A stretch of 64,000 bases of DNA from sequence record OR496884.1; one strand, written 5' to 3'. Below are positions 1 through 64,000 of this stretch, in pieces (position 1 is the first letter of the stretch; every line of letters begins with the position of its first letter). The position numbers and the translations under genes are program-made. The notes beneath the pieces are model-generated. The model was not told where the DNA came from, did no database searches, and saw nothing but the letters and a program-made list of their open reading frames with translations.

Positions 1-387
1 GTTATCAAACCCCTTCATGTTCCCGACATTAGACAACTGACCTTCTGTTCGAAGATCTCGATCATTAGTCGGGATAACAACAAACTCTCTGATCAATCGC
101 TCCGACTCTGTATCCGCAATGACTTGTATTGTTAAGTTATCTCGGTACGGGATAATCTCATCAAAATAAACACTGGGTTGGAGTTTTAACTTAATGCCTA
201 TCTTTTCTGATCTAGCATTAATCATATCGGCTATCTCAGTAAAGTGTGTTACGCCAAGTACGTTAATTTGTTTTTTAGGTGTAATAATAACGGCGTTTAG
301 CGCAATTGATACAGATAGATTAACTTTGTGTTTGTCTGTTAATCTAGCTTGCTTTAAGAACCCCTTTATTTGCGCTTCTAAGCTCAT
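1..387 (-). CDS. Hypothetical phage protein, 3-prime partial (MSLEAQIKGFLKQARLTDKH..., runs off the left edge)
   Basis: Hand-translated, not in ORF track: ATG at 387 after AGGGGA, 129 codons without a stop to position 1, directly after the 391-1059 ORF. Confidence 0.75.
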   Translation of the reverse strand, partial: MSLEAQIKGFLKQARLTDKHKVNLSVSIALNAVIITPKKQINVLGVTHFTEIADMINARSEKIGIKLKLQPSVYFDEIIPYRDNLTIQVIADTESERLIREFVVIPTNDRDLRTEGQLSNVGNMKGFDN

Positions 388-390
388 TTG

Positions 391-1059
391 TTAATCCCCT
401 AGTCCGAATGGGTTAGTAGAGGAGAACATGTCCTCCATTGTGACCGGAGGACCTTTTACAGCAACAGGTTCATGGTAGAGACCGCTTTCAGCTTCTTTGA
501 ATATTCCTAGGTGCGAAATAAAAGAAGGACCTTCTCGTGTATCGTGTCCATACATCCAAGTCGTTGTTAATGCATCCAAAAGCACAAGTTCTTTATTGCT
601 AGAAACGCCGCACTTTTTGTTTACTTGTTGCATTTGATATTCACGATACCAACCAAATATGTATTTGGCTATTTTTTCCAAGATTTCTAGTTCTTGCATC
701 TTGGGTCGGTCAAACCAAGGAAGTTTTCCCATGACCTCACACCAAGTAGAAATATATTCTTGAATATTTGTATACATAGGGATAATGTCTTTTGAAGGAT
801 ATCTAAACGAAAATCCTGCATTGTCTCCCATGTGCAAAAACATATCGCAAAGCCTAGCTATTGTAGTAGGTCGTTCAACTACCTTCCCAAACATTTCCAA
901 TCCATTGATAGGAGGATATTTTTCCATTTGTTTGATTTGCTCAAAACTTAAGAAAAATTGTCTTGGGGCAAAAATATGAAATGTCTTGTTGCTAATGTAA
1001 TGATGAAGCGTCACCAGACGCTCCCTATTGTACATATAACGTTCTACATCCATTGTCAA
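391..1059 (-). CDS. Hypothetical protein in virion structural operon
   Basis: 222-aa ORF tightly packed with neighbours. Confidence 0.7.
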   Translation of the reverse strand: MTMDVERYMYNRERLVTLHHYISNKTFHIFAPRQFFLSFEQIKQMEKYPPINGLEMFGKVVERPTTIARLCDMFLHMGDNAGFSFRYPSKDIIPMYTNIQEYISTWCEVMGKLPWFDRPKMQELEILEKIAKYIFGWYREYQMQQVNKKCGVSSNKELVLLDALTTTWMYGHDTREGPSFISHLGIFKEAESGLYHEPVAVKGPPVTMEDMFSSTNPFGLGD

Positions 1060-1068
1060 TACCTTTTA

Positions 1069-2361
1069 TCACGTATAGAAAGAATTCTCTACCAGAGCGT
1101 GTTTAATCGCTCCTAGATAGATTCCTCCCATATAGAGCTTTTGAATATCGGTTAGATTCCAATAGTTCTCAACGACTTTCAATATTTCAGCTTTGTCCGC
1201 TGTCTTATCTCGCCAAACTTTCCAAATAAATTGCTCCAATTCATTTCCTTGACCGTCGTAAAACTCATCGGTAAAGAAATATGAATAAGACCTACCTGGT
1301 TCAGTTGGAACAACAGGTGTTGGACCAATAGGGAACAATGAACCGCTATTACGATACGCTTTTGGATTTGCTGATTGTTTATGAACAACGATGCAGCGAT
1401 CCATTTTGGAAAAGAATATTCCACCGTACGTTTTTGTGTTTAACATCTCACCGCGGTAGTGTTCGAAATATTCCTGTTTATATCGTTCTGGATGATTAAA
1501 CCCGTTTCGATAAAACATATCCCAAATAGTAATTGGTTCTTGCATTTTTAAACTGTCAACTTGATAATTGCAGTTTAATAGTTTAATGGGTTTTCTCATT
1601 CCAGTTAATTTAGACGGAATGGTATAACTTAAAAACTTGGCAAGATAAGGGTCATAAAGACGATCGTTCTTTTCATTAGGAATGATGATAGTTTCTTCTT
1701 CATTGTAATAATGATTCCCTAAAATATCATCTATCATCGCCAACCTAACAGAGTAAAGTTCGTTGTTAAGATCTTTATCTGTTTTTGTTAGTATTGCGTT
1801 ACCACCGGCTAATAAAATATCTTTTTGATAATACAGTTCCTCAATAACTTTAGCGTTGAGATTCTGCATGATCTGTTCGGTGACAATGGCAAGTAAACGC
1901 GCTTCAAACTGGTAACATTTATCAGCATGATACGTTTTTTCTTCCGGCTGTTCAAATACCGTATAAAGACCAGCCCTTCCGTCTCCGATGTCTTTAATGA
2001 ATAAGTCACCTATCCCAGGCGCTAAATCAAATAGAACATATCCAGAAATTACGTCACCTACTTCGGCTCGTTGTTGATCAAAACTAAAACTTCGATTAGT
2101 TTCTAATTTAACAATGAGGTTGTTGATTCGTTTGCAAGAAGAATAAACTTCCATTGAATCTGGGGTAAAACTGTGTTGTTCTTCATCAATATTGTTAGAA
2201 CCTCTGTACCATTCAACTAAGGTTGGTTCACCGTTAACAAAAGAAAGTAAACTGGTATGAGGCGTATATTTGGATTGAATAATAGAATGACGATATCCCT
2301 CGTCAAATATTGTTGTTTCTTGTTTTGGGGGAGTCACTCCCCCAACGACTGTTTGCGCCAT
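1069..2361 (-). CDS. Probable virion structural protein (phiKZ gp101-like, tentative)
   Basis: 430-aa ORF; position after head-protein cluster; assignment by recalled synteny. Confidence 0.55.
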   Translation of the reverse strand: MAQTVVGGVTPPKQETTIFDEGYRHSIIQSKYTPHTSLLSFVNGEPTLVEWYRGSNNIDEEQHSFTPDSMEVYSSCKRINNLIVKLETNRSFSFDQQRAEVGDVISGYVLFDLAPGIGDLFIKDIGDGRAGLYTVFEQPEEKTYHADKCYQFEARLLAIVTEQIMQNLNAKVIEELYYQKDILLAGGNAILTKTDKDLNNELYSVRLAMIDDILGNHYYNEEETIIIPNEKNDRLYDPYLAKFLSYTIPSKLTGMRKPIKLLNCNYQVDSLKMQEPITIWDMFYRNGFNHPERYKQEYFEHYRGEMLNTKTYGGIFFSKMDRCIVVHKQSANPKAYRNSGSLFPIGPTPVVPTEPGRSYSYFFTDEFYDGQGNELEQFIWKVWRDKTADKAEILKVVENYWNLTDIQKLYMGGIYLGAIKHALVENSFYT

Positions 2362-2371
2362 TTAGTCAACC

Positions 2372-3919
2372 TCAACGTCGATAATTAAAACGGTTACTGT
2401 CGGCATTGTAAGCAAAGATAACAGATCCCATTGTTCCTCTTTCAAAGAACTCTACTTCGTCACCATCCCCTACTTCAATTTCATTATGGATATCCCACCA
2501 ATCCAATTTACCATTTTCTCCAAAATGAGGAGGAATATTGTAATTTGGAAAGAGTTGTTCAATAATCCATTTCCCCCACTCTGTATCACTAACAATATCT
2601 TCAATACAATCTGAAGTATAAAGTCTCAATGCATAATCAAGACTAAATACAATTCGATAGATGTTAGATAAAGTAGGAGGACGTAATAAAACTAAATCGC
2701 CGTTTTCTCTTAATTCTAATTGTTCTTCAGCTACTTCTGTGTTATCAGAATACACTTTGAAATTTAATGGATTACGATGTCTTGTTGTCACTTTACTGTG
2801 ATATTTCAAAACCCATTTTAAAAAAGCTGGATCCCAATTAAACCCATTTAACTGAGTAATATTAAGTAAAATTTGTTCTGGGTCATTTGTGACTGTAATC
2901 AACACTTGTAGTTGAGGGGACAACCAATTAACATTAGGTGGTCTCCAGTTGTCCTGTGATGGCAACGCAACATACCCTGCTGTCTCTATTAACTTGTCAC
3001 CAAATATCAAAGCAGCTAGTTTAGATTCCATAAACCTATTGGTAGGAAGATCCATTTTATTTTGTTCAAATACTTCAGGTAACCATTCTTCTTCCATCAC
3101 TTGTTGATAAACTTGGATGGGATATTGAACTTCCCATTTAACATGTTCATTCCAATAAAAAGAATATGTCCAGCTAACTTCGTATTTCCCAACAAACGCA
3201 CCCTTGCTTACTTTAGCAAAGTTGACTTCCCCGAACTCAATCCCTGTGTTAGCAACTTGTTGGTTAAAGACAAGTGTGTCGTTATTACCAATTATATTAC
3301 TAATGATATCTGTTGGAACAGTAGCAAAATACCTAAACCATTTAATAAAATTAACATCAGGACCTTCTGTATAAATTCCGGCTGCTAATTGCTTTTTATA
3401 AATAGATTGGAAACATTCCAAGATTCTCCAAGGAATAGGATAATGCGTGTTCATATCAAATAGATTGTTTTGATGTGAACTTAAAGCACCGCTCCTGATT
3501 TTATTATGGAATGTCTTTGCAGTTATTCTGTCTTTAAAATACTTGTTTAATGTAATGGTGTATTTTCTATTTTGGTAAATAGGTCTAATCATCGAATTAG
3601 TGATTGGATCATACCACATATGTGGAGTGGTCGGAGTAGATCTTGACTCAGCATCCAGCTCATCATTATAACCAGAATAATCATCGTCTAATTCAACAAA
3701 GATTTTATCATCATAACCAAGATCAGTATCTTTATCGTCACCACGTCGACTGTTATACAAACTACCTAACAACTTACTGACTTCTGCTTCACCATTGAAA
3801 AATACTTTATGATTTTTAGCAATATTGAAATATTCAATGATTGTTGCTAATGATTTTAATATAGCGGGTCTTGTCGAAATACGGTAAACCTCGCTTGCAG
3901 ACACATCTACTTTAAACAT
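2372..3919 (-). CDS. Probable virion structural protein (phiKZ gp99-like, tentative)
   Basis: 515-aa ORF; recalled synteny. Confidence 0.55.
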   Translation of the reverse strand: MFKVDVSASEVYRISTRPAILKSLATIIEYFNIAKNHKVFFNGEAEVSKLLGSLYNSRRGDDKDTDLGYDDKIFVELDDDYSGYNDELDAESRSTPTTPHMWYDPITNSMIRPIYQNRKYTITLNKYFKDRITAKTFHNKIRSGALSSHQNNLFDMNTHYPIPWRILECFQSIYKKQLAAGIYTEGPDVNFIKWFRYFATVPTDIISNIIGNNDTLVFNQQVANTGIEFGEVNFAKVSKGAFVGKYEVSWTYSFYWNEHVKWEVQYPIQVYQQVMEEEWLPEVFEQNKMDLPTNRFMESKLAALIFGDKLIETAGYVALPSQDNWRPPNVNWLSPQLQVLITVTNDPEQILLNITQLNGFNWDPAFLKWVLKYHSKVTTRHRNPLNFKVYSDNTEVAEEQLELRENGDLVLLRPPTLSNIYRIVFSLDYALRLYTSDCIEDIVSDTEWGKWIIEQLFPNYNIPPHFGENGKLDWWDIHNEIEVGDGDEVEFFERGTMGSVIFAYNADSNRFNYRR

Positions 3920-3960
3920 AGCTATGGTTCCCTAATTCAGAATTCATAACATCAAGGAGA

Positions 3961-3992
3961 TTCTCCCTACCCCAGTTAAGGAGTAAGGAGAA
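3961..3992 (-). terminator. RNA hairpin downstream of 3999-4970
   Basis: Minus strand UUCUCCUUACUCC/GGGGUAGGGAGAA: 13 bp whose two mismatches become G-U pairs only on the minus strand. Confidence 0.6.
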
Positions 3993-3998
3993 TATAGT

Positions 3999-4970
3999 TT
4001 ATTCTAAATCAGGATCTAAGTAAACAACAATTTCTTCTTCTATTTCATCTTGTATTAGTTCTTCCGGTTTCTCCTCTGGAGTTAAAGAAGGATTAGGATT
4101 GATTACTTCGTAATCGCTTATATAGTTTTCTCCCTTTCCCTCATCCGGTTTCTCCGATACCTGTTCGCTTTCACCGAGTAACAATTCTTTCGAATCATCG
4201 CTCAATAGATTAGTGTCTTCAGTAGAAGAATAATTAAGATCTGGAATATCGTCTAAGTTGGAAGTGAATCGAACAAACAACGATAAGCCGTTAGGACACT
4301 TAAATACAAGAATATCGGAAAGTGTATCTGTAAATAAATGAGTTACTACACCTTTGGTGATTTGTAAATCCATCAGTGTATAAAACTCGGAACTTAATCT
4401 GTGTTTAATTTGATTTAGTAAATACTGTTTACTTGCTTGTGTAAAACGATTTCCAATGAACGCGTTAGTTTCTAAGTTTCTTAAATCAAAGATTCTTGAA
4501 ACAAAGAAAAGTTTTACCATGGAAAGTCTAAAACAATATTCATGTGGAATATGTGTAATATCCCTCATTAAACCGTCCCCATTCACGCCAGAATCACTTC
4601 TTGTGTAATAGAGCGGTATTTCCCCATAATAACCGTAGGAATCGTTTAAAATAGGAAGAGAGATGTATTTCTGATCTTGGGTTGGATAAAGCGGTTCGGC
4701 GTTGTAATAATCAATTCCTTTTTCTAAACCAAGATTATATTTATCAGACACTATTTGATAAAAATCATCCATGGTTGTTCCAACAGGAATTTCAATTACT
4801 GGGCTAAACCCAAAGAGTAGTTTAATATCCAACTTTTGTAACACCGTGCTAACAAGCATTCCATTAGCGCGTGTTTCAATGATGCTTCTTAAATTACTCT
4901 TTGCATAGATCCGAATAAACTCATGACCAGAACTTAGTTTTTGAATAACTTGTTCTTTAAAGGTCTGCAT
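3999..4970 (-). CDS. Hypothetical (probable virion) protein with acidic C-terminal tail
   Basis: 323-aa ORF, E/D-rich last ~80 aa. Confidence 0.7.
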   Translation of the reverse strand: MQTFKEQVIQKLSSGHEFIRIYAKSNLRSIIETRANGMLVSTVLQKLDIKLLFGFSPVIEIPVGTTMDDFYQIVSDKYNLGLEKGIDYYNAEPLYPTQDQKYISLPILNDSYGYYGEIPLYYTRSDSGVNGDGLMRDITHIPHEYCFRLSMVKLFFVSRIFDLRNLETNAFIGNRFTQASKQYLLNQIKHRLSSEFYTLMDLQITKGVVTHLFTDTLSDILVFKCPNGLSLFVRFTSNLDDIPDLNYSSTEDTNLLSDDSKELLLGESEQVSEKPDEGKGENYISDYEVINPNPSLTPEEKPEELIQDEIEEEIVVYLDPDLE

Positions 4971-4973
4971 TCG

Positions 4974-5864
4974 TTATCCCTTAAATTCGGATTCTTTTGT
5001 TTCAGGTTTAACACTGTTGGCGTTGTTAGAGATAGCGTTAAGCATACCAGTGATTTTAGTTCGGATAGATCCAAGCAGTTTAGTTCCTTTTGTTTCTTCT
5101 TTAGCTGTGTCCACTGCTTCCTTCTGCTCAGCCTTAGCAGCTTGCTGGATTTCACTGGTTGCATCCTCGCTAACACTTGGACCTTTACGCATTTTCTCAG
5201 CAGACTGTTCTGCTGCTTTAACAGACTGTTCCAATACGGTAGTGACTGCTTTAGAAGCTTCTGCTGCTTTCTTACGCATCTCTGTATAGACAGCACCAAG
5301 TTGTCCTACTGTTTTAGCGTTACTAACTCGTGATGCCGCTGCTTTACAATTTTCAATAGCTGTTCCAAGAGCCGGATACTTTTTCATTAAGTTTTCAAGT
5401 TCGACACTTTCACCAATCCCTTTAAAGTAGGTCAACGGATTAGTTAACTTACTTTCTTCTTTAATGGGAGCTTCCATGTCCATCTTGCTCAAAGACTCAA
5501 GAGATTCAACTGCTTTCTTGTCAGCCTCTTCAGCAGCTTTCTTACCGTCACCAAAGAAATACTCTTTGATCTTTTTAAGTGTTTCGATAATTGCTTTATA
5601 AGCTGCTTCACCAGAACTTTTGAGTGTATCTACCCAGCTTTCAGAACCTTGAAAACCATGAAGTTTTAAAGTAGTGATACTGTAGGCTTCTGTTCCTGAC
5701 ATAGCAGCAAAGTCAAGTTGTTCCTTACTCAACATACTTCCATATCCGTCAAGGATTTCGACAACATGGTCAATGTCTTCATTAGAAGCTTTTGCAGGAT
5801 TAACAGTTACGTCATCCTCAGGAAACTCAGTCAGTTCATCACTGAGAATATTAGATTCAATCAT
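4974..5864 (-). CDS. Internal head protein with acidic propeptide (phiKZ gp93-97-type paralog family)
   Basis: SGTE/A and QGSE/SW motifs ending an acidic N-terminus; Ala/Lys-rich helical body. Confidence 0.7.
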   Translation of the reverse strand: MIESNILSDELTEFPEDDVTVNPAKASNEDIDHVVEILDGYGSMLSKEQLDFAAMSGTEAYSITTLKLHGFQGSESWVDTLKSSGEAAYKAIIETLKKIKEYFFGDGKKAAEEADKKAVESLESLSKMDMEAPIKEESKLTNPLTYFKGIGESVELENLMKKYPALGTAIENCKAAASRVSNAKTVGQLGAVYTEMRKKAAEASKAVTTVLEQSVKAAEQSAEKMRKGPSVSEDATSEIQQAAKAEQKEAVDTAKEETKGTKLLGSIRTKITGMLNAISNNANSVKPETKESEFKG

Positions 5865-6439
5865 TACTTACCCCATTTATCATTAGTAAAATTAAAGAAC
5901 CAATCTGCTGTGTGAATCAGATTAACTAATTGCAGAGCTTGTAACAAATTCATTAATAAAAATGAAACTTCATTACAAGCACTAATTTTAACCGCTGCAA
6001 TTAATCGTTCTAATCCTTCTTCAATCTGAGAAATAATTTTAGCAACGGTTGATTTCCCATTGTAAAACATATTTTCATCGTCTAACTCTGTCGTTTGAAT
6101 AATCTTTTCTTCCAAATTAGCAAAGTTAGGAAAGTCATAAACAGCCGTGCGTAAATCAATTAATTTATATTGCAACATTTTATCGGAATCAATTCTGCTT
6201 ATTATTTTGTTGAAATTAGATTCTAAATCAAGTGTTGCGTTAACAGCTACTTTGCGTGTTAACAACGTGAACGGGATAGTAAAGTCTTGCTGAATCCCTT
6301 CTAGTTGTTTAATTAAGTTATCTGCCATGGCTTTAATGTCGACTTGCTGACCATCGATATTAACGGCGTATTTTAAAATCATGGCGTTGTAAATACACAA
6401 TCCTTGTTTTAAGGAAAGGTATTTATCTTGGTTCATCAT
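5864..6439 (-). CDS. Hypothetical protein in head-protein operon
   Basis: 191-aa ORF with start/stop overlaps to both neighbours. Confidence 0.7.
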   Translation of the reverse strand: MMNQDKYLSLKQGLCIYNAMILKYAVNIDGQQVDIKAMADNLIKQLEGIQQDFTIPFTLLTRKVAVNATLDLESNFNKIISRIDSDKMLQYKLIDLRTAVYDFPNFANLEEKIIQTTELDDENMFYNGKSTVAKIISQIEEGLERLIAAVKISACNEVSFLLMNLLQALQLVNLIHTADWFFNFTNDKWGK

Positions 6440-6960
6440 ACTGTCACCTCTACCGTTCCAGTAAAAATGGGATGTGTGTTCACCACGGAGATAGTTAACT
6501 TATCGTCCTGCTTTCCAAGCATCACATCGGAGACTTGTAATTCCCAAAATCCTAATACACGGCAAAACAAATAAAACTGTTTTATAAGATGCTCGTCAAA
6601 TCCTTCAGGAACGGTTATACGCTCATCTGGGTATTTCACAAGTGGTTTATTAGGTTCTGTTGGAAAAGCGTTTATAAAGCTTCCCATGTCCGTCTGTGAA
6701 GGACTTATTTGTTTAACTAACTCTTTATCATTAAAAACAGTGAGATCGATGTTTTTTGGAAAGAAAGCGCCGATATTGATCTTTCTACTCAATACACCTC
6801 GGTGAGAAAAAAGATCTTTTAAAATGACATGTTCTTGAACACTTGAAACAAAACCCAATCCATTTAAATCAGTTTCTATTTCAGTTTCATTGAGTTCATT
6901 AATCAAACGTACCACGTCGTACTTTAGTCCGAGTTGATTAACTGTAATGATATCAATCAT
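6436..6960 (-). CDS. Hypothetical (probable virion) protein
   Basis: 174-aa ORF with 4-nt overlaps to neighbours. Confidence 0.7.
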   Translation of the reverse strand: MIDIITVNQLGLKYDVVRLINELNETEIETDLNGLGFVSSVQEHVILKDLFSHRGVLSRKINIGAFFPKNIDLTVFNDKELVKQISPSQTDMGSFINAFPTEPNKPLVKYPDERITVPEGFDEHLIKQFYLFCRVLGFWELQVSDVMLGKQDDKLTISVVNTHPIFTGTVEVTV

Positions 6961-8039
6961 TCATTAATCCCCGCTTCACAAAAATCCAAAGCGCCATCAA
7001 TAGAACTGGTCACGTAGTTAATAGCTCTACCATTTAGTGTTTTACTAAGCGATATCAGCCAATTCAAATAAGCACGTTGTTCTGATTTAATAGACGTATC
7101 GTTCTTATTAATATAGGAAACAACCTCTTTTTCAAAAAGACGATGTAACTCACTGACGTTCTTTTGATTAGAACGGACTTTATTAATAAGATCACCAATA
7201 CTGCTTAACGTGCTATCAATAATGAAACTAGTAGGTCCAAATTGAGGAGCTTTTAATTTTGACTCAATACTGGTGTTGTCAAAATAACAAGGTGTATTAA
7301 TAATGCGTTCTGGTGTTGAAGCTTGATAAACAAAATAACGATTTCCTGGCAATACCCCAGAATGATAGGAAACGACCCCATCCTGTCCTTTTGTTCCAAG
7401 TTCTAAATTAAACTTATTAACAAATAAACGATTTATTTTACCCACCGCTGTATCGATATCAAAATCATTGTAATGAATTGAAATGTTATCTAACAGCCCT
7501 TTGTACACGTCTATTGCAGTTGTGTAAAACTCATTTACTACAATAATTGATTCTTTTACCCACTGACCATCTTCGGTCACTTTGCTAGGTATAATCAAAC
7601 GTTTTACGGTACTTGGGTATTTAACGTCTTTATTTTTTAACCCATAACGTTTACGACGAGAAGAGATACGGAAACGACGATTATCAATACGAGTAATTTT
7701 ATTATTGATCAAATTCACAATCCAAGCAACAACGTCCTTAGCAAATTGCACTAAAGAACGTAATATAGCTTTGGTTTTATCTGCAAGTCCTTCTACGCCA
7801 TCAATTGGATTATCTAATGACAATGTAGTTTTATAAGTTCCAAAATCCTTTATTACCGAAGCTAATATTTGACCTTGACCTTCAAAACTTTCATTACCGG
7901 CAACATCTTCGGTTTCTTCAACTTTGATATCCTTACCAATAAAGAAATTTAAACTGTCTTCAACATCACTAACCCTTGTAGCATATAAGTCATCTTGGGT
8001 ACTACCCTGATCTTGCTTAGGCAAAATAGTTGTGCTCAT
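6957..8039 (-). CDS. Internal head protein with propeptide
   Basis: RBS AAGGAG; AGNE/SF and DGVE/GL motifs. Confidence 0.7.
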   Translation of the reverse strand: MSTTILPKQDQGSTQDDLYATRVSDVEDSLNFFIGKDIKVEETEDVAGNESFEGQGQILASVIKDFGTYKTTLSLDNPIDGVEGLADKTKAILRSLVQFAKDVVAWIVNLINNKITRIDNRRFRISSRRKRYGLKNKDVKYPSTVKRLIIPSKVTEDGQWVKESIIVVNEFYTTAIDVYKGLLDNISIHYNDFDIDTAVGKINRLFVNKFNLELGTKGQDGVVSYHSGVLPGNRYFVYQASTPERIINTPCYFDNTSIESKLKAPQFGPTSFIIDSTLSSIGDLINKVRSNQKNVSELHRLFEKEVVSYINKNDTSIKSEQRAYLNWLISLSKTLNGRAINYVTSSIDGALDFCEAGINE

Positions 8040-8080
8040 AACGTTCTCCTTAAGAAGTCATAGCATTATTGAAAACAACC

Positions 8081-8114
8081 AAAGAGTGAAGGGACGTCTG
8101 TCCCTTCACTCTTT
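8081..8114. terminator. Intrinsic terminator
   Basis: Perfect 15-bp stem aaagagtgaagggac/gtcccttcactcttt, 4-nt loop, after the 8117 stop. Confidence 0.8.
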
Positions 8115-8116
8115 TA

Positions 8117-9127
8117 TTAATTATGCATAAATTTATCTAAATCTTCGATAGACGTCATTGCTGGAACAATATTTTCTAGTTTACTACTAGTCCCTCCAAC
8201 TTCTTTATTAATTTTTGATATGGCGGACCCAATTTGAATAATAAAATTATCACATTCGGCGACTAGCTTAGACATTTTGGTCGCGGCTTTGCCTAATGAT
8301 TGAGTAAATTTTAATACTGCTTCAGCGCTGCGATGTTCATTACCATCTTTAATTAGTTTTTCATAATAGATCGTTGATTTTTCAAGGGTGTCGTTTACAT
8401 TTTGTAATACGTCTTTTGCAACAGTACGAAACTTTTCAGTTGCTTCAATAACTTTACTGCCGGTTTCAATACTTTCAATTACTGCAACAACTTCAATCTC
8501 TTCGGACTTTCCATTTTTATTACTATGTTGAAAAGATTTACTCAATACATTGAACGCGCTTAATAATTTCAAGTGATCTGATTTACGCCAGTCAAGTTGC
8601 AATGTCGCTTTACCTGTTTGGGCGGCTGCAAGGTAACCTTCGGTTTTTGCATCTGCTACTTCGTTAAAGTACTCCGTCATGAAACTAACATAAGGACCAA
8701 AACGAAGCTCAATTGCTTCTACAGTTCCCGCGTTTTCAATTTTATTAATACTGGGTTTAATCTGTTGAACTTTGTTTTCTACGGTTTCTTTTAAATCAGG
8801 TTGTTTTTTGATGGCTTGTAATACAACTTTGGTTTCTTTTTCAATTTCTTTTATTTGAACATCTTTAATTTTACTTTTACTACCAAAGAAAAACTCTTTA
8901 ATACCCTTAATCAAATTCCAAATCATTTCAACGACTTTTTTAGCACCGGCTTTAATTGCAGAACCTAATCCTTCCTGACCCGCAATTGCGGCTAAATCAC
9001 AACCATTGAGTCGTAATACACTTTGGGTGTATTTTGCATTGATTGTTTTAAAATCTTTATTGCAAATAGATTCAAACCCTGAAAGTACATCAAATGCATG
9101 ATCCATTTGATCGATATTAACGTTCAT
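8117..9127 (-). CDS. Internal head protein with propeptide
   Basis: SGFE/S and AGQE/GL motifs; N-terminal layout matches 4974-5864. Confidence 0.7.
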   Translation of the reverse strand: MNVNIDQMDHAFDVLSGFESICNKDFKTINAKYTQSVLRLNGCDLAAIAGQEGLGSAIKAGAKKVVEMIWNLIKGIKEFFFGSKSKIKDVQIKEIEKETKVVLQAIKKQPDLKETVENKVQQIKPSINKIENAGTVEAIELRFGPYVSFMTEYFNEVADAKTEGYLAAAQTGKATLQLDWRKSDHLKLLSAFNVLSKSFQHSNKNGKSEEIEVVAVIESIETGSKVIEATEKFRTVAKDVLQNVNDTLEKSTIYYEKLIKDGNEHRSAEAVLKFTQSLGKAATKMSKLVAECDNFIIQIGSAISKINKEVGGTSSKLENIVPAMTSIEDLDKFMHN

Positions 9128-9181
9128 AATTTTCCTTAATAAATGTTATTTGTTGTAATCAAAATATTCATTAAATAAACA

Positions 9182-9213
9182 AAGAGAGAAGGGACCGAAG
9201 CCCCTTCTCTCTT
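9182..9213. terminator. Intrinsic terminator after 9244-10410
   Basis: Stem aagagagaaggg/cccttctctctt. Confidence 0.75.
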
Positions 9214-9243
9214 AAATTTTTATGTATTCTAAATCCACACTAA

Positions 9244-10410
9244 TTAATAGTGAGCTTTAACCAGGGCCAACTGTGCTTGCAGCAGATCAGCAGCAACGCT
9301 CAGGGCACCTTTTTGCAGTTTCAGACCGGCGCGGCAAGCAGCTTTGATAGCGTCGATGTCTTCTTTAACATCAGTCTTATCTTCAGCAGCCATACGCTCC
9401 AGAGAAGCAATGGTGTTATCACGTTGGGCAGTCAGAGATTTGCTATCCAGTTTGCTGAATTGCAGAGCCTTGGCAGAACCAACAACGTCGTTAGCAATAC
9501 TGCGCAGGGCGCCTTGCTCCATCGGGGCTTGATCTTTCTTAGCTTCACCACCAGTCAGACCGGACACTGCAACTTTACCCAGGCCAGCAACAGTTTTCGG
9601 GTAAACAACAGTAAAGGAACCACCACCGACGGTCACTTTAAAGGTTTCGGTTGCTTCGTTAGAAGCAATGCTAGAAGCAGTACCGACAGCCTTCAGTGCG
9701 TTAACGGCAGATTGTACGCCAGACAGCGCACCTTCTTTACCGCCAGCTTTCAGAGCAGTTTCAACTGCGCCGATCACTTTACTTACATCACCGGCAGGAG
9801 AAACCTTACCATTGGCAGGCAACCAGCTTGCGCTAGCGGAAAGGTTAACCTTTTCTTTCGGATCTTTAACGACAGAAGTACCCAGATTTTTGGCTTGCTT
9901 TTCCAGACCTTTAAACTTGTTAAAGATACCCATGAAGAAAGCAATGAAGCCATTGTACAGATCAACGAAGAACTTCTTGATGGCTTCTTTGGCTTTACCA
10001 GCACGCTCTTTGAAAGATTCGATGCCAGCAACGGCGTTCATAGAAGCAGTGGACGCATCAGCAAAACTTTCAGCACCTTGAATTTCTACGGTAGCGCCAA
10101 AACGAGCAGCGATTTTAGCGGCGCGCTTCATCTTGTCGTGGAACAGAGCAGAGTTGAATTCGGTAGTGCCGTTCAGCATACCTTCCATACCACTGATCTC
10201 TTCTTCCAGCTCTTCAACCTTTTCGGTCAGAACTTCGATAGCGGTATCGTTCTTTTCAATGTCTTTCTCTTGCTCAGCCAGTTCAACTTCAACTTCAGCC
10301 AGCTCTTTTTCAACAATAGCTTCAGCCACGGCTTCAGCAGTCACTTCTACCTGGGTGTCCAGATCAGCGCTTTCGGTACCGGCCACAGCTGCAAAAATAG
10401 TATCGTACAT
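9244..10410 (-). CDS. Abundant internal head/ejection protein (phiKZ gp93 / SPN3US gp53-54 type)
   Basis: Four G-x-E sites (AGTES, SGMEG, QGAES, AGIES), acidic coiled-coil propeptide, strong high-expression codon bias. Confidence 0.75.
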   Translation of the reverse strand: MYDTIFAAVAGTESADLDTQVEVTAEAVAEAIVEKELAEVEVELAEQEKDIEKNDTAIEVLTEKVEELEEEISGMEGMLNGTTEFNSALFHDKMKRAAKIAARFGATVEIQGAESFADASTASMNAVAGIESFKERAGKAKEAIKKFFVDLYNGFIAFFMGIFNKFKGLEKQAKNLGTSVVKDPKEKVNLSASASWLPANGKVSPAGDVSKVIGAVETALKAGGKEGALSGVQSAVNALKAVGTASSIASNEATETFKVTVGGGSFTVVYPKTVAGLGKVAVSGLTGGEAKKDQAPMEQGALRSIANDVVGSAKALQFSKLDSKSLTAQRDNTIASLERMAAEDKTDVKEDIDAIKAACRAGLKLQKGALSVAADLLQAQLALVKAHY

Positions 10411-10464
10411 AAGGATATCCTTTATTCAAAAAGTTTGTCAATTGAAACAAAATGCTAAAACGAT

Positions 10465-11523
10465 TTAATTAAATTGTTTACTCAGGAAGGAAGTTACTCC
10501 ACCCACATAATCATCCAGATACAGAGTTACCTTGGGTAGGAACCCACTGTAGAATGCAAATACTGGAACGTTTCCCTTTAATCTGGATTCCAAATCCCTG
10601 ATCAAATTAAAACTAATATTCCCTTTAAGAGATTCCAGGTGGAGATAACTCTTACCTACCACAGTATTGAAATCAATAATGTATTTTGCATATTTTTCAT
10701 TGGCATTTGAAAACGCTTTGAAAAACTCTACACCTTGATTAATTGTTGTCAGAAGCTTAACAACATCTTCCGTTGCAAAAGATGTGTCATTTTCTTTGAC
10801 AGAGACTTCATCAGAACTAACAGAAAACTGTTTTTGTTCCGAGTTAAACACAAAGTATTTACCACCTGGCAACACTTCTGAGGTTGACATAGAATCACGT
10901 TGTTCATTAAATTTAGGAGAGGGGTATTCCAGTCCATCTAATTTATGAAGTAATGAAATTGCGTCTTCAGTTGTTTTGATCCCAGTGATGTCTTTTAGAA
11001 GTTGGAGTTCTTTCTTATAAAAGCTCTCCAAATCCATTTCGAATTTCTTAACAACATCAAGTGTGGAAAATAGTAGTTCGGCGTCTTCTTGTAAATTTTC
11101 AATAGATCCTGACACTGAACATTTACTCAAAAATTCCTTTGTAAATTTGATTTCACCTTTAAGCTCGTTTTTCTTTGCTCTAGAGGCGATCATCGTTATT
11201 GCCATACGTCGGGTACCCAACGTGGTTATAATGGCTCCTGATGCGTTTTTAAGCGCTTTAGAGGCACCTTCATAACTCTTAGCAACTGTCCATTTTAAAC
11301 CAGTGGTAACTGATGATTGAACAGATGAAAAAACATTTGACAATAATGACTCGTTTCCTGCTATTAGTTCATCTGATTTAATAAAAGGTGCTAATGTTAC
11401 TTGTAACAAATCAGATTCAGCGGGTAATACCATAGTTGTTTCTACAGGCATATCAGAAACAACCTGGAGCGGATATCCGCTCCAGGAGATAGAGTCACTT
11501 GGTGTTTCATGATCTTGCATCAT
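10465..11523 (-). CDS. Internal head protein
   Basis: AGNE/SL motif; head cluster; exact start uncertain. Confidence 0.65.
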   Translation of the reverse strand: MMQDHETPSDSISWSGYPLQVVSDMPVETTMVLPAESDLLQVTLAPFIKSDELIAGNESLLSNVFSSVQSSVTTGLKWTVAKSYEGASKALKNASGAIITTLGTRRMAITMIASRAKKNELKGEIKFTKEFLSKCSVSGSIENLQEDAELLFSTLDVVKKFEMDLESFYKKELQLLKDITGIKTTEDAISLLHKLDGLEYPSPKFNEQRDSMSTSEVLPGGKYFVFNSEQKQFSVSSDEVSVKENDTSFATEDVVKLLTTINQGVEFFKAFSNANEKYAKYIIDFNTVVGKSYLHLESLKGNISFNLIRDLESRLKGNVPVFAFYSGFLPKVTLYLDDYVGGVTSFLSKQFN

Positions 11524-12778
11524 AACACTCCAAATTCAAGTTTACTGCTGTTAATATATGACTTGTTAAAACGGTCAAATAAGCAGAAACTTCGGTTCGG
11601 AACACATTGACTTGATGCTGATAGTCAGAAGTGATGTATTGATAAAGTGCAACTTTCATTGGATCAGCAGCGTTATCTTTTTTCAACGTATCAAGCACAT
11701 CTTTAACAGATACTTTATCCAAATCCAGTTTGTTGTAAAGATTGTTGAGTTCTTTAATGTAAGTCACAAGTTCTTTAGCAATTGTCAATAAACTAAACAT
11801 CTGAGATAAAGTCAGCGTTTCAATTGCAGTAGCACTTTCAGTGTTCTTACTTTCACTAGTTAAATGATAACCACACTCTGCCAGTGCAGTGATGTATGTT
11901 TCATTATCAGCAGGACTCTTCCAAGCTTCTTTAATCCATTTTGGATTAAGTACTTTACCAACTACGTTTCGATCACCTAATAGCGACTTAGACTGTTGCA
12001 TCAAGAATCGGGGATCTTGTTCTGGATCTTTTACTTTTTCAGTTAACAACTTAACTAAATCAAGTTTTACAACTCGACAGTCGTCACCTTGAACTGTGCC
12101 AAAATGTTTAAAGATGCTGGATTTAAAACGAGTCATTTCCATTTCATACAACTTAATAATTGTTGAAAGGTATTTTAACTCTTTTTCAACTTCAGTTGGG
12201 AAATTCCCATTAAATGTTCCATTAGGTTTAGAAAGTGTTTTAACTAAAATAGGATTATAGTTAACTTTTTCACAACCATCACGAAGAACATCCGCAGAAT
12301 CCAACGCGTCAGTTAGGTTCTCAATTCGCTTTTGTAAAATATCAAGAGAAGTGGTCAGTTCAGTCCAACGACGGGAAAAGGTATCTTGGAGTTGATTTGC
12401 CCAACGTTTAATGTCACGAAAGGTATCGTCCAAAATAGATTCCAAACCAGCCACTCGGCTTGCGCGCCATTCCTTTGGTGTGATATTCAAACCAAATGCT
12501 TCATTGCCAGTAATCTGTAAAACACCACCGGGTCGAAGTTTTAACCCACCAAAGTCATTAATAACACGATCTACTTCTGCTGCTTTATCTGGAGTAATTT
12601 CGTAGTCTGCTTTAGAATTGATAAAATCCAAAGCTTGGGTAACTTTCTCTTTTACTTCTACAGATGTACGAAGATCGTTTAATGCTTTTTTAGCTTCGGT
12701 TTGGAGTTCACCAACATTGGGAACTTTAGCCAAGCTAACTTCAGCCATCTGGAGGTCACGTACCAGTGTTTCACTCAT
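11507..12778 (-). CDS. Internal head protein (phiKZ gp92-like)
   Basis: TGNE/AF and AGLE/SI motifs; start moved to ATG 12778 with GGAG 7 nt upstream. Confidence 0.65.
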   Translation of the reverse strand: MSETLVRDLQMAEVSLAKVPNVGELQTEAKKALNDLRTSVEVKEKVTQALDFINSKADYEITPDKAAEVDRVINDFGGLKLRPGGVLQITGNEAFGLNITPKEWRASRVAGLESILDDTFRDIKRWANQLQDTFSRRWTELTTSLDILQKRIENLTDALDSADVLRDGCEKVNYNPILVKTLSKPNGTFNGNFPTEVEKELKYLSTIIKLYEMEMTRFKSSIFKHFGTVQGDDCRVVKLDLVKLLTEKVKDPEQDPRFLMQQSKSLLGDRNVVGKVLNPKWIKEAWKSPADNETYITALAECGYHLTSESKNTESATAIETLTLSQMFSLLTIAKELVTYIKELNNLYNKLDLDKVSVKDVLDTLKKDNAADPMKVALYQYITSDYQHQVNVFRTEVSAYLTVLTSHILTAVNLNLECYDARS

Positions 12779-13295
12779 AGTAGACTCCATCCAGACTCAT
12801 CAGGAATTTGGCGGTTAATTCAGGGCCCATCACAACTAAGATATCATAAAGATGACGATTTTCAATTTTGGAAAAATCAACATCTTCAATTTTAAATTTA
12901 TCTCGAGCTGGATCATATTCGTTATACATCACCGGAACTTGAATTTGTGTTCCTGGTTTAGAAATATTCAAACGACCAAAATCTTGACGGAGTTGTCCAG
13001 TTATTGCTTTAAAGGAAACTTTCCCATCGATGTAAGCAACTATTTTACGAACAAGTTCGCGGCGTGCCCCGACACCCATCCTGAAATTAACAAAACACCA
13101 ATTACGGAAATCGTCACCAATATATTCATTAGCAATACTGAAGATCTCCGAGTGGCTTTCTGCATTAGAAAGAAGACCAACTGAGTTGAACGTTTTCAAA
13201 AAGCTTTTAAGAATTTGTTCGTTGGCCTCCATCCTGCTATCGGTCATATCCAAAGGAACTAGACCAAAGCGAGCATGACGGAAATCTTTAGCCAT
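12771..13295 (-). CDS. Conserved hypothetical protein (phiKZ gp91-like, tentative)
   Basis: ATG 13295 overlaps the upstream stop; ORF-track start 13388 lies deep inside the upstream gene. Confidence 0.65.
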   Translation of the reverse strand: MAKDFRHARFGLVPLDMTDSRMEANEQILKSFLKTFNSVGLLSNAESHSEIFSIANEYIGDDFRNWCFVNFRMGVGARRELVRKIVAYIDGKVSFKAITGQLRQDFGRLNISKPGTQIQVPVMYNEYDPARDKFKIEDVDFSKIENRHLYDILVVMGPELTAKFLMSLDGVYYE

Positions 13296-14163
13296 TGTAC
13301 TTCTCCCGGACTTGACGAATGTATGCGTTGTCCTTGATGATCTGGTCAGTGTAGATCTCAATCTGGTGATCCAAAGTAGGATCTTCAAGACCGCTTGCCT
13401 TATTGTTCAGTCGAGCAATTTTCATTGCCATAAGGTCAATGCGGGCTTGTGCGGTTTTGATAGCGCGGACATCACGTTTCATCACCCAGAGCAGATACCA
13501 GTGAACGGGATTCAATTGGTGAGGAGAAAGTCCTTCTTTAATCGAAACCGCACCTAGTCCATCGACACCTTTTACAATTTCTTCAGAAAGTTCATCAACA
13601 ACTTCATCAGAAAGTTGTTCAATCATTTCAGAAAGTGTTTTAGCTGGTTGATTAAAACGAATCAGTAAGGTTGCGTAATAGTTAGCAGTGTCGGTAAAGA
13701 AAGAATAATCAACTTTAGTCAGTTGCTTGGTAATTTCAGTACCGTCATATGCATGGGTGGTGAGAACATCAATTACCATGGTGGTATAACGATTAAAGAA
13801 GTTGATCGCAGAAACTGCATCTAAGATTCCGCGCTCTTTAAACGTGACTGTATGTTCATCATAAACTTGGGTAGATGACTTATTAACCAGGTCTTTAAGA
13901 CGACCCATCCACAGTTCAATATTTTCGATACCAAAACCAATTACCCGAATCAAGTCAGCTTGGGTGTTTAGCCCTTTTTTAACTTGACCGTAAACTGATT
14001 TCAAAACTGCATTTTGATTAACAGTTCGAATCATTTCATCTTTGATTTCATCTTTTACATCAGAGAGCATTACCAGGTTATCTTTCAAACCAATCAGGTA
14101 ATTTTGCTCCCGTTCAATCACGTTGATAACTTCCCCTTTGCGGGTATCTTTAATATGTAACAT
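13288..14163 (-). CDS. Head protein (phiKZ gp90-like)
   Basis: 291-aa helical ORF following the gp89-like gene; recalled synteny. Confidence 0.6.
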   Translation of the reverse strand: MLHIKDTRKGEVINVIEREQNYLIGLKDNLVMLSDVKDEIKDEMIRTVNQNAVLKSVYGQVKKGLNTQADLIRVIGFGIENIELWMGRLKDLVNKSSTQVYDEHTVTFKERGILDAVSAINFFNRYTTMVIDVLTTHAYDGTEITKQLTKVDYSFFTDTANYYATLLIRFNQPAKTLSEMIEQLSDEVVDELSEEIVKGVDGLGAVSIKEGLSPHQLNPVHWYLLWVMKRDVRAIKTAQARIDLMAMKIARLNNKASGLEDPTLDHQIEIYTDQIIKDNAYIRQVREKYNG

Positions 14164-14165
14164 TG

Positions 14166-15254
14166 TTATCGCCCACCAAACAGTTTCAGAAGAGAAGCAA
14201 GATCCAAAGAGGTATCTTTCTTAGCAGTTGCAGTGATATTACGGATGGTGTAGCTTTCCGGTAAATTGCTGCCGCTGTTCCAGAATGTTATTAAACCTTC
14301 ACCATCATTAACAATGATGATAGTATTGGCAAGTACCGCTTTACGAATACGAGGCATGCCAGATTTATCAAAACGGAAACCGTTTTCACTTTCAATCTGT
14401 TTGGCTGTTTCAGAAGAAAGGATAATGGTATTAGCCATGGTATTCATGGACATAACACCGCTTGCAAGCGCAGCTGCACGGTTACGACTTTGACGGTCTT
14501 GCGCTTCTTCGTAATAACCGGAAAGATCATTGGTCCGAATATTAAATTCCCGCTTAATGATATCAGTGCCTTTGAGAAACTCTGGGCGAGTTAATTCATC
14601 AGCACGATACATCATCACACGACCAAACCAACCGTCTTCTGGACGAGCGGCTTCAAACATCACTTTAAGATCGTTTGAGGTCATGGGAACAGGAACTTCT
14701 TTAAAGTTCAGTGGGAAGGAAACTTGGGTTTGACCAATTTGGGTTTGAGCAGTTACTGTACGACCAACAGCCAAAGCCGCGTTAACAGTAATCTCACCTA
14801 ACTCTTTCCCGCCAAAGGTAGCACTCTTTCCATTAGTAGGTGCTGCTTCACAACCACTGATCAATTGCTTTTTAGCCAGTGCTTCAACGCCTTGCAAAGA
14901 AAGAAACCCGCCAGTGCGGCGAGGTTGGATCGAATCAACAAGACTGCTTATTTTGATACCGTCTATTTCACCTTGCATGGCAATGTGAGTTAACGCATCT
15001 TTAATATCACGAAGCATCGTAACAGTTAGCAAATCCTGCATGTAATCCATGTGGATAAGATCACGTTCAATAGCAACCATTGGTGCTACAGTAACTCGAC
15101 CTGCTGATTGAGAAACGGAGAGGGTGTTAAATGCATTGTATGCTTTACCAGCTACTCCAATGGCTTTTTCTGCCGCATTAACGACTTCACCAGTTTTACC
15201 AGCCGTTTTGGCAAGCTGCACCAGGAACCCGCCAAAGTTGATGACACTCAGCAT
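14166..15254 (-). CDS. Inner-body/head protein (phiKZ gp89-like)
   Basis: ATG 15254 with AAGGAG RBS; QGVE/A and SGCE/A motifs; divergent from the baseplate pair. Confidence 0.6.
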   Translation of the reverse strand: MLSVINFGGFLVQLAKTAGKTGEVVNAAEKAIGVAGKAYNAFNTLSVSQSAGRVTVAPMVAIERDLIHMDYMQDLLTVTMLRDIKDALTHIAMQGEIDGIKISSLVDSIQPRRTGGFLSLQGVEALAKKQLISGCEAAPTNGKSATFGGKELGEITVNAALAVGRTVTAQTQIGQTQVSFPLNFKEVPVPMTSNDLKVMFEAARPEDGWFGRVMMYRADELTRPEFLKGTDIIKREFNIRTNDLSGYYEEAQDRQSRNRAAALASGVMSMNTMANTIILSSETAKQIESENGFRFDKSGMPRIRKAVLANTIIIVNDGEGLITFWNSGSNLPESYTIRNITATAKKDTSLDLASLLKLFGGR

Positions 15255-15278
15255 CTTTGACTCCTTAAAGGTATAAAT

Positions 15279-16352
15279 ATGAATGAACAAGAAAATGATT
15301 TTACAAACTATTCGGGAGAGACCCTAGAAAAAAGAAAAGAGGTTTTTGACACCGCATTAAGGGATCAAGGTTCTCCAGGTTATACGTCACCATTAATAAA
15401 CTCTTTGAGGGGTTTTAGAATACTGGGGACGGGTCCGGCGATGATGCCGCTCTCGGATAACACCATAGGATTGAGCTTTGTAACAAGACCACAATTGAAT
15501 TTAACAGATGATAACGTTAGTCGGTCTGAAAAGCTTTGTAGCCTTTATGGATGCGGACAATATAGCATCGGTGCTTATATTAGAGGAATGTTGGATGAAA
15601 GGTGGGCGGCTGCAAATCAACCCGTTGCTTTGAACAATAAGATTCCATTTATTCCTTGTTTAACAAGTTACTTAAAAACAAGTACCGGTTTTGGTGATTT
15701 GCAAATGCAAATCCAAACTTCTGAACCAGGTATACGTGACCAAGTTTATCAACGGATCGCAAGTAAATTGGAAGAAAATGGTTTGTACACAATGTCACAA
15801 ACCTATTTTAATCCGAAGCCTGGAGTTATACCAGCTTTATTCCAAACTTGGGAAGATTACATTTCCGAAGTAACATCCGGGGATCGTAATCTAAGCCCTC
15901 GTGATTTTTATTTGTTTAGTAACCGTATTGATTTTGATTGCAGAATCTATCACTTGATTATGAACAAAGATGCGGAATACTTAGAACACATTTTTGCAAC
16001 GGTTCAATCTATTCCAAATACTTATCAAGCAGGTGCATTGGCTAACATTGATAATACTCAAAATTCAATGAGAGCTGAAGGTCAAGATGACTTTAGTGTC
16101 CAGTTTAGTTCCGTCGGAATGCGGTTTAATGAGCTTGGTTTAATACAATCGTTTAATGAACACAGTTTTGCTTACAACCCTAATCTTCGTCCAGAACGGC
16201 GCGCGGGATATTATCGGATGTTAAAAACATCGGAATACCAAGAATACGGTTACGGCGCTTATCCATTACTATTACCGATGGCTGATGATAGACGCAACCC
16301 AAATGGTGTTGGGCGATACGGTATAAAGTTGACCTGGTGGGTAGAACGTTAA
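15279..16352 (+). CDS. Baseplate/tail structural protein (phiKZ gp88-like)
   Basis: 357-aa plus-strand ORF upstream of the large wedge gene; recalled synteny. Confidence 0.55.
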   Translation: MNEQENDFTNYSGETLEKRKEVFDTALRDQGSPGYTSPLINSLRGFRILGTGPAMMPLSDNTIGLSFVTRPQLNLTDDNVSRSEKLCSLYGCGQYSIGAYIRGMLDERWAAANQPVALNNKIPFIPCLTSYLKTSTGFGDLQMQIQTSEPGIRDQVYQRIASKLEENGLYTMSQTYFNPKPGVIPALFQTWEDYISEVTSGDRNLSPRDFYLFSNRIDFDCRIYHLIMNKDAEYLEHIFATVQSIPNTYQAGALANIDNTQNSMRAEGQDDFSVQFSSVGMRFNELGLIQSFNEHSFAYNPNLRPERRAGYYRMLKTSEYQEYGYGAYPLLLPMADDRRNPNGVGRYGIKLTWWVER

Positions 16353-16403
16353 ATAACACGACATACTAACATTAAGGTTACTATTAAAATTTATGGAGTT
16401 GTT

Positions 16404-19322
16404 ATGGACTTTTCAGTTCTTGAAAAATATGCAAATAACCCTAGCCGGATTATTCCAATTATTTTTAATGGAATAGAGCAAGCGGCTGATGTCGGGGGAG
16501 GACAAATTAATGCAACAGGTCATCCTTTTTCTTATGCTATTGATTTGATCATTGGTACTAATTACAGTTTCATTAGTAGGCTAGGTGATAGCACAGCAAA
16601 AACTTATCAATCTCACGCTCGTAATTTGCAAGACTTATCTAAAGTAATGAGTGATGAAGATTGGGTGGGTGTCTTTTCAGAACCAAGCGGTGAAACCATT
16701 CGTTGGATCATTGGAATTGAGACATTAGAAAAAATAGCAAAAGACTTTATTGAACAAGATGGCGCTTTAGTTAACACCTATAAGAAATTGGAACTTCCGC
16801 CTGATACCCAGTTTTTTGTAGCCGGGATCCCCTTCCTGCTTGAAAATCCAGTTGAAATTAGGATTATGGAACATGGGGGTATTCAAGTCGTTTACGACAG
16901 TAGTTACAACTCCCCATTTAAACCGTTAACAGATAACTCCCCAGATCGAGAGATTATTCAAATTAATGGTTCTAGCAAACTTGCAATACACCTGCCTGTA
17001 AGACAACTGGAAATTAAAGAATATCCTAGTCGTCCGGTTAACGTGACTTCAGGGTATCGTGAAACAATTACATTTAATGATAAGTTGTTTGGGATACGGG
17101 CATTTATAACTCCGGATGGTTCTAACACTCGTCAAGAACTTTCTATTGTTTATAACAATGAAATTTTTGATCCGAATCAACCAACACTTGTCATCGACAT
17201 GATTGACGATAATAATTTTCAAGCAAGTATTCCAACCGTTTACCTGCAAAATGAAACTGCATTAGGTCGTTTGACTATTTTGACATACACGACTAGAGGT
17301 GCACTTTATCAAGATCTATCAACGCTAAGAACTCAAGAACATACAGTTGCATATTACGACTATCGTAATGAAAAGGGTAAGCTTGGAACATATTCCGAAG
17401 AATTGCGTAATGTTAATGAAGTCTTGGTGGACAGTCTTACACCTATCACTGGCGGTAAGAACGGATCAAGCTTTGAAGAAATAAAGAACATGGTGATATA
17501 CGGTTATCGTAGACGCCAGATACCTATTTCTAATAGTGATTTCAGTCAAGCGTTGTCACGTGCTGGATTTGATAATGCAAAATCAATTGACACCGTAAGT
17601 CGTCGAATTTTTAGAACAACTAAAAATCTTCCTATTCAGGAAAATAAGTTGTTTGAAGGAGATGACGTCGCGCGTTTTAATAGCTCTATCGGAACTTACA
17701 CAGGTAGTACGTTAACTTCTATCGAGGAACTGGTTGGTACCGGTAACGCAATCGACAACGGTAGACGTATCACAATCTTGCGTGGTTGTGTTTATGACAT
17801 CACCGAACAAACTCCAAGGCTGGTTCCGTTATACGAAATTAATGCACTAAAGAACGCCAGCAATCAAGTTAAAATAGATACCATGGGTAATCACTCAATG
17901 GTGTACCTTCCTTTCATGTATGTTATTGATATCACTAATGACAGGGCAGAGGTAAGATGTTATCGCGTAGCCAAACCAGAAATACGGTATCAAACATTCC
18001 GTTATGAAAATGCAACACTTGGAATGCAAGTTTCTGTTGGGTCCATTAATATTGTTTCTGATAATGATGGTTACACTATTTCTTTGGAAACTAAATCAAC
18101 AGATACCTATAAGCAGTTGGCTAATGAACTTGTTGGTATTCAGTTAAGTTTTAGTGTGGAAGGTTCTACAGCACCAGCAGTGATGAAAGGGACACTATTG
18201 GGTAAAACGGCTGAAGGCGAACGTGTTTTCCAGTTCAAGATACCGAGTCGATTTGATGTTGATGCGCTTGACACAATAGATCTTAAAAACTTTAATCAAT
18301 TTGGAAGACCTCAAGACACTGTTCGGGTGAATTTGGAAGAGACAGCTAATTTCATATTTACTTACAGTGGTGATGGATTAGCTTTAAAATCCGCTACAGA
18401 TTTTAAAATTGATCAGACGCTTTTTAATAATATCACAATTGCTATCATTGAAACAGAATACAAGTTGACTTTTGGTCAAACGTTAAACAGTCTGTATACT
18501 CGTATTCGACCGATGGTAGGTGAAGCACAGTACGAGAAGTATTTACAAGGTGTTCCTGAAACCTATCTCGATGACACGTTTGTTTACGAAAATGGTAAAC
18601 TAAAGATCGTTGACGGAAAGGCAGTAATTGAACATCGCAAAGGTGAAGTCGTTTATAATACGGATGGTTCAATCAGATGGAAGCATTTGGCAGGAACTAC
18701 TGTTTATGACGAAAACGGTGAACCAGTATTGCTTAAACCTCGTGAACTTAAATACCATTGGGATTTCATTGGTTTTGATTTCAACTATCTGTTAAGCGAA
18801 GATGACTATGACGGTGATTATGTAACGTTAGTAGAAGACTTCTTTGCCGAACAGGTTGATAGCGAAGTTATTGAGTTTAATAAGAAAACACTTGATGAAA
18901 CAAAGATTGTTTTCAAACCTCGATCCACTATGGGGTTCACACAAGTTATTCTTAATGAAAACATTACCAAAACAATTCGAACTGATATTCGTTTAGCAGT
19001 GACCTATTACTTGACAACAGAAGGTATGAGTAACGAAGATTTGAAACAGTCTTTGAAAAATAATACTCATAAAGTTTCCAATGAACAACTTTCAAAAGGG
19101 ACTTTCTCTGTTAGTGAGTTGACTAACCAATTAAGAACTGGTGACGCCGTAGCTGTTAAAGTTACTGCAACAGCAGGGATTGATAATGTTGATGTTATCA
19201 CTAACATCGATGAAACAAACGGTTTTTCAATTCGTAAAGTATTGGATCAAACATCTGACCGTCTGTTAACAATTAAAGAGGATATAGAGATTACTTTTAA
19301 AGCTCACATTCAAAATAAATAA
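16404..19322 (+). CDS. Baseplate wedge protein (T4 gp6 / baseplate J-like; phiKZ gp87-like)
   Basis: 972 aa; ITGGKNGSSFEEIK...RRQIPISNSDF resembles the GG.D.ES.EE.R...AVT..DY baseplate-J signature. Confidence 0.7.
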   Translation: MDFSVLEKYANNPSRIIPIIFNGIEQAADVGGGQINATGHPFSYAIDLIIGTNYSFISRLGDSTAKTYQSHARNLQDLSKVMSDEDWVGVFSEPSGETIRWIIGIETLEKIAKDFIEQDGALVNTYKKLELPPDTQFFVAGIPFLLENPVEIRIMEHGGIQVVYDSSYNSPFKPLTDNSPDREIIQINGSSKLAIHLPVRQLEIKEYPSRPVNVTSGYRETITFNDKLFGIRAFITPDGSNTRQELSIVYNNEIFDPNQPTLVIDMIDDNNFQASIPTVYLQNETALGRLTILTYTTRGALYQDLSTLRTQEHTVAYYDYRNEKGKLGTYSEELRNVNEVLVDSLTPITGGKNGSSFEEIKNMVIYGYRRRQIPISNSDFSQALSRAGFDNAKSIDTVSRRIFRTTKNLPIQENKLFEGDDVARFNSSIGTYTGSTLTSIEELVGTGNAIDNGRRITILRGCVYDITEQTPRLVPLYEINALKNASNQVKIDTMGNHSMVYLPFMYVIDITNDRAEVRCYRVAKPEIRYQTFRYENATLGMQVSVGSINIVSDNDGYTISLETKSTDTYKQLANELVGIQLSFSVEGSTAPAVMKGTLLGKTAEGERVFQFKIPSRFDVDALDTIDLKNFNQFGRPQDTVRVNLEETANFIFTYSGDGLALKSATDFKIDQTLFNNITIAIIETEYKLTFGQTLNSLYTRIRPMVGEAQYEKYLQGVPETYLDDTFVYENGKLKIVDGKAVIEHRKGEVVYNTDGSIRWKHLAGTTVYDENGEPVLLKPRELKYHWDFIGFDFNYLLSEDDYDGDYVTLVEDFFAEQVDSEVIEFNKKTLDETKIVFKPRSTMGFTQVILNENITKTIRTDIRLAVTYYLTTEGMSNEDLKQSLKNNTHKVSNEQLSKGTFSVSELTNQLRTGDAVAVKVTATAGIDNVDVITNIDETNGFSIRKVLDQTSDRLLTIKEDIEITFKAHIQNK

Positions 19323-19332
19323 CAAACAAAAT

Positions 19333-19365
19333 CTACTCTCTAGAGCACAATGCTCTAGAGAGTAG
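19333..19365. terminator. Bidirectional terminator between convergent genes
   Basis: Perfect 15-bp stem ctactctctagagca/tgctctagagagtag. Confidence 0.8.
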
Positions 19366-19373
19366 TAATATGT

Positions 19374-20045
19374 TTAATATTTCAAAAACGTATCAAGGTA
19401 TTCCAAATAAGAATCAATGGAAGCCAAAGTGGTATCGTTATCCAAATTCCACCAATCATACCAAATGGAAGGACGCGAGTCATCATCATAACACAACTTC
19501 GATACAAGCTCATCGAGACTAGTATTAAGGTAGTCATTATATTCAGAGACAGGTATCTCGCACCATTGATCTTTTTGAATAGGAACCAACAGATGACTTT
19601 GACAAACAGTAATTAAACGTGCTACTGCTCTTCGAAGATACGTCTGACGTTCCTTAGCGTCTCTAAGAGAACTCTTATCCAATTGTTCATGAACATACTT
19701 GATATGTTCACCGATCGTCTCTAGAAGCGTTTGACGAGCCTTAAAGAGTTCTTTTGCATTATGGGTTTCTACTGCAGATTTACCCAAGAGCATTCTTAAT
19801 CGGGTAGAATTGAATTCACTTTTAGCAGCTAAAAGAGTAATACTAATATCCATTAACTCATAATGAAAAATTCTGGGAGAAGCATCATTATGAACATCGT
19901 CAGTTAATGACTTAATAAATTCAATACAACCTTTTTTGCAGCGGGGCTGATTTGTAAATTCGAGATAATGTTCGCGAAACTTATTCTGGTTATTAATCAG
20001 AATCCGTAGCTCCGAAATTATCTTTTTAACTTCTTCTTTAACCAT
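19374..20045 (-). CDS. Hypothetical helical protein
   Basis: 223-aa ORF. Confidence 0.7.
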   Translation of the reverse strand: MVKEEVKKIISELRILINNQNKFREHYLEFTNQPRCKKGCIEFIKSLTDDVHNDASPRIFHYELMDISITLLAAKSEFNSTRLRMLLGKSAVETHNAKELFKARQTLLETIGEHIKYVHEQLDKSSLRDAKERQTYLRRAVARLITVCQSHLLVPIQKDQWCEIPVSEYNDYLNTSLDELVSKLCYDDDSRPSIWYDWWNLDNDTTLASIDSYLEYLDTFLKY

Positions 20046-20049
20046 GGTC

Positions 20050-21597
20050 TTATACCTTCATAGGGAGACCGAGCTCCTTGAGCAAGTTATTAATCGGAGT
20101 TTTAACTTGAGGAAGTTCTCGAAGAATACGGACGGTATCAATTGCTTCTTGCTTTAAATCAAGTCCAGGATAATAAGCTTTAAGCACTTTTGTGTCATCT
20201 GGCAGCAACCGTGGAAGATTTAAAGAACCATCGCTGTTTTTAGAAAAGAATTCATCCTCATGACCTGGTGTCGTTTCTTGATGTGCTTGAATAATTTTTT
20301 CAACATCCTGAGCAACATACGCCATACCAAGTGTTTGAAGAGATGTGATCCATTTACTAACGGAAGCAGTTGTGACGGCACAACGTTGCAAAACTTCTGA
20401 AATCAAGTTAACTGATTCATTAAAGTTAGTGATTGCATTTGAAAACGCCATGTAAGAACCGATCAATCCTACATGTTCAGGATACATTTGAACAACTGAA
20501 TCCAACAGAACAGCAAACTTATCATCTACTGCATCTTTCAAATTAGCATAATCAAATCCAGTAATACGATGATACTCATTTTCGTTTACACGCTTAATAT
20601 ATGATTTTTGCAGTTCTTTGTAAAGTGCAATGTGATCTTCGCTAATTGCCTGTTTGGTTTGTTCAAGGTTTGTTTTTAACAAATCACTGATATTTTTAAA
20701 GCTGGTTTCAACACCCAGATCTTTAATTTCAATATCATAAATTTGTTCAACCAACCGTTTAGCCATTTCAGCATATTTCGTTGGATCAAGATTTTCTACC
20801 ACTAATTTATCAAGTTCACTGGTAAAGTTGATAACATCAGCTTCTGTTACATTTTTACTTTTAACGATGCGTTTAAAGTTGTCAGTAATCCGTACGTAAT
20901 TATTTTTCACATTACGTGCTTTTTGACTACCTTCGATCAACAGTTGATATGCTTTTTCAATATCAGCAGAAGCTTTGTTCATTGCATTAACGACATCGCC
21001 CGCACTTTGCGCACGGTTCTTGACGATGGTCATTACTTCTTTACCGGTCACACCCTGAGGTAGTGTTTCCATGAACTCTTCTAAATTAAAGCTAACAGCT
21101 TCTTGAGTCCCACCAAATGCGCGAATCATGAAATTACGCAGCAACGGTTTGAGTTTTTCCATGTGCTGTTCTGCAGCTGCAATTTCTTTTTCGGTTTTAC
21201 TAAACCCAAACAACGATTTAAGTTTAACAATTGCCCAATCGATAACAGCACCCAGCCATTTACGAACAGCCTTGATGATGGCAACAAAACCTTCTTTCAA
21301 ACGACTAACGAAAGATTCACCACCCATTCTTGCATTATGTTTATCGTAAATCGGTAGAAAACTTTCAGTCCCTGAAATCTTTAATGCAGAAAAGGAATCA
21401 CGGTGCAAACGACCTTTACCAAAAAACTCTTTTGCAGAACGTTGTATAACTTTTAAAGATTCTTGACCAGTGTTTTCATACAAGTCATCAAGGGAGATAA
21501 GATCTTCTCCCTCTTCTGTTTTTGAAAGCACAGTGACCTTTTCACTTTCTCCATGGGGGGAAAGTTGAATAACACTTGAGAGTGCGACATCAGACAT
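20050..21597 (-). CDS. Internal head protein (phiKZ gp86-like)
   Basis: TGQE/SL, SGTE/SF and MGGE/SF motifs; ATG 21597 with GGAG. Confidence 0.65.
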   Translation of the reverse strand: MSDVALSSVIQLSPHGESEKVTVLSKTEEGEDLISLDDLYENTGQESLKVIQRSAKEFFGKGRLHRDSFSALKISGTESFLPIYDKHNARMGGESFVSRLKEGFVAIIKAVRKWLGAVIDWAIVKLKSLFGFSKTEKEIAAAEQHMEKLKPLLRNFMIRAFGGTQEAVSFNLEEFMETLPQGVTGKEVMTIVKNRAQSAGDVVNAMNKASADIEKAYQLLIEGSQKARNVKNNYVRITDNFKRIVKSKNVTEADVINFTSELDKLVVENLDPTKYAEMAKRLVEQIYDIEIKDLGVETSFKNISDLLKTNLEQTKQAISEDHIALYKELQKSYIKRVNENEYHRITGFDYANLKDAVDDKFAVLLDSVVQMYPEHVGLIGSYMAFSNAITNFNESVNLISEVLQRCAVTTASVSKWITSLQTLGMAYVAQDVEKIIQAHQETTPGHEDEFFSKNSDGSLNLPRLLPDDTKVLKAYYPGLDLKQEAIDTVRILRELPQVKTPINNLLKELGLPMKV

Positions 21598-21602
21598 TGT
21601 GA

Positions 21603-22025
21603 TCACTCCACGTAGCAGGATTGGAAATCTTTATACTTGGATTCAGCTTCTTTAACCATGGTGTTAACCAAATCCACGTATCCTGGGATTTCTACCACAC
21701 TCCCTTCAAACTCAATGGGTGCGATTTCAATCACTATCTTATCAACACTGGCAACATTGTTGATCGCTTGGGTTAGCTGACCGTTAAAATGAGTAATTTC
21801 AGCGATTACCAAATTACCGGCAACAGGATGAACTTCGTTCCAATAAGCCAGTACATAACGATAAAAATCACCTTGATGTTCTACCGCAATGTTCAATTTG
21901 TTTTTTACCATAAACAAAGCACGGACATAAGCAGTACGAACCACTTCAATTTGTTTAACGGGATCGGTAACACCCTGACCGATTAGTGCTTGTTTAACGG
22001 TAACAATATGTGCTAAATGCGACAT
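21603..22025 (-). CDS. Small virion protein (phiKZ gp85-like, tentative)
   Basis: 140-aa ORF; synteny. Confidence 0.6.
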   Translation of the reverse strand: MSHLAHIVTVKQALIGQGVTDPVKQIEVVRTAYVRALFMVKNKLNIAVEHQGDFYRYVLAYWNEVHPVAGNLVIAEITHFNGQLTQAINNVASVDKIVIEIAPIEFEGSVVEIPGYVDLVNTMVKEAESKYKDFQSCYVE

Positions 22026-22027
22026 GG

Positions 22028-23386
22028 TTATTCCTCAGTAAAATATTCAGTGTAAAGAGAAAGATTGTGGCTTAACAATTCTTGGGTGTAATGCTCGAAA
22101 TCACGGGGTTTAAAATCGGGGCCGTAATCTAACCAGTTTAAAATACGTTGGACAGATGTCCCTTCAAAATAAGGTTTGACCTCATCCAAAACCTTTTCCA
22201 TTTCGCGAGCTGTCTTTAGTAACACAACCTTTTCTTTATTATCGATTTTCTTGTTACTATTGATTTCTGAAGCATAAACCCGCAGAACATTTTTGGCACG
22301 ACGATAAGGACTATCGTAAGTATCATCCATTACTAAGTCGTGACTAAGTTTAGCCATTCCAAAAATAAAAGAAAGGGTAAGTCCATGTATCCCGACATAA
22401 ATTCCAACCGGCGGGAAGACAGCAAGTAGTGTGGCTGTCGCAATGGCGACACCGGCGGTAAATTTTACCACGTTGATTGGGAAATCGGTCAATGATCCAA
22501 GCGCCACTACAAGTGTTTTTGGACACCCTACCTTTAACGCATAAATGTCAGCATAGACTTCCGACATTTTGTTTTGTGCACCAAGTGATAATGAACGCCG
22601 AGAATTACGATCATTAATAAATTTAGTCACCATGACATTGATGGCTGTTTCATCAAGATCTTCAATATCTTTTTGTTTAATTGGTGTTTCTGTCTCAGTA
22701 ACCTTACCAAAGTCTTTAATGATGTTAAACCGTTCAACACCAGTTTTTGCATTAGTGGCAAGTCGAGTAGTAACAAAACAAGAAATAGTATCTAGACATT
22801 GACTTTGGATAGTCAAGAAGTGTGTAAAGACGTGCCCGATTTCATGGCAAATAAACACGGCAAGTGAACTAGCATAAGACACTTTAAACTTCTCATGGAG
22901 TTCTTTTAAAAAATATCGGTTTATAGTACCGCCACAAAGCAATTGAAATTTTACTTTGCTAAAATCACCACCGATCCTACCAGTTTTACTATCCACCCAA
23001 CCTTTTAAAATATCGGTTTTAAAAGTTTTCATTGCAATTGAAACAGAAGAATGTTGAGCTGAATAAAAGTTTTCAACTTCCTTACTGTTCATCAAATGGT
23101 TTGGAATAATAAACCCGCTTTCAATTGCTAATTCTGGTTCACCCAGAGCAGGAGGACGGGATTCTACTAAAACACCTGATTCTGTAAAGACGATTGTATC
23201 AAGATCTTTGTAGCTATCTTTATCCATTACCAATACTACTTTTCCGTCAATTTCTTTAACCAACGGTTCAAAAAACGACTCCAACCTTTTAAACATGGTT
23301 GGACTGACTCGTTCCATAAATTCTAGACCAGCTATACTAGCTTGAAATGGAACATCTTTTTTAAGAAATCCAATATCAATCATCAC
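22028..23386 (-). CDS. Head protein with zinc-metallopeptidase motif (phiKZ gp84-like)
   Basis: AGLE/F propeptide site; HEIGH plus downstream EVYAD; hydrophobic C-terminal segment. Confidence 0.65.
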   Translation of the reverse strand: MMIDIGFLKKDVPFQASIAGLEFMERVSPTMFKRLESFFEPLVKEIDGKVVLVMDKDSYKDLDTIVFTESGVLVESRPPALGEPELAIESGFIIPNHLMNSKEVENFYSAQHSSVSIAMKTFKTDILKGWVDSKTGRIGGDFSKVKFQLLCGGTINRYFLKELHEKFKVSYASSLAVFICHEIGHVFTHFLTIQSQCLDTISCFVTTRLATNAKTGVERFNIIKDFGKVTETETPIKQKDIEDLDETAINVMVTKFINDRNSRRSLSLGAQNKMSEVYADIYALKVGCPKTLVVALGSLTDFPINVVKFTAGVAIATATLLAVFPPVGIYVGIHGLTLSFIFGMAKLSHDLVMDDTYDSPYRRAKNVLRVYASEINSNKKIDNKEKVVLLKTAREMEKVLDEVKPYFEGTSVQRILNWLDYGPDFKPRDFEHYTQELLSHNLSLYTEYFTEE

Positions 23387-23470
23387 TCTACTCCGGAGTA
23401 AATTAAAAAGAAAGAGGCAATAATTTAGACCACCTCTTAATTAAGACGTCATAACATTCGGGTTACTATT

Positions 23471-25198
23471 ATGGAAAAGAAAATTATTGCGCGTGTTTGT
23501 AAACATGCTCATTTGTCGTTTTATAAATACAATAAAGAAAACGATTTGCTCACCGCAAAGATCACAAACATATTTGATGACGGGTCTAGAGAAGACCAAC
23601 TTGTTCATATTGAAAACTTTAAACGTAATTTTTATATTGTTAAAAAGAAATATAGAACATTTAAAGATTCAAGAGATTACATTGAATTAAACAAATGTGA
23701 TAAATTCCAATCCAATGAAGGTAAGCTTGCAACTAATATTTCTAAAGTTTTGTTTGGGAGACCTGATAGGGGCGCCGATCTAAATGAACTAAAAAATAAT
23801 CCCTATATATTTGGTTGCCAAGAAACTGTACCAGTTGTTTTTAAACAAAGATTTTACGACAAGTATCCTGATCATCAACCTCAAGAAGTTTATAACGTAG
23901 CCGCGTATGACGTGGAGACATTTATTCTTCCAGACGGTTCTGTTGGTCCAGTATGTATGGCTTCGACCACACATCAAAATCGCGTGTATTGGGCAGGGTT
24001 GCGGTCTATCTTTAAAGGCGAACCTGACAATGTCATCATAAGAAAGTTAAATGAACACGCAGAGAAGTACTTGAAAGAGTACATGGAAAAACACAATGTT
24101 AAAATTCATTTTCAATTAGAAGACACACCGGGAAAGATTGTTTATAACAACATTCAATTCTGGCATGAATTAGGACCCGACTATATTGTCTCTTGGAATG
24201 CTAACTTTGATATGGAAGCTAACCAACGGGAATTAAAGAACGAAGGATTTGATTTACCAAGAACGTATTCTGATCCAAATACACCTAATGGATATCAAGA
24301 CTACTTTTATTATCCCGGTCGGGAATTTAAAACAAAAGTAGACGGAACAAGAACTCCGCTTGATAACCATGAACGATTCCCTGTTGTAAAAGCACCAGCT
24401 AAGTGGCAGTGGTTTGACGGGATGTCTTTCTACGCCATTAAACGCGCTCCACAAGGAAAGAAGGAGTCTTACTCTCTTCAAGCTACCGCTCAACATGAGA
24501 AAGTGCTCTCAAAGCTTTACACAGACATCGGGAACCATCTACAAGAAGGGTCTGCTGAATGGCATAAATGGATGCTTGAAAATGAACCTTACTTGTATGC
24601 GATGTACAACATCCAGGATAACTGGGTAATTGAAGATATTAATCGCGCCACAAACGACTACTCTATGTCATTACCTGCACTGTTAACTTCTTCTGAGTTG
24701 AATTCATATCAATCTCAGCCAAGTATGATTTCTGATATGTTGTCATTCATTGCTTTGAAGAATGGATACGTCTGGGGAACTGTAGGACGTCGTAAAGAAG
24801 ACCCCTTTAAAGAAATGAAACCTGACCTGCGTGATTGGATTGCGTTGCTTCATGCTGAGATGAACGAAGAGAACGGTAAGAAACTTTATGAAGGTCTGAA
24901 TAACTGGGTATCTAAAGCTCATGGTTACACTGACGACATTGATGTTAGTTCAGCGTATCCATCAGTAACAGTTAGTTTGAATGTTAGTAATAAAACAACT
25001 AAACTAGAAGTGTGTAAAATAGAAGGGATTGATCGTATTGAATATAGAAGGTTGGGTGTTAACTATGCAAGTAGCCCATTGGCAAATGCTGTAACACTTT
25101 CTTCTACCATTTATGGAATGCCTAGTTTGATAGAGATAAACAATTTCTATAGCAATAAAGTTGTACCGTTTATTGAAGAACAAAAGAAAGCTGCATAA
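23471..25198 (+). CDS. Split family-B DNA polymerase, exonuclease/motif A subunit (phiKZ gp82-like)
   Basis: ExoI AYDVET, ExoII SWNANFD, ExoIII YNIQD, motif A DIDVSSAYPS; no motif B or C. Confidence 0.9.
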   Translation: MEKKIIARVCKHAHLSFYKYNKENDLLTAKITNIFDDGSREDQLVHIENFKRNFYIVKKKYRTFKDSRDYIELNKCDKFQSNEGKLATNISKVLFGRPDRGADLNELKNNPYIFGCQETVPVVFKQRFYDKYPDHQPQEVYNVAAYDVETFILPDGSVGPVCMASTTHQNRVYWAGLRSIFKGEPDNVIIRKLNEHAEKYLKEYMEKHNVKIHFQLEDTPGKIVYNNIQFWHELGPDYIVSWNANFDMEANQRELKNEGFDLPRTYSDPNTPNGYQDYFYYPGREFKTKVDGTRTPLDNHERFPVVKAPAKWQWFDGMSFYAIKRAPQGKKESYSLQATAQHEKVLSKLYTDIGNHLQEGSAEWHKWMLENEPYLYAMYNIQDNWVIEDINRATNDYSMSLPALLTSSELNSYQSQPSMISDMLSFIALKNGYVWGTVGRRKEDPFKEMKPDLRDWIALLHAEMNEENGKKLYEGLNNWVSKAHGYTDDIDVSSAYPSVTVSLNVSNKTTKLEVCKIEGIDRIEYRRLGVNYASSPLANAVTLSSTIYGMPSLIEINNFYSNKVVPFIEEQKKAA

Positions 25199-25218
25199 AA
25201 GAAAATAACTTTGTTAAA

Positions 25219-25248
25219 TTCCACCTATCCCTGTTGGGATAGGTGGAA
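25219..25248. terminator. Bidirectional terminator between convergent genes
   Basis: 13-bp stem ttccacctatccc/gggataggtggaa. Confidence 0.8.
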
Positions 25249-25258
25249 TACATTTAAT

Positions 25259-25864
25259 TTATGCTTTTAAATCATATTGACTGTTTTCAGCCATTGAACT
25301 AAGTCTTTTATTTTCCTCTAAAAGTTCATTGACTATACCATGTAACAATTTATTCTCTTGCTCTGGTGTAAGAACTAACTCAGCTTGTTTCATTTTATCG
25401 GTGAGTTCTAAGTATTTATTCAGCTTCTCACAATTTGTAGGATAAACTAAATTTTGGTTAGGATTCCCGTCGTGATACTTTATACCAAATTCTTCTGTTC
25501 TTTGGTTCCATGTTGACACATTTTCTTCCGATAACATGTTTATCCAACCATCGAGTTGGATCATCGATAAACAGCTGTAAGAATTTTTAAATTCATGTTC
25601 CATTGCAAAACCAGGGACATCTAAATTTTCCGATGGGGACATGTAAAGAAAAAGATTTGATTTATCATTGGAGCAGATCATCTTCTTAATATCGGGATAC
25701 ACCACATAGTGAGTAAAATCCCTAATTTGTTTTTGATAATCATTTAATTTTATTGTAATCAATTCAACAGTCGATGACTTACAGAGAAAAGACCCGATAT
25801 AAACATGATTTTTTAAAACAAGAATTTCTTTAACATCCATATTCATACCTTTATTATTTAGCAA
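25259..25864 (-). CDS. Hypothetical protein (accessory)
   Basis: 201-aa ORF; true start probably a slightly later ATG. Confidence 0.65.
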   Translation of the reverse strand: MLNNKGMNMDVKEILVLKNHVYIGSFLCKSSTVELITIKLNDYQKQIRDFTHYVVYPDIKKMICSNDKSNLFLYMSPSENLDVPGFAMEHEFKNSYSCLSMIQLDGWINMLSEENVSTWNQRTEEFGIKYHDGNPNQNLVYPTNCEKLNKYLELTDKMKQAELVLTPEQENKLLHGIVNELLEENKRLSSMAENSQYDLKA

Positions 25865-26429
25865 TACGGTTAATGAGACGATTCATCAACTGGTTAGTTG
25901 TTTCTACCATCTCTTCTTTAAATTGTTTAAGGATCTCTTGGACTTCTTCGTTAGTGTACGTTTCTTTATGAAGTGTCCATTTTGGAATTTCTACTGTCGT
26001 GACAATTTGATGTTCTAAAGTTATCCCGCCAGTTGGGGTAAATGATATATAGAGTTTTTGAAGAGCTGACATAATAGAGTCAAATTTAATGTTTCTTTCT
26101 ATTATTTTAAAATCTGTATTTTTAAACTCAGCTGGGTAATGAAAATCGTCAAAAGAACAAGTCCCCTTTTCCAAAATAATGCAAAGAAAATTCTTATTGC
26201 TTTTTTCACCAAAACTCACATAACACGTTTGTTGAGTTTTCATTTTGTTTATAAATGCGGTAAGGGTTTCTAATCTATTTTTAGTTTTACTGTGAGGATT
26301 TCCACCCGACTCCAAGGGATGTATACCTTTATCCCAAGTCAAATATAACGCCCCACCAGTGCTGTAAATAAACTCAGAAAAACTACCTTTACAAAATCTA
26401 TTTAAAATTACATCATTTTCCAAAGACAT
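25854..26429 (-). CDS. Hypothetical protein (accessory, behind early promoter motif)
   Basis: 191-aa ORF with AAGGA RBS. Confidence 0.7.
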   Translation of the reverse strand: MSLENDVILNRFCKGSFSEFIYSTGGALYLTWDKGIHPLESGGNPHSKTKNRLETLTAFINKMKTQQTCYVSFGEKSNKNFLCIILEKGTCSFDDFHYPAEFKNTDFKIIERNIKFDSIMSALQKLYISFTPTGGITLEHQIVTTVEIPKWTLHKETYTNEEVQEILKQFKEEMVETTNQLMNRLINRIAK

Positions 26430-26464
26430 GTTATTTTCCTTATTAATTTAGGTGAATGACATTC

Positions 26465-26479
26465 TAATAATATCTATTT
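26465..26479 (-). promoter_or_regulatory. Putative early (virion RNAP) promoter motif
   Basis: Minus strand AAATAGATATTATTA; matches five other intergenic copies. Confidence 0.6.
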
Positions 26480-26500
26480 AAATTATTATAAAACAAACAA

Positions 26501-26531
26501 AACTAGAGAGTCCCAAAAGGACTCTCTAGTT
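26501..26531. terminator. Terminator after 26552-27097
   Basis: 13-bp stem aactagagagtcc/ggactctctagtt. Confidence 0.8.
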
Positions 26532-26551
26532 GATTATATAAAAGTATACTA

Positions 26552-27097
26552 TTAACGATATGCGTAGTTATTCAAAGTTTGTGCTGCAGCACCAGGGAAC
26601 AAATGAACAAGTTTGGCAACGTCAAAATTGGAAATGAAATGATCACGCACTTTGATGTTAGCAGAAAGCATTGTCATAAACAACATAAATTTCTTATAAC
26701 GATCAATCTCGCTAATGGGTGCCAGTTTTTCTTTTTCAATAACATACAGGGGAGCCAGCAAACTGTTTTGACCAAACGCCGCTTTGTTAGCTGCGATAGT
26801 AACAATCCAGTGGTCCAAAACTTCGTGTGCTTGATTACCATCAATCTGTAGAAGATTGACAATGTCTTTCATGAAAGACAGTTGGAAGTCGTTACGTTCT
26901 TCCTGAGAACCGTTTTTAACTTCCCCCTTGAGAAAGAGTACAAACTTATCAAAACCATTCTTATAAATAGTTGCCGGAGTAGTTGGAATTTTTTCAGTAG
27001 GGATACCTAATGCAGTATCCATACCTTCTACCTTTTTAGACTGCTCGGTAACTACATCAGAACGAACAGCAATATCTGGGGCTTTATGTGGCTTCAT
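26552..27097 (-). CDS. Hypothetical protein
   Basis: 181-aa ORF, AAGGA RBS, starts right after the upstream stop. Confidence 0.75.
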   Translation of the reverse strand: MKPHKAPDIAVRSDVVTEQSKKVEGMDTALGIPTEKIPTTPATIYKNGFDKFVLFLKGEVKNGSQEERNDFQLSFMKDIVNLLQIDGNQAHEVLDHWIVTIAANKAAFGQNSLLAPLYVIEKEKLAPISEIDRYKKFMLFMTMLSANIKVRDHFISNFDVAKLVHLFPGAAAQTLNNYAYR

Positions 27098-27607
27098 TTA
27101 CGTGTTTTCCTTTATAACTTTGTTGAGTTCTTTACTTGGATCAGGGTGTGCCATTTTGTTTTTAGCAGCACGCTGCGCCTGTTCTTTTGCTTTGCGTTTT
27201 CCTATAGCTACGCCTTCCAAAAGATCATCAATCAAATTGACAGGTGAATCCATGTAATCTTTGAGTGGAATTAAACTATCATACTCACGAAGCCCAAATG
27301 TTTCGCCAATACTTTTAACAGAAAAGATATGGAAGAAATCCTTACGTTGGTGATTATAAATCAACGCATTTGCCATAGTTTCTTTTTCATTAACCCATCC
27401 GTAAACCATGCAATAAGCACGTTGTTCGGAAAACAACGTCTCCAAACTAGAGACGTTGTCTTTTTTATAAGTATTGTGAAGTAGCTTATTGGCGGACTCT
27501 ATCCAACGCTTTCCAGAATTGACCTCGTCGGGATGGATTAAGAAAGAATTTCCTCTTGTAAAGCTCCGATCTCCCGACGGATTGCTATCAACATCCGGGC
27601 CTGGTCG
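27098..27607 (-). CDS. -1 frame extension (169 codons) probably reached by frameshifting from 27538-29148
   Basis: Frame open from 27625 to stop 27098; only a hairpin-embedded TTG (27445) and a late ATG as possible starts. Confidence 0.6.
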   Translation of the reverse strand, partial: RPGPDVDSNPSGDRSFTRGNSFLIHPDEVNSGKRWIESANKLLHNTYKKDNVSSLETLFSEQRAYCMVYGWVNEKETMANALIYNHQRKDFFHIFSVKSIGETFGLREYDSLIPLKDYMDSPVNLIDDLLEGVAIGKRKAKEQAQRAAKNKMAHPDPSKELNKVIKENT

Positions 27608-29148
27608 AAAAAATTCAAGATAGGATCAATTGGTGTAAATCCATTTCGAATTTCTTTTTGAGGATGACGTTCTTTACATTTTGGACACTCATCATCGGGT
27701 ATCCCAATAAAAGTGTAAGAGAAACGAGGAACAAGTTTCAACACCTTTGTAAGAGCAAGTGTATAGAATTCCTCATCTTCGTTAAACATATCAATCAACC
27801 CTTGGTTAAACTCACCAGGGTCTTCTGAACGAAGAATAATTTCATCTTTCTCATCAGGGTTAAGCGGGTCTGCTTTATTTGTCATTGATTTAAAATATTG
27901 CAGGTAATCGATCATACGCATAGAGCCGATCAATTCTTTTCGCTTTTCCCCAAATTCATTTGCATTGGGGAATTGAGCAGCAAGCTCACGGATTTCTTTA
28001 TTGATCAGTTCAGCAGCCCGGTCAAAACACATGAAGTATTCTGACAGATAAGGACTATCAATTTCCAGTACAATACCGCCATCATGGCTAACGACACGAG
28101 CGTCAATATCTGACAGGTCTACATCACGATAAGGGACGGTTGAAGAAAGAAGTTCTTCTCGAGTGTATTTTTTACCTGTATTGATTGTTTCCAACATTTG
28201 AACCATATAAGCTTCTGGATATCGGATATCATCAAATACAGCAAGTTCAGCAGCATCGACCAAGATGTTACGAGAATACTGACACTTATCTGCCAAACAT
28301 GTCAGACGATAAGATATCCCCTTAGGAGCACCAATTGCAAGTATGGATGTAGCAATGATATCAGCATCTTCTCGCTTAATAACAGTAAGCAGCTCTTCCG
28401 ATTCAACAATATCACTAACAGACCAATAAGTACAACGAGAGAGCACCCAATCCATGATAGTCCGAATAATCAGAGCACGCTCCAGATGTAAACTAGAAAT
28501 CCGAATACGGCCACCAAATTGGGTACGTTGGAGGGATACGGATATCTTGTTAATCAGACTAGCCAATTCCCAAGGAGTGGGAACCTTTACCCGAAGCAAA
28601 ATACGGGAGTTCATTAAAACAATAATAAACTCGTCTGCTGAACTAGACGCTTTCAAAAGACTACGACGCATTCGATCGCGAATACTTGTTTTGTTACGGT
28701 TGTTTTTAACAGGAACGGGTTCAATCAAACTCATCACTGTATTATCACGTTGGATTTGATTGCTAAAACGTTCAGGGTCAAGAAGATCCAGGTTGTCATC
28801 ACGACGAAGAGTACGTTCACCACGTTGGATAAACGTAAAGTAATTTGCCAACGTTTCTTCTAGTTCTTCTTGATCAACATTCTGGAAATGCTTTTCTTTA
28901 AGTTCAGCATATTTTACTTCAAGTGAATTTAGTATTTGATCAGGAACACCCTTTCCTTGTTCTTTGTCCATTTTCATTTGACGGAGCTGAACAAAAATAA
29001 TTGCGGTCTGCATAATAGCATCATGCTGTTCTTTTAATGAACCCAAGAACAAAGGAGTAGCAAAACCGGGATTACTTTCTCCTTCTTTAAAAGGAGTTTT
29101 ATAACCAGCACCTTTGTGCTGGCTGTTATCTTTAATTTGTTCAGACAT
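27538..29148 (-). CDS. Conserved protein, probable tail/baseplate assembly chaperone (phiKZ gp77-like, tentative)
   Basis: 536 aa with CLADKC and CPKC Cys pairs; slippery site near its 3-prime end. Confidence 0.55.
   Translation of the reverse strand: MSEQIKDNSQHKGAGYKTPFKEGESNPGFATPLFLGSLKEQHDAIMQTAIIFVQLRQMKMDKEQGKGVPDQILNSLEVKYAELKEKHFQNVDQEELEETLANYFTFIQRGERTLRRDDNLDLLDPERFSNQIQRDNTVMSLIEPVPVKNNRNKTSIRDRMRRSLLKASSSADEFIIVLMNSRILLRVKVPTPWELASLINKISVSLQRTQFGGRIRISSLHLERALIIRTIMDWVLSRCTYWSVSDIVESEELLTVIKREDADIIATSILAIGAPKGISYRLTCLADKCQYSRNILVDAAELAVFDDIRYPEAYMVQMLETINTGKKYTREELLSSTVPYRDVDLSDIDARVVSHDGGIVLEIDSPYLSEYFMCFDRAAELINKEIRELAAQFPNANEFGEKRKELIGSMRMIDYLQYFKSMTNKADPLNPDEKDEIILRSEDPGEFNQGLIDMFNEDEEFYTLALTKVLKLVPRFSYTFIGIPDDECPKCKERHPQKEIRNGFTPIDPILNFFDQARMLIAIRREIGALQEEILS
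27607..27613 (-). promoter_or_regulatory. Putative programmed -1 frameshift heptamer U_UUU_UUC
   Basis: In phase X_XXY_YYZ (AAT TTT TTC); -1 frame closed by TGA four codons upstream and open downstream; GC-rich stem-loop ~7 nt downstream. Confidence 0.6.
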
Positions 29149-29830
29149 TATCCATAAGCTCCTGTTTTACGCTTGCTTGTTCCAGTACAGTATATGCGAC
29201 AGCTTCTGTAATGGCAATTCGGGCTTCATCCATTGTTACTTCAGGATGTTCGATCATATATTCTTTTGCAGACCCTGTGACATAACTTGCAATGGCGATA
29301 CCGTGTTCGTCATCAATCTTTGAAATCTCTTCGTACAGTTCGGTTGCACGAGTTTCCAATTCACTACCGACATCAAAGACATTGATAACAAAGTTTTCTG
29401 GATCAGATTCACGAAGCGCTTTAAATGTAGAGAACGTTTTATCAATGTTCATCATTGAACGGGCGATATCTTCAATATCGATAGAAGGTTGATAATTAAT
29501 TTTATTCTGTTCACCTAGCTTAACAGCAAGAGAAACATAGCAGAACAATTTAAAGCAATCACCAATTGCTGAACGAGTAGAGTTAATCAATTCATCGGTA
29601 TTAATTTTAGAAAGTTTTTCTTTATTAACCCCGCCAGAATGTTTAATTAGAGAATCGACACGGTTATTATCAAGAGAGGTGCGAATATTCTCTAATGTTT
29701 TATTAAAGGTTTTGGACTTAACGGGTTTGACACTGACCTGATTGCGATTTGCATTTTTCTTTTTTGCTGTACTTGCAATACGACGAGCTGCACGTTTTTT
29801 ATCTGCGTTTCTTTGTGCTTTAATGGACAT
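29141..29830 (-). CDS. Hypothetical protein with basic N-terminus
   Basis: 229 aa; K/R-rich first 40 aa; GGAG RBS. Confidence 0.75.
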   Translation of the reverse strand: MSIKAQRNADKKRAARRIASTAKKKNANRNQVSVKPVKSKTFNKTLENIRTSLDNNRVDSLIKHSGGVNKEKLSKINTDELINSTRSAIGDCFKLFCYVSLAVKLGEQNKINYQPSIDIEDIARSMMNIDKTFSTFKALRESDPENFVINVFDVGSELETRATELYEEISKIDDEHGIAIASYVTGSAKEYMIEHPEVTMDEARIAITEAVAYTVLEQASVKQELMDNV

Positions 29831-29868
29831 TGTATGACTCCACCTTTTGTTAAATAAAGGAATAAATT

Positions 29869-30747
29869 ATGTTTGACGTTGTTGATATAGAAAATGAAGA
29901 TTTTGCACTTTCCGACATCGGAGAAATGTGGTTAGACTTTTGTGTTACCTGTTCCGAGCAATCAGCTATACAATTCAAAACCGCGTATAACTTAATTACG
30001 TTATCTTTTCCTGATAATAATCTTGGAAATGATATTACGAATATTTTAATCGATGACGGCATTGAAACAGTTGATAAATCTTCACACGTAAGAAAGATCC
30101 TTATTTTTGGTTTAATAGATTGTTTAAACGTGTTAGGTATTACCATTGATCTTGATTTTACAGAACCAAACAATCTTAAAGATATTAGTTTAATTCTTGA
30201 TACACTTTATACCACTGATGGATTTGAGGACATTCTTTCTTTGAATGCCATTTTGGAAAATGAAGAATTAGATACTAAAGGTCGTTTTATTGAAGTAATA
30301 AAGAAACTTTATCCAGAGCACGATTGTGAGTGTTTTGATTACTTAATTAAAGATGTAGGTCCAATGGTAACAAAGGGTATCTTGGTTGGGTTAAATATTC
30401 TTTCTACTGATGATAATGAATATCTTGAACCATCCTTGAAAAAGAGAATGGTAAACAACAAAACATTTTTAAAAGGAACCTTGGCGGAACGACATATTAT
30501 TAATGGTGGCGCTTCCGGACTTACATTAGAGAACTTGACACTGGTGTTTGTAAACGAACTCGGTCAAGCTATGTTAGAATCTCAAGAACGGTATCTTAAA
30601 GAAATATTAGCTTTAATGATTGTTGCTAGTTTAAGCGACACTCAAATCGAATCTCAATTTATGAGTCTCGCCAATCAATTTGGTGAGGATTTCCAATTGC
30701 TGTATCGAGCTCAAGAAATGGTTAAACAGGTAACTCTCCATGAATAA
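29869..30747 (+). CDS. Conserved virion-associated protein (phiKZ gp79-like)
   Basis: 292-aa acidic ORF overlapping the start of the vRNAP subunit gene; recalled synteny. Confidence 0.6.
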   Translation: MFDVVDIENEDFALSDIGEMWLDFCVTCSEQSAIQFKTAYNLITLSFPDNNLGNDITNILIDDGIETVDKSSHVRKILIFGLIDCLNVLGITIDLDFTEPNNLKDISLILDTLYTTDGFEDILSLNAILENEELDTKGRFIEVIKKLYPEHDCECFDYLIKDVGPMVTKGILVGLNILSTDDNEYLEPSLKKRMVNNKTFLKGTLAERHIINGGASGLTLENLTLVFVNELGQAMLESQERYLKEILALMIVASLSDTQIESQFMSLANQFGEDFQLLYRAQEMVKQVTLHE

Positions 30748-32035
30748 GTTTGATTATTTATTTGAAGCCTTTAAACAAAGAGCTTATGTTAACAAAAGTT
30801 TTTTATTGTCTGTATTTTCCATTGTCAAAGATACACCCAATAATAACAACAAGTTAAAAACAATTCCTTATGCTCTTTTTAGGGACGATAAAGAAAAACA
30901 AGTTTACTTTATTAGAGATGGTGAACGCGTTGTAATTGACCACCCTAATTTTGAATTACCGCTATTTGATAAAGATGAAAAAGTTAAAGTTAATCCGACT
31001 ATACACGAATACATTCAAGATAGCTTTGAAACAACTGTCGGAATATTTTTAACTAATCTAGTTGTACTTTATGAAACAATTGGGTTTGCAACCAGTTACA
31101 TTAATGCCGAAATTACTGGGAATAAAATCAAATCCATTATTGATAAAGTCATGGTGGATGACGGTATTGATATTCCAGAAGGAAAGGCTTCAGTTACTGA
31201 TACTTTAAAGATCACTAAAAACTTAGACTATCTTGAAGGTTTGAACCAAGTATTTGTTAAAGCATCCAGTCTTGACGTATTGACTGTCCATCCTGAAGTA
31301 GTCGCACTTCGTGATAAGTTATTGGATGAATTAGAAACGCAGGGCAAACTAAACGACCCAACAGCAGTTGCAAAAGCAATTGATCAAGTTATTGAATTAG
31401 ATGCAAAGATTCAATACTCAGGTCCTTCTAAAGATTTCTTTATTAACCCAAAGTTTATTGATAACGCCAGAAAAAAGATGTTTATCATTTTTGATATGGT
31501 TCCTGATTTTAATACAGGTAAATATAAACTATTAAGAAAATCTTTGAATGAACGTTGGGATATTGAAAACTATCCAGCTTACATAAACACGGCAATCTCT
31601 GCTTCATTTGATCGCGGCAACGCTACTGGTGAAGGCGGTGCGGAAGTTAAGTTAGCAATATTGTTAACTGGTCGTATGTTGGCTATAGACACTGATTGTG
31701 AAACAACTCGTACAGAAACGGTTGTTCTGAGCAAACTAAATTTTAACGGTTGGGTTGGAGGGTACTTTATCAAAGATGGTAAAGTTACTTTACTTGATAA
31801 AACCCAAACGGATTTAATCGGGACTACTCAAGAGTTTAGAGTTCCTCAAAACTGTAAACAACCGGAAGATAATTTATGCCGGGTTTGTTGTGGAGAGAAA
31901 CTAGGAAGTATCGAGACAAGGCTTTCTTCAGAAACCGTATTCATCTTTACTCAGTATATGTTGACACGGATGAAAGCAATGCACGTTTCTCAATTGAAAA
32001 CGTTAACAATTCCTTTTGATTCGATGTTTAGATAA
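30740..32035 (+). CDS. Virion RNA polymerase beta-prime-like subunit (phiKZ gp80-like)
   Basis: Bridge-helix-like DRGNATGEGG, Zn site CETT...CKQP...CRVCCG, C-terminal TQYMLTRMKAMH (cf. TQLTMRTFH). Confidence 0.85.
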   Translation: MNKFDYLFEAFKQRAYVNKSFLLSVFSIVKDTPNNNNKLKTIPYALFRDDKEKQVYFIRDGERVVIDHPNFELPLFDKDEKVKVNPTIHEYIQDSFETTVGIFLTNLVVLYETIGFATSYINAEITGNKIKSIIDKVMVDDGIDIPEGKASVTDTLKITKNLDYLEGLNQVFVKASSLDVLTVHPEVVALRDKLLDELETQGKLNDPTAVAKAIDQVIELDAKIQYSGPSKDFFINPKFIDNARKKMFIIFDMVPDFNTGKYKLLRKSLNERWDIENYPAYINTAISASFDRGNATGEGGAEVKLAILLTGRMLAIDTDCETTRTETVVLSKLNFNGWVGGYFIKDGKVTLLDKTQTDLIGTTQEFRVPQNCKQPEDNLCRVCCGEKLGSIETRLSSETVFIFTQYMLTRMKAMHVSQLKTLTIPFDSMFR

Positions 32036-32054
32036 ATAAACAAAAAAAATAATG

Positions 32055-32090
32055 TTTCCTCCGCAACCCGTTACTGGGTTGCGGAGGAAA
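32055..32090. terminator. Bidirectional terminator between convergent genes
   Basis: 15-bp stem tttcctccgcaaccc/gggttgcggaggaaa. Confidence 0.8.
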
Positions 32091-32094
32091 TCTG

Positions 32095-32676
32095 TTAAAA
32101 TATTAAACATTGCACAGAAACGGTTAATTGTCCAGTTGTCGTGTAATACCGAAAATTAACTAGATTTAATTTGGTCGCCATAGACATTTCTTCATGTAAG
32201 TAATTAACATGTTCATTATAAATATCTGAACTAATGTCTTCAACCATTTTATTAATCAAGTTATTTAATTGATTTTCAATATATGTAGCTTGTTCAATAT
32301 ATCCTGTTTCGGTTTTAGGTATTTCATGAAAATCGTAAAAAGATCCATCACAATGGTTTTGGATTAAGCTAACTGTTTCACAAACCCATTGCTCTTCTAT
32401 TTCGTCAAAATTTTCGGTTGCATCTAAACTTGTGATGTGTGGATGAAATATAATGTTTAATACACATTCTAATGCAAGATGTATTTGCGCTTCATTCCAT
32501 CCGTCCATGCAGTCTTCTAAATCAACTATATTAAAATTTAAAACCAATATTTCCTTGTTTGGCTTATAAAAAGGTTCATTCCCAATATCCGATCTTAAAG
32601 TCTGGATCAGCGAACAAGACAAATCTTGTTGTGGTATCATAAATTGTTGTGACATATTTATAAAATCCTGCATCAC
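32095..32676 (-). CDS. Acidic hypothetical protein
   Basis: 193-aa ORF; start probably the internal ATG of MSQQF. Confidence 0.7.
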   Translation of the reverse strand: MMQDFINMSQQFMIPQQDLSCSLIQTLRSDIGNEPFYKPNKEILVLNFNIVDLEDCMDGWNEAQIHLALECVLNIIFHPHITSLDATENFDEIEEQWVCETVSLIQNHCDGSFYDFHEIPKTETGYIEQATYIENQLNNLINKMVEDISSDIYNEHVNYLHEEMSMATKLNLVNFRYYTTTGQLTVSVQCLIF

Positions 32677-33019
32677 TAAAGTTTAAACCGTAAAAGGTTT
32701 GATCGTGCCAAAGTGCGTTATAGTGCTTTTGAATTTCTTCATATATAGCTTGGCAATGTGCTTTGTCTAAAGGACCTAATTTACCATAAAGTTCCTGAAC
32801 ACATGTCATTGCGTCATTATAGTCACCTGGCGCGGCGATTAAAGTTTCTCCTAAAGAGTAAACAAGAATCTCAAGCAAAACCGCCTGGGGAGTATCTATA
32901 GGGGTTGTAAATCTTGGGTTTATCATTAACCACGCTGTTGTTGTTACGTTAGGAACCTGGATTGGTTCATCTCCATAAACTCCAACACCAATACCCGTTA
33001 ATTCATTTTCATCAAACAT
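32576..33019 (-). CDS. Acidic hypothetical protein
   Basis: ATG 33019 overlaps the upstream stop (ATGTTTGA). Confidence 0.7.
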   Translation of the reverse strand: MFDENELTGIGVGVYGDEPIQVPNVTTTAWLMINPRFTTPIDTPQAVLLEILVYSLGETLIAAPGDYNDAMTCVQELYGKLGPLDKAHCQAIYEEIQKHYNALWHDQTFYGLNFSDAGFYKYVTTIYDTTTRFVLFADPDFKIGYWE

Positions 33020-33503
33020 AATTAAGGTCCGGTGGTAAGCCAACTATGTTGGTATAATTAACATAATTATCAATGGTTGCGTAAAGCCCCATCAATGAGC
33101 TATTAGGTTCAGGTTGTAAACCTTCTTGTAAAATGATTATGATCATTTTAGGTTTAACCTGATACAGACACATAGAAACTCCCTCAGACGTTGTTATAAC
33201 GTCATTGAGAAGCGTTCCTTGCATTTCCATTATGTCTCTTAATGTTTGATTACAAATACTGTATTCTTTTTCAAAGTTTGCGACGCTTCCATAACAATCG
33301 GCAAGCATTTCTCCCATTGCAAAACTAGCTATATCTAAAGAGAAAATATTGTCAATGCTCGTATCTGGATTATCACGACTATGTGCAATTAATGCACAAA
33401 TTCCACTTGCAACAACATGAAGTAAATCTTCATCTTCTTCATCAACATAAAAGCAAAAAGTTAATGTTTCAGGAGGTTTAAAATTGGTGAGTAGTTTTTC
33501 CAT
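33012..33503 (-). CDS. Acidic hypothetical protein
   Basis: 163-aa ORF. Confidence 0.7.
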   Translation of the reverse strand: MEKLLTNFKPPETLTFCFYVDEEDEDLLHVVASGICALIAHSRDNPDTSIDNIFSLDIASFAMGEMLADCYGSVANFEKEYSICNQTLRDIMEMQGTLLNDVITTSEGVSMCLYQVKPKMIIIILQEGLQPEPNSSLMGLYATIDNYVNYTNIVGLPPDLNYV

Positions 33504-33522
33504 GACAAACCTTGGGATAGTT

Positions 33523-33551
33523 GACTTTAGGAACCATAGGCTCCTAAAGTC
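33523..33551. terminator. Hairpin after helicase gene
   Basis: Stem gactttagga/tcctaaagtc. Confidence 0.55.
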
Positions 33552-33565
33552 AGTTTTAAATTAAG

Positions 33566-36166
33566 TTATACAGTAACACCACTATCTATTGGTTCAAATA
33601 TTTTCATCTTTTTAGTAAAGATACCTTTTCTCTTGCGACCGTATTCAACCTGTTTTGGTTCATCGACACAAACAAAGTAAACAAAGATAGGATCAAGATC
33701 AGGCCACCATTCATCGATAGGTCTGGTTCGCCCCACCATTTGATCATTACGTTGTGAAGACGATACCGCTATTGGTGAAAATACGGCATAAAGCTTTTTA
33801 ATATCTTTACCTGTTCCGCAGCTACCTGGAGTAGTGACAACATTACGATGTTCTCGATATGCGGTAGGATTCTTTTTGTTTGTAACAGAGTTAAATACAA
33901 TGGAATCAAGTTCTGGGTAATCTTTAAGTAATCGCTTATTGAATCTTTCACAAAACTCAATAGTTGCAAAGAACCACATTGACTTTTGACCTTCCCGATA
34001 CTCATCCATGTAAAACATGTCATAAGCACCTTTGAGCATTTGATAATAACGCTCAAACACATCTGGTCTTTTTAATATTCCTTGTTCAAATTTAACATGG
34101 GAATAACCGCCAAACCCTTTTGTATTAATTCTATATTCCCATAACTTCATTCGATGAAAATAAGAAATTACACGTATATATTGGGTATATTCCGGAGGTT
34201 TTAAATAAGAGGTATGAGGGAAGATTTGTGAATAAATACCATTAATAAACTCATCGTCACCTTTTAAGGTTGCAGAGAGTATAATAGTTTTATTAACGTT
34301 ACCGTACATCAAGCTGTTGTAAACAGAATAGATTGACTCGTGAGCTTCATCAATAATTCTAGTACCAATCCCAAGATCACTATAAATTTGATCAAGTGTT
34401 GGAAGTGTTGGTTCTTCTTTGCACTTTTTCAAATAAATGTCTATTTTACTTAGCGGTAAAATAATGACCTTTGGATCACTTACACCGGATTTAACGTTTT
34501 CATGGACTTGTTGAACATTAAGAATATCCGCAACTAAAATATCTTGGGGTTTGATATTGTAAAATTCCCCCATTGCTTTAATCCAGATATCAATATATCT
34601 TGGCAGAACTGTGATGAGAATGCGATCAGCTAAAAGTTTAGCGGTGTAAAGTGCACAAAACGTATTGTGAGTGACAATGTAGTCGTCAGTTACGTAGAGG
34701 TGGTCTGGGTGGTCAATTGAGATGCATTGTGCTTCTTCATGACTTACCAATTCTACATTTGTAATGCGTAGTTTAAGTTTTTCAGAATACTGAGTTTCCT
34801 GAGGGACTCGATCTTTCTTCTTTGGAAGGGAGAAACATCTTTTTGGATTCTTTATTCTGATATAAACTCGATACGCAAGCTGACCTTTTAACTTCTCTCC
34901 TTTATGTTCGTACTTAGGAATTCTAGACGTGATTTTTGCAATCCCACCTAAACTCCAAACCAGTTCCTGAACTTGCAAAGCAAGTTTTTCAGAACTTGTG
35001 CTAAATACAGGATGTCCTACATTTTCATTACGGCTTCCACAAAGATCTGCAGAACCATCGGTATCCATTAAACCACGCAGTAATTCCCAACGCTGTTCAA
35101 TCGAACCATTCATGTATTCTTCTGGAATAGATTTTTTCAGAGAAACTGCTTGCTCTATTCCAATAGACTTCAATACACTTAACAATGAAACCTTTGATTG
35201 ATTCATTGTTATAAAGTTTTCATATGCCTTTGCAGTGTGTCTTGTTTTAACTGAAAAATCTTCTCCTAATCTTTCAGAAAGTTTATTGACTACGAATGGA
35301 TCATTATTAGTAAACGTGACTACTGTACCTGTGAATCCACCGTCACCTAGCAATGCACCTAAAGCCCAAGGATCAAGTTTAAAATCTTTATCCTCAGTGA
35401 TTTCAGCGGCGGGCAATGGAACATAAATCCTCGGCTGCGCTAATTCAAATCTTCGAATAATTTCTGAGGTGTCAATAATTTCCCAGCGTTTATGCTTTCT
35501 TTTGGAACAATCATACACTTTCCAAAGATGTTCAGCACAAACTTCGGTACTTCTACCGTCATAAAAAGTGATACGGTAAATGTCCTTTTTACCTTGAGGG
35601 AATACACCAATAACTTTACTAGATGTTCCGTCCCATGCTGTTACGTAATCACCTACTTTCATTTCACCCATGGTGCTCCAACCACCAGGGATTTTAATCT
35701 TACTATGAAGTGGTTGCGCTTTCCCGCCACCAGTCGTCATGTTGTTCACAACAAGTGGAAGTGGACCTCCCATGAAATCACAATACTCTTCTTGTGTCTC
35801 ATTACGAGGTTTAATTTTATCATTGAGAAAAGAAATATCAACTTTCTTAGCTTGTATTTTTTCTTCATCTTCAATTCTAATTCTTGAACGCTTGTACCCA
35901 CTACTTTCCATTATTCTAAGTAGTTCTTCTAACTTAGATGGATTAAATCGTAATTCTGTTTCATTGTGATTAAAGCGGGCGTAAACTTGTTTTACTTCCC
36001 ACTTAGACGTCCCGAACAATTCCCCCGGAACTTTCTGAAATCGAAAGAAGTTCCTTTTACAAAAAGGTCTTAACACTTGTCTAACGAGTTCAGGCTTGAA
36101 GTCCGTTAGGCGGACATATGTACTCGCCTTATAGACCGTCAACGTAGTTCTCATACGAAACCTCAA
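33566..36166 (-). CDS. SF2 (DEAD-like) helicase, intein-containing (phiKZ gp75-like)
   Basis: Walker A TGGGK/T, IIDEAH, LSAT, QMVGRTR; probable start ATG 36154. Confidence 0.9.
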   Translation of the reverse strand: MRFRMRTTLTVYKASTYVRLTDFKPELVRQVLRPFCKRNFFRFQKVPGELFGTSKWEVKQVYARFNHNETELRFNPSKLEELLRIMESSGYKRSRIRIEDEEKIQAKKVDISFLNDKIKPRNETQEEYCDFMGGPLPLVVNNMTTGGGKAQPLHSKIKIPGGWSTMGEMKVGDYVTAWDGTSSKVIGVFPQGKKDIYRITFYDGRSTEVCAEHLWKVYDCSKRKHKRWEIIDTSEIIRRFELAQPRIYVPLPAAEITEDKDFKLDPWALGALLGDGGFTGTVVTFTNNDPFVVNKLSERLGEDFSVKTRHTAKAYENFITMNQSKVSLLSVLKSIGIEQAVSLKKSIPEEYMNGSIEQRWELLRGLMDTDGSADLCGSRNENVGHPVFSTSSEKLALQVQELVWSLGGIAKITSRIPKYEHKGEKLKGQLAYRVYIRIKNPKRCFSLPKKKDRVPQETQYSEKLKLRITNVELVSHEEAQCISIDHPDHLYVTDDYIVTHNTFCALYTAKLLADRILITVLPRYIDIWIKAMGEFYNIKPQDILVADILNVQQVHENVKSGVSDPKVIILPLSKIDIYLKKCKEEPTLPTLDQIYSDLGIGTRIIDEAHESIYSVYNSLMYGNVNKTIILSATLKGDDEFINGIYSQIFPHTSYLKPPEYTQYIRVISYFHRMKLWEYRINTKGFGGYSHVKFEQGILKRPDVFERYYQMLKGAYDMFYMDEYREGQKSMWFFATIEFCERFNKRLLKDYPELDSIVFNSVTNKKNPTAYREHRNVVTTPGSCGTGKDIKKLYAVFSPIAVSSSQRNDQMVGRTRPIDEWWPDLDPIFVYFVCVDEPKQVEYGRKRKGIFTKKMKIFEPIDSGVTV
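34664..35719 (-). mobile_element. Class 3 intein (352 aa) with LAGLIDADG homing endonuclease
   Basis: Starts AQPL (Ala1), block B CAEHLW, block F AQCISI, ends VTHN before Thr+1; GALLGDG and RGLMDTDG motifs. Confidence 0.92.
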
Positions 36167-36264
36167 CTGAACACATAGGAATTTAAATTAGACCCTTGAT
36201 TTACTGGGCTCAAACTATTATCGTCTAATGAATGCCTATTACAGTGTTTTTATAACCATTTTGT

Positions 36265-36284
36265 AAAGGGAACGTATTCCCTTT
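36265..36284. terminator. Short hairpin after 36291-36650
   Basis: aaagggaa/ttcccttt. Confidence 0.5.
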
Positions 36285-36290
36285 TGTTAT

Positions 36291-36650
36291 TTACTTAATT
36301 TGCGTCAATACTTCTTTACCGTTTACTATCGAATGGGAATAATGTAAGTTTTTCCCAAATATAGATTGGAATCGTTTTCCTATGATGTAAGAACCGGTCG
36401 CTCCGTTAACACCACCAACATCTGCGTGTTCCATATTTTTAACTGTAAAGTAACGTTCATCATCAGGGACGTTACTTTTTAAGAGTAAACATGAGGTATG
36501 ACAACCTGGATTTCTAACAGCTAATATAGTTTTTGCAAACACAATTTTAGACTTTTTATTATTAAATTCGGCTTGTTTATCTTTGCTTTGAAAATCAATC
36601 ATCCATTTAGGAACTTTTCTACCTTGTTTAAAACAATAAAACTTTTTCAT
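36291..36650 (-). CDS. Small basic hypothetical protein
   Basis: 119-aa ORF with AAGG RBS. Confidence 0.65.
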   Translation of the reverse strand: MKKFYCFKQGRKVPKWMIDFQSKDKQAEFNNKKSKIVFAKTILAVRNPGCHTSCLLLKSNVPDDERYFTVKNMEHADVGGVNGATGSYIIGKRFQSIFGKNLHYSHSIVNGKEVLTQIK

Positions 36651-36654
36651 GGTG

Positions 36655-36930
36655 TTAACCTTTATTTTTAATAGAGGGATGAACTCTCATAATAAATTTC
36701 TGTAGTAAACAAAGATGTTCTTTTCTGGCCCGTACCGCAGCTATTAAAGAACCTTCTTGATTAATTTTGGCTGGCGCAACAATCCATTCTTTATTTTCTT
36801 TAAAAATGAGAATGTCCATCCCCGCTGCAATTGAAACACGTTGATTTTTAGAGAGTTGTGATTGTGAAGGTAACTGTAGTAGTTCCTTGGGGAGTAAGTT
36901 ACCCTTTTTTACAAGGTATATGTTTTTCAT
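36655..36930 (-). CDS. Small basic hypothetical protein
   Basis: 91-aa ORF with AGGAG RBS. Confidence 0.65.
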   Translation of the reverse strand: MKNIYLVKKGNLLPKELLQLPSQSQLSKNQRVSIAAGMDILIFKENKEWIVAPAKINQEGSLIAAVRARKEHLCLLQKFIMRVHPSIKNKG

Positions 36931-36932
36931 GT

Positions 36933-37160
36933 CTATCTCCTCTTTTTATTACACAATGGACATAGAGGGTGATTACAACCGCATTGCATCAATGAAGGCT
37001 GGTGTTTAGTATTACCTGACTCTAAACTAATAACTAACACTTTATCTCTATTTATTGGTTTAGGGGTAGGGGGTCTTTGGTTTACAATTTTACTTACTTG
37101 ATAACCACGATCAATCAACTCTCGAATCAATACATCTGTTTCTATGTTAGCAAGTTTCAT
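36933..37160 (-). CDS. Small protein with C-terminal Cys/His cluster
   Basis: 75 aa ending CGCNHPLCPLCNKKRR. Confidence 0.6.
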   Translation of the reverse strand: MKLANIETDVLIRELIDRGYQVSKIVNQRPPTPKPINRDKVLVISLESGNTKHQPSLMQCGCNHPLCPLCNKKRR

Positions 37161-37181
37161 AGTAAATAAAAACCTTTTGAA

Positions 37182-37209
37182 AAGTTAGAGGAGTTTCCTC
37201 CTCTAACTT
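37182..37209. terminator. Terminator after nvRNAP subunit gene
   Basis: 12-bp stem aagttagaggag/ctcctctaactt. Confidence 0.75.
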
Positions 37210-37214
37210 ATTTG

Positions 37215-39233
37215 CTAATTTGCCAATGTTTGCATGAATGCTTCTAGAGCTCCACCTTGTCTGTTTTGTATCAAGAACTTGTATGGATCTTTGAGAAGAG
37301 ATTCGTTTTGATAACCATACAACAATGCGTTACACATTCCTCGATGAATAACAGCTTCATGTAGAGAAAGTATAACACGTTGGTCATCCGCACCTGGAAG
37401 TCCGTAGTTAAGATTGGTTGGATCTCTGGCCATACAAGAAAACAAGAATATATCGTGCAAAATGATATTTGCATTTTTATATTTCTCATCAACTACTTTC
37501 CAAAGAGAAACCAATAGTTCACCATGTATTTCTTCGGTGATGAAATAATCCCATCGACGCCGCAACTCTTTAAACAAGAAGAAAGATTCTACTCGCTTAC
37601 GATACGCATCCAAATCTTCATTGACTTCCGGAAGCTCAAATGCGGGCTCTTCAGGACTAAAATGCTTTAACGATATTTTATACGTTTTACCTTCATTCTC
37701 AATTGGCTGAGACATCAGGTATTCTACAAACGCTTTTGTCATCCTTGCATCACGACTAGCTACTGTTGTGACGATGATCGGATAATGGGTTGCCCTAACA
37801 TCAGGAAACATAGGGTTGGCAACAGAAACTTTCAACTGGATTTTTTCATACGTTCTCAGTCTACTGCCATCAAGTTCATCCAAAGATTCCATAAAGGAAT
37901 AATCAGAAAAATCTTGTTGTGTTTCTTTATCCAGGATCAGATAAGGATCAGATTCATCATTTAAAATCTTTTCATTGAAATAAATGAAATCACCTGGTTC
38001 ATCTGTTTTAATGTAATCAGCGTCTCTTGGGTTAACCTTATAACCAACGGAACTAGCAGTCCCTATACGGTGTTTGGTTTTCAAGATAGACTGACCTATT
38101 GGTTCAGCAAAAGTTGAACCATAAAACAATCCTGGTACAGCTCCGCGTTGTGTATATGGGTTATATGGAATAGCGGATTCCATTTTGCCAAAGCACTTGG
38201 AACAAGGTTTACCTGTTCTTCCGTGGTTACACCAAGCCACAGAACGAATTTTAATGAACTCCCCTGTATTAATTTTGTTTAGATTTTCTCCATGAAGAAG
38301 TTCAGTTGTACCGTCATCCAGAATTCGCCATTTACCAGCGAGAGACTTTTTGAAATCCTTACTTACAACTTTGATTTTTGGACCTTTGGTAGAACCACAA
38401 TCTGTTTGATATGTAATGCCTTGAACAACTTGTGCAAGGTTATGGACTTTCTTATGGAACCATTCGGAATCCTGCAAGGCTGCTCCGTTTGAAATCAACG
38501 AGAAACCTGCACCTTTACTATCCGCAAGAGAATCCGCCAGGTTGGTTATACCGTCCCCGTATGAGTTCAACACGGCATTAGGAAGGATACTTGAATCCAA
38601 GTCCGTTACATATCCACGTGCGATAATCAATTGGAAAGATTGGACGCTCGACACTGCTCGGGTGCGATAAAGAAGACCAAATACAGAGCGATCAAAATCA
38701 GGATCTGTCATCATGATTTGTTCAAACTCAATCATGGCGTCGCCGAGATTTGTTTCTCCCCGACTAACTCTTTGTTTTAGATTTGCAATTTTTGGATTTT
38801 TGTAAGCGTGATTGATATCGTAGGTACTACCTGCAACTACGCCAGTTTCAGATTTAACACACATGTAATTGTGTATCTGATTATGCCAAACAAAAATCAA
38901 TTGCTTGATCAGATCATAACCTTCTGGATCTTCCATGTCGATCATAACGCGAGCCAAGAAATTATCAATTGGTTTTGTCAACACTCCGTCATCAATAAAT
39001 GCTTGCCTATTTTCTTCTGGATTTAACACTACTACTTCGTCAATCAAATAAGGATAATTATTAAAATAACGGTGGATACCCAAACTAAACCAAGTGTGTG
39101 CCAAAAGCCAAGAATCGGTAATGACTTTATCGCCATTGTCGTCTTCAACCTGACAGCGATAACGCCTTATTGTATTATCTAAAACAGTTACTAAATCACT
39201 GTTTGCCCATTCGCGCAAATTGATCTTTTTCAT
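37215..39233 (-). CDS. nvRNAP beta-prime C-terminal subunit (phiKZ gp74-like)
   Basis: Bridge helix GLADSLA-type segment, DCGS, Zn site CNH...CSKCFG, AEPIGQSILKTKH. Confidence 0.9.
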   Translation of the reverse strand: MKKINLREWANSDLVTVLDNTIRRYRCQVEDDNGDKVITDSWLLAHTWFSLGIHRYFNNYPYLIDEVVVLNPEENRQAFIDDGVLTKPIDNFLARVMIDMEDPEGYDLIKQLIFVWHNQIHNYMCVKSETGVVAGSTYDINHAYKNPKIANLKQRVSRGETNLGDAMIEFEQIMMTDPDFDRSVFGLLYRTRAVSSVQSFQLIIARGYVTDLDSSILPNAVLNSYGDGITNLADSLADSKGAGFSLISNGAALQDSEWFHKKVHNLAQVVQGITYQTDCGSTKGPKIKVVSKDFKKSLAGKWRILDDGTTELLHGENLNKINTGEFIKIRSVAWCNHGRTGKPCSKCFGKMESAIPYNPYTQRGAVPGLFYGSTFAEPIGQSILKTKHRIGTASSVGYKVNPRDADYIKTDEPGDFIYFNEKILNDESDPYLILDKETQQDFSDYSFMESLDELDGSRLRTYEKIQLKVSVANPMFPDVRATHYPIIVTTVASRDARMTKAFVEYLMSQPIENEGKTYKISLKHFSPEEPAFELPEVNEDLDAYRKRVESFFLFKELRRRWDYFITEEIHGELLVSLWKVVDEKYKNANIILHDIFLFSCMARDPTNLNYGLPGADDQRVILSLHEAVIHRGMCNALLYGYQNESLLKDPYKFLIQNRQGGALEAFMQTLAN

Positions 39234-39278
39234 TGCTTTTCCTTAATGCAAGAAAGCGGTCAATTGACCGCATATCTT

Positions 39279-41393
39279 TTATACAATATCAGATGGTCTT
39301 TCTTTACGCAACCTTATACCAAAATCACTCATGATGTTTTCGATCACTTGGATTGAATGGTTGTCATTTTCTTCGCCAGGTTTGATCAATTGTTCAATTA
39401 AGAATGGATTAGGGGCTCGCAATATTCGCTTACACGCTTTCTCCAAGTTCTTTGGTCCATTGGCAAGAGAAAGTGCCCTGACTGCTGCTGCACCACCTTT
39501 TTGGTTAATATACAAACGACCTTCTGTTTCACCCACGTTACGGTTAAGGACGGCTCGATAAAATTCCCTAGCTCGTTCGTGTTTACTTAGTGAAGTGGGA
39601 AGCCCGAATATATTTAGTTTAGGCAACGACTGACAGCTAATGTCATCACCAAACTTATCCAGCATGATGTAATAAAGAGAAGATATAGGTATTGGATAAC
39701 GAGTTCTGATTGTTTCTCCAAATTCGTTTTTGTAAGTAACAGGTGTTGGTTTAATATTAGGGTAGGTTTTTTCCAATCGATCAGAAATTTTAACCCCGAC
39801 AATATTACCGGACTGAGCACCTTTAACTGAGAACTCATATTCATTTCGAGTGATCCAGTCAATGTGCTCAATACGTTGATCTGCATTAAGTGAATCAGCT
39901 AACGCGGCAAATTCTGGATTTACTGTGTCATAAAACTTAAATGCATTATCCCAAGCTTCTTGATAGTTACCTGCTTCTTTTGCGGCCTTGATCTTTGGCC
40001 ACAAATGAATGTTAACAAAGTTAATATCTTGTTCTAACAAAGAACTCAATATTTGACGTCGGAATGCAGGTGTGTTACCTACAATCATATCTGCCATATT
40101 ACCATGATCGTCAACAGGTGCCATTTCACTTGGCAAGACTTTCATAATAACCGATTTGTTACCATCCATCCCGGTATTTTTAAATCTAACTTTACCTTCA
40201 ACATCTTCTTTCAACCGAATAATAATTCTCCAGTCTTTAAGAGGAATGTTGTAGATTTTACGTTTGACTTTGTGGAAACGACCATTAGCACCAGGAGTGT
40301 GATAATCGCGTGTTACGTTACCAAGGCAACGAGTAATGAAGTTTTCCAATGCTTCGGTGACAGGAACGTTATTAGCATACTGATGATTTTTACGTCTAAA
40401 CCATCTGAGAACTTCGTTATAGAAACTGTTGTATGATTCTTCAATCTTTTCTAACACAACAGTGTGGGGCTGAGTCGCTTTTTCAGCTCTTCTATTATTA
40501 GACTGGTTTTTATAACGTTCTGTCTGGACTTCAATGTCAGCAACAATACACCCTGGGGTTGAATAAAATAGCACGTCATAAACCGGATCAGGTTTCATCA
40601 ATGCTTTTTTGCTCATTCCGGCCAATCCAGCGTTAGGATCTTTCTTGCGGAATCCCATCACAATTCCATCAGCTCTAACCGGTTCACCACTTAAAGGCGT
40701 TGGTTGGTGGAATTGACTCGTTCCATAAAGATTCAAAGGAACCCATTCATCTTCGTTCCATTGATGATCATGCATGCGTTGAAATGTAACAGCTATTTTC
40801 TTTGCATAATGTTCAAAAATAACAACTGCATCTTCTTCGGTATACACATGTGACATTGTTGCAACAGCAGTTTCGATTCCAGGACACCATTCGCCACTAT
40901 CGGTTATCCGAGCTGACGTTCCAAACACGGTTCCTTTCTTAAACATCGCATCTTCACGAACGTTTCTGAGAAGTTCTTGATCATAGCGATATTCAAATCC
41001 AAGGTCCATGTTTTGAGCATTGAACTTGGTCATTTCAATTAGATCATAATAGCCTGTTTCCAATTGTTTAACAATAACGTAGACCGTACCCCAGAGCATC
41101 GGTTCTGCGCTATTTTGAAAATCTTTAACAAAGAAAACACCCTCGACCCGAACATCAGAGTCGATTTCTATTTTCCTTGCTGTTTTTGCATATTCTATTT
41201 CTTCGCCAGAAGTGTAACGCCTTGGAGTACTATGATGAATGACTGCCGCTTTACCTAGGTTTTTTCCTAACATGTAAAGGCGGGATGGGGAAACTAGAAC
41301 TCGGCTTGCATTCATACCAACTGCTACGCTAGCAGTTCGGTTAGTGCATTGGTTAACAATATCCGCTACCTTGTTAACTTTTACAATTTTCAT
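39279..41393 (-). CDS. nvRNAP beta C-terminal subunit (phiKZ gp71-73-like), uninterrupted
   Basis: YTEEDAVVI, KNTGMDGNKSVI (cf. GRHGNKG), RNVGETE. Confidence 0.9.
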   Translation of the reverse strand: MKIVKVNKVADIVNQCTNRTASVAVGMNASRVLVSPSRLYMLGKNLGKAAVIHHSTPRRYTSGEEIEYAKTARKIEIDSDVRVEGVFFVKDFQNSAEPMLWGTVYVIVKQLETGYYDLIEMTKFNAQNMDLGFEYRYDQELLRNVREDAMFKKGTVFGTSARITDSGEWCPGIETAVATMSHVYTEEDAVVIFEHYAKKIAVTFQRMHDHQWNEDEWVPLNLYGTSQFHQPTPLSGEPVRADGIVMGFRKKDPNAGLAGMSKKALMKPDPVYDVLFYSTPGCIVADIEVQTERYKNQSNNRRAEKATQPHTVVLEKIEESYNSFYNEVLRWFRRKNHQYANNVPVTEALENFITRCLGNVTRDYHTPGANGRFHKVKRKIYNIPLKDWRIIIRLKEDVEGKVRFKNTGMDGNKSVIMKVLPSEMAPVDDHGNMADMIVGNTPAFRRQILSSLLEQDINFVNIHLWPKIKAAKEAGNYQEAWDNAFKFYDTVNPEFAALADSLNADQRIEHIDWITRNEYEFSVKGAQSGNIVGVKISDRLEKTYPNIKPTPVTYKNEFGETIRTRYPIPISSLYYIMLDKFGDDISCQSLPKLNIFGLPTSLSKHERAREFYRAVLNRNVGETEGRLYINQKGGAAAVRALSLANGPKNLEKACKRILRAPNPFLIEQLIKPGEENDNHSIQVIENIMSDFGIRLRKERPSDIV

Positions 41394-41419
41394 TTAACAC
41401 CTCCCATTGTTATACAAAT

Positions 41420-41434
41420 AGATAATATCGGTTT
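41420..41434 (-). promoter_or_regulatory. Putative early promoter motif upstream of nvRNAP beta subunit
   Basis: Minus strand AAACCGATATTATCT. Confidence 0.65.
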
Positions 41435-41473
41435 GTATTTATATAAGGTCAGTAAAAAATTACGGAGAATAAA

Positions 41474-41809
41474 ATGCCCATTAATATTAATTCAGGTAAT
41501 GAGTATTTCTACACAGAAGAATTTAAAACAACAGTTAGATCATGTAAAGAAATTATTTTAGCGCAAGCCAGTTGGGCAGGATTTGAATCTCCCGCGGTTA
41601 AACAAGCGTATAAAGGTAACTTTCATAAACTATTAAGGGCATTTGGTGGTGAAGCTCCGATTGTTCCTGAGGACATGATTTGGGTTATTGCTTATATTAA
41701 TGGAATAGAAAATCCTAATGCTGATTTTAGTCATTTAGATGGATTATGGATTGTCGATAGATTTGTTATAACTAACATTATACAAGTTAATCGAGTAATC
41801 AGGGAATAA
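41474..41809 (+). CDS. Small protein, possibly LysM / T4 gp53-like baseplate wedge
   Basis: 111 aa; WVIAYINGIENP resembles gp53-type W.I...N.I.DP; GGAG RBS. Confidence 0.5.
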   Translation: MPININSGNEYFYTEEFKTTVRSCKEIILAQASWAGFESPAVKQAYKGNFHKLLRAFGGEAPIVPEDMIWVIAYINGIENPNADFSHLDGLWIVDRFVITNIIQVNRVIRE

Positions 41810-41824
41810 AAGAAATTAAATAAT

Positions 41825-41855
41825 AGCGAGAGTAACCCATTGGGTTACTCTCGCT
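41825..41855. terminator. Bidirectional terminator between convergent genes
   Basis: 14-bp stem agcgagagtaaccc/gggttactctcgct. Confidence 0.8.
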
Positions 41856-41869
41856 TGTACATTTGTTAT

Positions 41870-43378
41870 TTAGAAATTGTTGATGTTAGTCATGCCGCCA
41901 ACGACGTCCAGCGGATTGGTTTGGGTGTCCCCCCAACCAGAGGTTTGAGTTCCCCAACCATTATTAACGGTAGTTTGATTTGCAGGAATCAATTGCTTGG
42001 TGTATGGATCCACTACATAACCATTAGGAGTACCTACTCCATACAAGGGTGGAACATTAGTGGCTCCCATTCCAGACTGTGCAAGAAGTAGTGCTGCCTG
42101 AACACGAGGGTCCATTAACCCACCCCCCATTCCCAAATTCATTCCAAATTGGTTTAACGGGTTAGTTTGCATCATTGGGTTAACAATGTTTTCAGAAATC
42201 AAACCGCCGCCTTCAGAAATAACGGTGACTCGTTCCATACCACCGGTAGTCTGATAACGGTATTCAAAGATTCCGCTTGCCTCGTTATACGTTACGCCAA
42301 TAAACTTTTCTCCTGCTCGTGGAGAAGGTTTTACTGGCAGGTTTGGTGTTGGTTTTGTTTGCTGTTGGTTGTATTGATTTTGAACCTGATACGGTTGTTG
42401 ATGTTCACTTTGGGTATTGAGTACATTTCCGTAAACGTTAGTATTAACGTTTTCTTCTTGTACGGTATTGATGTTCTGGTTATTGTAATCCAAGGATGGA
42501 ATCAATCCTTTCAAACTACCCAGGTTATCAAGTTCCACACTCCACTCAATATCAATCCCGTATTGGCCAGCGGAATCAAATTCTTTACGATGCTTACCAA
42601 TCAGGGAATTGAGTCCAGTGGCAACCATTACATAAGAATTCAAATAAGCTGTCAATCTTGCTGCATCAGGGGAAACAACAAACGCAGTACACATATCAGG
42701 ATCAGAAGCACTGGGGAAACATATTTCCATCAGATGGATCATCAGTTCCAATGCTTCTCGGCTAACCGCGGTTCCATTAAAATTAAGGCGATCAGTTTGA
42801 CTACCTTGGTTTTTCAACAAGAACTTGCACAGTTCATTGTAGTAAGGGAACACTGGTGTTGCAGTCCAATAGATATGACGGTCGTTTTCGTCTTTACCAC
42901 CTTTGTGCATATTAAAGGTAATCAAACGGTTATCAATCCCAGCCGCGTCCAGAGTAATCCCAACACCTTTGATCAATTGAATAAGTTGTTGTTTAGTTTC
43001 TTGGCTCGCGTTCTTAAATGGATTCAGTGTTGCTACCATTTTATCAGAAAGCGTTTTACCGGTCTTTTTGGCGGCAACAGCAAATAGTACTTGAGCAATA
43101 GGTTGCCATGTGCTATAGATTTTAGCGCTGGTCAACTTACGAATGACTTTAAATATTTCAGTTTCTTTCGACATGATGGATTCACATGCCGGATGAAAGA
43201 AAACTTTACCAATGGTAACAGCAGAAAGATTTTCAGCAGTTGGCAAATAAACGTTTTTGTCATCCACTTTAACTGGATGTTCAGAGCCGCCCATTGAAAG
43301 CATCAACGCGTATTCTGGGGTAAACGTTACATTCCAAGACAACAACATGGCTTCGTAAAGTTTATTAAGAGCGTTCAT
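41870..43378 (-). CDS. Conserved core protein with Q/N/G low-complexity tail (phiKZ gp70-like)
   Basis: 502 aa between the PicA-like gene and the beta subunit. Confidence 0.65.
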   Translation of the reverse strand: MNALNKLYEAMLLSWNVTFTPEYALMLSMGGSEHPVKVDDKNVYLPTAENLSAVTIGKVFFHPACESIMSKETEIFKVIRKLTSAKIYSTWQPIAQVLFAVAAKKTGKTLSDKMVATLNPFKNASQETKQQLIQLIKGVGITLDAAGIDNRLITFNMHKGGKDENDRHIYWTATPVFPYYNELCKFLLKNQGSQTDRLNFNGTAVSREALELMIHLMEICFPSASDPDMCTAFVVSPDAARLTAYLNSYVMVATGLNSLIGKHRKEFDSAGQYGIDIEWSVELDNLGSLKGLIPSLDYNNQNINTVQEENVNTNVYGNVLNTQSEHQQPYQVQNQYNQQQTKPTPNLPVKPSPRAGEKFIGVTYNEASGIFEYRYQTTGGMERVTVISEGGGLISENIVNPMMQTNPLNQFGMNLGMGGGLMDPRVQAALLLAQSGMGATNVPPLYGVGTPNGYVVDPYTKQLIPANQTTVNNGWGTQTSGWGDTQTNPLDVVGGMTNINNF

Positions 43379-43400
43379 TAGTCAATTGTCCTTGTATGAA

Positions 43401-44933
43401 TTAAAGAGAAAAGTATTCGCGAATGTTGTTGAGGAAGTTTAGACCCAGTGCGGTAGACGCCTCGCTGGTACCCAACACATTACTGGCATTATTAATTGCG
43501 AAGGTTGGGAAAGAATAAGTTTTCATTCCATCGATGTTACCGCTACCATCAATAGAGAATCCAGAACTGATATTATTTTCATTTACCAGTGTCATGTTGA
43601 TTTGAACAGTACCGAACAATTCTGCCGATACTTCAAACCGGATTGGAGTTGTTGAATGGATTGCTTCACCGCGGAGTCTTGCAAAGATCTGGTTGGACAA
43701 ATCTTGACAGAAGTTTTCTACTTTAGGGCCCAGGTTCCAGTCGTCATCTGACATGGAAACACCACCCCAAGGAAGAAGAACAACGTTATCAAAACCGTCT
43801 TGACCAAAGTTATCACAGTTGGAACCTCGGAATGAAACACCAACCAATCCATGACGAATCAACAAGTCACAAACGTTAAACATGATCTGGTGAACTACAA
43901 TTTCTTGAATTGTAGCAGTACCCATTGTTTCTGCCGTTTCGGTAAAGTCCATTGGAGTAAACATGGTACTGTCAAACAGATCCAGATCCACAACGTCTTC
44001 AAAGTTTTCGTACATGTAAATAAGATCGCCAATACTGTAACCGGCAAAATTATTCATTCGTACTTGACCTAACGAACCATTCATGTCATTGAAGAAATGA
44101 TCTCGCAACAAACCAGGTTCACGTTGTCCTGTGTTATGGGCCAACATAGACAATTCGCCGTCAACACCTTCACCCAGACTTATTTCACTAGGAGAACCTG
44201 AGCCACTACCTTGATAGTTACGAATCCTGAATTGATAGTCAGTCCCTACACTCAACATCTCTGCTGCGTACTGAGATGGATTCATATTGGAACGACGGGA
44301 GGTGACAACACCCAAACGGTTAATGTCGGCGGAGGCAGCAGTCATTGTTGGGACAATACCACTTAGACCTTCATTTTCCATTTGCTGGATAATGTCGTTT
44401 TTATTATTTTCATTTAGTCCAATCTGGATAATATCAGTAGGACGAAGTGCAACCAATTTGTTATCATTGGATCCGTCGTTCATCAGATAGTCAGTACGTT
44501 CACCAATGGTTCTACGAGTAGAAACTGGGCTAGCAAAGTCACCGCTTCCTACCATAGTCTCTTCTGTTTTCCAAGAGAACTGTGGTACAAAACGTGCATT
44601 GGTAGAAAGACCTTGTGCGTCGTTGTTAACAATATAACCGATGACATGCATATAAATAACATGAACGTTACTTTGTTCAACAATAAAGTCCAATTTCATC
44701 AAACCTTTACTGTCATTCCAACCACCAGCAATAGTTGCAAAGTCAGAAGCCTGAGCGTTCAAACAACCTGACATGGCTGCTGCATTAAGAATACTTGCTT
44801 TAGATACACCGCCACTTAGATTTTCAGAAATAAGTTGATCAACAACTTGGTTGGACATGTCAACTTGGTTTTGACGAATGACCTGGTTTACATAATAGTT
44901 AGTCAAGCCTACTTTTGCGCGGATCAATTGCAT
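43401..44933 (-). CDS. picA: Probable phage-nucleus protein import factor (phiKZ gp69 = PicA/Imp1 position)
   Basis: 510 aa immediately downstream of the sigma-like subunit in the Chimalliviridae core block; synteny-based. Confidence 0.65.
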   Translation of the reverse strand: MQLIRAKVGLTNYYVNQVIRQNQVDMSNQVVDQLISENLSGGVSKASILNAAAMSGCLNAQASDFATIAGGWNDSKGLMKLDFIVEQSNVHVIYMHVIGYIVNNDAQGLSTNARFVPQFSWKTEETMVGSGDFASPVSTRRTIGERTDYLMNDGSNDNKLVALRPTDIIQIGLNENNKNDIIQQMENEGLSGIVPTMTAASADINRLGVVTSRRSNMNPSQYAAEMLSVGTDYQFRIRNYQGSGSGSPSEISLGEGVDGELSMLAHNTGQREPGLLRDHFFNDMNGSLGQVRMNNFAGYSIGDLIYMYENFEDVVDLDLFDSTMFTPMDFTETAETMGTATIQEIVVHQIMFNVCDLLIRHGLVGVSFRGSNCDNFGQDGFDNVVLLPWGGVSMSDDDWNLGPKVENFCQDLSNQIFARLRGEAIHSTTPIRFEVSAELFGTVQINMTLVNENNISSGFSIDGSGNIDGMKTYSFPTFAINNASNVLGTSEASTALGLNFLNNIREYFSL

Positions 44934-44935
44934 TT

Positions 44936-46528
44936 TTATTCCTCAACTATTTCATTTACTTGTTTAATAAACGCTACCAGTTCTTGTTTTATTTCTGGTA
45001 CCAGGTCAATAGGATACATATCACCTTGTCCCATGGCATCAATGAATACTTGATTACCTAAGAGACCTGGCTCAATGTTTGATTCCCAACTAGATGACGC
45101 TAATTCATCTAAAAAGTTTTGTGTTCCAAGAACCATGAAGTTATCTGTAGTAGCGGTATTTTGACCACTATAGATATATGACAAATTACACAACTCTTCA
45201 CGTTCTTTTGTGTTAAGTTTAAATTCATCATTAATGAACGTCATGGCGCCATTTTTATTTCTTACTGCACAAAGAACCGTTGCTAGATATTCATATCCCA
45301 TCTCAAACAACTTTACTTGTGCAAGACAAATAGCAGCAAGGAGTTGGCGATAATCCATTGCTGGATAAAGGTAATAATTTACATCTTCCGCAAACGTTAA
45401 TTGCAACAATTGATATTGAATATTGGTAAAGCGGAAATTCCAAACGGCAGGTAAATTGTTATACAGCTTTTCTGCCAATGCTTGATTTTTGATTCCAAGT
45501 CCGATTGCTTGATGTTTAAAGAAATCGTGATAAATTGGATTTTCATTTTCATCAAACATTCCAAACGAAAAGTATTCGCAAAGTGCAGTTTCATCTGTAC
45601 CATTAACTGCTTGAGCGATACGATAACTTTCCGGAATAGATTGATCTTCAGAACCTTTTCTGGTTTCTGAAAAACTAGAGAATTTAAAAGATTGGTCTTT
45701 TCTTTCTTCTCCTGCCACCAAGCTGTTTAGTTCTTTACTTAAGTTTTTATCTTTAACCTTACTTGGAATAAAAGATAAACACAGTTTATTAAACAAACCC
45801 TTTGAAACAATGTGATCAATGTACTTTGCATCCGATACTACACTTGCAGTATTCCGACTTCCTGCTTGTCTAGCGGCGCTGGCACGGATATAGGTATCCA
45901 TGATTTTCCAACCGGTCATATCAGGGATATAACCAATGTTGGGTATCATGTTACCTGCCACCGCATACTGATAATCTTTACCAGTAACCTCGTTGATTTG
46001 ATCAAGAAGCTGGTGTACGAGCGGATAAGAAACTTGCGCAGTAAACGCTAGCTTAACCAATTCCGCGTACTTAATATTATCAATGGTTGTTTCTTCTGGA
46101 TAATCCCCCATTGACGCCATTTGCATTAGATCTTTAGGTGCAACACACCGACCTGTAACATCAGCTGCATAAGCGATGTCATTAGGAGAAATAATTGCGT
46201 ACATCTCCTTAATGATTACTTGGAGCTGTTGAGTTAGGAATTCGTAATCAAGACTTTTAGCCCTGAGCTGGATTAGCTCTTCGGTTTCTTCTTCCTCAAA
46301 ATAACCAGGTTCTAAAATACGTTTACCTCGTTTAAACAGAGCAAACATTTTATCGATGTTACTTTGGTCAGAACCCTCAAAAAACTCATTGAGAAATTCA
46401 AAGAGCTCTTGGGTCGCATCACCACCATTGACCGTAGCAACACCCCTAAATTCTATTTTTTCATTTTTATGGGAAACAATGATGCTATCTATCCTTCGTT
46501 TTCCGCTCATTGTAATGTCGTAACGCAT
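44936..46528 (-). CDS. nvRNAP sigma-like specificity subunit (phiKZ gp68-like)
   Basis: ~530 aa (ATG 46528 with GGAG); core-block position. Confidence 0.7.
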   Translation of the reverse strand: MRYDITMSGKRRIDSIIVSHKNEKIEFRGVATVNGGDATQELFEFLNEFFEGSDQSNIDKMFALFKRGKRILEPGYFEEEETEELIQLRAKSLDYEFLTQQLQVIIKEMYAIISPNDIAYAADVTGRCVAPKDLMQMASMGDYPEETTIDNIKYAELVKLAFTAQVSYPLVHQLLDQINEVTGKDYQYAVAGNMIPNIGYIPDMTGWKIMDTYIRASAARQAGSRNTASVVSDAKYIDHIVSKGLFNKLCLSFIPSKVKDKNLSKELNSLVAGEERKDQSFKFSSFSETRKGSEDQSIPESYRIAQAVNGTDETALCEYFSFGMFDENENPIYHDFFKHQAIGLGIKNQALAEKLYNNLPAVWNFRFTNIQYQLLQLTFAEDVNYYLYPAMDYRQLLAAICLAQVKLFEMGYEYLATVLCAVRNKNGAMTFINDEFKLNTKEREELCNLSYIYSGQNTATTDNFMVLGTQNFLDELASSSWESNIEPGLLGNQVFIDAMGQGDMYPIDLVPEIKQELVAFIKQVNEIVEE

Positions 46529-46554
46529 TAGAGACTCTCCATTGTTGAACACGA

Positions 46555-46569
46555 TAATAATATCTGTTT
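46555..46569 (-). promoter_or_regulatory. Putative early promoter motif upstream of sigma-like subunit
   Basis: Minus strand AAACAGATATTATTA. Confidence 0.65.
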
Positions 46570-46599
46570 AAAAACTTATAGAAGAACAAAAATAAAATA

Positions 46600-46625
46600 A
46601 TCCAGGAGACCTTAGTCTCCTGGAT
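46600..46625. terminator. Terminator after ChmC-like gene
   Basis: 11-bp stem atccaggagac/gtctcctggat. Confidence 0.75.
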
Positions 46626-46639
46626 GTTGTTATTAGATA

Positions 46640-47359
46640 TTAAAAATCGACGTCATCAAAATCACTGCTATTGGCTGGCGGTTGACTTCCACCAGAACGG
46701 TTTCCACCGTTATTGTTGTTATTTCCGCCACCGTTATTGTTAGCGTCTTTCTTTTCACGAGGTTTGTAATTTTCAATCTCGTATTTGTCAAGAATTTTAG
46801 CCGAGAATTCAATAAAGGCTTTACAGTAAACCCGAGACATTAGACCTTTGTCTTCTTGCGGTTCACCGTCTTTTTGAACAAGGATAATTGATTCAAATGG
46901 AGAATTGAAATGGAACATGACTTTATATGTTCCTTTACTGTAGCCAACAGAAATTTTACCTTCTGGATTTCGAACAACAGTAAAAATACCCAAAGTAGAT
47001 GGATGATCATTCAGTCGACCACCATTACCAAATGTAACTTGTTTTACATGGTACTGGGCTTTTGTAAAATCTTTATTATCACAAGCTTCACGCATTAGAT
47101 TAAACAATGAATTTCGATCCATTGCACTGAGAGCAACTTCTTTTAGTTTTGCATTACGGTCGTCTTTACCGTAAACACCATCGTTAACTTTAAAATAAAT
47201 TTTACCATCAAGACCGAGTTCGTAAGTCCAACGAGCCGGATACTTGGCACCCTCAACTGGTTGCTCGGACATGGGCATCGGATAACGGTAGTCGTTTAGC
47301 ATGGAACCAGGACGACGTTGAAATTCTCGGTTGGTATTGTTGTTGTAGCTGCTGGACAT
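46640..47359 (-). CDS. chmC: Nucleus-associated nucleic-acid-binding protein, ChmC-like
   Basis: 239 aa, beta-rich core, N/G-rich disordered tail ending SDFDDVDF, directly upstream of the sigma-like gene. Confidence 0.65.
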   Translation of the reverse strand: MSSSYNNNTNREFQRRPGSMLNDYRYPMPMSEQPVEGAKYPARWTYELGLDGKIYFKVNDGVYGKDDRNAKLKEVALSAMDRNSLFNLMREACDNKDFTKAQYHVKQVTFGNGGRLNDHPSTLGIFTVVRNPEGKISVGYSKGTYKVMFHFNSPFESIILVQKDGEPQEDKGLMSRVYCKAFIEFSAKILDKYEIENYKPREKKDANNNGGGNNNNNGGNRSGGSQPPANSSDFDDVDF

Positions 47360-47371
47360 GGTACTGATTCC

Positions 47372-48187
47372 TTATATCATCTTTAATAGGATTGGTTTAG
47401 CAGGATTAGTGCTAGGAAGTTTATTGATTGAGTTTCTTACAAAACTAACTGTTGAACCTGTGCTCCAAGGAACACTGTTTGCAAGTTGTTTAATTTCATT
47501 CTTAATAGCAGCTGATTGTGCATAAAAATGGTTAGCCCTATCCCCAAACACTTGAATCGTTAATTTGTTTAAAGGGATATTTGGATGTTCACTTGCACCA
47601 GTTAGTTTTGTACTAAATAATGGAAAGTTTTTAATTGTTCCCGTATGGGATTCCAATAAATGCAATCTGGCGTAACTTTCTGTTGTAACAAGATCAACAG
47701 GTAGATGGGTTAATATTAATCCGTCACCGCCAAATTGAGGAATGGAACAATCAACTTGATTTATGTATTTGTCAAACTCCTTTAAAATTCGTTTTATTAC
47801 ACTGTTATCTAATAATACTTGCTCTTTTCTATTTTGCTCTTTTGGATTAACTAGCTTTTCAGGATTCATTTCCTTTAACTTTGCAAAAGGAAAAAGTCTA
47901 GAAAGAGATTGATAACTTGGGTAATAAAACTTTAGATCTAATATTGTTTTTAATTTTAAAGAATTAATATGCTCAGCTATTCCGACCATATCTTCTTTAA
48001 CGGATTCAAAAAGTAAATCTTCACCTGGAGTCTCCTCAAAGCTCTCTCTTGCATTTCTAACAATAGTCCTTATGTTGATGAGGAAAGATTGGAAGCGATG
48101 CATAGGAGTGTTCTGAAAGACTTCTATGGCTAATGCAGTACCGACACTAATCGGTACCGTCCCCAGAGTTCTAATTGGACTAGTCAT
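47372..48187 (-). CDS. Conserved core protein, possibly RNase H / 5-prime nuclease-like
   Basis: 271 aa; LINIRT, THLPVDL and ESHTG segments; position after SbcD. Confidence 0.45.
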   Translation of the reverse strand: MTSPIRTLGTVPISVGTALAIEVFQNTPMHRFQSFLINIRTIVRNARESFEETPGEDLLFESVKEDMVGIAEHINSLKLKTILDLKFYYPSYQSLSRLFPFAKLKEMNPEKLVNPKEQNRKEQVLLDNSVIKRILKEFDKYINQVDCSIPQFGGDGLILTHLPVDLVTTESYARLHLLESHTGTIKNFPLFSTKLTGASEHPNIPLNKLTIQVFGDRANHFYAQSAAIKNEIKQLANSVPWSTGSTVSFVRNSINKLPSTNPAKPILLKMI

Positions 48188-49352
48188 TCATTGCCTCATC
48201 CAATAATTCATCTAAAAGTTCTTTATCATATTGTTCAAATAAGTTTACGCTATCACCAAGTTGGTTTTTGATAAACCGATAAAGATTGTCTTTTAAATTT
48301 TCTTTTGTTAATTGGACACCAGCGTATTCTTCTGGATCATAAAGTGTTTCGTCAATATTGACGTTTTCTTTCTTTACGTTATCCGATTCAAATACATAAT
48401 CTGGAAATTGTTCTTTATATTCATTTAACAAAGGAACAACAACACTACCTTCACCATTTCTAACTTTAATATGTGTTCGAACAGGAGGTTTCTTCTCAAG
48501 GTATTTATTGAGAATCTTTATCAGTTCTTTTGTTGTTGTTTCTGGTGTAACATCGATGTAATCATAAATTTGAGCATCTTTGTTATCCCAGAACTCTGCA
48601 AAAAACTTTTCTTTGTTAAAACTGAAACGATAAGCACCTTTTGGATGCATTTCTCCATAAGCCGTTCTATTGAACGATCCAGAACAATGTATATTAAGTT
48701 TACGTGCTGGTTTATGAATATGACCTGAAAAGATAGCGTGCTTTGCTAACTTAGACCATTTTAATTCATCGTATAATGTTCCGTGTTTGTCGGCTATAGG
48801 TGGGAGTTGAAACTTAAACCCACCGTGGAGAAATATAAAATCTACTTGTGTTAAATTGTGTTTAGCTAGCTCTTCCAAAGCGAGTTCATAGATAGTTTCA
48901 GTATTAACTTTACCAAAATTATCAGGAACATAAAGTACATTAATATCCAGATCAGGGAAGTATTCAATACAAAGTGTATTAATGTATTTTACATAAGGAG
49001 AACCTTTTGGTTTACTGATTTCCAATAACTCAGGTTGCCCCCAATCGTGGGAAGACGTTCCTTCTAAATATCTAGCGTATGTTTTATTTTCATGACAGAT
49101 ATGGTTGTATTTTTTAAACCATCTTTGAACCAAAATCATGTTTGGATCATTAGCTGATGCTAAGTCATGAAAAACATCACCGCCAAAAACAGATAACTTT
49201 ATTTCTTTTGGGTTATTGTCTTTGTAATAAAATTTGTCCATACAACTTAATGTATGGCGAGTAGGTGTATGCGGATGGAGGGTGTGATGATCCGAACTCC
49301 AAAGTGCTTTAATCATTGACATGAATATATCTCCGCCATCCGCAGTTAGCAA
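48180..49352 (-). CDS. SbcD/Mre11-family metallophosphoesterase nuclease (phiKZ gp65-like)
   Basis: SDHH, GGDVFH, GTSSHD, LHG, SGHIH motifs. Confidence 0.9.
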   Translation of the reverse strand: MLTADGGDIFMSMIKALWSSDHHTLHPHTPTRHTLSCMDKFYYKDNNPKEIKLSVFGGDVFHDLASANDPNMILVQRWFKKYNHICHENKTYARYLEGTSSHDWGQPELLEISKPKGSPYVKYINTLCIEYFPDLDINVLYVPDNFGKVNTETIYELALEELAKHNLTQVDFIFLHGGFKFQLPPIADKHGTLYDELKWSKLAKHAIFSGHIHKPARKLNIHCSGSFNRTAYGEMHPKGAYRFSFNKEKFFAEFWDNKDAQIYDYIDVTPETTTKELIKILNKYLEKKPPVRTHIKVRNGEGSVVVPLLNEYKEQFPDYVFESDNVKKENVNIDETLYDPEEYAGVQLTKENLKDNLYRFIKNQLGDSVNLFEQYDKELLDELLDEAMND

Positions 49353-49354
49353 TA

Positions 49355-50179
49355 TTAATCTTCAAATGGATTAATAGTCGCAGTTACTTTTTCTTCGGTG
49401 GATGGTGTTTGTTGCGGTTCTAACAAATTACCTGTCCAGTCAAAATTAAATTGGTGATCGGTAATCTCTAAAACAAATGCTTTATCACTATTGGTTACTG
49501 TATTTTCAGTATTCCAAGTAAAGAGGATCTTCTCTACTTTTTTGATAATGTCACCATCAGGATCGATAGGTTGATTTGCGAATTTAAAGTTATCGCGAAT
49601 ATAAATAACTTGTTGCAGTGTTTTAGGATCAACGTTGTGTTTACGATAATACCATAGAGGGATCATTCCGGTAATGGTGTTATCCGTCTCGTCATTTTCG
49701 GTGATTGATTTAACCTGAAGTGCAAATTGTTTTACCAATTCATCACGTTCTTGTTCTTGAGCATGGTTAGCGTGGGACGCATAGGACCCACAGAAGTTTA
49801 GCTGTTCGGTCCCTTGCTGAGAAAGTCCCATGTCAGTGAATTTGCGAATCAACAAAACAGGTTCTTTTTGTTCATTGATTACAATAACACCTTTGGTAAA
49901 ACCGTCGGTCAGAACACTCCATTCTTCCATATTGAAGTAGTTTTTGTCACCAACCTGATGGATAGCGAATTGGACCAACCAGTTATTAACAAAATAATCT
50001 TCTTCCATGAGAACATGTTCAACAAACAAACCATCTGGTGTTTGAATAACGCGTTGTCCGCCAACAGTGGCGTATTTAAATGATCCTGTCAAAAACTCGA
50101 TCAATTTACCATGATCCATTTGATCGATATTTTCCAACCCTTCTTGGTGCAGCGGTTCGACAATAATTTTCTCAGACAT
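49355..50179 (-). CDS. Conserved hypothetical protein
   Basis: 274-aa ORF. Confidence 0.7.
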   Translation of the reverse strand: MSEKIIVEPLHQEGLENIDQMDHGKLIEFLTGSFKYATVGGQRVIQTPDGLFVEHVLMEEDYFVNNWLVQFAIHQVGDKNYFNMEEWSVLTDGFTKGVIVINEQKEPVLLIRKFTDMGLSQQGTEQLNFCGSYASHANHAQEQERDELVKQFALQVKSITENDETDNTITGMIPLWYYRKHNVDPKTLQQVIYIRDNFKFANQPIDPDGDIIKKVEKILFTWNTENTVTNSDKAFVLEITDHQFNFDWTGNLLEPQQTPSTEEKVTATINPFED

Positions 50180-50624
50180 TACTTCTTCCTTCTCTTATTT
50201 TTTCAAAAGTCTTTCCATTCAATATTACTGAATGCGAAAGATCGTAATAAGTGTCTTTTTCTAATACCCGCCCACTAATAGCAAGTGTGAACATTTTCTT
50301 TCCCACTTCATAACCAGGTGCACGAGCTTTAACTTCTGCTGCGTCAAAACACTCTAATAAAAAACTTTGTAGGTTACTCTGGATCTCTTGCAGAAACCCA
50401 TCTATTTGTTTGTCATCTTGATGTTTAGCAACAACATATTGAAAACTTTGGATATTTCTAAAAATAATAGATTGATCTTTGCGGTTAGCAAACCAGTACG
50501 CTATTAACCTATCTATTTTTACAACAGGTTCATCAACCCATCCTAGCGTATCCATTGTTCCGACTATTCCAGCCATAACAACTCCAAAAAAAAAATAAAT
50601 AAGTGAAATAATCACCTGACCCAT
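50172..50624 (-). CDS. Conserved hypothetical protein (possibly gp25-like sheath initiator fold)
   Basis: True start probably ATG of MAGIVGT; fold guess from size and pattern only. Confidence 0.5.
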   Translation of the reverse strand: MGQVIISLIYFFFGVVMAGIVGTMDTLGWVDEPVVKIDRLIAYWFANRKDQSIIFRNIQSFQYVVAKHQDDKQIDGFLQEIQSNLQSFLLECFDAAEVKARAPGYEVGKKMFTLAISGRVLEKDTYYDLSHSVILNGKTFEKIREGRSNV

Positions 50625-50642
50625 TTGGGTCAGGTGTTTATT

Positions 50643-50780
50643 TTACGCTTCGTTAAAACGAGCCATAGGACGACGTTGTTTTTGCTTTTTGTTTTGTTTC
50701 CACTCTTTGTAGTAATGGAAAGCCAAAGAACCAAAAACAACCAGACCAATAGAACCAAAGAAAACGTTAGCAATTGTCAT
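50643..50780 (-). CDS. 45-aa single-TM membrane peptide (not in ORF track)
   Basis: AGGAAA RBS; MTIANVFFGSIGLVVFGSLAFHYYKEWKQNKKQKQRRPMARFNEA. Confidence 0.7.
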   Translation of the reverse strand: MTIANVFFGSIGLVVFGSLAFHYYKEWKQNKKQKQRRPMARFNEA

Positions 50781-50791
50781 GTTATTTCCTT

Positions 50792-51268
50792 TTATTTAAT
50801 TTTAAAAACATTACTGATACGCTCAAAATCCATCAGGATGTCTTTTAAAGATTCAGCGGATGGACACAGAAACGGGTCCAGACCATACGAAAAAACTTCT
50901 AGCAACTTGATATCAAGCCAGGGAATGAGCTGATCAATTGTGGTGTATGGTGGTTCGATGTGTCTTAAACATTTCCCACTATCGTATAACACCCAGGCTA
51001 CTGCGAGAACATCAGCTATTCCAATAATAACTTTTTTGCGGTCCTTATGACCTTGAGCAAAGTTTTTTGAATCAAGAACATTACAAAAATAGATCATTAC
51101 CGCGGAACTATAAACATCTAACTTCCGAGAGCGTTTTGCAACCAATTGATGACGCTGAGCCATTGCCAGTTCATCAGTCATGTTTAACTTAACCAGGGCG
51201 TTATTTCCGGTAATTACCGCTAGATTTTCAAAGAAAACAGCACCCGGGGTTTTATCAACGTTGGTCAT
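50792..51268 (-). CDS. Hypothetical protein behind early promoter motif
   Basis: 158 aa, AAGGAG RBS. Confidence 0.7.
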   Translation of the reverse strand: MTNVDKTPGAVFFENLAVITGNNALVKLNMTDELAMAQRHQLVAKRSRKLDVYSSAVMIYFCNVLDSKNFAQGHKDRKKVIIGIADVLAVAWVLYDSGKCLRHIEPPYTTIDQLIPWLDIKLLEVFSYGLDPFLCPSAESLKDILMDFERISNVFKIK

Positions 51269-51316
51269 TTCTCTCTCCTTACTAAATTGGTTAGAACATT
51301 GTTGTTCTTTACACTT

Positions 51317-51331
51317 TAGTAATATAGGTTT
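51317..51331 (-). promoter_or_regulatory. Putative early promoter motif
   Basis: Minus strand AAACCTATATTACTA, containing the TATATTAC early motif described for phiKZ. Confidence 0.7.
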
Positions 51332-51346
51332 GAAATGTAATGGGTA

Positions 51347-51826
51347 TTAAACCTTACATTTATTCCATGTCTCTCGACATAGTTTAATTGTTTTAGGGAA
51401 CAGATCTTTTTCCCACATCTTATTAAGAATCCGATAACCTATTTCGGTTGATGATCCGTAGTTAAGAGAAATGTGTAATTTTAATTCTGGGAAACTGTGT
51501 TCAAATCCAAGCTCTTGAAGTTCTTTAAAACGTCGCTGTATCGCATCAGATTCAAGAACTAATGCCAATGCGTAGTAATTCCCATTTGGATTACCCATTT
51601 TCTCAAAACCGATTACATTGGCAGTATAGACGGTATTATTAATTCCAGGATCAATCTCAGGATCACGTTTGTCATACATCAATGTCGCATGTATTTCATT
51701 TCCTGAAAGATTAACCATTTCCCATTTTTCTTCTTCCGGGAATTCATTAAGGAATTTGCTAACAGCAACATAAATATCAGAAATTGATTTAACGTCAACA
51801 CACAGTGACGAGTACCCCATTCCCAT
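51347..51826 (-). CDS. 2H phosphoesterase, Acb1 (T4 57B)-like
   Basis: Two HxT/S motifs (IHATLMY, LHISLNY), second preceded by GFEHSFPE; ~159 aa. Confidence 0.75.
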   Translation of the reverse strand: MGMGYSSLCVDVKSISDIYVAVSKFLNEFPEEEKWEMVNLSGNEIHATLMYDKRDPEIDPGINNTVYTANVIGFEKMGNPNGNYYALALVLESDAIQRRFKELQELGFEHSFPELKLHISLNYGSSTEIGYRILNKMWEKDLFPKTIKLCRETWNKCKV

Positions 51827-52158
51827 TATGCTTTCTCCGTATCGTATACGTTTCTTTCTTTGCGGTCTTCTATTCTAGTGTTTAATGCAAAGAGTGCTGA
51901 CTTCAAACCATCCAAAGCAATATCATTGTGCTGACATTTAAATTGGTTTTGATTGAATTTATCTAATCGATAAATACACATCGCAATGACAGCTTCCAAT
52001 GTAACGCCGTTGACACCAATTACCGGAGAACCATTTTGAAAACATATTTTACCCAATTCATTTTGTTGATTATCTAAAGCAACAAAATCGTTAATTGTCC
52101 CAGAGCGAATAATTGTACATATATCATCAGTGTGGATAATTTCAGTTGTCAATTCCAT
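51826..52158 (-). CDS. Tad1-like nucleotide-signal sponge protein
   Basis: FQNG...GVNG...E......RL..F....F.C..N..AL....A...L..RIEDRKERNV pattern; ORF-track start 52206 lies in a hairpin, ATG 52158 preferred. Confidence 0.65.
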   Translation of the reverse strand: MELTTEIIHTDDICTIIRSGTINDFVALDNQQNELGKICFQNGSPVIGVNGVTLEAVIAMCIYRLDKFNQNQFKCQHNDIALDGLKSALFALNTRIEDRKERNVYDTEKA

Positions 52159-52191
52159 TTTAAAATCCAAATAAAAAATAGTTGTAAGTAA

Positions 52192-52220
52192 AGAGGTAAC
52201 TACCAATGGTAGTTACCTCT
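52192..52220. terminator. Hairpin after 52226-52900
   Basis: 13-bp stem agaggtaactacc/ggtagttacctct. Confidence 0.7.
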
Positions 52221-52225
52221 CGCTA

Positions 52226-52900
52226 TTAATCCCCGCTTTCAGCTTCTTCTAATGCTTTTCTTCGTTGTTCCAATACTTCTAGAGCTTCCTCGTTGTTTAG
52301 ACGATTTTCACCCATGATGTTAGTTGGATCAAACAGTTCATTTGCAAGATGCAAATTAGAAGCTTGCCACGTTCTAAAAATATCAATCCTTTCTTTAACA
52401 GAAAGTCTAACAAAGTCATCACGATTAGTTAGGTATTGTGTCCGTTCAATAATCCCGTCATCGTTCAGACGATTAAGTCCATCTACTGCTTTGTTATAAA
52501 AATAGTTATCACGACCAAGTCCAGTACAGTAACTAGAAAACTCGTCATCATAACCACTAATATGACCGGTCTCATAAAGTCCCATCATCATGGGGTTGGC
52601 CATAATGTAGTTTCTCATGAACCCAACAGCTTGTTGTTGATATTTCAGATCACTGAGATACCCGATTTCAAAACGACCTACGTAGTAGCCGTCTTTACCA
52701 ACTCGGTTAGAAAATTCCCACATACGAGAGTTCATGAATTTCTCGTGAGACTTCTTAACACTATCAATAGCACCTGATAGCCAACCTGTCAGATTACTAA
52801 ACTGGTTATAAATTCCCCCCATGTAACTATTGTAAGAAGCGGCAGCGTTTTCTGACATAGCGCCACCACAACCATACATAAAAGCGCTGGTTGCATTCAC
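52226..52900 (-). CDS. Conserved core protein following nvRNAP beta-prime (phiKZ gp59/Imp3 position, tentative)
   Basis: 224 aa, GTG start 4 nt after the exon-3 stop; synteny only. Confidence 0.5.
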   Translation of the reverse strand: MNATSAFMYGCGGAMSENAAASYNSYMGGIYNQFSNLTGWLSGAIDSVKKSHEKFMNSRMWEFSNRVGKDGYYVGRFEIGYLSDLKYQQQAVGFMRNYIMANPMMMGLYETGHISGYDDEFSSYCTGLGRDNYFYNKAVDGLNRLNDDGIIERTQYLTNRDDFVRLSVKERIDIFRTWQASNLHLANELFDPTNIMGENRLNNEEALEVLEQRRKALEEAESGD

Positions 52901-52903
52901 TTA

Positions 52904-55187
52904 CTAATCCTCTTGTATGGGTTCATCCAATAACAATGCGTTGTAATTCAATAAATTTGTTTTTGTTGCTGTTGCAAAACGACTTGTCTTAAACAGGCGG
53001 TTTGGATCCAACATTTGATGATGGCCAAAAGAACTATACGCCTGAATTCGACTAATCAGATCTGGCAACATAATGCAATACATTTGGTCCTAACACATTG
53101 TAACGCTTCACAGCGGCTTTAGTTGTTCGCTAAACAACATTCCGATACTTTCATACCGGTTGAGATCATATCTTCAAAACTACATCCTTGTAGTTTGCCT
53201 ACCGTTAACCCAAGCTTTTGGGTACATGATCGTTGAACACATCGTAGATTTATATCTAGGACTTCGTTGCTGATTGCCCATTATAATTTCTAACCCTTAG
53301 CACCCAATCTTCCAAGACTAGGTTATTAAGCATAGGTCATTTCTTTGTTTCTTTCTACCTTTCGGTAACATTCACGCTCACCCTCTCAGGTCACGTTGTA
53401 GTACAAAGAACTTTAGGGGTTTCCAGCAGTTAGATAGGTTTAACGACGGCAACCAAATTTTACCGTCAAAGTCTGCCATATACATTGTCCACTTAAGTGG
53501 TTTTCACCGATTGCGCTAATTCGGCATTCCGATAGTCTCCTACCGGTTGAGAGTACATCTTTCAGGTTCTAACAAAAGTTAGCCCGTCCCCACGTTCGGA
53601 TCGCGACATGATCCACTTACTCGTTGAGCACACTTCCTATCCATTCTCACGAATGTACTTAGAAGCTTCGCTGCTGATTGACTCTATTCAATTCTTTTTA
53701 AACCACACCATATACCGTTTCCAGTTCCGTTTTGGTGAATTGACCTAACAAGTTCGTTCCAGCAATTAGAGGGGTTTTACTTCGGCACAGAGTCTACCGA
53801 ATTCTTTTACAACTGTTATTGGAATACGGATTGATTTATCTTCAACGTCCCTATTAAACTTCAAAAAGAACGTTCGAGCTGAAAGATATTGGATAGAAGG
53901 ATTTCGACCAGCGATCGCCATTGCATACTGGTTTGTCTCTATCCAATCAAAGAACTCCTCAATTACTGGATGACGGTAATTGGCAGCGCTCCGAATGATT
54001 TCTTTTGCTTTTAATGGACTATAACCTTTTACTCGGTACAACCAGTTTGACAAATGTTTATCATAACACGTTATACCGTACAGCCAAGGCACTACAATTG
54101 TATCAGATCGACAAACACCAGATTCACCAGTAATGATAGAACGACCCGTCATAGGAAGTTTACCAGCACCAGCATGATAACGGATCATTCCTTTCTTCTT
54201 AAACACCACCGCTTCCATCACCTTATACATCACGGCTCGGAGTTTGGTAAAATGTTTACCCATTAATGTTCCGTTTTCTTCCGAACGAATGTCGTAAGCA
54301 GGAAACATATCAGCAATGGTAAAAAAGAATTTATCCAGGTCTGTCTTTTCTTTATTGATGTAACGATCACGTTGGTCGCTTTCAATAATGGTCGTTATTT
54401 TATTTGGTATTGGGAAATATTGAGAAACAGCAAGATGTTTAAACTTGTTCCAGAATCGGGAATAATGTTCCCTGGAACGCTCGTCTACATCTAGAATACC
54501 ACAAAGATCTTGGTTAACAGATGCATCAATAATTAAATCGATGTTTTCAATAAATTCGTTATAACCAAATTCAAGACCTAGTGTATCTCTAAACGCTTCT
54601 ATTTTACATGCTATTTTAAACGCCGTGTTGGTAGGATCTCTAAACCGTTTTTCTTTTCTAAGATCACTGTTAATCCAATATTCCACCAGATTAACTTTTG
54701 GTGTTTTGGTATTTAAGTTATCAAAGAAAACTTTACATATAGATGGATTAAGAAACCCTGCTACTTTATCAGGTGTTTTTAGCCATACTTTTGTTTCTAT
54801 TTTATCAACTAATGGCTTAGTGACAGAGTGTCCGCAATCTTCACAAACAACATTCATATCCAAATAAATGTTGGATCGATACTTTTTACATTCGCATGAT
54901 GCTACTGTATCAAAACAGTTTCCTTCATACTCCGTTCTAAGCAAGCTGATAATACGGTCTCGATCTTCTTCCTTATTAAAATCGAAATCGTTTAAATAAA
55001 TAGGTGTGTTGACAGAACAATTGTGTCTGGCATCATAGTCATCAAAATCCGGATACAAAGCTTTATAAAAACTTTGATCGTCCTTTGGAATTTTAAAACC
55101 AGTTTCTTTAATGATTTTATTAAAGATAGCCGACGGCAACAGGTTTTCTACTTCGTAAGGTTTTAAGATTTCCGCTAAAGTAGGCAC
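52904..55187 (-). CDS. nvRNAP catalytic beta-prime N-terminal subunit (phiKZ gp55-like), spliced join(55187..53796, 53476..53462, 53089..52904), 530 aa
   Basis: Zn site CECKK...CEDCG, RNPSI; splicing restores KEFG-ADFDG-DQMYC with the DFDGD Mg-binding motif. Confidence 0.93.
53090..53461 (-). mobile_element. Group I intron 2 (372 nt, IA-like, no ORF)
   Basis: Exon GACGGU pairs IGS GCCGUC with U-G at the splice site; P10 GACCAAAU/AUUUGGUU; P AACUGCUGGAAA, Q AAUCAGCAAC, P7 GAUCA/UGAUC; ends in G. Confidence 0.93.
53462..53476 (-). other. 15-nt micro-exon GCAGACTTTGACGGT encoding ADFDG
   Basis: Reads in frame between two group I introns and completes the RNAP active-site motif. Confidence 0.93.
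53477..53795 (-). mobile_element. Group I intron 1 (319 nt, IA-like, no ORF)
   Basis: Exon UUCGGU pairs IGS GCCGAA with U-G at the splice site; P10 GCAGA/UCUGU; P AAUUGCUGGAA, Q AAUCAGCAGC, P7 GAGUA/UACUC; ends in G. Confidence 0.93.
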
Positions 55188-55228
55188 ATTACACTCCTGT
55201 GTTGCTAATACTCTTTACTCTCTCATAA

Positions 55229-55243
55229 TAATGATATCTAGTT
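55229..55243 (-). promoter_or_regulatory. Putative early promoter motif (variant) upstream of nvRNAP beta-prime
   Basis: Minus strand AACTAGATATCATTA. Confidence 0.5.
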
Positions 55244-55270
55244 AAAAATAAAATAGAAAACATAAAAACA

Positions 55271-55298
55271 CAGAGGGTGGGTTTTACCCCACCCTCTG
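55271..55298. terminator. Terminator after chimallin
   Basis: 11-bp stem cagagggtggg/cccaccctctg followed by U-rich run on minus strand. Confidence 0.8.
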
Positions 55299-55316
55299 CA
55301 TAATTACATTTTGATA

Positions 55317-57305
55317 TTACAGAGTAGTAAACAGACCAGACAGACCCAGAGCACTGTTCTGGTTCTGAGGAGCCAAAGTAGCAGTCATCATCATGTTCAG
55401 GATTTCGTTATCTACCTGGTGAGTCCACTGACCGTTGTAGTTAGAAGCAGATACTGCAACAGTACCGGCAGCAACCATTGCTTGAGCCATGGTAGACGCA
55501 AAAGCATTGGATACGATCAGACGCAGATCCCAACCTTCAATACGAGCAGTGTTGTTGGTCAGTGCTTGCAGACGGCTGATGATGTTGAACTGACGGACAC
55601 GAACGTCCAGGTTACCGGTACCTTGAATCAGAGCCATGAACTCAGCAATTGCTTGTTCGTTCTGACCGTAGTATTCCGGCTGACGCAGCCACATGGCATC
55701 GATCTCGCCCAGATCAAACAGTTTACCATCTTTACCAAAACCAGTACCGTGCGGGCGCAGTACTTTGGTTTGGTGAACAATTGCGTCACCAACTTTCCAC
55801 TGCTTGTTAACGTCACGACCGTTTTCATTACCATTCAGAGTCGCCAGTTCACTGAACTTGCCTTTGGACAGCGCGTTCATACCAGCAATCACTGCGCGGT
55901 AGTAAGGGGAAGTAACGTCTTTGCTTGCTACGCCAAACCAGAATTCAGAAATAGCACTGTTTTCCAGGTTCGGTGCAATGTCAATCACATAGACAGGGTT
56001 GGTGGAGACGTACTTTTGGATCCAGCTGCTGACAACAGCGATGTTCATGATGTTTTTATCAGTCAGGAACTCGTTAGCAACATAGACACCTGGGAGCATA
56101 GCAGCCAGAGTGTTGTTGAACACACTCAGGTTACCACGGTATCCAACTTCTTTACCACGGTAGGCTTCTGCTAGGGTTGCTTGACCGTTTGCACACAGCG
56201 CTGCGTACAGACCCATGATAGAAGCGATCGGGCTGGCGTTATGGTTCAGGGTTTCACCAGGGAAAGAAGTCCCGATAGAAACAACTGGTACCAGCGGACC
56301 TACACCACCTTGACCAGGACGAGCAACACGTGCTTGTTGGAATTGACCAGGAGACATCATTTCCAGCTGAACGTTCAGGTTGGTAGTGATGATGGACTTG
56401 CTGTTGTTGTTCTGGCTGTAACCACCTTGGTTTTTGTTGGTAGATGCCAGTTTAACACTCAGGTTGTACGGAGTAGGGACACCGTTATGAACATGACGGC
56501 TCATTGCTTCGATACGAGCCAGAGCGGCATCGTGTTCACCAAACAGTTTACCGTCTTTTGCCGGAGAAGGCAGAGTAACGTTATTCTTGACGCCCAGCAG
56601 GATACCCAGAGACAGCAGACCCAGGTTCCAGTCATCCATCATGCGGTTAACAACGGCACGAATCAGATCACCTTCTTTGACGTCGTTTTTGATGTAACGT
56701 TCCAGGTTGATAACGTTCTGGGACATGACATACACTTCATCCATTTTGTTGCCTTCAACAACACTGAATGCTTGCTTGACACGAGTCAGCAGATCTTTGG
56801 TCATGAAGCTGTTCGGAACTTTGGCAAACCCACGCGGAGCTTCGTTTTGCAGTTGAACAGTATCGGTTGCATCAGTAACACCGTCTTTGAAGAACAGTAC
56901 CGGCATAACGAAAACAACTTTGTTGATGACAGTATAAACAGCAACACCAGGAAGTTGCGGAGAGATCTCAGTAGACAGAGTCTGAACAGCTTTAGGCAGA
57001 GTTGCCTTTTGTGCTTCTGCCGCGGTATTCATGCGCAGAGTTTTGGTACGCTCGTCCAGTTCTTTGATAACCAGATCCAGCTCAGAGATTTGATGTTGGC
57101 TGGCGACGATGTTGTGCATACCCAGGAGAGTGGTCAGTGCATTTACGGAGGTGGACATAGTTACATTTCCTTGTTGGTTAGAAGATGAATCTTGCTGTTG
57201 GGGTTGAGATTGAAAAGGAGTATCTTGCGGTTGCTGACCAAAAGAGGTGTCAGCGCCAAGTTGATGACCAGATTGCGACTCTGGTGCGTCATCAGTATGA
57301 ATCAT
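55317..57305 (-). CDS. chmA: Chimallin, major phage nuclear shell protein (phiKZ gp54-like)
   Basis: 662 aa, Q/S-rich N-terminus, strong high-expression codon bias, directly upstream of nvRNAP beta-prime; HGTGFGKDGKLFDLGEIDAMW resembles the recalled ChmA G.W.D..G...D....D..W segment. Confidence 0.88.
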   Translation of the reverse strand: MIHTDDAPESQSGHQLGADTSFGQQPQDTPFQSQPQQQDSSSNQQGNVTMSTSVNALTTLLGMHNIVASQHQISELDLVIKELDERTKTLRMNTAAEAQKATLPKAVQTLSTEISPQLPGVAVYTVINKVVFVMPVLFFKDGVTDATDTVQLQNEAPRGFAKVPNSFMTKDLLTRVKQAFSVVEGNKMDEVYVMSQNVINLERYIKNDVKEGDLIRAVVNRMMDDWNLGLLSLGILLGVKNNVTLPSPAKDGKLFGEHDAALARIEAMSRHVHNGVPTPYNLSVKLASTNKNQGGYSQNNNSKSIITTNLNVQLEMMSPGQFQQARVARPGQGGVGPLVPVVSIGTSFPGETLNHNASPIASIMGLYAALCANGQATLAEAYRGKEVGYRGNLSVFNNTLAAMLPGVYVANEFLTDKNIMNIAVVSSWIQKYVSTNPVYVIDIAPNLENSAISEFWFGVASKDVTSPYYRAVIAGMNALSKGKFSELATLNGNENGRDVNKQWKVGDAIVHQTKVLRPHGTGFGKDGKLFDLGEIDAMWLRQPEYYGQNEQAIAEFMALIQGTGNLDVRVRQFNIISRLQALTNNTARIEGWDLRLIVSNAFASTMAQAMVAAGTVAVSASNYNGQWTHQVDNEILNMMMTATLAPQNQNSALGLSGLFTTL

Positions 57306-57383
57306 GACTTTTTATTCCTTAGCTAAGAATAGTGATTATTGTTGAGAATAAAAGAAATTAAATATCCAACTCCCTTTACACTC

Positions 57384-57398
57384 TAGTAATATCGGTTT
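57384..57398 (-). promoter_or_regulatory. Putative early promoter motif upstream of chimallin
   Basis: Minus strand AAACCGATATTACTA. Confidence 0.7.
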
Positions 57399-57550
57399 CA
57401 AAAATTATAGACTTAACTTTTTTAACCGGAATCGTTTGGATAAAATTACAATAGACGTACATCTACCGCATTCTAACTAATCCGTAGATTAGTTAGTTGT
57501 TTACATATAATAGTAAATTAGGTAGAAAAATAATTTACAAGGATTTAACA

Positions 57551-58648
57551 ATGAACCAATTTCTTTTATCTGTTGGTGGAGGAACTAAACCTAACCTTCC
57601 TTTATTTGGTAAGATGAACAATTTACGTGCCATACATAAAAGAAATGTAGAAAGGTTTAAATCTTTTTATGGCATGGGTAATCGCGTACTACCAAATCAG
57701 CACCCACTTGTGCAGTTTCTCTTACAACTCTCCATTGATCCAAAATGGACACCAAATGAGTTGTACGATAATATTGTTATGAGCAGTAAAAAAATAGCAA
57801 GTAATGTTGGAATCACTTCTCTTTATAATCGTGGAAAGAATCACTCCCTTTCTCTTTATCCTGAAGAAAACCATCACACGTTACTTGTCATGCCATTTGA
57901 TAAAGATTTAAATGGTAAATGGGAACCGGATAATGAAGGAACCGTAAGAACTAATACAACAGCCGCTCTAACACCTTTAATGACAACCAGTAAAACGCAT
58001 TACTGGAACATTGACCATTTGATTGATGGGGTTGTTAGGAAAGCTCCTGAAGACGTATACAGCGTTTTAGAGCTAGATCCATTTGCATTAGCGTTTGGGT
58101 TTTATTGGTATTTAAAAGAACGTATAAAAAATAACATTAATGTAGGACTAACACCTCACCATTATGTTATATTGGTTTTAATGGAAGCTTACATTGCTCA
58201 TAATAATTTAACTGTTCTTAATTTGATTACTGATAATGAAAATGTTGTTGTTCAATCAAGTGGGTTTGCAATGGAGTCATATAACCATTTGCAAAATGAG
58301 CACACTGGCTGGGCTAGAACAACTTTATTATCAGAACGGATTAAGACGTCAGGTGAGTGGGTTAGCCTTTGCGGAAATTGTTTCTACGATATAGATAATC
58401 GTAAATCTGTTTTCTCTCAAAGATCTGATAGTGTCATGTTTGTTCAATTAGGTTGGGTGTATACACTTTGTTCTTTATATTGGGCAAGTTCTTATTTGTT
58501 CTTTATGGATTTCATGGGTTCTTTTGATCCAATGGTAACAAGTAAGTTAAAAACGTTTTATAAAATTCCAATGAACTTTAATACTAACCAAATTAAAGAT
58601 CCTTACTGGAATAGCTTTTATATTAACGTTTGGAAAAACTTAAATTAA
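57551..58648 (+). CDS. Conserved core hypothetical protein between DNA polymerase and chimallin
   Basis: ATG 57551 with AAGGA RBS; characteristic opposite-strand position. Confidence 0.7.
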   Translation: MNQFLLSVGGGTKPNLPLFGKMNNLRAIHKRNVERFKSFYGMGNRVLPNQHPLVQFLLQLSIDPKWTPNELYDNIVMSSKKIASNVGITSLYNRGKNHSLSLYPEENHHTLLVMPFDKDLNGKWEPDNEGTVRTNTTAALTPLMTTSKTHYWNIDHLIDGVVRKAPEDVYSVLELDPFALAFGFYWYLKERIKNNINVGLTPHHYVILVLMEAYIAHNNLTVLNLITDNENVVVQSSGFAMESYNHLQNEHTGWARTTLLSERIKTSGEWVSLCGNCFYDIDNRKSVFSQRSDSVMFVQLGWVYTLCSLYWASSYLFFMDFMGSFDPMVTSKLKTFYKIPMNFNTNQIKDPYWNSFYINVWKNLN

Positions 58649-58663
58649 CGATAACATAATAGT

Positions 58664-58694
58664 TCCCCCTGACTCCACTGTGGAGTCAGGGGGA
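58664..58694. terminator. Bidirectional terminator between convergent genes
   Basis: 14-bp stem tccccctgactcca/tggagtcaggggga. Confidence 0.8.
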
Positions 58695-58720
58695 GATGTA
58701 ACGTTAGTTACAAAACATTG

Positions 58721-60790
58721 TTAATGCTCGTCAGAAATTAAACGAGTAATATTATCATTCATGACATAAATACCAGTAGAGTGCAAAACTTCATAAATTG
58801 ATTTACAGTTTTGTTTTATGAGGGTGCGGTAATCAATGGCTTCTTTAAACTCAGTTGGGATGTCTCCAAGATTCTGAAGTATCTCACGTGGAATATAAAG
58901 GTTACTAAGTCCATCTTTTCCTTTCTCAATTAACCAAGTTGTTAATCTCTCTTTAATCTCTGTGTCTTGTATAGATTCAAGCCAAGCTTTTAATTTAGTC
59001 TTTGAACCCATGTCCACAGACATTTTAGCAGCCACATAAGGAAGCTCTGGTGCTGGACCATATTTGTGTGCAAAACACTGTTCCCACATATCGTGATACA
59101 TGTACTTTTCGCTAAACGGACTAGAGTACGCACTGGCGTTTTTAATCGTTTCTCGTGTTAGCCATGACCAAGTACCACTTTTAATTTCATTGATGATTTC
59201 ACGTTCCATTTCACCAATTTCAAAAAGTATGGTAGCGGCGTGTAGTTTTTTCTTTTGCTCAACCGCATTTACAACCGACTCCATAATCTCCTGAGCTTTA
59301 CCTTTTATATTGGCAGCTATCTTAGAAGATTTTAAATGAACGCCTTTGATTTCCATTTCAGGTTCTTTGTTAGCGACGCCTTCTACCATTCGCTGTGAAG
59401 CGTAATAGTGTTTTGACATAAGTGTAGTAACATAACTACCGAAGAAATATTCGTTCTTCATGTTAAGCATTCGAAGATTACGTTTGCTTACATTCATATT
59501 TGCTGAAAGTTGACCATGTTGATCAACAGAAATCATTCGAATAAAATACGTTAACACAGCGTTAAGTCTAACACCTTTTTCATAATCATCAGTATAGTCT
59601 TCAGTCATGGCGTCTACGGTATAAATTGACGAATCTGTATCAGATGTTAATACACAGTCTCGAACAGAATGTATAACGTCAAAAAGACCTGATGGCGGAA
59701 TAGGTGATTTAAAGAATATGTTCATGAAATCAAAATACTTAGATTCCAATTCCATATGGTATTCGTTAAGTTGGTTAACTTGAATCTTTTCTGAATCGGG
59801 CGGGAGCTTGGAAATGGTCAGTACATATTTATCACCATTATCCGGTTTTATCCCTTCCTTTCCTTCAATGACTTTTGGTACTTCAACGTACTCATCAAAA
59901 AACTGATGGATAAACTTTTTATTAAAATTGTACAGTGATACCAAATCAAGAGTATACGCAATTGTTGCTAACTCAACTTCATTTAATGAATCTAGAAACT
60001 TTTTGATGTACTGCATTGTTGTTCTAGATTCCCAGTACCTTCTGGAACATCTTTCAACAATTTTTAACACGTCCTCAGAAGTTGGATAATAGAGTTGATA
60101 TTTCTCCATTACCTTTAATACTTTATCAAAATTTGTTACACTCAATCGTGCAACGATGGACTGCATTGTATTTTCAGGTGTATTATAAAACCTGTTACCT
60201 GCAATAAACTGTTCATTAACAAGGTTAGCTGTAGATGTTAAACAACGGCAAGTGGACGTTAGTGTCGTGTGTCCTGTCTTATTATTAATCGGTGTCCCTT
60301 CTGAAGACATCGCACCTGACTGGGCGTTGTTAAAAATCTTAAATGCGTTTTGAAGTTCATTGTATTTAATATAAAGATCTTTATTACCTTCTGCCTTTGC
60401 ATCTTGGCGTTTGTCTTTATAAAACTTACGATTAGCTAGAAAATCCCTGGTACCAATAGCGTTAACACATTCCTCTTCGTCAGAATGCTTGTATGCAATC
60501 ATGGAAGGAGAGAAATGATAATTCTTTTCTTGAACGTGTTTTAATACGCTTGAAAAAGGAACAACCTTTAGTTCCCTATCTTCATTTTTATTTTTAACAA
60601 GTATTTTTGCACGTTTAGATTTAAAGTCGTCTTTCTTTGCTTTAAAGAATTCAATCAATTCTTTTTTAACTTGATCAAATGGTAAATTTTGAATTTTACT
60701 GACAACAGTTGCATATTGATCAATTGAATGTTTAATTAGATTTCTATTGGTGTCGTACTCATCAGAGACGAACGGACTTGCAGTGGACAT
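58721..60790 (-). CDS. Split family-B DNA polymerase, catalytic subunit (phiKZ gp50-like)
   Basis: Motif B KIFNNAQSG, motif C LTSDTDS, KHY, IKGVHL; ATG 60790 with GAGGG RBS. Confidence 0.9.
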   Translation of the reverse strand: MSTASPFVSDEYDTNRNLIKHSIDQYATVVSKIQNLPFDQVKKELIEFFKAKKDDFKSKRAKILVKNKNEDRELKVVPFSSVLKHVQEKNYHFSPSMIAYKHSDEEECVNAIGTRDFLANRKFYKDKRQDAKAEGNKDLYIKYNELQNAFKIFNNAQSGAMSSEGTPINNKTGHTTLTSTCRCLTSTANLVNEQFIAGNRFYNTPENTMQSIVARLSVTNFDKVLKVMEKYQLYYPTSEDVLKIVERCSRRYWESRTTMQYIKKFLDSLNEVELATIAYTLDLVSLYNFNKKFIHQFFDEYVEVPKVIEGKEGIKPDNGDKYVLTISKLPPDSEKIQVNQLNEYHMELESKYFDFMNIFFKSPIPPSGLFDVIHSVRDCVLTSDTDSSIYTVDAMTEDYTDDYEKGVRLNAVLTYFIRMISVDQHGQLSANMNVSKRNLRMLNMKNEYFFGSYVTTLMSKHYYASQRMVEGVANKEPEMEIKGVHLKSSKIAANIKGKAQEIMESVVNAVEQKKKLHAATILFEIGEMEREIINEIKSGTWSWLTRETIKNASAYSSPFSEKYMYHDMWEQCFAHKYGPAPELPYVAAKMSVDMGSKTKLKAWLESIQDTEIKERLTTWLIEKGKDGLSNLYIPREILQNLGDIPTEFKEAIDYRTLIKQNCKSIYEVLHSTGIYVMNDNITRLISDEH

Positions 60791-60807
60791 AACGTTCCCT
60801 CTAATAG

Positions 60808-60858
60808 AAAAAAAAAATAAGTATCTTACTAGACCTACCAAATGGCGGGTCTAGTAAG
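60808..60858 (-). terminator. Terminator between 60866 ORF and DNA polymerase
   Basis: cttactagacc/ggtctagtaag stem followed by a U10 run on minus strand. Confidence 0.7.
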
Positions 60859-60865
60859 AATAAAC

Positions 60866-61288
60866 TTATTGTTTATCTGTCACTTGAATAGTGAAGGAAA
60901 CGTTCAAGTTAGCAAAGAAATCTTTAACTGGCGCTTCATAACGCTCTTGCCAGTCGCCGATTAAAATTGTGGCAACACGTCCCTTTGTTACTTCAAGTGT
61001 TCCTGGTTGTATCCAAGGTTCTCCAATAACAAGTACTTGGTTAGTATTTGCATCGGGTTTAATGATCAGGTAATCATAAATAGTTGGATCATTAATGTTA
61101 TTGACATTTTCTTTAAACTTGGGATAAAAGTTTTGATGTTTAACGTTCAGTTCTGGATCAATGATACTGGCGGTTTCATAACCCACTACACCTTGAACGA
61201 GTACACTTTTATACTGGGATCCGAAAATCCCAGGTGCAATCATATCAAAGTTTACCATGTCACCTTTTCGTAATTCATTAATTTTCAT
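60866..61288 (-). CDS. Conserved small protein upstream of DNA polymerase (phiKZ gp49-like)
   Basis: 140-aa beta-rich ORF; synteny. Confidence 0.6.
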   Translation of the reverse strand: MKINELRKGDMVNFDMIAPGIFGSQYKSVLVQGVVGYETASIIDPELNVKHQNFYPKFKENVNNINDPTIYDYLIIKPDANTNQVLVIGEPWIQPGTLEVTKGRVATILIGDWQERYEAPVKDFFANLNVSFTIQVTDKQ

Positions 61289-61953
61289 ATCGTCGGTCTC
61301 ACTATTGCAACAAGTGTTGGGAACCTAATCAAATTATCCCCATACTTAACAGTTGGACCTTTGTCGTTTACAACTAACAACTCCCAAACAAGGTTAGGAT
61401 CATTTTCTTCAATATAAAGCATTTCTCTAATTTGTTTTTCAATTAGAATATCTGCTTCATCTTTTACTTCTAAATTCTCATCCCCACCAACCATCTCCAT
61501 GATTTCAAAATCGATATCACTCATCAGACTTTCTATTTCACTGGGTGAAATCATGATTGTGATAGTATCAATTTCTTCTTCATCCAGATATGTACCATAA
61601 AAATCTTTTACAATTTTTAAAGCATAGTACATAGGGTCGGTTTTAGTAAAGGTACTTGATAACCTTTTGGTAAAATCTTCTAATATTTCTACAGCATCTG
61701 GACTATCAAGACCATTTTTAATTAATGACAGTGCATCAATTAAATTATTGATCATGGTCTTATACTTACATGGAACTTCTATCTTTTTGAACTTCCCAAC
61801 ACGACCTAACTTTCTAAACACTTCCGCCAAAATGTTTGTTGTTACTACCGTGTCTTCTAATTGCTTTTCTTTTATAATCGTTTCCAATAACTCTTCATAT
61901 TTAAAATTATCCAAGTGTATCCACATATTTTTGTCGCCGTTATGAACATTCAA
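61285..61953 (-). CDS. Acidic hypothetical protein
   Basis: 222-aa ORF. Confidence 0.7.
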   Translation of the reverse strand: MNVHNGDKNMWIHLDNFKYEELLETIIKEKQLEDTVVTTNILAEVFRKLGRVGKFKKIEVPCKYKTMINNLIDALSLIKNGLDSPDAVEILEDFTKRLSSTFTKTDPMYYALKIVKDFYGTYLDEEEIDTITIMISPSEIESLMSDIDFEIMEMVGGDENLEVKDEADILIEKQIREMLYIEENDPNLVWELLVVNDKGPTVKYGDNLIRFPTLVAIVRPTI

Positions 61954-62266
61954 ATGTTAAAAACAAAACGTTATCGTACATTTGCGACTTACACAGACAA
62001 GTGTTAAAGGTAACGTTAATATGATGACACAAATTTTTCAATTCAAGAAATTTTGCCAATATGGGTGTATCGACTTGTGGGTTACCTGTGGTTAATGAAT
62101 TTGGGTCATCAAGATTGATCGGAAGTGTATGCAAAATTCCGAATGTTTGGATAACCAACCCAACTGCACTTAATGCACTTTCAACAGGAATTCCTGGAAA
62201 CCCTATGTTGAATTTAATAATTTCACTAGGTACATGTGCTTGTGTCATTACTTGCTCCAAAAACAA
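61940..62266 (-). CDS. Small hypothetical protein
   Basis: 108-aa ORF; start may be ATG 62248. Confidence 0.6.
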   Translation of the reverse strand: MFLEQVMTQAHVPSEIIKFNIGFPGIPVESALSAVGLVIQTFGILHTLPINLDDPNSLTTGNPQVDTPILAKFLELKNLCHHINVTFNTCLCKSQMYDNVLFLTFECS

Positions 62267-62534
62267 AAAGAGTATTGTTATTGATTTTTATAAATTCTGT
62301 ACTTGATTGGAAATCAATAACATTAATAATCTCATTTAAATAAACCATTACTTGGGATTTGATTAATGGCGCTGCAATTCCAAATTCATTTGCAAATCTC
62401 AGATTTAATATTTCCATGTTTCTTGTTTGTAAATATTCTTTTACTATTTCAAAGAAACGGATCTGATTCAATTGGTAACGATTCGCAATCTCCCGTAATG
62501 GGAAAAGATTGACAGTCAGACATGAGTTTGTCAT
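62226..62534 (-). CDS. Small hypothetical protein
   Basis: 102 aa, AGGGG RBS inside the upstream gene. Confidence 0.6.
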   Translation of the reverse strand: MTNSCLTVNLFPLREIANRYQLNQIRFFEIVKEYLQTRNMEILNLRFANEFGIAAPLIKSQVMVYLNEIINVIDFQSSTEFIKINNNTLFVFGASNDTSTCT

Positions 62535-62910
62535 GATCGTCCCCTATTTCATATAAAATAAAATTTAGATTATCTTTATATCGACTAAGTCCATACTTTT
62601 TGGATAAATCTAAACCAAGTTGATAAACAAGAAAATCTCTAAATTTTAGGTAAAGGTCATCAAATTCTTCAATTAATACTTCTCGGCTAAACCAAACTTT
62701 AATATCCCCTTCTTTACAAGTCCCTGTCAAAGAAAATACTTTACATGCTCTTATTAGATATGTTTGCAACATTACTGCAATGCCAGGTTTATCTTTTTCT
62801 TTAATTAATTTATTAGCATGTATTTGGTTTTGTTCAATTGCTTCTTCTATGAAATAAAAGAAGCTAGAGAAATTAATTGATTTGACTTCAATCGTCTCTT
62901 TGCAGCTCAT
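62449..62910 (-). CDS. Hypothetical protein
   Basis: 153 aa, GAGG RBS. Confidence 0.65.
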   Translation of the reverse strand: MSCKETIEVKSINFSSFFYFIEEAIEQNQIHANKLIKEKDKPGIAVMLQTYLIRACKVFSLTGTCKEGDIKVWFSREVLIEEFDDLYLKFRDFLVYQLGLDLSKKYGLSRYKDNLNFILYEIGDDHDKLMSDCQSFPITGDCESLPIESDPFL

Positions 62911-63361
62911 TTAGAACCTCGAATGTTGGATTATCTTCAACACACTGACTGATATCGTGATTTTCAACTTTTGGTTTAAAATCTAGAAACGTCATTTCAA
63001 GATCCATGATGATAGTGCAAAGACTTCTCCTTCCACATTTTTTAGTGATCACTTTATACATGAGTCTAGGATCAAAACCTGCTGTATAAAATTGTGTTTT
63101 AATATCGTGAACAAGTTGTTCAATTAATGGACAGAGTTCATAGAACAACGGTTCTTCATTTTGATACTCGGTTATCATTGTGTCGAGTATTGTGTTTATT
63201 TTGTCTTGTTTGTTGTTCAGAATCTGAACTACACAATCAACGGTCAACGTAAAGAAATATTCTAATCGTTCATCTACATTTTGTGCTTGATTTTCAAAAC
63301 CGTAAATCTTGCACAACAAAGCTATACGCATTTTTAAATCATCAGTATCTATCGTGTACAT
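62888..63361 (-). CDS. Acidic hypothetical protein
   Basis: 157-aa ORF. Confidence 0.7.
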   Translation of the reverse strand: MYTIDTDDLKMRIALLCKIYGFENQAQNVDERLEYFFTLTVDCVVQILNNKQDKINTILDTMITEYQNEEPLFYELCPLIEQLVHDIKTQFYTAGFDPRLMYKVITKKCGRRSLCTIIMDLEMTFLDFKPKVENHDISQCVEDNPTFEVLNELQRDD

Positions 63362-63374
63362 GAAGTTTGTCCGA

Positions 63375-63692
63375 TTAGTAAAATGTTAGCTGAAAACGCA
63401 TATGACCTAAATTAACTAACGTTGCGTTATCAGGAATGGGAAGTGTCGCAATTTGATCGTCAACATAATCTTTAACTATTTCATAAACTGCACTATGGCT
63501 AAAAGACAAGTTACGATCAAAAGGACTTGGTGGAAGTGGTATACCGTTATCTAAACAAGCATCTTGAATAACAGAATACGCTAAACTTTCTGGGCATTCA
63601 GAAAGTGTTTTTAAATCTTGGCTGTGACCCGCTAAATTAAAAATAAGTTGCATAAATTTATAGAGAGGTAGAAACCTACCTCTCTTCTCCAT
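63375..63692 (-). CDS. Small hypothetical protein
   Basis: True start probably ATG of MQLIF (~63653), since the track start overlaps a hairpin. Confidence 0.6.
   Translation of the reverse strand: MEKRGRFLPLYKFMQLIFNLAGHSQDLKTLSECPESLAYSVIQDACLDNGIPLPPSPFDRNLSFSHSAVYEIVKDYVDDQIATLPIPDNATLVNLGHMRFQLTFY
63662..63685. terminator. Terminator after phuZ
   Basis: 10-bp stem agagaggtag/ctacctctct. Confidence 0.7.
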
Positions 63693-63703
63693 TAATCTTT
63701 AGA

Positions 63704-64000
63704 TTAAAGGTACATGCCATCCGGAGACGCATCGGAAAGGTCAACTTGTTTTACTTTATGCCGACCTGCAAGTTCGGCTTGTTTGGCTTGTTGTTCTTTG
63801 ATCATCTCCTCAAGCTCTATCAAAGTAGAACCATGATCAAGTACAACGTGCGCTGTTTCGACATACCCTTTAGTTACATCTGTAAACAGACCGGCTTTGC
63901 GATAAAGCAGATTAGTAAACGGAGAACGGATTTGCTCAATGTCGTTATAGATGGACAAGGCGGCAACAGGGATACGTTTGTATTCGGTTACCTTTTCTTC
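63704..64000 (-). CDS. phuZ: PhuZ tubulin, C-terminal fragment (5-prime partial)
   Basis: Frame open to the window edge; ends HVV...QAKQAE...VDLSDASPDGMYL, like the PhuZ tail (QAKF...DVDD...DGMVV); position upstream of DNA polymerase as for phiKZ gp39. Confidence 0.8.
   Translation of the reverse strand, partial: EEKVTEYKRIPVAALSIYNDIEQIRSPFTNLLYRKAGLFTDVTKGYVETAHVVLDHGSTLIELEEMIKEQQAKQAELAGRHKVKQVDLSDASPDGMYL

Follow-up and report, generated by a model that had tools for sequence, protein, structure and literature searches.

Two group I introns of probably separate origin flank a 15-nt micro-exon in an RNA polymerase gene of Aeromonas phage AerS_266

The introns of Staphylococcus phage Twort (orf142 and nrdE) and of phage T4 (td, nrdB, and sunY) are self-splicing, and the exons between introns in these phages are, as far as is known, much longer than the one described here. 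Multi-intron phage genes such as those of Twort were reportedly described by Landthaler et al. in 2002, a paper in the reference list of PMC12908238. A closer system is found in the chimalliviruses, where the PhiPA3 gp210 intron lies in a virion RNA polymerase beta-like gene (Birkholz et al. 2024, PMC11620839). The state of the gp210 intron matters when related phages compete, and intron endonucleases act in phage competition (PMC11620839). Predicted phiKZ introns with the endonucleases gp56, gp72, and gp179 are among the work cited in PMC10914365, and long-read transcriptomics of phiKZ reported no evidence of splicing. In rDNA, the presence of related group I introns at neighboring sites has been cited as circumstantial support for reverse splicing (Hausner et al. 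2014, PMC3984707). Reviews regard how group I introns reach new sites as an open question for which direct evidence is absent.

We analyzed a window of 64,000 nt from the AerS_266 genome record OR496884.1, in which two group I introns on the minus strand bracket a 15-nt micro-exon (Table 1). The exons were queried separately in homologue searches. Intron-less homologues of 529-531 aa read ...VKEFGADFDGDQMY... unbroken, go on ...VKEFGADFDGDQM after their counterpart of exon 1, and are colinear with the predicted spliced product, which has a length of 1392+15+186 nt (530 codons). Removing 319 + 372 nt restores the reading frame and is predicted to give the junctions ...GAATTCGGT-GCAGACTTTGACGGT-GACCAAATG. 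In the GenBank annotation, the CDS for exon 1 continues past its junction into intron 1 and most of exon 3 forms a separate 59-aa hypothetical protein; the polymerase active-site subunit is thereby split into two ORFs with no stated relation, and no feature covers the ADFDG codons. Neither the GenBank record nor the AerS_266 genome paper mentions either intron, and a search of OR496884.1 for further copies returned these two only. Given that the phage is viable and that the polymerase active site is encoded here, both elements are presumably spliced out of the beta' transcript.

Table 1 Features of the AerS_266 beta' locus (window positions).
Feature	Position	Strand	Description
Exon 1	53796..55187	-	phiKZ gp55-like non-virion RNA polymerase beta' gene; 1392 nt; coded part ends ...VKEFG
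Intron 1	53477..53795	-	319-nt group I intron, ORF-less, G|A site
Intron 1 guide	53781..53791	-	P10 and P1 strands
Intron 1 P7 5' strand	53618..53622	-	GAGUA; kept in 3/3 sequenced copies of the intron 1 lineage
Intron 1 P7 3' strand	53551..53555	-	UACUC; J8/7 AAGAUG just before (canonical AAGAUA)
Intron 1 3' tail	53477..53528	-	P9.1 with UUAGCG loop, P9.2 hairpin CCAC-UUAA-GUGG, then ACAAUGUAUAUG
Micro-exon	53462..53476	-	15 nt, GCAGACUUUGACGGU = ADFDG; part of the catalytic NADFDGD-type motif
Intron 2	53090..53461	-	372-nt group I intron, ORF-less, G|D site, long P5 extension
Intron 2 guide	53445..53457	-	P10 and P1 strands
Intron 2 P7 5' strand	53227..53231	-	GAUCA; common to pAEv1810, ACP1 Ib, L039, L040, L161, L162 Ia
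Intron 2 P7 3' strand	53164..53168	-	UGAUC
Intron 2 3' tail	53090..53141	-	P9.1, P9.2 hairpin CGCU-GUGA-AGCG, then ACAAUGUGUUAG
Exon 3	52904..53089	-	186 nt; DQMYCIMLPD...IQED; stop TAG 52906..52904

The locus resembles PhiPA3 gp210 in that a group I intron lies beside conserved catalytic aspartates of a chimallivirus multisubunit RNA polymerase (PMC11620839). However, the gp210 intron is single, belongs to another polymerase and subunit, and carries an active HNH nicking endonuclease (PMC11620839), whereas the AerS_266 introns are ORF-less, paired, and located in the non-virion beta' gene. The orthologue of the OMKO1/phiKZ type has one intron that follows ADFDGD, 3 nt downstream of the G|D site, and a second about 130 nt upstream; it differs from AerS_266 in the insertion position, the larger exon between the introns, and the canonical P7 of both introns. 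As in the Twort and T4 cases, the introns are of subgroup IA type (judged by the P7.1 hairpin) and occupy conserved codons of an essential phage gene that holds several introns. In AerS_266, by comparison, the exon between the introns has 15 nt, almost all of it used as guide-pairing sequence.

Both elements belong to a single family of group I introns in chimallivirus RNA polymerase genes. A default Rfam scan of the whole window gave no match, and both introns were seen only in a regional scan at an E-value threshold. With its region scanned alone, intron 2 scored 60.7 bits against RF00028 (E 1.2e-14), above the curated cut-off of 50 bits, and intron 1 scored 43.3 bits (E 2e-9) over the full model (1-253), which is below that cut-off. 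Intron 1 is fully paired (P1, P10, P3, P4, P6, P7, P7.1, P8, P9, P9.1, and P9.2), and every core helix of intron 2 pairs. The folding energy of intron 1 was no better than that of shuffles (z -0.56), and that of intron 2 gave z -2.7. The last base of each intron is the terminal (omega) G, at 53477 and 53090, respectively. No minus-strand ORF of at least 40 aa was found within either intron; among relatives, endonuclease ORFs occur in PS1 Ib, HHBS8_1, L167 (HNH), and AVP1.

In each intron, the P10 strand lies directly 5' of the guide. P1 of intron 1 pairs GCCGAA (53786..53781) with UUCGGU of exon 1 (53801..53796; 6/6 pairs), with U.G at the splice site, and its P10 pairs UCUGU (53791..53787) with GCAGA of the micro-exon (5/5 pairs). 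P1 of intron 2 pairs GCCGUC (53450..53445) with GACGGU of the micro-exon (53467..53462; 6/6 pairs), also ending in U.G, and its P10 pairs UUUGGUU (53457..53451) with GACCAAA of exon 3 (53089..53083; 7/7 pairs). Bases 1-5 of the micro-exon are thus the P10 partner of intron 1, and bases 10-15 are the P1 partner of intron 2. With P1 plus P10 on its own guide spanning its junction, each intron would be able to splice alone.

The two introns have a common architecture: both lack P2, carry a P7.1 hairpin and P9-P9.1-P9.2, and have an ACAAUG tail. All six of the shared blocks were present in both (6/6), and their global alignment scored 9.5 sd above 200 shuffles. One P7.1 hairpin per intron, located between P7 and the P3 3' strand (GGAUC/GAUCC and ACCCAA/UUGGGU), is a subgroup IA-type trait. 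P4 (UGCUGG/UCAGCA) and 6/7 P9 pairs are identical between the introns, and compensatory changes are found family-wide in P3 and P7. The initial annotation had thus placed the two introns, their shared blocks, the P7 helices, and the CGGU/GCCG pairings correctly, and had rightly described the target sites and guides as alike. It had also called the P7 differences compensatory, and they are: each P7 has 5/5 pairs, and the first two (the guanosine-binding G-C, then A-U) are kept in both. In an alignment of 14 sequences from the G|D and G|A sites, pair 1 (G-C) and pair 2 (A-U) were each the same in 13/14 rows, and pairs 3 and 4 covaried (C-G, U-A, G-C).

Relatives of the two introns were distributed differently. 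Introns of the intron 2 type occupy this G|D site in at least 7 other cultured phages from several genera; intron 2 is 74-78% identical to those of pAEv1810, ACP1, and FishSpeaker. Copies of intron 1 were found at its own site in three metagenome contigs (L038 and L040, 97.5% identical; L161, 85%), all of which carry both introns and have the same micro-exon (15/15), while L039 has intron 2 alone. A soil run (X4) contains a near-identical intron 1 beside a PS1-Ib-type tail and without intron 2. Intron 1 was thereby observed at one site in four different genomic backgrounds, and alleles without it read UUUGGU at its target. When each intron was used as a blastn query, matches were found in other phages, never in the neighboring intron at E<0.01. 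By multiple alignment, introns 1 and 2 are 54% identical, compared with 67% for intron 1 and PS1 Ib and 74-75% for intron 2 and FishSpeaker/pAEv1810. A protein-seeded search of IMG/VR did not find the orthologous locus, an intron-1-specific pattern had no match in JGI metagenome contigs, and none of 22 IMG/VR contigs with a GAGUA/UACUC P7 was close to intron 1 by blastn.

We constructed phylogenetic trees from a sequence-based, not structure-based, alignment. Every tree placed intron 2 in one clade with the introns that pAEv1810, ACP1, L039, L161, and L040 carry at G|D (93-100% bootstrap). The intron 1 lineage was monophyletic (99-100%), had a long stem (0.24-0.38), and was separated from the intron 2 clade by a 95/99 split. 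Forcing introns 1 and 2 together cost 31-44 log-likelihood units, and AU tests rejected them as closest relatives (p 0.0046, 9.5e-6, and 0.033). The initial annotation had called the introns relatives and had named placement in distant clades as evidence against its scenario. Their kinship holds at the level of family and architecture, although they are not sisters; they lie on opposite sides of the split, with the nearest kin of intron 1 weakly placed. In the largest tree, the weak sister group of intron 1 (84/68) was a pair of introns that phiKp_32 and FishSpeaker carry in other genes. A grouping of intron 1 with the PS1 Ib/D3/L167 clade was neither supported nor rejected (AU p 0.07-0.26).

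These patterns make it probable that two endonuclease-less group I introns were acquired independently at adjacent sites of the gp55-like beta' gene, where they came to flank the ADFDG micro-exon. Intron 2 would be the AerS_266 copy of a widespread G|D resident that lost its endonuclease gene, and intron 1 would represent another lineage, particular to the G|A site. Their membership in one broad family of introns in chimallivirus polymerase genes would explain the blocks that they share. The initial annotation had proposed instead that one lineage spread to another site at a distance of 15 nt, perhaps by reverse splicing. On this model, CGGU could have served as the target, and the copies would have diverged later. 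The common architecture and blocks, the CGGU ends of both 5' exons, and the GCCG starts of both guides are in line with such a duplication, and contig L162 has sister introns at G|A and G|D. For the AerS_266 pair, this origin is highly improbable given the AU tests and the far closer kin that each intron has elsewhere. Intron 1 also does not have the long P5 extension typical of the whole intron 2 clade, and its P6 is of the PS1 Ib/L167 type. The relatives carry intron 2 alone, both introns, or intron 1 beside a different neighbor, which argues against a single lineage. At its target, alleles that lack intron 1 have UUUGGU, so that the C common to both CGGU ends accompanies the intron and did not precede it. 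A duplication of old date, after which the copies diverged quickly and the P5 extension was lost, is a remote possibility.

Under independent acquisition, the two introns would assort independently in close relatives and trade parts of their 3' tails with the adjoining intron, whichever it is. Intron 1 could have come to its site from an intron of another gene or from an unsampled donor native to G|A, and not from any G|D intron, with later spread by ordinary homing. We regard this source as possible but doubtful. The phiKp_32 and FishSpeaker sister group and the four genomic backgrounds are in line with it; however, that sister group is weak, and a clade with the G|D introns PS1 Ib, D3, and L167 is not rejected (p 0.085-0.26). 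The P6 and P5b of intron 1 are also similar to those of these G|D introns. The insertion sites of the other-gene introns of phiKp_32 and FishSpeaker could not be clearly related to the GGU|G target. We know of no endonuclease for the G|A site.

A wider reading, which we put forward tentatively, is that the 18 bases coding (G/N)ADFDGD in chimallivirus polymerase genes serve as an arena in which related introns may repeatedly jump between adjacent positions, retune their guides, and swap 3' tails with their neighbors. It is suggested because the ADFDGD codons form an insertion hotspot with five positions, the G|A site was colonized independently at least twice, and the L162 introns form a sister pair. 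These L162 introns (Ia and Ib) are 75-77% identical, with support of 83/79 and then 98/98, so that colonization of a neighboring site does occur in this metagenome contig, but very probably not in the AerS_266 pair. ZPAH34 and CF8 have a single intron at D|F. As in rDNA, where ectopic spread through a 4-6 nt guide match has been considered, related introns stand at nearby positions in one gene (PMC3984707). Unlike in rDNA, the AerS_266 gene is a protein-coding phage gene and its neighboring introns are not closest kin; the clean comparable case is L162, with a putative mechanism. If the arena exists, it would provide evidence from nature that introns transpose ectopically within a protein-coding phage gene. 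Tandem paralogues would then come to differ in pair 3 of P7 and, along with it, in a J8/7 base, and sites already occupied would protect the polymerase gene when competing phages bring endonucleases. Since the PhiPA3 endonucleases act in competition, occupied polymerase sites may matter for interference among co-infecting jumbo phages. The locus and its relatives form a compact natural series (empty, single, and double introns, swapped neighbors, a decaying endonuclease, and one clear neighbor-site duplication) that lends itself to studies of how group I introns coexist and how they reach new sites.

The 3' tails varied among relatives. The P9.2 part of the intron 1 tail is similar to the PS1 Ib tail and unlike that of intron 2. 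Close relatives have 73 to about 800 additional bases in the intron 2 tail, which in L038 contains a broken endonuclease-like ORF. The P7.1 of intron 2 shows two compensatory double changes in a 94% identical relative.

The initial annotation had further suggested that distinct P7 sequences guard adjacent ribozymes against cross-pairing. Selection for unlike P7 helices in neighboring introns could explain why they differ in AerS_266, ACP1, and L162, and why four tandem introns in L019 alternate GAGCA and GAGUA. In L162, the third P7 pair went from U-A to G-C in one of the two recent paralogues. We consider such selection very unlikely. The introns of PS1/PS2 are 9 nt apart and have the same UAGUC strand, the two OMKO1 introns have identical P7, and both tandem introns of L056 have GAUCA/UGAUC. 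The intron 2 variant also occurs in the single-intron pAEv1810 and L039, and the variants of the AerS_266 introns recur in 116 and 22 viral contigs. Cross-pairing avoidance is unsupported because P7 variants are inherited and recurrent, neighbors in PS1, OMKO1, and L056 have compatible P7, and the identical P4 and P9 pairs of introns 1 and 2 leave mispairing possible there. Among the IMG/VR loci retrieved, a regex search for tandem introns yielded three neighbor pairs only, too few for statistics. The P7 sequences would instead be inherited lineage markers, with compensatory changes at pairs 3 and 4, below the invariant G-C/A-U guanosine pocket.

Aeromonas phage AerS_266 (OR496884.1) is a phiKZ-like jumbo phage of the genus Chaoshanvirus with a chimallin gene. 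Adjoining this gene on the minus strand is the phage's orthologue of phiKZ gp55, which in the non-virion RNA polymerase is the N-terminal beta'-like subunit. We found the orthologue split by two group I introns separated by a micro-exon. The predicted spliced product would have 530 codons, and intron-less homologues, in which the region is uninterrupted (...VKEFGADFDGDQMY...), have 529-531 aa. The homologue searches used the exons as separate queries. In GenBank, exon 1 with 9 residues from intron 1 is annotated as WNV45883.1 ('RNA polymerase', window 53766-55187) and most of exon 3 as WNV45882.1 ('hypothetical protein', window 52904-53083), while the micro-exon has no annotation, and the AerS_266 genome paper makes no mention of the introns. 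Directly downstream, anti-Thoeris (Tad1-like) and anti-CBASS (Acb1-like) genes are annotated (window 51347-52206), around which synteny was kept in every relative fetched.

Pieces of the gp55-like gene of AerS_266 and P7 helices of its introns (window coordinates)
Feature	Position	Strand	Description
Exon 1	55187..53796	-	C-terminal end ...VKEFG
Intron 1	53795..53477	-	319 nt, group I
Intron 1 P7	GAGUA 53622..53618 / UACUC 53555..53551	-	pairs checked by script
Micro-exon	53476..53462	-	15 nt, codes ADFDG
Intron 2	53461..53090	-	372 nt, group I
Intron 2 P7	GAUCA 53231..53227 / UGAUC 53168..53164	-	pairs checked by script
Exon 3	53089..52904	-	starts DQMYCIMLPD

When the region was scanned alone, Rfam model RF00028 was matched over its whole span by both intron 1 (43.3 bits, E 2e-9) and intron 2 (60.7 bits, E 1.2e-14). 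A default Rfam scan of the whole window reported neither intron because speed filters hide them; a gathering-threshold scan of window 1-64000 omits intron 2 despite its 60.7 bits against a cut-off of 50. No further group I introns were found in the whole AerS_266 genome. Both introns were found to contain P1, P10, P3, P4, P6, P7, P7.1, P8, P9, P9.1, and P9.2, with all listed pairs standard in a script check. The P7 strands, the six shared sequence blocks, the CGGU that ends both 5' exons, and the GCCG that starts both guides were all found as the initial annotation had described them. The P10 pairings are additions to that description: the guide UCUGU of intron 1 pairs with GCAGA in the micro-exon, and UUUGGUU of intron 2 with GACCAAA in exon 3. 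Together, the guide pairings take 11 of the 15 micro-exon bases and use none twice, so neither intron needs the other to recognise its junction. Two compensatory double changes in P7.1 of intron 2 (53221/53210 and 53218/53213) in a 94% relative are evidence of selection on its fold.

We located the orthologous gene in about 100 phage records, judged intron presence by the distance between exon-1 and exon-3 matches, and then read the interrupted genes. Intron-less genes (for example in OBP, Survivor, Kc263, pEt-SU, SXP01, D6, D9, LAh10, AH04, N1M2, AhC3_1, and pTD1) and interrupted genes were both numerous. In the interrupted phage genes that were read, introns occupy five positions inside the 18 bases coding (G/N)-A-D-F-D-G-D, named here by the flanking residues: G/A (AerS_266 intron 1), A/D (Raoultella phage VB_ZK_P1), D/F (ZPAH34, CF8, ACP1, PS1, and AVP1), G/D (AerS_266 intron 2, pAEv1810, ACP1, PS1, D3, FishSpeaker, Miami, HHBS8_1, VP4B, and 2050HW), and after the last D (OMKO1, of phiKZ type). 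Presence was patchy even within one genus, with an intron in D3 and none in D6, D9, and LAh10. Tiny exons also lie between the two introns of PS1 and ACP1 (9 nt) and of VB_ZK_P1 (12 nt). HNH endonuclease genes were found inside the G/D introns of PS1, HHBS8_1, and L167, and another inside the D/F intron of AVP1; the G/D intron of Miami holds a long unannotated insert. After its A/D intron and 12-nt exon (DFDG), VB_ZK_P1 also carries a 311-nt insert at G/D (L015 513-823), which opens with the group-I-like guide GCCGCC but is not matched by Rfam; the insert is possibly a degenerate element or one of another kind.

Polymerase genes of chimalliviruses are already known to contain group I introns: one is in PhiPA3 gp210, and others have been predicted in phiKZ, for which no splicing was seen in long-read data. 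It is well established that these elements insert at catalytic codons, are patchily distributed, and undergo decay of their endonucleases. In the literature searched, we found no description of the five-position ADFDGD hotspot or of 9-15 nt micro-exons in the gp55-like gene, nor of the unannotated twin introns of AerS_266.

The initial annotation had proposed that the two introns are one lineage that colonised a second site. The alignments and trees instead place them in different lineages. With either intron as a blastn query, other phages were found but the neighbour was not (E<0.01). In the multiple alignment the two are 54% identical, while intron 2 shares 74-75% with the FishSpeaker and pAEv1810 introns and intron 1 shares 67% with the G/D intron of PS1 (PS1 Ib). 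Maximum-likelihood trees of 19, 25, 29, and 32 introns, based on sequence alignments of 295-302 columns, all placed intron 2 in a clade (93-100% bootstrap) with the G/D introns of pAEv1810, ACP1, and three metagenome relatives. Monophyly of the separate intron 1 lineage had 99-100% support; in the largest tree a 95/99 split parted this lineage from the intron 2 clade, and AU tests rejected every grouping of the two introns (p 0.0046, 9.5e-6, and 0.033). Structural characters agree with the trees: a long P5 extension is present in intron 2 and its clade and absent from intron 1, of which P6 and part of P5 resemble the PS1 Ib/D3/L167 type. Intron 1 sits on a long stem. A clade that unites it with PS1 Ib/D3/L167 was not rejected (AU p 0.07-0.26), and weak support (84/68) in the largest tree puts it with introns in other genes of phiKp_32 and FishSpeaker.

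The target sites do resemble each other, as noted. Both AerS_266 sites have a GGU glycine codon before and a G after the insertion point. The extra shared C of CGGU is tied to the presence of intron 1: all alleles with this intron have TTC GGT and all those without it TTT GGT. The C seems to have come by co-conversion, or to have been selected because it gives P1 a C-G pair. Colonisation of a neighbouring site does occur, although the introns of AerS_266 do not exemplify it. L162 (3950-4832), a Logan contig from SRR25474810 and a distant relative (49% aa), has two introns of intron 2 type at G/A and G/D, flanking the same 15-nt ADFDG micro-exon. Its G/A intron is the sister of its own G/D neighbour (support 83/79, then 98/98), to which it is 75-77% identical, and its guide GCCCCA is retuned to the exon sequence UGGGGU. 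L162 shows neighbour-site duplication in a clean form. The G/A site has been colonised at least twice, by the intron 1 lineage and by the intron 2-type intron in L162. Reverse splicing and illegitimate recombination driven by an endonuclease are both possible routes for the move, between which the sequence does not discriminate; according to the review literature, the RNA route lacks direct evidence.

The P7 differences proved to be real covariation. In a 14-sequence alignment of G/D and G/A introns, pair 1 is G-C and pair 2 is A-U in 13 rows each, and pairs 3 (C-G/U-A/G-C) and 4 (U-A/C-G) covary. The further proposal, that distinct P7 helices prevent cross-pairing of adjacent ribozymes, we consider improbable. 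It would fit L162, where the third P7 pair is changed in one of two recent paralogues (GAUCA in one, GAGCA in the other), and the viral contig L019, where four tandem introns alternate. However, both AerS_266 variants are inherited, and neither is rare. GAUCA/UGAUC is characteristic of the intron 2 clade as a whole, to which the single-intron pAEv1810 and metagenomic L039 belong, and its flanked pattern was found in >116 IMG/VR contigs, while GAGUA/UACUC was found in 22, unrelated to intron 1. Compatible P7 helices also coexist in neighbouring introns of PS1 (9 nt apart, both with UAGUC), OMKO1, and the contig L056 (both with GAUCA/UGAUC). In AerS_266 itself, P4 and 6 of 7 P9 pairs are identical in the two introns; therefore strand mispairing is not avoided in general.

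The two L056 introns (600-1400; IMGVR_UViG_3300037249_000367) are related group I introns in tandem and lie about 460 nt apart. L019, a 225-kb viral contig (IMGVR_UViG_3300043411_001634), has its four group I introns within 2 kb on the minus strand (187-2088; 72-77 bits each), with mutual identities of 74-79%, exons of about 100-200 nt between them, and P7 in the order GAGCA, GAGUA, GAGCA, GAGUA. A G-C third P7 pair (5' strand GAG..) always occurs with G (AGAUGU), not A (AGAUAU), in J8/7 before the 3' strand. This association was seen in three independent lineages (window 53556-53561 and 53618-53622; L019; L162 4640-4710) and is a possible tertiary covariation.

Relatives with zero, one, or two introns were all found, and, as read from contigs of public runs, introns 1 and 2 assort independently. 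L038 and L040 (~94% relatives) keep intron 1 (97.5%), an identical micro-exon, and intron 2 (95.6%). L039 has intron 2 alone, with an uninterrupted GAATTTGGT/GCAGAT site. CF8 has only a D/F intron, and the CF8-like phage L161 has both introns (85% and 89.5%). In the soil run X4, as read from short contigs and read placement tables alone, intron 1 is almost the same as in AerS_266 (3 differences over 204 nt), the body of intron 2 is absent, and the exon-3 contig continues into a PS1 Ib-type tail.

The 3' tail of intron 2 is longer in L038 and L040 than in AerS_266. L038 has about 800 extra bases (5091-5892) in which a 162-aa ORF and a further piece, upstream of it and out of frame, resemble a broken homing endonuclease; 73 nt of these are left in L040 and none in AerS_266. 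Endonuclease decay thus seems to have reached its end state in intron 2 of AerS_266. Intron 1 of AerS_266 ends with a PS1-Ib-like hairpin, and in L161 the last 26 nt of intron 1 match the intron 2 tail exactly. These mosaic tails point to recombination between neighbouring introns.
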